Assembly (NCBI RefSeq): GCF_004010195.1
Contig: NC_057759.1
Span: 4,484,703 to 4,518,457, forward strand
Source: Chiloscyllium plagiosum
Lineage: Eukaryota
Direction: 5' to 3'
Length of the DNA stretch: 33,755 nt
Shown: piece by piece, positions 1 to 33,755 of the stretch
Layout of the letters: each line of letters opens with the position of its first letter
Numbering within the stretch: the stretch's first letter is position 1
The notes under the pieces: model-generated
The model's input: only the letters and a program-made list of their open reading frames with translations
What the model was told of the DNA's origin: nothing
The model's database searches: none
Translations under genes and position numbers: made by a program

Positions 1-596
1 ATAATGCAATAAGCTTCAATCTGCAATTTGAGAGGGAGAGGGTACAGTCGGAAGTGACAGTACTTCTGTTGAATAAAGGGAACTATGGAGCTATGAGGGA
101 GGAGCTGGCCAAAGTTCAATTGTGCAATACCTTAGCAGGGATGACCGTGGAGGAACAATGGCGGATATTTCTGTGTATAATGCAGAAGTTGCAGGATCAG
201 TTCATTCCTAAAAGGAAGAAAGATCCCAGGAGGAGGCATGGGCGGCTGTGGCTGATGAGGGAAGTAAAGAAACATATAAAGTTAAAAGAGAAAAAGTATA
301 ACATAGCTAAGATAAGTGGAAAAACTGAGGACTGGAAAGCTTTTAAAGAGCAACAGAGGATTACTAAGAAGGAAATACGCAGAGGAAAAATGAGATATGA
401 GGTGGGTTCTTTACCCAGAGAGTGGTGGGGGCATGGAATGCGCTGCCTGTGGGAGTGGTAGAGTCAGAATCTTTGGTGACCTTTAAGCGGCAATTGGATA
501 GGTACATGGATGGGTGCTTAAGCTAGGACAAATGTTGGCACAACATCGTGGGCCGAAGGGCCTGTTCTGTGCTGTATTGTTCTATGTTCTATGTTC
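1..596 (+). mobile_element. CR1-clade LINE fragment: ORF2 linker region joined directly to a LINE 3' end
   Basis: 1-400 translates as a CR1 ORF2 post-endonuclease region (LNKGNY...QFIPKRKK...WLMREVKKHIKLKEKKY). At about 400 it jumps to a 3'-end sequence (TTCTTTACCCAGAGAGTGGT...GGGCCGAAGGGCCTGTT) ending in a (TGTTCTA)n tail at about 578-596. Confidence 0.85.
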
Positions 597-1071
597 CAAT
601 GACAGAAATAAAAGGAAATACAGAAATTGTAGGAGAAACTCAGCAGGGACAGATATTATTTGCCACCTGGGGACTGACTGTTTACTGTAAAACACCTTTC
701 CATCTTTTCTTTTGATCCTTTTTTTGCTGGGGCCGTGTACTGTTCAGTAAAGAACACGGGCACACGATGGCAACTATTCATTTGGTTTACAAACCTTGAG
801 ATTCTCAACCAAGGGCGTGTACTCTGAGAATTATTATTAAAGGGTGGAAAATCAAAGGTTTTCTGTATATCTGAGGGAGGCTGTGTGCGATGGGTATGAC
901 TCAACTTGGAATTTGTAGGGTAGACCCTGGAGTCCATCGGAGGAAGACAGAACAATAGTGATGCATCGTAATTTCATTATTTTATTCCTTAGAGGGATAT
1001 ATATATATGTATATAATCTGGCTCAATCAGGAAAGATTTTATATATGATTGAGCCATTCCAACTACCTCAG

Positions 1072-1616
1072 TCTCAAGTCAGAAGTGAGATGGAATGCTC
1101 CCACTTTGCCTGATTAGTTGCAGCTCCAACAACACTTGAAAAGCTTGACATGATCGTGGGACAAAGCAGCTCCACTTGGTTGGAACAACATCCACAAACA
1201 TCCACTCCCTCGACTAGCCATGCTCAGTAGCAGCAGTGTGTACCATCTACAAGATGGACTGCAGAAATACACCAAAGATCCTCAGGCAGCACCTTCAAAA
1301 GCACAACCACTTCCATCTAGAAGGACAAGTACAGCAGATACATGGGAACACCCACCATCTACAAGTTCCCCTTCTGGCCGATCAGTGTCCTGACATGGAA
1401 ATATAACACTGTTCTTTCAGGGTCATTGGGTCAAAATCCTGGTATTCCCTCCGTCAGGGCAATGTGTGTCTATCTACAGCACATGGACTGCAGCAGTTCA
1501 AGAAAGCAACTCATCGCTACCTTCTCAAGGGGGCAACTAGGGATGAGTTGGGCAATAAATGCTGGGCCCAGCAGTGATGCCCATATGACATGAGTGAGTA
1601 ATAGTAACAAAAAAAA
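1072..1616 (+). mobile_element. 3' end of a different non-LTR retrotransposon family (CR1/L2 group), decayed
   Basis: Degenerate ORF2 C-terminus (QVRSEME..., AAPTTLEKLD..., VAAVCTIYKM..., GSKSW..., FKKATH) followed by AATAAA at 1554-1559 and an A-rich tail ending about 1616. Confidence 0.7.
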
Positions 1617-1917
1617 TTGTAAATTACCCTGGGGCCTCCACCTTCTCTATGTGAGCTTGTTCTGGGAGGGTGGGCACAAACTTTGCAGTGAATGTTGATG
1701 CAAAATACACATTCGATGTTATTGAGTCACCTGGTTTGCGAACTGCTTTGAAACGGTCGATATATATAGCTAAGAGCTTAGGTTTATATTCATGCTGGGT
1801 TGGGGCTGTGACCTTAATTGTCGCTCCATATTTAAGTTTGAGGCATTGTTTGCTGTTGGTTTAACATTCTGATCTCTAACCTTTCGGTTCCCTTTGCTTA
1901 TTGTTTCTTGACTATAG

Positions 1918-1983
1918 ATGACTCCAAAATGGATAGGGGTTTGGTGTACTCAGTTTCCACCATCTCAAAAATAAGAAACGCTG
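1918..1983 (+). CDS. Putative internal coding exon (phase 1-1, 66 nt) of an ITIM-bearing receptor cytoplasmic tail: (x)DSKMDRGLVYSVSTISKIRNA(G)
   Basis: Branch-point-like CTCTAAC (1874-1880), long pyrimidine tract, TAG acceptor ending at 1917, donor CTG|GTAAAG after 1983 (alternative in-frame ACA|GTATGT after 1995). Open frame with a Tyr motif, in unique sequence between repeats, phase-compatible with the exon at 8086. Confidence 0.6.
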
Positions 1984-3466
1984 GTAAAGGATACAGTATG
2001 TAAACTTTCATAACATTTCTGGTTCAGTGAAAGTGGGAGATTTTCTCAAGTTTACCTTAACCCTCTAAAACCCAGCCACTTTTAAACATCGCAAGTGAGA
2101 AAGGCCAATTTTGATGGTATTAGGCAAGAACTTACAAAAGCTGATTGGGCGCAGATGTTCGCAGGTAATGGGAAGGCTGGAAAATAGGAAGTCTTCAGAA
2201 ATGAGATAATGAGAATCCAGAGAAAGTATATTCCTGTCAGGGTGAAAGGAAAGACTGGTAGGTATAGGGAATGCTGGATGACTAAAGAAATTGAAGGTTT
2301 GGTTAAGAAAAGGAAGGAAGCATATATAAGTTATAGAAGGATAGATCGAGAGAATCCTTAGGAGAGTATGAAGGAAGTAGGAATATACTTGAGAGAGAAA
2401 TCAGGAGGGGAAGAAGGGGACATGAGATAGCTTTGGCAAATAGAATTAAGGAGATCCAAAGGGGTTTTACAAATACTTTAAGGACAAAAAGGGGTTACTA
2501 GTGAGAGAATAGGGCCCCTCAAAGATCAGCAAGGTGGCCTTTGGGTGGAACCGCAGGAGATGGGGGAGATACTAAACGAGTATTTTGCATCAGTATTTAC
2601 GATGGAAAAGGACATGGAAGGTCTCGAATGTACGGAAATAGATGGTGACATTTTAAAAAATGTCCATCTTAGAGAGGAGGAAGTGCTGGATGACATGAAA
2701 CGCATAAAAGTGGAGAAATCCCCAGGACCTGATCAGGTGTACCCTAGAACCCTGTGGGAAGCTCGGGAAGTGATTGCTAGGCCTCTTGCTGAGATATTTG
2801 AACATTGATAGTCACAGATGAGGTGCCGGAAGACTAGGAGGTTGGCTAAGGTAGTGCCACTGTTTAAGAAAGGTGGTAAGGACAAACCAGGGAACTATAG
2901 ACCAGTGAGTCTGACATCGGTGGTGGGCAAGTTGTTGGAAGGAATCCTGAGGAACAGGATGTACATATATTTGGAAAGGCAAGGACTAATTACAGATAGT
3001 CAACATGGCTTTGTGTGTGGGAAATCATGTCTCAGAAACATGATTGAGTTGTTTGAAGAAGTAACAAAGAGGATTGATGAGGGTAGAGCGGTAGATGTGA
3101 TAAATACAGACTTCAGTAAGGCATTCGACAAGGTTCCCCATGGGGGACTGGTTAGCAAGGTTAGATCTCGTGGAATACAGGGAGAACTAGCCATTTGGAT
3201 ACAGAACTGGTTCAAAGGTAGTAAACGGAGGGTAGTGATGGAAGGTTGGTTTTCAGACTGGAGGCCTGTGACCAGTGGAGTGCCACAAGGATCGGTGCTG
3301 GGTCCACTACTTTTTATCATTTATATAAATGATTTGGATGTGAGCAGAAGAGGTACAGTTAGTAAGTTTAACTAGGAGAAAGTGAGGACTGCAGATACTG
3401 GAAACCAGAGTTGAAAAATGTGGTGCTGGAAAAACACAGCAGGCCAGGCAGCATCCGAGGAGCAGG

Positions 3467-3506
3467 AGATTTGACGTTTCGGGCATAAGCGCTTCTTCAG
3501 AAATCT
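3467..3506 (-). ncRNA. Minimal type I hammerhead ribozyme motif (PLE family 1)
   Basis: Minus strand reads agauuu CUGAAGA A GCGC UUAU GCCC GAAACGUC aaaucu. Intact CUGANGA/GAAA core, 6-bp helix I, helix II with one mismatch, palindromic ACGU helix III. Predicted cut after GUC (3473). Confidence 0.75.
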
Positions 3507-4682
3507 TTTTGTCTAGCCGCGTGTCGAACTCATTGATCCAGAGCATAGGGGGATGAAGGCGAGGCCTCTGCTGAGGACTGATCTTTCATCCTTAGGGGGA
3601 GGTTTGGAGGGATGGTGAAAATACGGTAGGGCTGGGAGCTAGGACCTGGTGTGGGGCTGGAGTTGGTCGTGGGGGCGGAGTTGGTTGATGTGGGAGTGGC
3701 GTAGCGTGCATTGTGGTCCTTGAGCAGGTGAGTGACGTCACTGAGAGCAGAAGTGGCTGCGGCAACGGCAGCTCCGGGGGCGGAAGTGGCGTGCCGGGCA
3801 GAAATGGCGCTGGTCCCGGTAGCCATGGATCCCGCGGCGGCCGCGTATCTGTCGGCGATGGTCTTCCTAGCAATCATGGAGGCGGTTGTCTGGGCAGCGA
3901 TCGCAGAGGTTGCATGGTCGGTGGTGGCTGTTGTCTGTGCGGTGGTGGGGGAGGAAGTGACGTCACCGTTCGCCGCGGCAATGGTGGCTGCAGCAGCTGT
4001 GTGGGCAATGGCGCCTGAGCGGTTCCAGAGGTCGCAAGAAGGTTCAGGAACGGTCGAGGAATCCGGAGTGTGAGGGTGAGTACATGAAAGTTTTCGTACT
4101 TACTTTCTTTGATGTTCGATATGGCTAAGAAAAAGCGTTTGTTCAGTGTATGAATTCTTCTGAGGATGAAGAACAGCAAAGGTCCTTTGCAAGAGTGTTG
4201 TCCTGAGCTGGGGCAGGGCTGACTGCAGGAAGTGTAGGTAGCGGCGCATGGCTGCGCGCTTGGAGCGGAGGATCCGGAGGGAGGTCTGTTTCATGGAGGC
4301 TTCGGATTTGTTGCAGGTACAGGTTGTCCTGGTTGGGTCCAAATTGTGTTGGTCTGAATGTAGTCCGGAGTCCATGCGGGGTCAGTCGGTTCCATAGGCA
4401 GGTGCTGAGGAAAGAGATGTGGCTGTGATAGCGAGTCTGTTTCAGGTCGTGGCTGAAGAGCTTCAGGGCAGAGGAGATGACCTGGGGGGAGGGACTCATC
4501 TGAGATCCTTGTAGAGAGAGGGAGGAGAGCTTCTTCAAGGTAGGCATCCTTGCAAGAGGATTCGCAGTAGGTTAAGATCAACTAGGAGAAAGTGAGGACT
4601 GCAGATCCTGGAGACCAGAGTTGAAAAATGTGGTGCTGGAAAAACACAGCAGGCCAGGCAGCATCCGAGGAGCAGGAGAATC

Positions 4683-4710
4683 GACGTTTTGGGCATAAGC
4701 CCTTCTTCAG
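4683..4710 (-). ncRNA. Hammerhead motif, inactive-looking copy (G12 to A, helix I partner truncated)
   Basis: CUGAAGA A GGGC UUAU GCCC AAAACGUC. Perfect helix II, but GAAA has become AAAA at a CpG site. Confidence 0.65.
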
Positions 4711-5904
4711 TTAGTAAGTTTGCGGATAACACCAAAACTGAAGTGTAGTGGACAGCGAAGGAGGTTACCTCAGATTACAACGGGATGTTGATCAGATGTG
4801 CCAATGGGCTGAGAAGGATAAATGTGAGGTGTTGCATTTTGGAAAAACAAATCTTAGCAGGACTTATACACTTAATGGTAAGGTCCTAGGGAGTGTTGCT
4901 GAACAAAGAGACCTTGGAATGCAGGCTCATAGCTCCTTAAAAGTGGAATCACAGGTAGATAGGATAGTGAAGAAGGCATTTGGTATGCTTTGCTTTATTG
5001 GTCAGAGTATTGAGTACAGGAGCTGGGAGGTCATGTTGCGGCTGTACAGGACATTAATTCGCCCACTTTTGGAACATTGCTTGCAATTCTGGTTGGAGGA
5101 TTTGAGCTATATGGAAAGGTTGAATAGACTAGGGCTATTTTCTCTACAGTGTTGGAGGCTCTAGGGTGACCTCATAGAGGTTCATAAAATCATGAGAGGC
5201 ATGGATAGGATAAATAGATAAAGTCTTTTCCCTGGGGTGGAGGGTGAGAGGGGAAGGATTTAAAAGAGGACTAAAGGACAACTTTTTCACGCAGAGGGTG
5301 GTACGTGTATGGAATGAGCTGCCAGAGGAAATGGTGGAGGCTAGTACAATTGCTACATTTAAAAGGCATCTGGATGGGTATATGAATAGGAAGGGTTTGG
5401 AGGGATATGGGCCGGGTGCTGTCAGGTGGAGCTAGATTGGGTTAGGATATCTTCTCGGCATGGACGAGTTGGACCGAAGGGTCTGTTTCCATGCTGTACA
5501 TCTCTGTGACCCTAATGTTTCCTTTGCTTATAGCATGGAGTGATGATCTACCCAAATGTTTTGAATCTTTTTACATCAGTTGAATTTATTAATAATCAAT
5601 AGTGTTTGCAATCAATTAAATCATAGACATGTTTCATCTATGTCAACTAAATTAACAATAGGGCAATGTGAATTGGAAGAAGGAATGCTACATTGATGAT
5701 TAATTACTTTTCCTTTCATCTTGTTTTGAGGGGATGCCTACATTTAAGCCTGGGACATCATTCTATTGATTGCCCCAGTACAACAGCTTAATGTCTGAGA
5801 GTGGTCCTTTCTGGCCTTGGTCTTAGGGGCAAGGAGCCATTCGCTCTGGGTCTAGCATCATTCACATGAGGAGCATTGCCATTTCATTTCCCTGAGTGTT
5901 TCTT

Positions 5905-6917
5905 TGGTGACACAACGATAGGTGGAAGGACAGCTAGTGTTGAGGAAGCAGGGAGGCTGCAGAAGGATTTGGACAGGCTGGGAGAGTGGGCAACAAAATG
6001 GCTGATGGAATACAATGTGGGAAAGTGGGAAGAACAGAGACAGAGACAGTTTTTGAAATGGGGAAAGGGTTCAGAAATCTGAAGAACAAAAGGACTTCGG
6101 AGTCTGAGTTCAGGATTCCTTTCAGGTTGGGCAAAAGTGAGGACAGAAGATGCCAGAAACCTGATGAAGGGCTTTTGCCCGAAACATCAATTTTCCTGCT
6201 CCTTGGATGCTGCCTGACCTGCTGTGCTTTTCCAGCACCACTCTGATCTCTTATTTTCAGGTTAACAGGCAGGTTCAGTTGACAGTTAGGAAGGCAAATG
6301 GAATGTCAGCATTCATTTTGTGAGGTGTAGAATACAAGAGCAGGGATGTACTGCTGAGGCTGTATTAGGCTCTGGTCAGACCACATTTGGAACATTTGAG
6401 AGCAGTTTTGGGCCCCCTATCTAAGGAAGAATGTGCTGAACTTGGAGGAAGTTCAGAGGGGGTTTACAAGAAAAATCACAGGAATGAAGAATTTATCATA
6501 TGAGGAGAGGTTGAGGACTCCTTGAGTCTGGATTCAGTGGAGTTTAGAAGGGTGAGGGTGAATCTGATTGAAACTGGGAGAATACTGAACGGCCGGGATA
6601 GAGTGGACATGGAGAATATGTTTCCATGAGTAGGAGAGACTAGGACCCGAAGGCACAGCCTCAGAATGAAGGGAACTCCCTTTAGAACTGAGATGAGGAG
6701 GAATTTCTTCAGCCAGACAGTGGGGAATCTGTGGAACTCATTACTGCAGACAGCTGTCATTATGTCTTTAAGACAGAGATAGATAGATAGATAGATTCTT
6801 GATCAGTAGGATGATGAACCATTACAGAGAGAAGGCATGAGAATGGGGTTAACAAACATATCAGCCATAACGGAGCAGACTTGATGGGCTGAATGGCTGC
6901 TCTCTCTTATGGTCTTG
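5905..6917 (+). mobile_element. CR1-clade LINE 3' portion, older family
   Basis: DT.IGG...LQKDLDRLGEWA.KWLMEYNVGK, ALVRPHLE, RRNFFSQ.V..LWNSL motifs; decayed 3' UTR; small (GATA)n at about 6778-6795. Confidence 0.85.
6129..6254. mobile_element. Short PLE family-1 terminal-repeat insertion with internal inversion; hammerhead core on + strand at 6161-6188
   Basis: Flanked by TTTCAGGTT at 6120-6128 and 6255-6263. AAAGTGAGGAC... is followed by the opposite-orientation CTGATGA A GGGC TTTT GCCC GAAAC ATC. Confidence 0.8.
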
Positions 6918-7089
6918 GTTACTAAGTGACTAATGGCCTGTGACACATCACACAGTTTAGGCCTTCAGATTCAGAGCTTTCTGAGCATGTACTATGAGCC
7001 ACCCACTCTAAAAAGTGTTCAGGCAGCTGGACGACCAATAGAACATACGGACGAGGAGCCCTCAGGAGCCAGCTTCCCTCTTTCTTTAT

Positions 7090-7506
7090 GGCTGCGACTG
7101 ATCTCATCCCTGCCTCAATTCCAATTTCCTGCCCCCACTCCCTTTAACCCCTCACTGATTGTCAATCTGTCTGTCCCTTCCTTTAATTTATTCAGTGTCC
7201 CGACATGCCCCCCCCCCCCCACACACACAATGGGAGATGAATTCTCAGATATTCCCACCCCCTCTGCCTTGGAGAGAAGCCATTTCTCAACATCTTTTCA
7301 ATCTGCCCCACCCCCTTCTCCTGAAACAATGACCCTCTCATTCTAAATTGTCACATGTGAGGAAACATCCTCTCCGTCTCCTTTGTCAATCTCACCTCCT
7401 TTACCACCCTATTTCCCTCAGTTGGAACTCCCCTCATTCCTCTAAACTCCAGAGCATATTGGCCTTAACTGCTCAATCTCTCTTTTGAAGACAAACTCCT
7501 CATCTC
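7090..7506 (-). mobile_element. Highly decayed CR1-type LINE 3' remnant
   Basis: Pyrimidine-rich reverse complement of a CR1 ORF2 C-terminus and 3' UTR, similar to other copies in the window. Confidence 0.55.
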
Positions 7507-7589
7507 TGAACATGAAATGTACAAAATTATATTAGATGGTATCTTGGATGTAGAATACACATCTCAAGGTGACTTAGTCATAATTTCCG

Positions 7590-8037
7590 AGAGGTCTACA
7601 GCCCAGAAAAAAGACTCCATTGAGTCTGTGCCAGTCAGAAACAACCACCTCTAATCCCATTTCCCCAGCACTAGGCTCCATAGCCTTGGTATCCGGAGTG
7701 CTCATCTAAATCCTCCTTCAATGTGATGATGGTTTCTGTTTCTCCCACCCTTACAGACAGTGACTTCCAGATTCCCCACCGCCCTCTGGGTGAACAAGAT
7801 TTTCCTCACATCCCTTTGAAACCTCCTGGCCCTTATCTTCAATCTATACCCCTCACCCCACCTCTGTCAAGGCAGGGGTGGAGATTTCTTCCTGTCTACC
7901 CTATCTTCACCCCTCATCGTTTTATACATCCCTCTCTTTCAATCCACTCAGCTGTAAGGACAACTACCCCAATCTGTCCAATTTCTCTCAATCACTGAAA
8001 CTCTCATCTGGTAAATCTCCCTGTGCATCCTCTCACA
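7590..8037 (-). mobile_element. Highly decayed CR1-type LINE 3' remnant
   Basis: TTCCAGATTCCCCACCGCCCTCTGGGTGAA...TTCCTCACATC matches the reverse complement of the conserved FFTQRVV..WN segment. Confidence 0.6.
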
Positions 8038-8085
8038 ATTCATTTAGATATGTACCGTTGGATATGTCTTTTCTTTTATTTACAG

Positions 8086-8117
8086 GTCACTCTAATGGTG
8101 CAGCAGGAAGGAAACCC
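8086..8117 (+). CDS. Putative 32-nt coding exon (phase 1-0): (G)HSNGAAGRKP
   Basis: Acceptor TCTTTTCTTTTATTTACAG ending at 8085 and consensus donor GTAAGT at 8118-8123. Phases join the 1918 and 10702 exons into one open frame. Confidence 0.65.
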
Positions 8118-8192
8118 GTAAGTTATTTTGTAGTGAAAAGGAGGGCAGTTAATTTTTAACCAGCAAAGTTACGTTTTTAGCAGGCAGTTAAT

Positions 8193-8414
8193 GTAAAGTC
8201 ACCATTGTCTCATTAGAGAGAGGGAGAAGGAGGTGTAAGGGAGACAAAGAGAGAAAAAGCAACAACTGTTTTATGGTTTAACCCGAGGGTCACCACATCT
8301 AAGGCACAGGGAATGATCGTTCACAGCAACCTCAACCAGAGCAGTAATTGAACCGCATGCTGTCAATGTGACTATACATTGTAAACCAACTATAGAATCA
8401 ACTGAGCTAACCAA
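8193..8414 (-). mobile_element. tRNA-derived SINE, decayed
   Basis: Minus strand begins GGTTAGCTCAGTTG (box A-like) and contains GGTTCAATTAC (box B-like), followed by a non-tRNA body. Confidence 0.6.
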
Positions 8415-8442
8415 CCCTTTCATGGCCAGTGGCAAAAACATT

Positions 8443-8935
8443 GGGTGGCACAGTGGTTCAGTGGTTAGCATTGCTACCTCACAGCGCCAGGAACACAGGA
8501 ACAATTCCAGCCTCGGGTGATTGTGCAAACTCCCAATAGACATTCTCCCCTCCTCTCCGTGGGTTTTCTCCGGGTGCTCCGGTTTCCTCCCACAGTCAAA
8601 AATGTGCAGTTTAGGTGGATTGGCCATGCTAAGTTGCCCATAGTATGAGAGTTACGCAGGCTAGAAGGGATAGTCATGGGAAATGCAGGGTTACAGTGAT
8701 TGGAGAGGTTTTTTTTGTGGTGGGTCTGGGTTGGATGCTATTCAGTGGGTCATGATATGGACCCGATGGGCTGAAAGGCCTGCTTCCACGCTGCAGGATT
8801 CTATGAAGTGCAGGTTAGGGGAAATGGCCATGGTTAATGCAGGGTTATTGGACTAGGGCCGGGGTCTGGGTGGGATCCTTTTCACTGGCTTGGGACAGAC
8901 TGGATGGGCTGAATGGTCTCTTTGCACACTGTACA
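8443..8935 (+). mobile_element. HE1/V-SINE-type SINE, decayed, with a duplicated 3' segment at about 8807-8935
   Basis: GGTGGCACAGTGGTTCAGTGGTTAGCA head and CCGGGTGCTCCGGTTTCCTCCCACAGTC core, homologous to 33514-33755. Confidence 0.85.
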
Positions 8936-9084
8936 GATCTTGGGGACATTAATGTTTAGCTCAACGGTGTGGGGCAATTTATTCCGGTCTCAATTTTGAT
9001 GAGATTCACTTTCATGTTTCTGAAATAATGGGGAAGCAAAATCCTATGTTTTCAGCTCCCCAGGGAGCTCTGCAGATGTGAATT

Positions 9085-9540
9085 TGAAACTTGCTGTGGC
9101 AGGTGGTGGATCTGGAATTCGATTTGAAACAAAAACAGATCTGGAGTTAAGACTCTAATGATGACTGTTGTCAGGAACAAACAACCATCTGGTTCAAAAT
9201 TGAAGACTGAGGTGAGGAGGAATTTCTTCTCTGAGAGGGTTGAGAGTCTTGGAATCCTTGCCGCAGAGAGCTGTGTGTGGGGACAGGGAACAGGTTTATA
9301 GCTGGGGTAGGTAGGTTCCTGATCAGTCGGGGAATTGAGGATGACATGTTAAGTGCAGGAAAGTGAACGTGAGGAATGGTGCATCAGCCACAACACTAAT
9401 GGCTGAGCAGGCTCGAGGGACCAAATGGCCGCCTCCTGTTCCTGTCTGTGATGGTCCTTCAGGGAATGAAATCTGACCTCCTTACCCACTCTGCTCTGCA
9501 TGTGAATCCTAATCCTTTGCAAACTCTTCACTGCCTTCTG
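9085..9540 (+). mobile_element. Deu-domain-type SINE remnant interrupted by a CR1 3'-end fragment (about 9200-9447)
   Basis: CCATCTGGTTCA (9185-9196) resumes as GTCCTTCAGGGAATGAAATCTG after a LINE piece (GAGGAGGAATTTCTTCTCTGAGAGGGT...). Family identity is from recalled consensus. Confidence 0.55.
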
Positions 9541-9780
9541 GCTGAGCAAGTCGATTGGTTCAAGGACATTTCGGAATTGCATCCACTTCCGACTTTGGCA
9601 GAGATGGCCACATCCTATTCAGAGTACAGAGAAATAACATTTGTCAGGGTCAATTTTAGGCTTGCTCCAATCACATGCTTTGCCAAGAGAAGTTGGTCTG
9701 TATAATGACCCCAGGTATTCACAGCTCCTCCTGTACACTCTGATTATCTTTCAGGCAAAGTTTGTTATTCTCATCCATTT

Positions 9781-10657
9781 TCATAGAGTCACACAGCATG
9801 GAAATAGTCCCTTTGGCCCAACTCGCCCATGCTGACCAAGTTTCCCAAACTCAACTAGTCCCATTTATCTGCATTTGGCCCATATCTCTCTAAACTTTTC
9901 TTATCCATGTACCTTTCCAAATGTCTTTGAAATATCTGTCTCTCCCACTTCCCCTGGCAGCAGCTCATACCGTATACGCACTGCCCTCTGTGTGAAAAAT
10001 TTGCCTCTCACGTCTTTCCCCTCTAACCTTAAACCTATGCCCACTAGTTTTGGATACCCCTACCTTGGGAAAAGACCATACCTATTTACCTTATCTATGC
10101 CCCTTGTGATTTTATAACCTCCATAAGGTCACCTCTCAGACTCTGATGCTCCAGGAGAGAAAAGCTCCCAGCTCATGCAGCTTCTCCTCATAATTCAAAC
10201 CCTGCAATGTTGGTAACATCTTTGTCAATCTTTTCCGTATCTTTATTAGCTGAAGAAATTTCTACAGCAGGCCGACCAGAATTGCACATAGTATTCCAAA
10301 AGTGGCCTCACCAACATCCTGTACAGCTGTAACGTGATGCCCCAACTCCTGTCGTCAGTGCTCTGACCAATGAAAGTGATCATGCCAAACACCACCTTCT
10401 GCACCATGTCTAGCTGCAATGCCATATTCAAGGAACAATCGAACTGCACCCCAAGGCCTCTCTGTTCGGAAACACTCCCCAGACTTGTACTATGAACAGT
10501 GTACATCCTGCCCTGGTTTGTCTTATCAAAATGCAATACGTCGCATTTATCTAAATTAAATGTCACCTGCCATTCCTTGACCCACTGGCCTAGTTGATAA
10601 AATGTCCATTATGTTCTTAGATAAGCTTCTTCTTTGTCCAAAATGCTACCAATTTTA
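9781..10657 (-). mobile_element. CR1-clade LINE 3' portion
   Basis: ORF 10246..10566: FNLDKCDVLHF...LYRMLVRPLLEYYVQFWS; 3' UTR at the left end. Confidence 0.9.
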
Positions 10658-10701
10658 GTCCTGCTCCTATCTACTACATTTCTGTGTTGACCTGTTTTCA
10701 G

Positions 10702-10833
10702 GCTGACCAAGCAGAACAGCGACCACCCTGCATTACTTACGCCAGCCTGCGGAACACAGATACAGGAGGGTATGAGGAACCAGGTCAAGATGAAGAGGGA
10801 AAAATTTATGTCAACTTTGTACGGACAATATGA
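10702..10833 (+). CDS. Putative terminal coding exon: ADQAEQRPPCITYASLRNTDTGGYEEPGQDEEGKIYVNFVRTI* (ITIM plus two further Tyr motifs)
   Basis: Acceptor TTGACCTGTTTTCAG ending at 10701; 43 sense codons then TGA at 10831-10833. ITYASL (10732-10749) fits the ITIM consensus [ILVS]xYxx[LV]; YEEP and acidic-preceded YVNF also present. Unique, non-repeat sequence. Confidence 0.72.
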   Translation, partial: ADQAEQRPPCITYASLRNTDTGGYEEPGQDEEGKIYVNFVRTI

Positions 10834-11359
10834 GACTGCACAGAAGAAAGCCTGTGAAGCTTCTCAAGTTTTTCAACAGCAAATCTACCTTCCAACAAAT
10901 AGGGAGGAAATGGAAGAGAAGGCATAGCAAAGTCATGTTTCTGCAACTCGGCTAGGCTTTGTCACAATTCACTCAACAAGATATCAGTTCGAAAGATGGA
11001 CTTGTCTTGAGAACCCATCTGAATAATGGTCTCTACCCGAGCTCTCGGGGGGTCAATTTATACCGCTAACACGATCTAACTGTTGATGGCAGAGATTTGA
11101 GATGTTATGGTGACCTTTCCTAACTTGAGCATCCATTTGATCTCCTGGCGAATGGGTCAAGGCAGATGTACTCTGTATCTTTTATTTAAATTGTGGTGAG
11201 CTGGAAATAATTCAAGGCAGGGTCGTTCACCAGCTCTATCTTCATTGCCCTCCAACTTCATCACTGTTAATACACATCCAGCTCTCCTTTCATACCTCAT
11301 ATGGAATCTACCTCCACCACGATCCCAGGCTGCACAATCCAAATCCTAACAACTCTGAG

Positions 11360-12030
11360 TAAAGACATTTCTCTCCATGTCACTCCTAGCTCTCTTGCTG
11401 ACAGTGTTGAAATTGTGACCCCTAGTTACTGACATACCAAGTAATGGTAAAAAAAATTCTTGTTTCCCCTGTCAAAATTCTTCATAACCCCTCTCTTAAT
11501 CTTCTCTGCTCCAAGGAGAAGGAGCCTAATCATTCCTTGTAAGTAAAATCCTTCATTCCTGCTATCATTCTAGTCAATCTCCTGTGAACCTTCTCCAGAG
11601 CTTGAAGATCCTTCCTTAAATAGAACTGAAATGTGGTCTGACCAATGATTTGTAGAGGTATAGCATCACTTCCTCAGTTTTATACTCAATGCCTCTATTT
11701 ATACACCTTCTTCACAAAGGTTTCAGCTTGCCTGACCACCTTCAGAGAATGATACACATGAACCCCGAGGTACCTCTGTTCCAATGCTCCCCTCAATGAT
11801 GTACAATTGACAATGTGTTGCTTTGTGTTTCTGTTAGCAAAATGCATTTCATTACATTTCTCTGCATTGGAATTCATCTGCCAAGTTTCTGCCCATTTGG
11901 CCAACTTGTCATCTACCTGTGAAGTCACTCAGCATCATCCTCACAATTCACTCTTCTCCCTGGGTTAGTATCAACTGCGAATTTAGAGATTATATCCTCA
12001 ACACCCAACTCCTAATCATTTATATAACAA
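11360..12030 (-). mobile_element. Decayed CR1-type LINE fragment
   Basis: ORF 11695..11928: KLAKWAETWQMNSNAEKCNEMHF...RYLGVHV. Confidence 0.75.
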
Positions 12031-12465
12031 TGTAGTTTTCAACGTGTACTTGTCAGTTTCTTTTATGTGCATGTAAATATTAATCTCTACCTATCCGTTA
12101 CCGCTATGTGAACCAGTCTGTTCCTGCTCTGTGAATTGAGACAGTCAATATTGGCCTGTATTTGCCCGTTCTGCCCATTTGGCCAACTTGTCATCTACCT
12201 GTGAAGTCACTCAGCATCATCCTCACAATTCACTCTTCTCCCTGGGTTAGTATCAACTGCGAATTTAGAGATTATATCCTCAACACCCAACTCCTAATCA
12301 TTTATATAACAATGCAGTTTTCAGTGTGTACTTGTCAGTTTCTTTTATGTGCATATAACTATTAATCTCTACCTATCCGTTACCGCTATGTGAATGTATT
12401 TACCAGTCTGCTCCTGCTCTGTGAATTGAGACCGTCAATATTGGCCTGTGTGTCTTTGCCCATTT
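11887..12465. repeat. Tandem duplication, unit about 282 bp (11887-12168 and 12169 to about 12461)
   Basis: Near-identical copies beginning TTCTGCCCATTTGGCCAACTTG, with a few substitutions and small indels. Confidence 0.95.
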
Positions 12466-13000
12466 CCCCTATGTGAATGTGTGAGTGTATTTACTGGTAT
12501 GTCCCTGCTGTGTTTTGAGACTGTCGATATTAAACTGTACCTGTCATTTTCTCCTATGTCAAAATGTGAACGCAGTTACCAATCTTTGCCTCTCAATCTC
12601 TGCCTTGTCAATATGTGAATTTACTCATCGATTTCTACTGTCAGTTCCTGTTTGGTCAATGTGAACATTGCAGGTACCAATATGTATCTGTGAGATTCTG
12701 CTCTGTGAATATGAGAGTGTCGTTATCACACTGTACTTGTCAGTTTATGCTGTGAAACTGGGCGTGTTGTTTTCATTCTGTTCCTGTCAGTTTTAGCTTT
12801 GTGAATGAGTGTAGTTATTAATCTGGCTCTGACAGATACTGAAATGCTAATGTGTGACTTAGAAAATGGAGATTAATAGTCACACATTTGCATCGCAGAA
12901 ACTGTGTCGTCATCATTTGTTTATCTGTTTCTGCAACATGAATGTGTGTGTAGTTATCAGCCTGTACTTATCCATTTCTACTCTTTTGTATCTAAGTGGA
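12030..13000. repeat. Degenerate minisatellite-like array with recurring core CTGTAC(C/T)TGTCAGTTT and TGTGAATGT
   Basis: The core recurs at about 12045, 12326, 12535, 12731, 12780 and 12962. Confidence 0.55.
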
Positions 13001-14154
13001 AGCCAGTAATATTCTGTGTCTGTGTGATAGTTGTTATGAAGGTGTTGAGACTGGGTCTTAATCTTTTCTGCATTTTGTGATTTCTGAGTTGACTGTCAGT
13101 CTGTGGGGGTGGGTGGGTGAGAGAGGAGAAAGGGCGATGGCAGAAGGGAAACTGCTTTATTCAGAGAACCATTCTGAATTATGGTCACACATTTCCTGTT
13201 TGGGGTAGAGAGTCTAGGATCTGTGGTATCACAGACATTTAGTTTGAATTTGTACTCAGACTTGTTGGCATTTTTTTGTGAAAGATTTATTCTGCATGTC
13301 AGTCCATTTTTGTATGATTTTTTAATACCAATATGCAATACAGCAGCATGTCATCCCTTTTCTCACCAAAATCAGAATCACTGATATGGTACAGCTCAGA
13401 AGCAGATCATTCAGCTCATTGTATCTGGACTAGGACATTCTTTTATGTATCAATTCTGCAGTAATTGTTGGGAATGTGAACTTCATCCACTCATTGCCAG
13501 TGTCTATATGGAAAGGACAATTTGACATCAGTTATGTAAGCATCTGACTTTTAATAACTGTAGTCCTTGGTTGGTCAGATCACATTTTTGTGTTCAGTTC
13601 TGGGCACATTATTTCAAGAAAGATCCTCAAGCTCTGGAGAGGGTTCATTGGAGATTTACTAGATCTCAATCACCTATGTTCAGTTGTGGTTTTGTCTGAG
13701 TGTAGCACAAACTCTGTAAATAAACTCTTTTCAATGATGTCTAATTGTATTGTATTTCAGTCTGTTTATTTTTACATTGTGTGCGCTTGCATGTATAGTA
13801 GACTTTATCAGGCGCTGCTGGGCACTTTATATCCTCAGCTGTGATAAGTGATGTCGCAGATATGGGCGGAGAAATGGCAGATTGAATTTAATCTGACACA
13901 GTGTAAGATGCTGGACTTTGGGAGATCAAATGTTAAGGAAAAGTATACAGTTAGTGGCTGGACAATGAACATCTTTGACATACAGAAGGATCTTGGGGTT
14001 CAAGTCTATAGCTCCCTGAACGTGGCCACACAAGTAGATAGGGTGGTATCTCGAGGACGACATTTGGCATGCTTGCCTTATTGGTCGGAGAATTGAGTCA
14101 GGATGTCATTTGCAGCTTTATAAGACTTTGGTTAGGCCGTACTTAGAGTATTGT

Positions 14155-15022
14155 GACAAAAGATTAACTCTATCCTTCTCAGTTACTGATAGCTGAAATG
14201 TTTCCTTCAATACCTGTACTCACTATCTACTTCATATATGGTTGTTCAAGCTACCAGCATCGTCTTTGTTCACCTCGATTGTAATGTTATATCCATTTTA
14301 AAGTTCAGAACCCATGAGGACGGCCTCAATTGGGACCTAGGGTTCCTGTCACACTACAGGTGTCTCCAATAAACTGAACACTCTCTCACATGCTCGCACT
14401 CACGCAGACCCGCTCTCCTCCACACACATATATACACACACACACCCTCTCACAGGTTTATACTCCATCACACTCACACATACACAGTTTACCAAGCATG
14501 CACACACACATTCTCAGGTGCATTCACACACATATGCACACACTCTCACATGTAGTCACATATAAGTGACTGGGGTGAATTTGCATTTGCAGAATTATAT
14601 TTGCAGATACATTCTGTTTTGCTCAATCTGCAGTCAATCCATGTAATATTTTATAAATTCCCACTTTGGAATTAGAACCAGCCTTACTTAAGATTGGGAT
14701 AAAGTATGACTCTAACCTCACACCTTTGATACATTTTCTGAGCTAAAATAAAATCTTAAGTGATCTTGACAATGTGACTTTAAACAAGTTCTGGGATTTA
14801 TATATTAATGTACTGCAACCCATTCTAAAAGATGAATTACTGAACAGTAATCTAGGTTTGTTAAATATATCATTTCAGTTGCATGCCACTAATCTTTTGC
14901 TATAAATTCTGTGTTTTACGATCCTGTTTCAGAGCTACCTGATGAACGAGCAGCGCTGTGAAAGCTCGTTCTTCCAAATGAACCTGTTGGACTGTAATCT
15001 GGTGTTGTGTGATTTTTATCTT
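14155..15022 (+). mobile_element. Penelope-like element 3' fragment (family 2) with a degenerate hammerhead at 14936-14970
   Basis: KFRTHEDGLNWDLGFLSHY (GIY-YIG C-terminal end, about 14301-14357), CA-rich tract at about 14380-14560, then CTGATGA A CGAGC AGC GCTGT GAAAGCTC and terminus GGTGTTGTGTGATTTTT. The left boundary is uncertain. Confidence 0.75.
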
Positions 15023-15210
15023 AAGAGTACTGCATTCAGTTGTGGTCGGCACATTACAGGAAAGATGTGGATTTAGAGAGGGTGCAGAAGAGGTTTGCCA
15101 GAATGTTGACCAGATTAGAGGGTATGAACTATAAAGAGAAGCTAGAAATACCCAGGTAGTTTTCTTCTGAGTGGCAGAGTCTGAGGGCAGACTTAATAGA
15201 AGTCTATAAA

Positions 15211-18200
15211 GGTTTAAGAAGATTTATAGCTCAGGTTGAGGTTCTGGATCTAACTTTGCTCACTGAACTGGAAGGTTCGTTTTCAGACATTTTGTCACCA
15301 TACTTGGTAACATCATCAGGGAGCCTCCAGATGAAGCACCAGTGGTATGGCCTGTTTTCTATTTGGGTGTTTAGGTTTTCTTGGAAAGGTGACATAATTT
15401 CCTGTGGTGATGTCGAGTCATAGAGATGTAGAACACGGAAATGAACTCTGCGGTCCAACTCGTCCATGCCAACCAGATATCCCAACCCAATCTAACCTGC
15501 CAGCACCTGGTCCATATCCCTCCAAACACTTCCTATTCATATACCCATCCAGATGCCTTTTTAATGTTGCAATTGTACTAGTGTCCACCACTTCCTCTGG
15601 CATCTCATTCCATACAAGTACCACCCTCTGAGTGAAAAGGTTGCTCCTTAGATCTCTTCTATATCTTTCCCCTCTCACCCTAAACCTATGTAGTCTAGTT
15701 CTGGACTCCCCCACCCCAGGGAAAAGACTTTGTCTATTTTTCCTATCCATGCCTCTCATGATTTTGTAAAACTCTATAAGGTCACCCCTCAGCTTCTGAC
15801 GCTCCAGGAAAAATAGCCCTAGCCTATTCAACCTCTCCCGATAGCTCAAATGCTCCAACCCTGGAGCATTCTTGTAAATCTTTTCTGAACTCTTTCATTT
15901 TTCACAACATCTTTCTGATAGGAAGGAGAACAGAACTGCACGCAATATTCCAATAGTGGCCTAACCAACGTCCTGTTCAGCCGCAACATGACCTCCCAAC
16001 TCCTGTACTCAATACTCTGACCAATAAAGGAAAGCATACCAAACGCTTTCTTCATTATCCTATCTACCTGCACTCCAAGGTCTCTTTGTTCAGCAAACTC
16101 CCTAGGACCTTACCATTAAGTGTTTAAGTGCTCCTAAGATTTGCTTTCCCAAAATGCAGCACCTCAGATTTATCTAAATTAAACTCCATCTGCCAATTCT
16201 CAGCCCATTGGCTCATCTGATCAAGATCCAGTTGTAATCTGAAGTAACCTTCTTCGCTATTCACTACACCTCCTATTTTGGTGTCAACAGCAAACTTACT
16301 ATCTATACCTCTTATCCTCACATCCAAATCATTTATATAAATGATGAAAAGTAGTGGACCCAGCACTGATCCTTGTGGCAATCCACTGGTCACAGATCTT
16401 CAGTCTGAAAAACAACCTTCCACCACCACTCTCTGTCTTCTACTTTTGTGCTAGTTCTGTATCCAAATGGCTAGTTCTCCCTGTATTCCATGAGATTTAA
16501 CCTTGTTCACCAGTCTCCCATGGGGAACCGTGTCGAACGCCTTACTGAAGTCCGTATAGATCACATCTACCCCTCTGCCCTCATCAATCCGCTTTGTTGC
16601 TTCTTCAAAAAATTCAATCAAGTTTGTGAAACATGATTTCCCAGGCATAAAGCCATGTTGACTATCCCTTATCAGTCCTTGCCTTCCCAAATACATGTAC
16701 ATCCTGTCCCTCCGGATTCCCTCCAACAACTTGTCCACCACCAGCGTCAGGCTCACTGATCTGTACTTCCCTGACTTATCCTTACCACCCTTCTTAAACA
16801 GTGGCACCACGTTAGCCAACCTCCAGTCTTCCAGCACCTCACCTGTGACTATCAATTATACAAATATCTCAGTAAGAGGCCCAGCAATCACTTCCCTAGC
16901 TTCCCACAAAGTTCTAGGGTTTCTAGGGATTTATCCACCTTTATACATTTCAAGACATCCAGCACTTCCTACACAGTAATACGGACATTTTTCAAGATGT
17001 CACCATCTATTTCCCTATGTTCTATATCTTCCACGTGCTTTTCCACAGTAAATACTGATGCAAAAATATTCATTTAGTATCTTCCCCCATCTCCACACAA
17101 AGGCCACCTTGCTGATCTTTGAGGGGCCCCATTCTCTCCCTGGTTACCCTTTTGTCCTTAATGCATTTGTAAAAACCCTTTGGATTCTCCTTAACTCTAT
17201 TTGCCTAAGCTATCTCATGTCATCTTATCACACTCCTGATTTCTCTGTTAGTCTACTCCTAATGCCTTTATACTCTTCCAAGGATTCATCCTGTCTATAC
17301 TTGACATATGCTTCCCTCTTTTTCTTAACCAAACTCTCAATTTCTTTAGTCATCCAGCATTCCTTATACCTACTACCCTTCCCGTTCACCCGAACAGGAA
17401 TATACTTTTTCTCGTTGTCTCATTTCTGAAGACTTCCCATTTTTCCAGCCATCCCTTTACCTGCGAACATCTGCCCCCAGTCAGCTTTCCGAAGTTCTTG
17501 CCTAATGGCATCAAAATTGGCTTTCCTCCAATTTAGAAATTCAACTTCAACTTTTAGATCTATCCTTTTCCATCACTATTTTAAAACTAATAGAGTTATG
17601 GTTACTGGCCCCAACTTGCTCCCCCATTGACACCTCAGTCACCTGTCCTGCCTTATTTCCCAAGAGTAAGTCAAGTTTTGCACCTTCTCCAGGAGGTACA
17701 TCCACATACTGAATCAGAATTGGTTTTTTTTCAAGTACACTTAAATTCCTCTCCATCTAAACCCTTAGCACTATGGCAGTCCCAGTCTATGTTTGGAAAG
17801 TTAAAATCCCCTACCATAACCATCCTATTATTCTTACAGATAACTGAGATCTCCTTACAAATTTGTTTCTCAATTTCCCTCTGACTATTAGGGGGTCTAT
17901 AATACAATACAATAAGGTTATCATCCCTTTCTAATCTCTCAGTTCCACCTAAATAACTTCCCCGGATGTATTTCCAGGAATATCCTCCCTAAGTACAGCT
18001 GTAATGCTATCCCTTATCAAAAATGCCACTCCCCCTCCTCTCTTGCCTGCCTTTCTGTCTTCTTGTAGCATTTGTATCCTGGAACATTAAACTGCCAGTC
18101 CTGTCCATTCCTCAGTCACGTTTCTGTAGTTTCCGGTGGTGATGTCATTTCTGGTTCTTTTTCTCAAGGGGTGGTAAATGGGATCCAAGTCAATGTGTTT

Positions 18201-18426
18201 GTTGATGGATTTCTGGTTGGAATGCCATGCTTCTACAAGTTCTCATTCATGTCTCTCTTTGGCTTGTCCTAGGATGGATATGTTGTCGCAGTCAAAGTTG
18301 TGTCCTTCCTCATCTGTATGTAAGGATACTAGTGAGATTGGGTCATGTCTTTTCGTGGCTAGTTGATGTACATGTATCCTACTAGCTAGTTTTCTGCCTG
18401 TTTGTCCAGTGTGGTGGACTCATATC
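15211..18426 (-). mobile_element. Penelope-like element 3' fragment (family 3): GIY-YIG endonuclease remnant plus hammerhead-bearing terminus, split by a CR1 insertion
   Basis: From 18413 down to about 18170 it reads HTGQTGRKLASRIHVHQLATKRHD...GHNFD.DNISILG...ELVEAWHSNQKSINKHIDLDPIY. Hammerhead at 15286-15319 (CUGAUGA U GUUACC aaguau GGUGAC AAAAUGUC, CpG-decayed). Flanked by TAGAAGTCT(A/T)TAAA at 15197-15210 and 18427-18440. Confidence 0.85.
15415..18129 (-). mobile_element. CR1-clade LINE (endonuclease region to 3' end), same family as 2097-5513
   Basis: RT motifs in ORFs 16451..16855, 16124..16393 and 15418..15858. 17-bp duplication TTTCC(T/G)GTGGTGATGTC at 15398-15414 and 18130-18146. Confidence 0.95.
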
Positions 18427-19654
18427 TAGAAGTCTTTAAAATTGAGATGCATGGTTAAGGTTGATGCTCATAGTCTTTTTCCATTAGTTAAAATGTCGAA
18501 AACTAAGAGGCATGCATATAATGTGAGATGGAGAAAGTTCAAAGGACACATATGGAGCAGTTTCTTTTAAACATAGAGAGTGGTAGGCGTGGAACACACT
18601 TCCAGGGGTGGAGATGCAGATACGATAAGGTCTTTTAGGTAAGCAAATGAATATGCAAGAAATGGAGGGTTATGGACCAAGGGCAGGCAGAAGGGATTAA
18701 TTTCATTTGGAATCATGTTCGGCACAACTTCATGGGCTGAAGGACCCATTCCTGTGCTGTACTGATCGATTTTCAGATTTAATGCAGTGTATATTTCGGA
18801 TAAGGATTCATTTAAGTTGATTGAAACTGGATAGAATGCATTTAGAATATAGATTAAATACATAGAAACTTCCATTTCATCGGTGGTGTTTGATTTTGAA
18901 CATGTCTGGAAATGGAGCTCAATTTGTCTCTGATTCAATCCACTCTGACTGTGGAAAGGATGTTCTTCACTCTGATGGCAGTAACATACCTGCTGTTTGT
19001 TCGAAGCAGCTGGTGACACACTTGGCTCTGTACCGAGGGAATATTACATTGTCTTGGTCCTTTGAATATTTGCCTGGAGGAAGACAGAAGAGATACCTCC
19101 TGTAAATCAACATCAGCTGTGTTACATTGATGTTGCCAATCATTCAGTTCCTCATCATTAAGGATTTTTAATTTAAAGCCAGCAAATTAAACAGAACCAC
19201 AGGTCTGATTCCACTCCTGCCCTGAGATGCTCCTTGTCCAGTTTTTCTTAAAATTCTAAGACCAATTGAGTGAGATCCAGAAACTAAACATCCACACAGC
19301 TCTGTGAATGGGACTACCTGATGCAAGTGGGTATGTGGATATGTGAGTTTAGTTATTGGTCTATACCTGTCAGTTGTGAATGTGATAGTGTAGTTATTAA
19401 ACTGTAACATACATTATGTGGTCGATATGTTTACATATTCACAGAACAGAGACTGGCAGGGTCCGATTGAAAACTATCAAATCATAAAAATAATACAGCA
19501 CAGAGGGAGCTATTCAGCCCATCTCGTCCATATCAACCCAAAGATGCCCCTTCTCCTCCCACAACCCATAGCCTTGTAGATTACAGAACTTGAGGTGCAG
19601 TTCCGTGGATTTTTGTTTAAAAGAGTTTAGGGTCTCTGTATGCACCACCAAATC

Positions 19655-19860
19655 AAAGTTAAAAATCACTCAACACCAGGTTATAGTCCAACAGGTTTAT
19701 TTGGAGGCACTAGCTTTTGGAGCACTGCTTCTTCATCAGGTGATTGTGGAGAGTAAGATTGTAAGACACAATTTATAGCAAAAGTTTCCAGTGTGATGTA
19801 ACCGAAATTATATATTGAAAAAGTCCCGAATTGTTTGTTAAGTCTCTCTCTTTTGGAATC
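19655..19860 (-). mobile_element. PLE family-2 terminal fragment with hammerhead motif at 19708-19742
   Basis: Reverse-complement homologue of about 14820-15022; cac CUGAUGA A GAAGC agu GCUCC AAAAGCUA gug (G12 to A). Confidence 0.8.
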
Positions 19861-20035
19861 ATGACCAGCAAATTAGGCAGCGAATTCCAGATACCCACCA
19901 CTCTCTGCATAAAACACATTTTTCCTCACATATCATCTAATTCTACAGCCGCTTAGTTTGAATCAATGATCCCTGGTGTTTGAACTCTCTGCCAAAGGAA
20001 ACAGGTTCCTCTAATTTCTCCCTCTCACTATTTAG

Positions 20036-20121
20036 AGAAAAAAATCACACAACACCAGATTATAGTTCAACAGGTTTATTTGGAAGTACTAGCTTTCGGC
20101 GTTCTGCTCCTTCATTAGTAG
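20036..20121 (-). mobile_element. 86-bp PLE family-2 terminal insertion with degenerate hammerhead
   Basis: Perfect 12-bp duplication CTCACTATTTAG at 20024-20035 and 20122-20133; homologous to 19660-19742. Confidence 0.85.
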
Positions 20122-20839
20122 CTCACTATTTAGTATTCCTTAATCATGGCACCTCTGTTCCAAGGAATACAACCACAACCTCTCCAATCTCTCCTGATAG
20201 CTACAATTCACCAGCCTTGGCAACATTCTCAAATCTCCTCAACACTCTCCAGAGCAATGACGTCCTTCCAGTGATGTGGGGACCCAACTGCACACAATAC
20301 TCCAGTTGTAGCCTCACCAGTGCCTTATACAGTTTCATTGTTATATTCCTACTTTTGTATTCCATCCCTCTGCCAATGAAGGAAAGCATTCCACGTGCCT
20401 TCTTTACAACCCCATCTACCTTTCGGGACCTGTGTACTTGCACACCAAGATCTCTCACGATCCCATTTATTGTCTATGCCCATTTACTGTTTGACTTCCC
20501 AAAATGCATTCCCTCACACTTATCAGAGCTGAACTCCATCTGTCACTTTTGTGCCCACTACTCCAAACGATATATGATTGTTTTGGAGCCTACAGCTATC
20601 CTCCACACATGACCAATTTTTGTGTCACCTGCAAATTTCACAAATTTATCCACCACATTCAAGTCCAAATCCTTAATGTATAAAACAAACAGCAGAGGTC
20701 CCAACACTGAGCCATGCAGAGCACCACTTGAAACAACTTTCCATTCACAAGAGCAGCCATCAACCATTGCCATTTGTTTCCTGTTTACTAAGCCAACTTT
20801 GCATCCAATTCACCACATTACCCTGTATCCCATAGTTAA

Positions 20840-22782
20840 GTTGTTATAATCTGTTGGGTTTTCGCATAGGTTATTTAGTGTTCTGTTCTCTTTGTTTCAT
20901 TCAGTAATCTTGTAAATCAGTTCTGTTATGTTTAAAACTACGTGGTTTGACCAGCGACATCACTCCTGGAATATCAGAGTTACACCTGCTTAAAACAACT
21001 AGCAAAGTTTGCAGGATTTGTTCTGAAGTTTCGATTTGGAATTAGGGTTGTTGGACTCGAAGGCAGCGAGTGGTAGGTGTTAGTGTCTTTTGTTCCGGGT
21101 TTTGAATTCAGTTGGTTTAAACAGTGCTTGGGATAGCAATGGCTCTTTTAGTCATCTAGAATTTTGTGGGGGTGGAAGAATGATTCTGGTTTTTACAAAA
21201 GGTGATTAAGGGTAAGCTGCTGGAAATAGCAGACAAGCTGGGGTTGAGGCCGCGTCCTTCCATGAGGAAAGGAGAGATAATTATAGAGTAGCTCAGCATT
21301 AAATTTGTTGGAAACACCATCTTCAGAGATGGCTAACTTTCAATGAAAAATGAAGCAACTTGAGTTAGAGGCAAAAGACAAGCAAAGGGCAACTAAAATG
21401 AAATCGTTTGAATTATGATTAAATGGAGAAGAGAGAGAAAAGGATAGGAAGGAAAGGAAGAGAGAGGGTTTGAACTTTGGAAATTGGCACTTAGACGGGA
21501 GTTCAAAGATTCACTTCCTGTAGTAGTGAAAGCTCACATGGAAGAGCAGAGAGTTAAAACAACAAGATTGACAGCTGAAATGGCTGACAGTTATGAATTG
21601 GTCAATAAATCAAAGTTTGGCTTCCAAAACCAATTTCAATCCATGAGGGATAGAAATTGAGGATAAGAGGAATCCTCACATGGAAAAGAAATTATAGATC
21701 TCGGTGAAGATCGTAAGGATGACTTATCACAAGATAAAAAGGAAACCCTTGAAGGGGAAAGAAGTTAAAAAGCTCTGGTGTTTTCCCTGCAATAAAGTAG
21801 GCCATATTAAATCAGTGTTGGTGGGTCAGGAAAAGCATTGGGAAGCCGGATGTAGGAAACAGGATAAGGCAGTGAATTTTGTTGGAGTGGTAATAGAAAG
21901 CACAGAGGAGGCTCGAAAGCTGCACCAGAATGTACAAGCTGGTCGGAGGTGCCAGATCTTCTTAAACCATCCACCTCTGAAGGTAAGGTTTACTCACATA
22001 GGCCAGGAGGACCAGGTAAAGTGGTTGCAATATTAAGAGATACAAAGATCCTCTCCTCATCTTTCAGTATCACAGATTGGGATATGCACCTCTGAAGGAC
22101 TATTGCCAGAAAAGGTACTAGTAACAGGAATTCTTGTTGACACAAGAAATGCTTAATTGTGAGAAGTGAGGTTAGAGTGTCCAGTGAAGAGTGGAGAAAT
22201 TTTGATAGGAGTATTGGACAAACTCTCAGCTCCTGGAATACAATTTGTCCTTGCTAATGATATTGTTGATTCATCTGTAGGAGTGCTGCCTACTGTGGTT
22301 GAATAGCCAATGGAAACTCAGGCAACTGAATTATTGCTGGACATATACCCTGGGATTTGTCATGACTGTGTGGTGACAAAGTCACCAGTTGAAACAGGAG
22401 AGATCAAAGAGTACAGATAAGAAAGTTGGAGTGAACTTAGCAGAGACCCTGTTGGACCTGATGGTTGTGACAAATGGGGTACAGATAGATGACAAAGCAG
22501 ACATCTTTAGCTCAGATAAATTAACTGAGTTACAGCAGTAAGATGAAACTTTAAAGCAATTGTATCAAAAGGCATATAAAGAAAAGAAAATCCGAATCCC
22601 TGCATGTTATTATCTTTAAAAATAATGTCTTAATGAGGAACTGGGGACCATACATATTCAGGCTAATGAGAAATGGGCAGAAGTTTATCAAGTTAATTTG
22701 CCTGTGGGTTACAGAAAGGTGGTGTTGTGAGTAGCACATCAGCTACCACTAGCAGGTCATTTAGGAGTGAGGAAAACTCAGA
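20840..22782 (+). mobile_element. Decayed Gypsy LTR retrotransposon, Gmr1-like (LTR-like part, gag, zinc knuckle, protease, start of integrase)
   Basis: gag-like KGKLLEIADKLGL; EFKDSLPVVVKAHMEEQRVKT...AEMADSYEL (about 21499-21600); CFPCNKVGH knuckle (about 21779); ILRDT (about 22030); FVLANDI; LPVGYRKVVL*VAHQLPLAGHLGVRKT (about 22700-22778) with no RT in between. Confidence 0.8.
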
Positions 22783-22979
22783 CTTTTGCAGAGATTGTTT
22801 GGAATTCACATTATTGAATTATCATCTCTGTATGTGTCAACTATTCAGTAAAGGAGTAATTCTGTATTTCTCAGTCACAGACAAACTCCATGTAAATGTG
22901 CTTCATCCGGGCTGGAGGATTTGAGCTAGAGGGAGAGGCAGATAGGCTGGAGCTGGTTTCTCTGGAGAGGGACCTTTAA

Positions 22980-23624
<645 letters not shown>

Positions 23625-23656
23625 GGATAAAGCGACCCTTTTCCAGGGAACCCAAA

Positions 23657-23696
23657 GGCTCTTTTCAGAGCCACCCAAACCCTCGGATAGAGAGCG
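23657..23696 (+). terminator. Histone 3' stem-loop and downstream element (H4)
   Basis: CCAAA GGCTCTTTTCAGAGCC ACCCA with the stem-loop at 23657-23672; purine-rich TAGAGAGCG at about 23688-23696. Confidence 0.95.
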
Positions 23697-25206
23697 GAGA
23701 CCTGAGGGCGGGGAAAACGCATAAAACGGGGATATTGCTACTGTAGCCGGTTATTTCACGTTTATCGCGACTTTTACAATTATTTCCCTTCCGAAAATGT
23801 ACTAATACCGTGTTCTGCGGTACGGCAGAGAGCATTCGGAGTGGACGGTTCACTTTGTTGCTGTTTACCGTGGCCAATGATTTTAACATTGCAAGTATTC
23901 CTACAGTGTCGATAGGAGGCTTTTTGGCCAATCTAGATTCTACTGTTGTGCAACCTTTCTTTATTCCATGTAAAGAATCGCATCGTAACTTGTAATTGTA
24001 AGATATAGTGGCAGCATTAGGCCATTCTGCCCATCCAGCTTGTTCTGCTATTCGATCATGGCTGATTTTTCTCAAACTTATTCTTGTGCCTGCTCCCCGT
24101 AACCTTCGGTCCTCTTTCTCGTGAATACCTGTCTGACTCAGTAATGATATCAATGTGTACTTGGCTGTCCGTGCCTTGAGTAATAATTTGTTTTTATTTA
24201 TTGCGGAACCCAAGACATTTTTACATATTACAGTATTTATATTTCTCAGTAATAATCTGGATGAAATAAAAATGTATTGATAAAATGTGGTTCTGTAATT
24301 TTGTCGATGTACACTGTGTTAGCTTTTAAGATGTTTCACGGCGGATACAAGTTCGGTTGCTCATTCAGAGAGAGCACGAAGCGATTAGGGAGATTAGTAC
24401 AGTATTTCTATCGAAAGTTAGTTAGAAACAAAAATGGAAGGCAGAGGCAGTGAATTTGCAATTAATGAGATCTTCATTCACGGATTGCGGAAATATAGTA
24501 ATTAGAAGAGTGATTTTCACATCAAATTTTGGTATTGGGTTAGATATTTCTGGAAAATCCCCATCTCCTCATTGACTCCCTTTGCGATAACATGGTTTGT
24601 GGTGAGGTGGAGGCAGGAGAGAAAGGGGAAAAAATGGCGCCAAGAGACCAACGGCTTATTTTCAAATTTGAAAATGCCCGCCATCACGTATGAAAGAGCA
24701 GGAGGTTATATAGAGGAGAATGCATGAGTACGTACACGTTGATTGGTTTTTCCATTGCGAAACTAAACTTCACACAATCTCACTTTACCGCATTCCCTCC
24801 TGCGGTAAAAAGTGACTGACTGCTGTTGAACACGCTCTCTCTCCAGAGGCTGGCGAAAATAAGAGGAGATATGAACCGAGCAGATAACTGTAGAGGTGTA
24901 TGTTGCAGAGACAGTGGCAGGATTCAGCTCTTGTTGATGCAGTTAAAGGAAATGTGAAGCCAAACCCGATCGGAAACACCCGTGACACTATTCTAAACTC
25001 AGAACATTGATCACGCAGCAGTGACCGTGCAATGAGAAATAATGTCGTTCCAGACACTCTTACAATCGTATTCAATGATAGAATCTTCCTCTGCTCCCAG
25101 ACAGTAACAGTATCCAATAAAAAGGAGATAAAAATGTAGCGATGTCAGGTACAACGGCCAGGGATCTACAAATAAAAAGGAAAGTAATTCAATCCGACAG
25201 AGAATT

Positions 25207-25248
25207 CAGCTCCTTTCACAGATACTGTGAGTGGCTCTTAAAAGAGCC
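25207..25248 (-). terminator. Histone 3' stem-loop and U7-binding downstream element (H2A)
   Basis: GGCTCTTTTAAGAGCC (25248 to 25233) and GAAAGGAGCTG (25217 to 25207). Confidence 0.95.
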
Positions 25249-25278
25249 TTTGGGTTGTCAGATTCAAGAATGGTGTCT

Positions 25279-25920
<642 letters not shown>

Positions 25921-26027
25921 TTACGAACAAAGGATAACCTGAAAAATGAAGTTCAAAAAACACGAACACACATGTGAACTTCACACGGTCTTACTCTCCC
26001 TCATTTGCCGAACAGTATCTGTCCATT

Positions 26028-26159
26028 AGGAGAAAGTGAGGACTGCAGATGCTGGAGATCAGAGCTGAAAAATGTTTGCTGGAAAAGCGCAGCAGGTCAG
26101 GCAGCAGCAAAGGAACAGGAGAATTGACGTTTCGGGCATTAGCCTTTCTTCAGGAACCT
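26028..26159 (-). mobile_element. Solo PLE family-1 terminal repeat with hammerhead motif (26126-26153), between H2A and H2B
   Basis: 13-bp duplication GTATCTGTCCATT at 26015-26027 and 26160-26172; CUGAAGA A AGGC UAAU GCCC GAAACGUC. Confidence 0.88.
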
Positions 26160-26754
26160 GTATCTGTCCATTTCTGATCTTCACAGTGGGTTGTTTCTAA
26201 AGCTTGAGAAGGAGCTGGAACAAAACAGGCCAAACACTGCAGTCTGTAACCTGCCTTTTCTTTTCACATTTCAATACCACCCCGATATGCTGATGAAGCA
26301 GCATACAACATTCTTCCGGCTCAGCATCAAAGTCAAACACGTTTTTTAAGACAATCTTTTAAAGCTGTCCTCCCTTATCGCTCTCGATCAGATTCAGCAA
26401 AAGCTCCACGTTTCAGTCGGGTACTGTGTTGGTGTTCTCTCGGTTCACTTTGAAAGTCTCTCACAGCAGGGAGCTTTATTTTGCATTCCGAAAATTCGGC
26501 TCAAACTCGAGCATTGGAAATGTAAAGTAAATCATAAAAGTAAAATGCATCCATCGTGGGACGGAAAGACGTGGGCATTTGTCTGCCAGGGGTGAACAAG
26601 CAAGATGAAAAATGACTCACTGGCGCTTCATCTGCTCTATCCACCCCACTCCCAAATAATTTGCAAATTAACTCAAAAACATAGCACAAGAAGTTAAAAC
26701 GCCTTATCATGAATCACCTGCAAACTAAAACAAACAACCCTTAAAGAAACGGTT

Positions 26755-26795
26755 CAGCTGTCTCAGGGATGTTGTGGGTGGCTCTTAAAAGAGCC
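26755..26795 (-). terminator. Histone 3' stem-loop and downstream element (H2B)
   Basis: GGCTCTTTTAAGAGCC (26795 to 26780) followed by ACCCA; GAGACAGCTG (26764 to 26755). Confidence 0.95.
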
Positions 26796-26837
26796 TTTGG
26801 GTTGTGGATGTGTTTTGTCTCAGTACAATGCGGTCCT

Positions 26838-27218
26838 TCACTTGGAGCTGGTGTACTTGGTCACCGCCTTTGTGCCCTCCGACACGGCGTGCTTGGCCAG
26901 CTCCCCGGGCAGCAGCAGCCGCACGGCGGTCTGGATCTCCCGGGAGCTGATGGTGCTGCGCTTGTTGTAATGGGCCAGGCGGGAAGCCTCCCCCGCGATG
27001 CGCTCGAAAATATCGTTGACGAACGAGTTCATGATGCTCATGGCCTTGGAGGAGATGCCGGTGTCGGGGTGAACCTGCTTCATCACTTTGTAGATGTAGA
27101 TGGAGTAACTTTCTTTCCTGGACCGCCTCCTCTTCTTGCCTCCCTTCGCTGGCGCCTTCTTGATGATTTTCTTCGCGCCCTTCTTGGAGGCTTGCTGCCC
27201 TTTCTTCTCATCAGCCAT
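26838..27218 (-). CDS. H2B: Replication-dependent histone H2B, 126 aa
   Basis: [17 protein letters not shown]...[27 protein letters not shown]...[19 protein letters not shown] at 27218; stem-loop downstream. Confidence 0.98.
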
Positions 27219-27270
27219 AGTACCACTCACTTTCAGTCACAGAATAAGGGATAGCGGGCTCGGAGTTCCC

Positions 27271-27303
27271 TTTTTATAGACTGACGACGTCATCAATGCT
27301 AAT
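27271..27303 (-). promoter_or_regulatory. H2B promoter: TATA box, CRE-like site and octamer variant
   Basis: Minus strand ATTAGCAT (27303 to 27296; the H2B octamer is ATTTGCAT), TGACGTC (27292 to 27286) and TATAAAA (27278 to 27272). Confidence 0.75.
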
Positions 27304-28209
27304 GAGGGATGGGGAAAAGCCTGGTTTCTGAATGGGTAGTTTGCACAGAGTCATTCCCAAACATTGAGTCTCTCTGAGTGGTTAATGTGGGATCCAATGT
27401 GGATCTGTCAGGATCTGCAACGAAATGTGAAGTGGATAGTGTTTCTATTCCTGTCAGTCTGACTGAGGGAGATTTGTTTTGTGTCTATGATACAGAAAGT
27501 GACTGTAGTATTGGCACGATTTCCTTTTGCTTGTTGTTGTGATGATGTGTTTCTAGCTCCGCATATCTGTTTCTCTCCCTCTGTATAGACTGGAATTAAC
27601 TCAGAACTTGTCACTGTGTGAAAAAAATTCTCATCCATTCGAAATTGCGATTACATTTGTTGTCAAGTTACACAAAAGACTGGAACCTGACTGTGAGTGT
27701 TTTCTACACTTGGGATTGATGCAACTTGTTTTCAATTGCACGGAGTTGCAGAGAAATGAGAAGAAAAAGTTTCTATGTAATACTTTTCTTGAGTCACGAG
27801 TTGAGTCATGTCTTGACTGTGGGATGAATATATTTCTGTGACCTTGACTGATAGCTGTGGGCCCAGAGACCTATCAATAACTGTGTGCTTTGAAAGTCCC
27901 CGCAGTGTAACTAAACCACGTTGCTGCACGTTTCATTTAGGGTCTTATAACACTTCTCAGTCTTACACAAATGCCTGTTAACAAGCAACTGTTAGCATGC
28001 TATATATATGCGTCACTTTAACTTTATATCTGTCGTGTCCTAATTTACACATTTTGCTCAACATCTGTCCAATGAGGCTCTGGTCCTCCGTCTAATAGTC
28101 CGTGTTATTTCAAAACACGTTTTATTCTGTAACCATCAAACACTGATGTGAGCGGGAAAACGTTACACTATTTGCCAGCCACTTAGAAATATTCCTCCAA
28201 TCTGTGCCC

Positions 28210-28355
28210 CGAGGAGAAAGTGAGAACTGCAGCTGCTGGGGATCAGAAGCTTATGGCCAGAACGTCGAGATGAAGGGCTTCTGCTTGAAACATCGATCCT
28301 CCTGCTCCTCAGATGCTGCCTGACCTACTGTGCTTTTCCAGCACCACACTCTCAA
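28210..28355. mobile_element. Short PLE family-1 insertion with internal inversion and broken hammerhead
   Basis: 15-bp duplication CTCCAATCTGTGCCC at 28195-28209 and 28356-28370. GGAGAAAGTGAG... is followed by the opposite-orientation GATGAAGGGCTTCTGCTTGAAACATCG. Confidence 0.88.
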
Positions 28356-29741
28356 CTCCAATCTGTGCCCGTCTGTTTCTGGGATGTATTTTTTGTAAAC
28401 TCTACTTCACAGTCTTAACATGTCAGTACGTTACTGGACTGTAACTCAAACCTTCTGAAGTGTACCTTGTTGCTTTACTGTGTCGGTGTCAATTTTGAAA
28501 GTACCAGATACCACTTTGGACTGACTCAGGAAGGACTCACTACTCTCCACTCCCCTATGAATATCAGCCTCTGCAAATTGAGGTTGGGTTTGTATTTATA
28601 ACTGCAGCATTTTGATAAAGGATAATACTTTGTACATTGTTACTGACAATATCTGTAATGTCACCGCGGATGTTACATTGTTTATGCAGTTTCTAGCTAA
28701 TCAATAATTGTATTATATCCTAACAATTTATTGCTTTGCAAGTGACTCAGTATTTCATTCTGTAACTGTCAGTTTGTTATTTCTAATCTTGTATTTACTC
28801 AGTTTCAGTCAATCACTGGCATTACAGAGAGCAAGTATCTCAACATCTCAAAGTTTCTGATGAAATGGATGGTTAATTTTTTTTTCACTTATAACTGAAT
28901 CGATCAGTATGTGATCTGTGTACACACACATATCAGTAAGTTAAATAAAAAGTGTATGGTGAATGATGCTGCAGATACAGTGTATATGCTGTAGTTATTA
29001 ACTTCTTTCAATCTTGTGTCACTTTAAATATCTCAAAGCAGAAGACCATAAGAAGCATGAGAATTCTGTGACATTTCTATCTGTCTGTGTGTACTCTGTC
29101 ATGAGAACAGATCACAAAGGCTTTAGTTATGGTCTTCATCTCATTTTGATGTTTAGTGCCCATAACCAAAGACTCCCTTATGTATCAAAAAAGATATATG
29201 GCTATATTAGCATAAATTAAGCTGATAGCTCAACCCTAACTGCTCTCTGTGGAACAGAACAAGGGGAGAATGTTCTGCATTGCTTTCTTAGACAGAAGGC
29301 TTCCTGTTCAAAACTGTGTCCCTTACTCAGGATTCTCTCATGAGCAGTGACCTACTCTCAAAGTCAACTCCCTTCAGATAATTTTTTTTGCTCTAAAGGT
29401 CATACATTATTCTTCAAAACTCCAATGAGGGTGTGTTATCAAGATGTTCCTGTCAGGTTCTGCAAAGTGAATGTTTGAGTGCAGATTTCAATCTGTACCT
29501 GACAGTTTCTGTATTTGTGCAATCATCAGTCTATCCCTGACAGCTTCAACTATATGAATGGATGAGTGCATCTGTACCTGAAAGTGTCTGTACCTGTCAG
29601 TTTGTGCTCTCTGACTGAGTGAGTGTACTTACATATTTGTCTCTGTTTAACATGACACTTGCAGAAACTGCAGGAGCTCTATTTACTACAAATCTCTGTT
29701 GCTCAACATGAATAAGATTTTATCTATTGCCATCCATGTCA

Positions 29742-30265
29742 GGGTGGCATGGTGGCACAGTGGTGCCAGGGACACAGATTGAATTCTAGCCTTGGTTCAT
29801 TATCAGTGTGCAGTTTGCATATCCTGCGCATGTCTGCATGAGTTTCCTTTAAGTGCTCTAGTTTCTTTGCATGGTCCAAACATGTGCAGGTTTGCTGGAT
29901 TAGCCATGGTAAATTGTCCTGTACTATTCAAGGATTAGATTAGATTACATTACATTACAGTGTAGAAACAGGCCCTTCGGCCCAACAAGTCCACACCGAC
30001 CCGCCGAAGCGAAACCCACCCATACCCCTACATTTACCCCTTACCTAACACTACGGGCAATTTAGCATGGCCAATTCACCTGACCCTGCACATCTTTTGG
30101 ACTGTGGGAGGAAACCGGAGCACCCGGATGTGCAGTGTCAGTGGGTTAACTACAGTAAACGTGGAATTGTGGGGATAGGGTGGGGTCTACAAGTGTGGGA
30201 TCCACTTTGGAGAGTTGTTGCAGGGGGATGGGCCAAATGACCTCTCTCTGCACTGGAGAAATTCT
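29742..30265. mobile_element. Old HE1-type SINE (+) containing a younger 5'-truncated HE1-type SINE (-, about 29935-30128)
   Basis: Degenerate GGTGGCATGGTGGCACAGTGG head. The inner copy matches the reverse complement of 33643-33755 and has an (ATTAG/ATTAC)n tail. Confidence 0.85.
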
Positions 30266-30525
30266 GTGTACTGTAAATGAAAGTGAGACTTTTTCTATCA
30301 TTGTCAGTCTCGACAGTATAAAGCAAGTTGGATAATTTCCACAGCTTTTATTCAATGGAACTGTTTATGATTGTAAGTTATATTCCGCATCTGTATTTTG
30401 AATTTATTGTTCACATGTTTATAACCAGACCACTTTATGAGAGCTTTCTCATTCTGTGTCCAATAACCTCTGGGTATCTGTCTGAATGCGTACCTTTTCA
30501 TATCAATATTTGATTTCCTTTTGGA

Positions 30526-33507
30526 CAGGTATGATGTTTTGGAAAGTGTAGGGGGTGATGGCTGCTCATGCTACGTTCCCTTGAGAATCCAAGTTTCTGG
30601 TACTGAGACTGGCTCTAATGCAACAAGGGGTATGTTGGCTTCCAAGAGATCAATTATGTTAGGTGATTGTGTAGTCAGAGGTACAGACAGACGTTTCTGT
30701 GCTCAGAAGCGATAAAGCAGAATGGTGTGTTGGTTCCCTGGTGCCAGGATCAAGGATGTCTCAGAGAGGGTACAGAATGTTCTCATGGGGGAAGAGGGGC
30801 CAGCAAGAGGTCATTGTCCACATTGGAACCAACGACATAGGAAGGGAAACGGTTGAGATTCTGAAGGGAAATTACAGAGAGTTAGGCAGAAATTTAAAAA
30901 GGAGGTTACTCCCAGTGCTACAAGCTAGTGAGGGCATGAATAGGAGGATAGAGCAGATGAATGCATGGCTGAGGAGCTGGTGTATGGGGGAAAGATTTCC
31001 ATTTTTGGATCATTGGAATCTCTTTTGGGGTAGAAGTGACCTGTACAAGAAGGATGAATTGCACCTAAATTGGAAAAGGACTAATATACTGGCGGTGAAA
31101 TTTGTTAGAACTGCTTGGGAGGATTTAAACTATAATAAGATCATGTCTTTTTGTGGCTAGTTGATGTTCATGTATCCTGGTGGCCAGTTTTCTGCCTGTA
31201 AGGTAGGGGGGGTGGGACCCAGGGAAATAGTGAGGAAAAAGATCAGACTGAGACTGGTCCAGTTGAGAACAGAAGTGAGTCAAGACAAGGTAGGACTAAT
31301 AAATTAAACTGCATTTAAACTTCCCCTAACAAGGAAGGCAGATGGACTCAGGACGTGGTTAGGAATATGGAACTGGGATATCATAGCAATTACAGAAACA
31401 TGGCTCAGGGATGGGCAGGACTGGCAGCTTAATGTTCCAGGATACAAATGCTACAGGAAGGATAAGAAAGGGAGGCAAGAGAGGAGGGGGAGTGGCATCT
31501 TTGATAAGGTATAGCATGACAGCTGTGTCGAAGGAGGATATTCCTGGAAATACATCCAGGGAAGTTATTTGGGTGGAACTGAGAAATAAGAAAGGGATAA
31601 TCACCTTATTAGGATTGTATTATAGACCCCCCCTAATAGTCAGAGGGAAACTGAGAAACTGAGAAAGGATATCTCAGCTATCTGTTAGAATAATAGGGTG
31701 GTTATTGTAGGGGATTTTAACTTTCCAAACATAGACTGGGAGTGCCATAGTGTTGAGGGGAAAGTGAGGACTGCAGATGCTGGAGATCAGAGCTGAAAAT
31801 GTGCTGCTGGAAAAGTGCAGCAGGTCAGGCAGCATCCAGGGAACAGGCGAATCGACATTTCGGGCATAAGCCCTTCTTCAGGATGTTGCCTGACCTGCTG
31901 CGCTTTTCCAGCAACACATTTTCAGTGCCATAGTGTTAAGGATTTTGGTGGAGAGGAATTTGTTAAGTGTGTACAATACAATTTTCTGATTCAGTATGTG
32001 GATGTACCTACTAAAAAAAGGTGCAAAACTTGACCTACTCTTGGGAAATAAGGCAGGATTAGGCAAGAACTTTTGAAAGGTGATTGGGGGCAGATGTTCG
32101 CAGGTAAAGGGGCGGCTGGAAATTGGGAAGCCTTCAGATATGAGATAACGAGAATCCAGAAAAATTATATTCCTGGCAGGGTGAAAGGAAAGGCTGGTAG
32201 GTATAGGGAGTGCTGGATGACTAAAGAAATTGAGGGTTTGGTTAAGAAAAAGAAGGAAGCATATGTCAGGTATAGACAGGATAGATCAAGTGAATCCTTA
32301 GAAGAGTATAAAGGAAGTAGGAGTATACTTAAGAGGGAAATCAGGAGGGCAAAAAGGAGACATGAGATAGCTTTGGCAAATAGAATTAAGGAGAATCCAA
32401 AGGGTTTTTACAAATACACTAAGGACAAAAGGGTAACTAGGGAGAGAATACAGCCCCTCAAAGATCAACAAGGTGGTCTTTGTGTGGAGATGCAGAAAAT
32501 GGGGGAGTTACTAAATAAGTATTTTGCATCAGTATTTATTGTGGAAAAGGATATGGAAGATATGGAAGACTGTAGGGAAATAGATGGTGACATCTTGCAA
32601 AATGTCCCAATTACATAGTAGGAAGTGCTGGATGTCTTGAAACGTAAAGGTGGATAAATCCCCAGGACCTGATTGGGTGTCCCCGAGAACTCTGTGGGAA
32701 GCTAGAGAAGTGATTGCTTGGCCTCTTGCTGAGATATTTATATCATCGACAGTCACAGGTGAGGTGCCTGAAGACTGGAGGTTGGCAAACGTGGTGCCAC
32801 TGTTTAAGAAGGGTGGTAAGGACAAGCCATGGCACTATAGACCAGTGAATCTGACCATGGTGGTGGTCAAGTTGTTGAGGGAATCCTGAGGGACAGAATG
32901 TACGTGTATTTGGAAAGGCAAGAACTGGTTAGGGATAGTCAACATGGGAAATCATGTCTCACAAATTTGATTGAGTTTTTTGAAGAAGTAACAAAGAGGA
33001 TTGATGACGGCAGAGTGGTACCTGTGATCCATATGGACTTCATTAAGGCGTTCAACAAGGTTCCCTGTGGGAGACTGATTAGCAAGGTTAGATCTCATGG
33101 AATACAGGGAGAACTGGCCATTTGGATACAGAACTGGCTCAAAGGTAGAAGACAGAGGGTGGTGGTGGAGGGTTGTTTTTCAGACTGGAGGCCTGTGACC
33201 AGGGAAATACCACAAGGATCGGTGCTCTACTTCTTGTAATTTACATAAATGATTGGGATGTGAGCATAAGAGGTACAGTTAGTAAGTTTGCAGATGACAC
33301 CAAAATTGGAGGTGTAGTGGACAGCGAACAGGGTTACCTCAGATTACAACAGAATCTTGACCACATGGGCCAATGAGCTGAGATGTGGCAGATGGAGTTT
33401 AATTCAGATAAATGTGTGTTGCTGCATTTTGGGAAAGCAAATCTTAGTAGGACTTATACACTTAATGGTAAGGTCCTAGGGAGTGCTGCTGAACAAAGAG
33501 ACCTTAG
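30526..33507 (+). mobile_element. Near full-length decayed CR1 LINE: ORF1 SGNH-esterase domain plus ORF2 endonuclease and RT
   Basis: ORF1: LGDCVVRGTD, FPGARIKDV, VHIGTNDIG, DELHLN. ORF2: DIIAITETWL, GGGVA, LYYRPP, VGDFNFP, KSPGPD, SKFADDTKIGG. Internal deletion near 32056. Interrupted by the SINE at 33514. Confidence 0.95.
31755..31923 (-). mobile_element. PLE family-1 terminal repeat plus inverted partial copy; hammerhead at 31851-31884
   Basis: 14-bp duplication AGTGCCATAGTGTT at 31741-31754 and 31924-31937; auc CUGAAGA A GGGC UUAU GCCC GAAAUGUC gau. Confidence 0.9.
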
Positions 33508-33513
33508 ATTTAT

Positions 33514-33755
33514 GGGCGGCACGGTGGCACAGTGGTTAGCACTGCTGCCTCGCAGCGCAAGAGACCCGGGTTCAATTCCCGACTCAGGCGAATGACTGTG
33601 TGGAGTTTGCACGTTCTCCCCGTGTCTGCGTGGGTTTCCTCCGGGGGCTCCGGTTTCCTCCCACAGTCCAAAGATGTGCAGGTCAGGTGAATTGGCCATG
33701 CTAAATTGCCCGTAGTGTTAGGTAAAGGGGTAAATGTAGGGGTATGGGTGGGTTA
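33514..33755 (+). mobile_element. Young HE1/V-SINE-type tRNA-derived SINE (runs off the window end)
   Basis: Box A TGGCACAGTGG (33525-33535), box B GGTTCAATTCC (33569-33579), V-domain-like core; CpGs retained. Confidence 0.92.

Follow-up and report, generated by a model that had tools for sequence, protein, structure and literature searches.

The window examined here, a stretch of 33,755 nucleotides from the shark Chiloscyllium plagiosum, raises the question of whether three short exons within it form the cytoplasmic tail of an ITIM-bearing, FCRL-like immune receptor, as stated in the original prediction, and whether the locus encodes such a receptor. Our analysis indicates that the exons very probably form the 3' end of a segmental duplicate that has lost its 5' part, carries frameshifts and is most likely a pseudogene; the duplicated gene codes for a shark five-Ig receptor, which is likely an Fc-receptor-like inhibitory receptor.

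Tail exons in the window

A pyrimidine tract and an AG precede each of the three exons, which are 66 nt (1918-1983), 32 nt (8086-8117) and 132 nt including the stop (10702-10833) in length, and the first two are followed by the donors GTAAAG and GTAAGT, respectively. Scripted joining of the three exons reproduced the predicted open frame to the stop codon, while a one-base shift of the middle exon altered the peptide. The ITIM consensus was present in the last 45 residues of 22 of the 460 stop-free stretches of at least 40 amino acids in the six frames of the window, but only one of the 460, the last exon, combined it with a terminal YxN motif, and this combination is beyond chance. The same contig carries an intact gene, annotated in RefSeq, whose last three exons agree with these in length, phase and boundaries, and this homology is the decisive check on their reality. 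The claim of three exons with good splice signals and matching phases is thus borne out by the AG/GT ends, the positions, the open joined frame and the homology to the intact gene. The exons had also been described as unique sequence, which they are not, since the first and the last have 40 matches each in the genome. Nor is the tail made of three exons: alignment to the intact gene identifies six cytoplasmic exons, of which a damaged additional one is located in the window. The features are as follows:

724-769, plus strand: remnant of cytoplasmic exon 3 of 6, by alignment to the intact gene; without the acceptor AG and, through a deletion, 11 nt shorter than its intact 57-nt counterpart, with GC at the donor (also found in other copies)
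1918-1983, plus strand: cytoplasmic exon 4 of 6, phase 1-1, open; first ITIM decayed, LVYSVS
8086-8117, plus strand: cytoplasmic exon 5 of 6, a 32-nt spacer, phase 1-0, open
10702-10833, plus strand: last exon with the stop; ITIM ITYASL kept
10834-13845, plus strand: 3' flank, with blocks alignable at 73-85% to the corresponding flank of the intact gene; two candidate polyadenylation signals, at 12529 and 13719

The predicted tyrosine motifs were retained in part. The ITIM in the last exon is kept, whereas the VYS motif, a full ITIM in all six annotated relatives, has lost the hydrophobic residue at position +3, which is V or I in the relatives and S in the window copy. The terminal motif has F at position +3, where the relatives have L or V. 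The tyrosine of the proposed Nck-type motif was found in none of the six annotated relatives aligned and in none of 14 paralogous last exons, and it is a change private to the window copy.

A truncated copy of an intact gene

The intact gene (G000:C50:2502959-2531147, minus strand; RefSeq models XP_043539736-743, P0001 and P0008) is located 2 Mb from the window copy and codes for a five-Ig receptor with six cytoplasmic exons; none of the 12 exons tested contains a lesion. The window copy lies on the plus strand, begins 13 kb ahead of the window and runs to position 10833 in the order Ig4, Ig5, transmembrane and six tail exons; the Ig and transmembrane exons that had been expected upstream of the window do lie there. 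The copy retains the introns of the intact gene and, between Ig4 and the stop, resembles this gene and its relatives in the order, length and phase of its exons, as well as in exon DNA (83% identity) and in its tail motifs. In contrast to them, it has no leader and no Ig1-3, and no protein record was found for it. Exon-by-exon alignment to the intact gene revealed lesions in four of the nine exons: the Ig4 exon lacks 14 nt and has an in-frame stop, the Ig5 exon lacks 25 nt, tail exon 2 has AA at the acceptor and lacks 2 nt, and tail exon 3 is the remnant at 724-769. Ig1-3 could not be aligned (scores of 32-34, compared to 156-505 for the exons present), and neither these domains nor the leader had a match in the 110,000 bases upstream of the window (C50:4374703-4484702, of which 11,373 are N). 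Homology to the intact gene begins at C50:4471661, in gap-free sequence within the Ig3-Ig4 intron and 160 bases ahead of the Ig4 exon. An assembly gap of 2,650 N is located immediately ahead of the window.

With its front half lost and its upstream exons frameshifted, the window copy is therefore most likely a dead duplicate and not, as had been suggested, a locus encoding a receptor. It has the retained introns, the collinearity with the intact paralogue and the disabling lesions of an unprocessed (duplicated) pseudogene. Counting against this are the gaps in the assembly and the five exons that are open with AG/GT ends, namely the transmembrane exon, tail exon 1 and the three in the window; moreover, an open frame to the stop can be joined from the transmembrane exon onwards. 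The three window exons may have stayed open because they are short. It is extremely improbable that the locus is an intact receptor gene whose lesions and missing exons come from misassembly of a gapped, highly duplicated cluster. Each region fetched does contain N gaps, and near-identical paralogues are present on unplaced contigs, but the lesions are multi-base deletions in sequence free of gaps, the separate copies L062-L064 have the Ig4 stop and similar deletions as well, and the same assembly contains the intact gene.

The estimates of selection are in line with a copy that has probably drifted neutrally since the duplication. The dN/dS ratio relative to the intact gene was 0.79 over 343 codons (bootstrap 0.55-1.16) and 0.64 for the three window exons (0.32-1.44), intervals that are wide and take in moderate purifying selection, for a pairwise value that mixes both lineages. 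Open exons (0.72) did not differ from broken exons (0.84), and exons showed no excess conservation (83.3% identity to the intact gene, compared to 81.9% for the flanks). As a protein query, the last exon scored with no database protein of 77-2000 amino acids (3 candidates), in a weak search that also missed the last exon of the intact gene (58% identical).

Paralogous copies and a CpG-rich element

The subfamily comprises about 40 copies, mostly broken. The window copy and about 40 others may have arisen by repeated block duplication in the cluster, which is interleaved with histone and zinc-finger genes. Only one of 15 members examined is intact; among the other copies in the fetched stretches, 12 of 14 have an outright broken exon and the remaining two are fragments. 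An open exon with AG/GT ends was found for Ig4 in none of 28 full-length copies, for Ig5 in 4 of 19 (the intact gene among them) and for the transmembrane segment in 14 of 30, while the last exon was open with an AG acceptor in 4 of the 14 paralogues fetched. None of the 30 transmembrane exons codes for the charged segment of an activating member. The large clustered FcR-like XFL family of Xenopus (PMC2413239) likewise shows lineage-specific expansion and birth-and-death turnover with gene fragments and pseudogenes; the shark subfamily differs from it in the single intact copy among 15 and in the uncharged transmembrane exons.

Three Ig-like signals were rejected as parts of the window copy. 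An exon similar to FcgammaRIII D1 (C50:3369587 and 5438337) is part of a different type of gene that has a transmembrane exon of its own, an inverted Ig fragment upstream is merely the opposite strand of an intron, and the weak Ig-like motif found at 1655-1861 lies in intronic sequence common to the copies. No tRNA genes were found in the fetched regions.

A CpG-rich element (C50:4471090-4471499; CpG observed/expected 0.76-0.79) is located just upstream of the dead Ig4 exon. Of the 30 Ig4 loci, 22 have it, and the intact gene does not; its full-length matches, 18 of the 41 matches listed, show 97-100% identity, as compared to mostly 80-97% for the adjacent exon sequence. The window copy could be transcribed from this element with the broken exons skipped, giving a non-coding RNA or a short membrane adaptor that would start at a Met in the transmembrane exon and carry a tail with one ITIM and YxN. 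The frame from the transmembrane exon to the stop would allow this, with 156 open codons if the acceptor of tail exon 2 is shifted and 116 if tail exons 1-3 are left out. Yet the similar dN/dS ratios of open and broken exons and the decayed first ITIM argue against such a product, which we consider quite improbable, as does a copy at C50:6190898 that has a 99% identical element and a stop in the transmembrane exon. Moreover, the ends of the element fall at assembly gaps in five loci, and part of the identity pattern may therefore be an assembly effect. A search of Rfam with the element gave nothing at the gathering score (3 chance-level hits). Very improbable, too, is a broader scenario in which a CpG-island promoter was captured and the truncated copies multiplied behind it, the promoter staying 97-100% identical as the exons drifted, with the window copy transcribed from it into an ectodomain-less ITIM membrane adaptor or a regulatory RNA; if true, sharks would have a family of recycled Fc-receptor-like tails.

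The reads of four RNA runs on positions 1000-8500 were dominated by intron repeats, run X14 gave no aligned reads, and depth was zero in run X1 over the bin containing exon 1918-1983, a further point against transcription from the element. The junction 1983/8086 was absent among the 15 joints listed (with 558 further joints), in an alignment swamped by intron repeats, and no RNA dataset was listed with the sequence 10702-11200. The window locus is best regarded as one of the unremarkable remnants that gene birth and death leave behind.

Family identity of the intact gene

RefSeq labels the intact gene "platelet endothelial cell adhesion molecule-like" in C. plagiosum and "Fc receptor-like" in other sharks, with relatives in Hemiscyllium, Stegostoma, Chiloscyllium punctatum and Mustelus named Fc receptor-like protein 2-6. 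With RefSeq models in at least nine shark species, the receptor family can hardly be called hidden. We compared the intact protein to tetrapod FCRLs (human FCRL5 and FCRL4 in PDB; alligator, kiwi, turtle, frog and tenrec models named FCRL2-5) and to PECAM1/CD31 from medaka (P0028). The best match in PDB was FCRL5, collinear over five domains (E 2e-49), followed by FCRL4 and FcgammaRI. Taken singly, Ig2 matched FcgammaRI D2, Ig3 matched FCRL5, FCRLA and FcgammaRI D3, and Ig4 and Ig5 matched FCRL5, while Ig1 alone had no Fc receptor match in PDB and is not recognisably FcR D1. In the domain tree, which included a single PECAM1, left out Ig1 and several other domains, and had most forks open, strong support for FCRL was obtained at Ig5 only, which grouped with membrane-proximal tetrapod FCRL domains (97/95); Ig4 and Ig2 each paired with a PECAM1 domain (82/85 and 86/97, respectively), the one next to Ig2 being long-branched. 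A profile built from 12 shark tails scored all eight tetrapod FCRL tails above all 100 shuffles of each, but not the PECAM1 tail.

The intact gene and the tetrapod FCRLs have in common C2-type Ig domains in FcR-like order, a split leader, an uncharged transmembrane segment, several phase-1 tail exons and tyrosine motifs in the same order with YxN or a YEN-like motif at the end; sequence identity is only about 27-29%. Since the best alignments are to FCRL5, FCRL4 and FcgammaRI and the tail tyrosine motifs recur in tetrapod FCRLs, the assignment as an FCRL-like tail of the Ig superfamily from a cartilaginous fish holds. It is unlikely that the gene family is instead an offshoot of PECAM1, or an independent shark Ig-receptor family, and not a homologue of FCRL. 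In favour of this are the PECAM-like name, the pairings of Ig2 and Ig4 in the tree, the unmatched Ig1, and medaka PECAM1 itself, which is 26% identical to the intact protein over 424 residues. PECAM1 also has a C2-type Ig ectodomain and an ITIM tail spread over several small exons. However, it scored only 79 bits, where the ten tetrapod proteins examined reached 133-179 bits, and it has six Ig domains, whereas the intact gene has five Ig exons. Its best genome match in a stricter first look was one exon on another contig (C24, E 5e-8). UFC1, nicastrin and SDHC are synteny markers of the tetrapod FCRL locus; the first two are on unplaced contigs in the shark assembly and SDHC was not found.

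The leader gives a point to each side: its split favours FCRL, and the length of its second exon a non-FCRL origin. It is split over two exons in the intact gene (C50:2531147 and about 2529676), the second of which is 30 nt. A split signal peptide is a feature of the FcR/FCRL family (PMC7940838, PMC2413239), and a 21-bp second leader exon is described in the latter report as a mammalian hallmark that only a fraction of the Xenopus genes share. The 30-nt exon bars filing the intact gene as an orthologue of a mammalian FCRL; homology is not barred.

The tail tyrosine motifs of the intact gene fit the ITIM/ITAM-like pattern of the family (ITIM consensus: PMC10003336). By the logic of these motifs, the tail tyrosines would become phosphorylated once the Ig domains bind a ligand, and the two ITIMs would recruit SH2-domain phosphatases and thereby damp the activation of B cells or other leukocytes. 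The motif order common to the shark family and tetrapod FCRLs would place inhibitory FCRL signalling as far back as the emergence of jawed vertebrates.

No FcRL homologue was found in sharks by Akula et al. 2014 (PMC4016189), and sharks were again said to lack them in a review of June 2026 (PMC13337447). Reviews up to 2026 thus still deny shark FCRL genes, although RefSeq names already exist and a single-cell study lists fcrl genes, without analysis, in bamboo shark B cells (PMC11372145). The supplements of that study (four text files) gave no match for fcrl, pecam or fcgr1, and no paper describing the cluster was found in the literature searched, outside of which subscription papers mostly fall. 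The cluster spans 7 Mb, comprises FcR/FCRL-like genes of at least three types, and is a source of candidate receptors for shark IgM, IgW or IgNAR.

Exons of the window copy and of an intact relative

The original prediction of three tail exons with splice signals, matching phases and a joint frame to the stop was reproduced in both coordinates and reading, and the last of them is the only one among 460 stop-free stretches of the window to combine the ITIM consensus (as given in PMC10003336) with a YxN at its end. The Ig and transmembrane exons that were expected upstream of the window were located there on contig NC_057759.1 (C50), of which approximately 870 kb were examined, together with two small tail exons on the same strand. 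The window spans C50:4484703-4518457.

Exons of the window copy and location of the intact gene
C50:4471834-4472104 and 4473612-4473889, plus strand: two Ig exons, upstream of the window
C50:4474837-4474959, plus strand: transmembrane exon, upstream of the window
Window 724-769, plus strand: remnant of tail exon 3, acceptor lost, 11 nt shorter than in the intact gene
Window 1918-1983, plus strand: tail exon 4, phase 1-1, AG acceptor, GT donor, open, 66 nt
Window 8086-8117, plus strand: tail exon 5, phase 1-0, AG acceptor, GT donor, open, 32 nt
Window 10702-10833, plus strand: last exon (tail exon 6), phase 0-stop, AG acceptor, open to the stop, 132 nt
C50:2502959-2531147, minus strand: intact gene with two leader, five Ig, one transmembrane and six tail exons

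The intact gene is open in each of the 12 exons tested, its last three exons equal those of the window in length (66, 32 and 132 nt) and phase, and its transmembrane exon uses a shifted acceptor. One open paralogue of the second Ig exon matches, at 100% identity, a PECAM-like RefSeq model from Chiloscyllium plagiosum, which is the model of the intact gene; the paralogue's identity to models from Hemiscyllium, Stegostoma and C. punctatum, several of them named Fc receptor-like, is 73-97%. The exons had been described as unique sequence, which they are not: the last exon has 40 genome matches (30 on C50, at 0.15-6.5 Mb), the 39 others being 70-88% identical, and exon 1918-1983 has 40 among the matches listed (40 of 48 candidates scored). 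The 3' flank contains a 282-base tandem duplication, 94% identical, at 11887-12449.

Family identity of the intact gene

Along five domains the intact protein is collinear with FCRL5 (E 2e-49), followed by FCRL4 and FcgammaRI. Ig2 matches D2 of FcgammaRI, Ig3 matches FCRL5, FCRLA and D3 of FcgammaRI, and Ig4 and Ig5 match FCRL5; Ig1 alone gave only weak ROBO and KIR matches. The best four Atlas clusters are named FCRL, with PECAM1 close behind (0.98 vs. 0.97). Names were checked for 20 of the 150 listed representatives, picked by length and coverage; these included 10 shark models (eight species) named FCRL or PECAM-like, nine tetrapod clusters named FCRL and one without an informative name. 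With a profile of 12 shark tails, each of eight tetrapod FCRL tails outscored all of its 100 shuffles, and the medaka PECAM1 tail did not outscore its own. The order of the four tyrosine motifs in alligator, kiwi and turtle tails is that of the shark. A tree of 38 domains groups shark Ig5 with membrane-proximal tetrapod FCRL domains (97/95), but the partners of Ig2 and Ig4 are PECAM1 domains, with lower support, and most of the tree's forks stay open. Synteny with the tetrapod FCRL locus was looked for without success, with UFC1 and nicastrin on unplaced contigs and no match to SDHC. The collinearity with FCRL5, the domain matches, the tail profile and the placement of Ig5 support the predicted FCRL-like family, and homology of the intact gene to FCRL is very likely; no orthology is claimed to any mammalian FCRL gene. 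The best genome match of medaka PECAM1 is a stretch of another contig (C24:48070323-48070661), a candidate for the true PECAM1 of this genome.

The leader of the intact shark gene is split, and its second exon is 30 nt, as compared to the 21 nt given as a hallmark in PMC7940838; only a fraction of Xenopus genes follow the 21-nt rule, according to PMC2413239 (PMC5278576 was a further source). PMC4016189 found sharks to have no FcRL homologue, a statement taken up again in 2026 by PMC13337447, and PMC11372145 reports that bamboo shark B cells express fcgr1a-like, fcrl3, fcrl5 and pecam1; four supplement files of the latter gave no match to fcrl, pecam or fcgr1. No paper describing the C50 cluster was found in the literature searched, and supplements or subscription papers may hold one.

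Decay of the window copy

Compared to the intact gene, three deletions have removed 14 nt from Ig4 of the window copy, an in-frame stop stands in place of the tyrosine preceding the second cysteine, and 25 nt are missing from Ig5. In tail exon 2 the acceptor reads AA and 2 nt are deleted; the transmembrane exon, tail exon 1 and tail exons 4-6 are all open. No match to the leader or Ig1-3 was obtained in 110 kb upstream (11,373 bases N). Homology to the intact gene starts at C50:4471661, 160 bases before Ig4, in DNA without gaps, and a second damaged copy adjoins directly upstream in tandem; the truncation of the window copy thus has a defined breakpoint. With Ig4 and Ig5 frameshifted, leader and Ig1-3 not found and tail exons 2 and 3 damaged, the proposal that this locus encodes a receptor is not supported.

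Identity to the intact gene is 83.3% in exons and 81.9% in intron flanks, and dN/dS is 0.79 over 343 codons (0.55-1.16); the three window exons taken alone give 0.64 (0.32-1.44) and the broken exons 0.84. Such values are expected for a copy that drifts neutrally along one branch, with intervals that are compatible with weak constraint. A short adaptor is a possible though improbable product of the copy, as its transmembrane exon allows an in-frame connection to the stop, but no selection was seen on the open exons. Intron repeats overwhelmed the RNA reads over window 1000-8500; 1983/8086 does not appear among the 15 joints shown of 573, depth at the bin with exon 1918-1983 was zero in run X1 and traces in X13, and X14 gave nothing. 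The window copy is very probably an unprocessed pseudogene, from a shark FCRL-like family that has been annotated but not studied.

The predicted tail motifs held in part. The second ITIM is retained and the terminal YxN is common to relatives, with F at +3 as compared to L or V. The first motif fits ITIM and ends in V or I in all six aligned annotated relatives (four genera), and ends in S in the window copy. Neither these six relatives nor any of 14 paralogous last exons have the tyrosine of the supposed Nck site, which makes it a substitution private to the window copy. The labels Grb2 and Nck are those of the original prediction.

Receptor cluster and CpG-rich element

The weight of the finding lies in the cluster and a conserved CpG-rich element rather than in the three window exons.

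Further features on C50
C50:4471090-4471499 (positions 779-1188 of stretch L061): CpG-rich promoter-like element, 13 kb upstream of the window
C50:4892353-4915007, 3840700-3867725, 7064158-7082230 and 4139225-4143578, minus strand: second FcR-like gene type, related tail
C50:5428270-5464363 (stretches L057-L060), minus strand: third gene type, first Ig exon matching FcgammaRIII D1
C50:3369587-3387776, plus strand: further locus of the third type, same first Ig exon type

Among the 39 other last exons, the 14 at the top of the list were examined, and four are open with an AG acceptor. None of 28 full-length Ig4 exons (best 30 loci) is open with AG/GT; the best 30 transmembrane loci hold 14 such transmembrane exons and 4 such exons of 19 full-length Ig5, by a test that fails the intact gene's own transmembrane exon because of its shifted acceptor. 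The 14 other copies in the examined stretches consist of 12 with a broken exon, including three near-full-length copies, and two fragments. There, tail exons 4, 5 and 6 are open in 5/10, 2/3 and 2/7 (window copy included), so approximately one copy in ten would keep all three by chance. Dispersed pieces of the duplicated unit, some of them 91-95% identical to exon 1918-1983 and flanks, occur on other large contigs, at C43:11344285, C33:41377001, C11:84775152, C9:79654555 and C24:7432592-7446621.

The CpG-rich element sits at the 5' breakpoint of the truncated copies, 330-740 bases before the dead Ig4 exon, and the intact gene lacks it. Its 18 full-length matches, almost all of which lie on C50 or unplaced contigs, show 97-100% identity, and the adjoining exons differ by 5-20% between copies; distant matches (82-88%) were found on C4, C32233, C70290 and C70975, and an Rfam search found nothing. 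Its back-to-back motifs resemble YY1 sites, an arrangement akin to that of bidirectional promoters. The uniformity may be due to selection on a promoter, gene conversion or assembly collapse; five of the truncated element ends fall at N gaps.

C50 also carries at least two other FcR-like gene types, some with RefSeq models, interleaved with histone and C2H2 zinc-finger genes. The second is more distant, at 30-50% identity with the intact gene, and probably includes two RefSeq clusters that bear the name PECAM-like. The third has a first Ig exon similar to FcgammaRIII D1 (E 1e-16; 12 genome matches, all on C50), additional Ig exons and a transmembrane exon of its own. A long open C2H2 zinc-finger frame (L021-L022, C50:6158553-6159803, plus strand) lies within the receptor cluster, with decayed ones nearby. 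The window itself contains open histone H2A and H2B genes (25279-25668 and 26838-27218, minus strand), each followed by a 3' stem-loop, and an H4 copy (23325-23624, plus strand), frameshifted in its first half, with an intact 3' stem-loop at 23657.

What the first reader, a model, noticed from the sequence alone, without database searches (positions are those of the whole stretch)
3370..4710. RT-less Penelope derivative bracketed by two hammerhead repeats (retrozyme-like architecture)
Seen: a 1341-bp unit with 131-bp direct repeats, one target duplication around the whole unit and only the N-terminal part of a PLE ORF, which stops just after the pre-RT SVLSRGLAF motif and joins the repeat via AAAAAGATTT. 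The two predicted GUC cut sites (4683 and 3473) are 1210 nt apart. It landed in the SKFADD catalytic codons of a CR1 RT. Established: PLE terminal repeats carry minimal hammerheads that can act as dimers, and retrozymes are non-autonomous hammerhead-flanked elements producing monomeric or circular RNAs. Inference: this may belong to a non-autonomous shark family mobilised in trans through a ~1.2-kb self-cleaved RNA. This copy's upstream core is mutated.
Basis: partly seen in the sequence, partly recalled or inferred. Interest (0 to 1): 0.7.

Follow-up and report, generated by a model that had tools for sequence, protein, structure and literature searches.

The report
Gutted Penelope retroelement insertion in shark
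This 1.3-kb insertion is a real but broken copy of a very common Penelope-type jumping gene, most likely stitched together once from two pieces of that element's RNA during copying, and probably not a self-cutting RNA element with its own family.

Summary
The anatomy is confirmed: 131-bp direct repeats (6 differences), one 11-14-bp target duplication, an ORF fragment whose full-length relatives carry RT and GIY-YIG, and insertion into a CR1 RT.

The retrozyme reading is weak. Both outer ends lie outside the hammerhead cut sites. The upstream hammerhead lacks its helix-I strand and G12. The internal joint sits where four solo ~90-130-bp stubs in this window begin, next to the CUGA core. The unit therefore reads as an ordinary stub, a 6-nt filler (AAAAAG) and a 5' piece of the parent RNA. 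The best fit is a single template jump by the Penelope RT on uncleaved RNA (0.66).

In contigs of three public runs, summed depth just past the joint was at most 0.06-0.32% of the ORF-part peak, and 0 of 24 listed pieces (of 146,289) crossed it. No genome of this organism was held, so a species-restricted non-autonomous family is not excluded (~0.2); a ribozyme-cut circle is unlikely (~0.05). The scan noted the stubs before in this genome, and a similar gutted copy in another.

The parts
3356..3369 (+). Target-site duplication, left copy (11 bp from 3359; 14 bp with CAG)
   Evidence: empty site seen in another CR1 copy and in loose ends at 3369
3370..3504 (-). Downstream repeat: the same module as the solo stubs, from the helix-I 5' strand (ATTT, 3501-3504) through the hammerhead to the internal RT-start end at 3370
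   Evidence: the 3' end is 117 nt from the helix-II ATG
3473..3500 (-). Minimal hammerhead core, downstream copy: CUGAAGA, helix II weakened by a change at 3491 (-1.0 vs -8.0 kcal/mol), GAAA-CG-UC, cut site after 3473
3505..3510 (-). 6-nt filler AAAAAG at the internal joint; the only A5 run on the element strand; no AATAAA/ATTAAA in the unit
   Evidence: consensus upstream of the core from loose ends
3511..4547 (-). N-terminal part of a Penelope/Poseidon-type ORF (ATG 4547; helical N-terminus, Ala/Thr/Pro-rich linker, pre-RT motif IFTIPPNLPL..SVLSRGLAF..INEFDTRLD); at least 5 frame changes; no RT, no GIY-YIG
   Evidence: full-length relatives P0022/P0026 carry RVT_1 and GIY-YIG
4548..4579 (-). 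Leader between the repeat end and the ORF start
4580..4710 (-). Upstream repeat, starting at C3 of the hammerhead core; G12 changed to A (4690); no helix-I 5' strand; nominal cut site after 4683
4708..4721 (+). Target-site duplication, right copy (4708-4710 shared with the element's CTG)
2097..3369 (+). Host CR1-type LINE, RT part up to SKF
   Evidence: Pfam RVT_1 E 3e-22; 84-86% identical to two other copies in the window; the clade name CR1 is from recall
4722..5510 (+). Host LINE continued (ADN..., 3' part)

Best explanation
A one-off, dead-on-arrival insertion made by the RT/endonuclease of an autonomous Penelope/Poseidon-type element on uncleaved RNA. Steps: (1) The endonuclease nicked an AT-rich site in an old LINE; the TSD is shown, the enzyme inferred. 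(2) RT started at the internal site about 117 nt downstream of the helix-II ATG and copied about 135 nt to the RNA 5' end, just upstream of CUGA; stopping here gives the common solo stub (ends shown, mechanism inferred from Anolis Poseidon). (3) RT then jumped onto the 3' end of a second, 3'-truncated transcript of the same family that ended about 1.2 kb in, and copied it to its 5' end (inferred). The filler may be that RNA's short oligo(A) tail plus one G copied from the first RNA's cap (speculative). (4) The 5' end joined the target by 3-nt microhomology, and neutral decay followed. The retrozyme look is the usual PLE partial tandem with a broken transcript as the second template.
For: All 6 of 6 copies of the repeat in the window begin within about 4 nt of C3, never at GUC; the internal joint is one of them. 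A random break over the ~1.9 kb missing would hit that +/-5-nt window about 0.6% of the time (missing length estimated from full-length relatives). The four stubs each have their own 9-15-bp TSD. The 3' end matches the RT-start distance (117 nt, vs 111-118 nt in PMC11167929), and relatives' contigs show two end clusters, about 3373-3377 and 3408-3420, like the two start sites and tail in that paper. That paper found that ribozyme-dead mutants insert normally and uncleaved RNA is the main template. Depth at 3510-3524 is 195/1161/271 against 71k/367k/446k in the peak ORF bin and 6.6-10.6 million in the repeat (ratios); 0 of 24 listed pieces cross the joint. Decay of the ORF next to the joint (6 of 131 sites differ from the contig majority) is not significantly above that of the repeats (6 of 262; Fisher p 0.23), as expected if the template was near-consensus. 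Partial tandems and an internally deleted derivative are described for PLEs; template jumping is shown for R2 RT.
Against: The own genome could not be searched. No run held even half the words (best 0.45) and no listed piece covers the flank joint, so the laid runs probably lack this locus and may be other species. Only 24 of 146,289 pieces were listed, and the depth dip at 3510-3539 is partly due to this copy's private changes near 3540; summed depth is not a copy number. The downstream hammerhead has a perfect 6-bp helix I that rests on two changes absent from the contig majority (3470, 3472) and a T for C next to the core; chance decay is possible, but selection in a master element would also give it. 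Template jumping has not been shown for a PLE RT in the papers I read. An unchecked scan note (e1-7858329) reports a 200-300-copy PLE-mobilised family in this assembly that relatives' reads show only once.
Confidence: 0.66

Rival explanations
1. A member of a small or species-restricted non-autonomous family. A jump or deletion created a master copy (repeat-ORF stump-repeat) that keeps the promoter region and the internal RT-start site and is copied in trans from linear, uncleaved RNA.
For: The unit keeps the cis signals needed: in Anolis Poseidon the minimal template is the hammerhead region plus about 172 nt, and pLTRs alone can move unrelated DNA in trans. Non-autonomous PLEs such as MRC1 exist. 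Depth at the joint is low but not zero, which leaves room for a few to some tens of copies. The perfect helix I.
Against: No sign of an abundant joint in three DNA-like runs. No protein record with the joint peptide (weak). No look-alike among earlier findings (weak). No excess decay of the body over the repeats.
Confidence: 0.19
2. A retrozyme-like element: dimeric hammerheads cut out a 1210-nt monomer, which circularises and is reverse-transcribed a little more than once round (103 + 1210 + 28 nt).
For: The geometry is formally compatible, and this route was proposed for PLE tandems. Non-LTR retrozymes derive from pLTRs. Each repeat has a minimal-hammerhead-type sequence (one search matches the downstream core only).
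Against: A circle has no end near CUGA, yet the 5' end falls where linear-template stubs stop. In a dimer the downstream cut needs the upstream copy's helix-I strand and GAAA; here the first is absent and the second mutated (pairing logic). Minimal hammerheads cut poorly in vitro; 8 of 9 Xenopus dimers did not cut; no RNA-seq reads ended at the Anolis cut site. Described animal retrozyme units are 51-972-bp tandem repeats.
Confidence: 0.05
3. A full-length repeat-ORF-repeat element inserted here and later lost about 1.9 kb (RT, endonuclease, 3' UTR) by a DNA deletion.
For: The copy is old and has several indels. An internally deleted PLE copy is described in Adineta.
Against: The break ends exactly at the stub start (about 0.6% by chance) and carries a filler rather than an evident microhomology. 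I could not see the full-length element's 3' UTR, so homology there is not excluded.
Confidence: 0.08

Closest known systems
Endonuclease-bearing Penelope-like elements, Penelope/Poseidon type, with partial-tandem pLTRs and tail (PMC11167929 main text parts 1-2 of 4; PMC8557442, PMC3846280, PMC2377424 passages)
   Same: Hammerhead-bearing repeats at both ends, 3' end at the internal RT-start distance, long TSD at an AT-rich site, N-terminus homologous to RT + GIY-YIG ORFs.
   Different: RT, endonuclease and 3' UTR are missing. The downstream repeat begins at the hammerhead edge. The conserved ORF start lies 32 nt beyond the repeat, not in helix II as in Anolis PAc.
Minimal hammerheads of metazoan PLEs (Cervera and De la Pena 2014, PMC4209133, parts 1-2 of 4 read)
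   Same: No loop 3, palindromic ACGU, extra base at the 5' side of helix II, G-C closing pair, short helix I, mostly solo copies in the genome.
   Different: Helix II is only 4 bp here; both copies in this unit are damaged.
Non-LTR retrozymes of animals (PMC7229834 passages; bioRxiv 10.64898/2026.07.22.740005 parts 1-3 of 5)
   Same: Type I hammerheads in direct repeat, no intact ORF, PLE origin.
   Different: The unit is 1210 nt, longer than the 51-972 bp described, only 1.1 units are present, the body is a decayed ORF, the hammerheads are not both complete, and no RNA or copies were shown.
Plant LTR retrozymes (PMC4918200 passages)
   Same: Two ribozyme-bearing direct repeats around a body inside one TSD.
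   Different: Those have type III hammerheads, ~350-bp LTRs, PBS/PPT, 4-bp TSDs and Ty3-gypsy helpers.
Non-autonomous Chlamys PLEs such as MRC1 (PMC8557442 passages)
   Same: RT-less PLE derivative with pLTRs.
   Different: Those are proven multi-copy active families that mostly lack hammerheads; family status is unproven here.

Membership tests
Penelope-like element (EN+, C-terminal GIY-YIG) derivative | ORF homologous to RT + GIY-YIG PLE proteins | tested here: met
   A profile of N-terminal homologues finds 804-849-aa proteins with RVT_1 and GIY-YIG; they align to 4547-3492 in tblastn. The link is through relatives; the fragment itself has no Pfam hit.
Penelope-like element (EN+, C-terminal GIY-YIG) derivative | pLTR repeats with a minimal hammerhead; 3' end at the tail/RT-start site; TSD | tested here: met
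Penelope-like element (EN+, C-terminal GIY-YIG) derivative | Clade placement (Poseidon vs Neptune) by RT phylogeny | not tested
   The unit has no RT; no tree was built. 'Poseidon-type' is a likeness, not a placement.
Autonomous PLE | Intact RT and endonuclease | tested here: not met
   No RT or EN match inside 3370-4710 in tblastn with 7 longer relatives; at least 5 frame changes in the stump
Non-LTR retrozyme | [quoted passage not shown] | tested here: not met
   Upstream core has G12>A and no helix-I strand; downstream helix II is weakened
Non-LTR retrozyme | Short tandem unit without coding origin | tested here: not met
   1210-nt unit, 1.1 copies, 86% decayed ORF vs 51-972 bp
Non-LTR retrozyme | Multi-copy family of the same unit | tested here: inconclusive
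   Joint depth at most 0.06-0.32% of the ORF peak in 3 runs of relatives, 0 of 24 listed pieces cross it; own genome not held
Non-LTR retrozyme | Self-cleaved linear and circular RNA | not testable with these tools
   The one RNA run laid (X22) placed 0 reads anywhere on the stretch, which is no test
Plant-type LTR retrozyme | Type III hammerhead, ~350-bp LTRs, 4-bp TSD | tested here: not met
   Type I minimal motif, 131-bp repeats, 11-14-bp TSD; PBS/PPT not searched

The most novel reading that the evidence does not exclude
The unit belongs to a lineage-restricted, RT-less Penelope family about 1.2 kb long, born by a template jump onto the hammerhead edge and spread in trans. In its boldest form the master had two working dimer hammerheads (the perfect helix I being a trace of selection) and moved through a 1210-nt RNA circle, a direct intermediate between PLEs and animal retrozymes. 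The probability given is for a real multi-copy family; the circle version is about a quarter of it.
Probability: 0.2. Interest if true: 0.55.

Novelty: new member of a known kind. Interest (0 to 1): 0.22.

Why it matters
As a single copy it is a footprint of how Penelope partial tandems may form: a stub copied to the RNA 5' end, then a jump to another transcript. The formation of these tandems is described as unresolved. The joint (oligo-A, one G, hammerhead edge) gives a signature that can be counted across an assembly. If siblings exist, it would be a non-autonomous PLE family that keeps the front of the ORF, a missing step between PLEs and retrozymes, whose link has so far been argued from pLTR similarity and co-occurrence.

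Tried and rejected
Own genome: none held, so the decisive copy count could not be run.

DNA pattern scans found 0 matches: joint pattern in metagenome contigs; repeat patterns in viral contigs (21), metagenome contigs (23) and genome contigs (60). These collections hold little animal DNA, so the blanks say nothing.

Rfam gave no hammerhead. The joint-spanning peptide found no protein (7 candidates, 0 hits; weak). ESM Atlas on P0001 residues 1-165 gave only weak HEAT/CLASP-like leads, not used. No RNA holder was listed with certainty, and RNA run X22 laid 0 reads, which is no test. Folding the 1210-nt monomer gave -282 kcal/mol with no shuffle control at that length, so it is uninformative.

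I considered the filler as non-templated addition by RT. It cannot be excluded: the passages read give 3-4 nt of such addition for R2 RT. I considered it as canonical polyadenylation: there is no AATAAA or ATTAAA in the unit. Assembly artefact is unlikely (about 0.02) given the TSD, the rejoinable host frame and 6 differences between the repeats.

Searches for a published shark case: 'shark, Penelope, hammerhead ribozyme' gave 1 review listing; 'shark, Penelope, transposable elements, Chiloscyllium' gave 1 listing; 'Penelope, internally deleted, nonautonomous, pLTR' (at least 3 of 4 terms) listed 5. No title or abstract start described this unit; of those listings only PMC8557442 was opened. 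Repbase/Dfam could not be searched, and the bioRxiv preprint's supplements (which include one cartilaginous fish) were not seen.

Full report
OBSERVATION. The unit spans 3370-4710 and is read on the minus strand. Two 131-bp direct repeats differ at 6 sites without indels and lie 1210 nt apart, which fixes the distance between the two GUC sites at 3473 and 4683. One duplication, CAGTTAGTAAGTTT, flanks the whole unit. Its CAG is part of the target, as an uninterrupted copy of the host LINE near 33.27 kb shows, so the element's 5' end is joined either by a 14-bp TSD or by an 11-bp TSD with 3 nt of microhomology. The rejoined host reads GTVSKF|ADN and its left part is Pfam RVT_1.

WHAT THE BODY IS. 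The first 94 codons hit shark proteins, best a Hemiscyllium ocellatum prediction at 77% (4 hits among 85 candidates; 20 hits). A profile of 8 such N-termini found 7 longer proteins; four of 804-849 aa are near full length, and the two scanned carry RVT_1 and GIY-YIG (the GIY-YIG score of P0022 and the RVT_1 score of P0026 fall just under Pfam's cut-offs). In tblastn these proteins match the unit from the ATG at 4547 to the pre-RT stretch and nowhere beyond. Homology ends at INEFDTRLD, position 3511, and the stump changes frame at least five times. So this is the first ~1.04 kb of a Penelope-like ORF, without RT and endonuclease. The organism is a shark by these hits; I did not identify it further.

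THE REPEAT IS A COMMON STUB. The same module occurs four more times in the window without any ORF: 26027-26159, 31756-31922, 6134-6250 and 28212-28358. Each has its own duplication of 13, 14, 9 and 15 bp; three carry an inverted 5' piece. All 6 of 6 copies, including both in the unit, begin within about 4 nt of the hammerhead's C3 and none begins at the GUC cut. In relatives' contigs the repeat has 20 to 93 times the summed depth of the ORF part; loose ends behind 3490-3495 share only CAGGAATG before they diverge, so the family consensus upstream of the core is CATTC. The unit's 3' end is 117 nt from the ATG in helix II. In Anolis Poseidon, RT starts internally 111-118 nt after the equivalent ATG, at two sites that define the tail; it uses uncleaved RNA, and ribozyme-dead templates insert normally (PMC11167929, main text). 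Contig ends here cluster at about 3373-3377 and 3408-3420, which fits two such sites.

THE JOINT. On the element strand it reads ORF...GAC, AAAAAG, ATTT, CTGAAGA. ATTT matches the consensus ATTC with one change, so the downstream repeat starts exactly where stubs start and the filler is 6 nt (3505-3510; the first A may still be ORF). A random break over the roughly 1.9 kb that is missing would land within 5 nt of that point about 0.6% of the time (the length is an estimate). The unit thus decomposes into a stub, a filler and a 5' piece of the parent RNA that again runs to the stub start. The G at position -5 replaces a consensus C, and stub 26027 also has G there. Two cases are too few, but copying of a cap G (recalled from LINE-1 work, not checked) would give this. 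There is no polyadenylation signal in the unit.

THE HAMMERHEADS. The motif is the minimal type with palindromic ACGU that needs a dimer (PMC4209133); Rfam does not detect it. A core pattern matches 8 times in the window against 1.5 expected (0 of 100 shuffles reach 8), including the downstream but not the upstream copy. In a dimer, each cut uses helix-I strand, CUGA, helix II and GAAA of one copy with the UC and 3' strand of the other (my reading of the dimer drawn). The downstream cut therefore needs the upstream half, which has host DNA in place of the helix-I strand (no pairing) and A for G12. The upstream cut needs the downstream half, whose helix II has dropped from -8.0 to -1.0 kcal/mol. 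This locus cannot be expected to release a 1210-nt monomer. One oddity points the other way: the downstream copy has a perfect 6-bp helix I with itself, built on changes at 3470 and 3472 that the contig majority and the upstream copy lack; 3472 is a CpG site.

IS IT A FAMILY? No genome was held. Of 24 listed runs none held half of the sampled words (best 0.45). I laid 4 runs on 3300-3720 at 85% likeness: X1 and X3 (organism A), X7 (organism B) and RNA run X22, which placed nothing. Summed contig depth was 6.6, 10.6 and 9.0 million in the repeat, 71k, 367k and 446k in the peak ORF bin, and 195, 1161 and 271 at 3510-3524. That is at most 0.27%, 0.32% and 0.06% of the ORF peak, and it includes parent-element contigs that end there. 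None of the 24 listed pieces crosses the joint or the flank junction. Limits: 146,265 pieces were not shown, depth is not copy number, this copy's own changes near 3540 deepen the dip, and the runs seem to lack this locus. The result speaks against a family of hundreds of copies shared with these relatives, not against a small or species-restricted one. An unchecked scan note (e1-7858329) reports such a restricted family for another element in this genome. Sites 3540-3670 differ from the contig majority at 6 of 131, the repeats at 6 of 262 (p 0.23): no sign that the template had already decayed.

MECHANISM. Best reading (0.66): target-primed reverse transcription by the parent's enzyme, internal start, copying to the RNA 5' end, one jump to a 3'-truncated transcript, copying to its 5' end, microhomology join, decay. 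Shown: the ends, TSD, joint and lesions. Inferred: the enzyme, the jump (demonstrated for R2 RT, PMC8857657 passages, not for PLEs) and the RNA 5' end at the hammerhead edge (Drosophila Penelope has an internal promoter in the pLTR). Rivals: small trans-mobilised family on linear RNA 0.19; later DNA deletion 0.08; ribozyme-cut circle 0.05; artefact 0.02.

COMPARISON AND VERDICT. It works like, and belongs to, the complex partial-tandem insertions of endonuclease-bearing PLEs. It resembles retrozymes in outline only and fails their tested features: two complete hammerheads and a short tandem unit. That animal retrozymes derive from PLE repeats is already argued in a 2026 preprint. New member of a known kind; interest 0.22. 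Earlier scan notes on this genome report the same stubs and the same 5' clustering; they agree with what I measured in this window but are not independent support.

Noticed in passing
window 26027-26159 (-): Solo ~130-bp hammerhead stub with a 13-bp TSD and an intact core pattern; it has G at -5 and -4 in place of the consensus CA.
   Followed up: partly
window 6134-6250, 28212-28358, 31756-31922: Three more stubs, each with an inverted 5' piece and its own TSD (9, 15, 14 bp); the one at 28.2 kb also carries a partial second hammerhead piece before its core.
   Followed up: partly
window 14939-14967 (+): A hammerhead-core match of different sequence, within a ~165-bp repeat shared with 19656-19822 and 20036-20124; probably a second Penelope stub family.
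   Followed up: no
window 17646-18413 and 31141-32058: A ~375-bp repeat pair (88% identical) and weak tblastn matches to the GIY-YIG region of PLE proteins at 18078-18137 and 18267-18413 (E 0.45-0.59); possibly the 3' part of another PLE-like family.
   Followed up: no
window 11887-12449: Tandem duplication of about 280 bp, 95% identical.
   Followed up: no
window 3463-3472 and 3501-3506: Changes on both sides of the downstream hammerhead make a perfect 6-bp helix I not seen in the upstream copy or the contig majority; chance, templated correction or selection.
   Followed up: partly
P0001, P0004: NCBI gene models named 'mucin-2-like' or 'uncharacterized' in carpet sharks are frameshifted Penelope ORFs.
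   Followed up: partly
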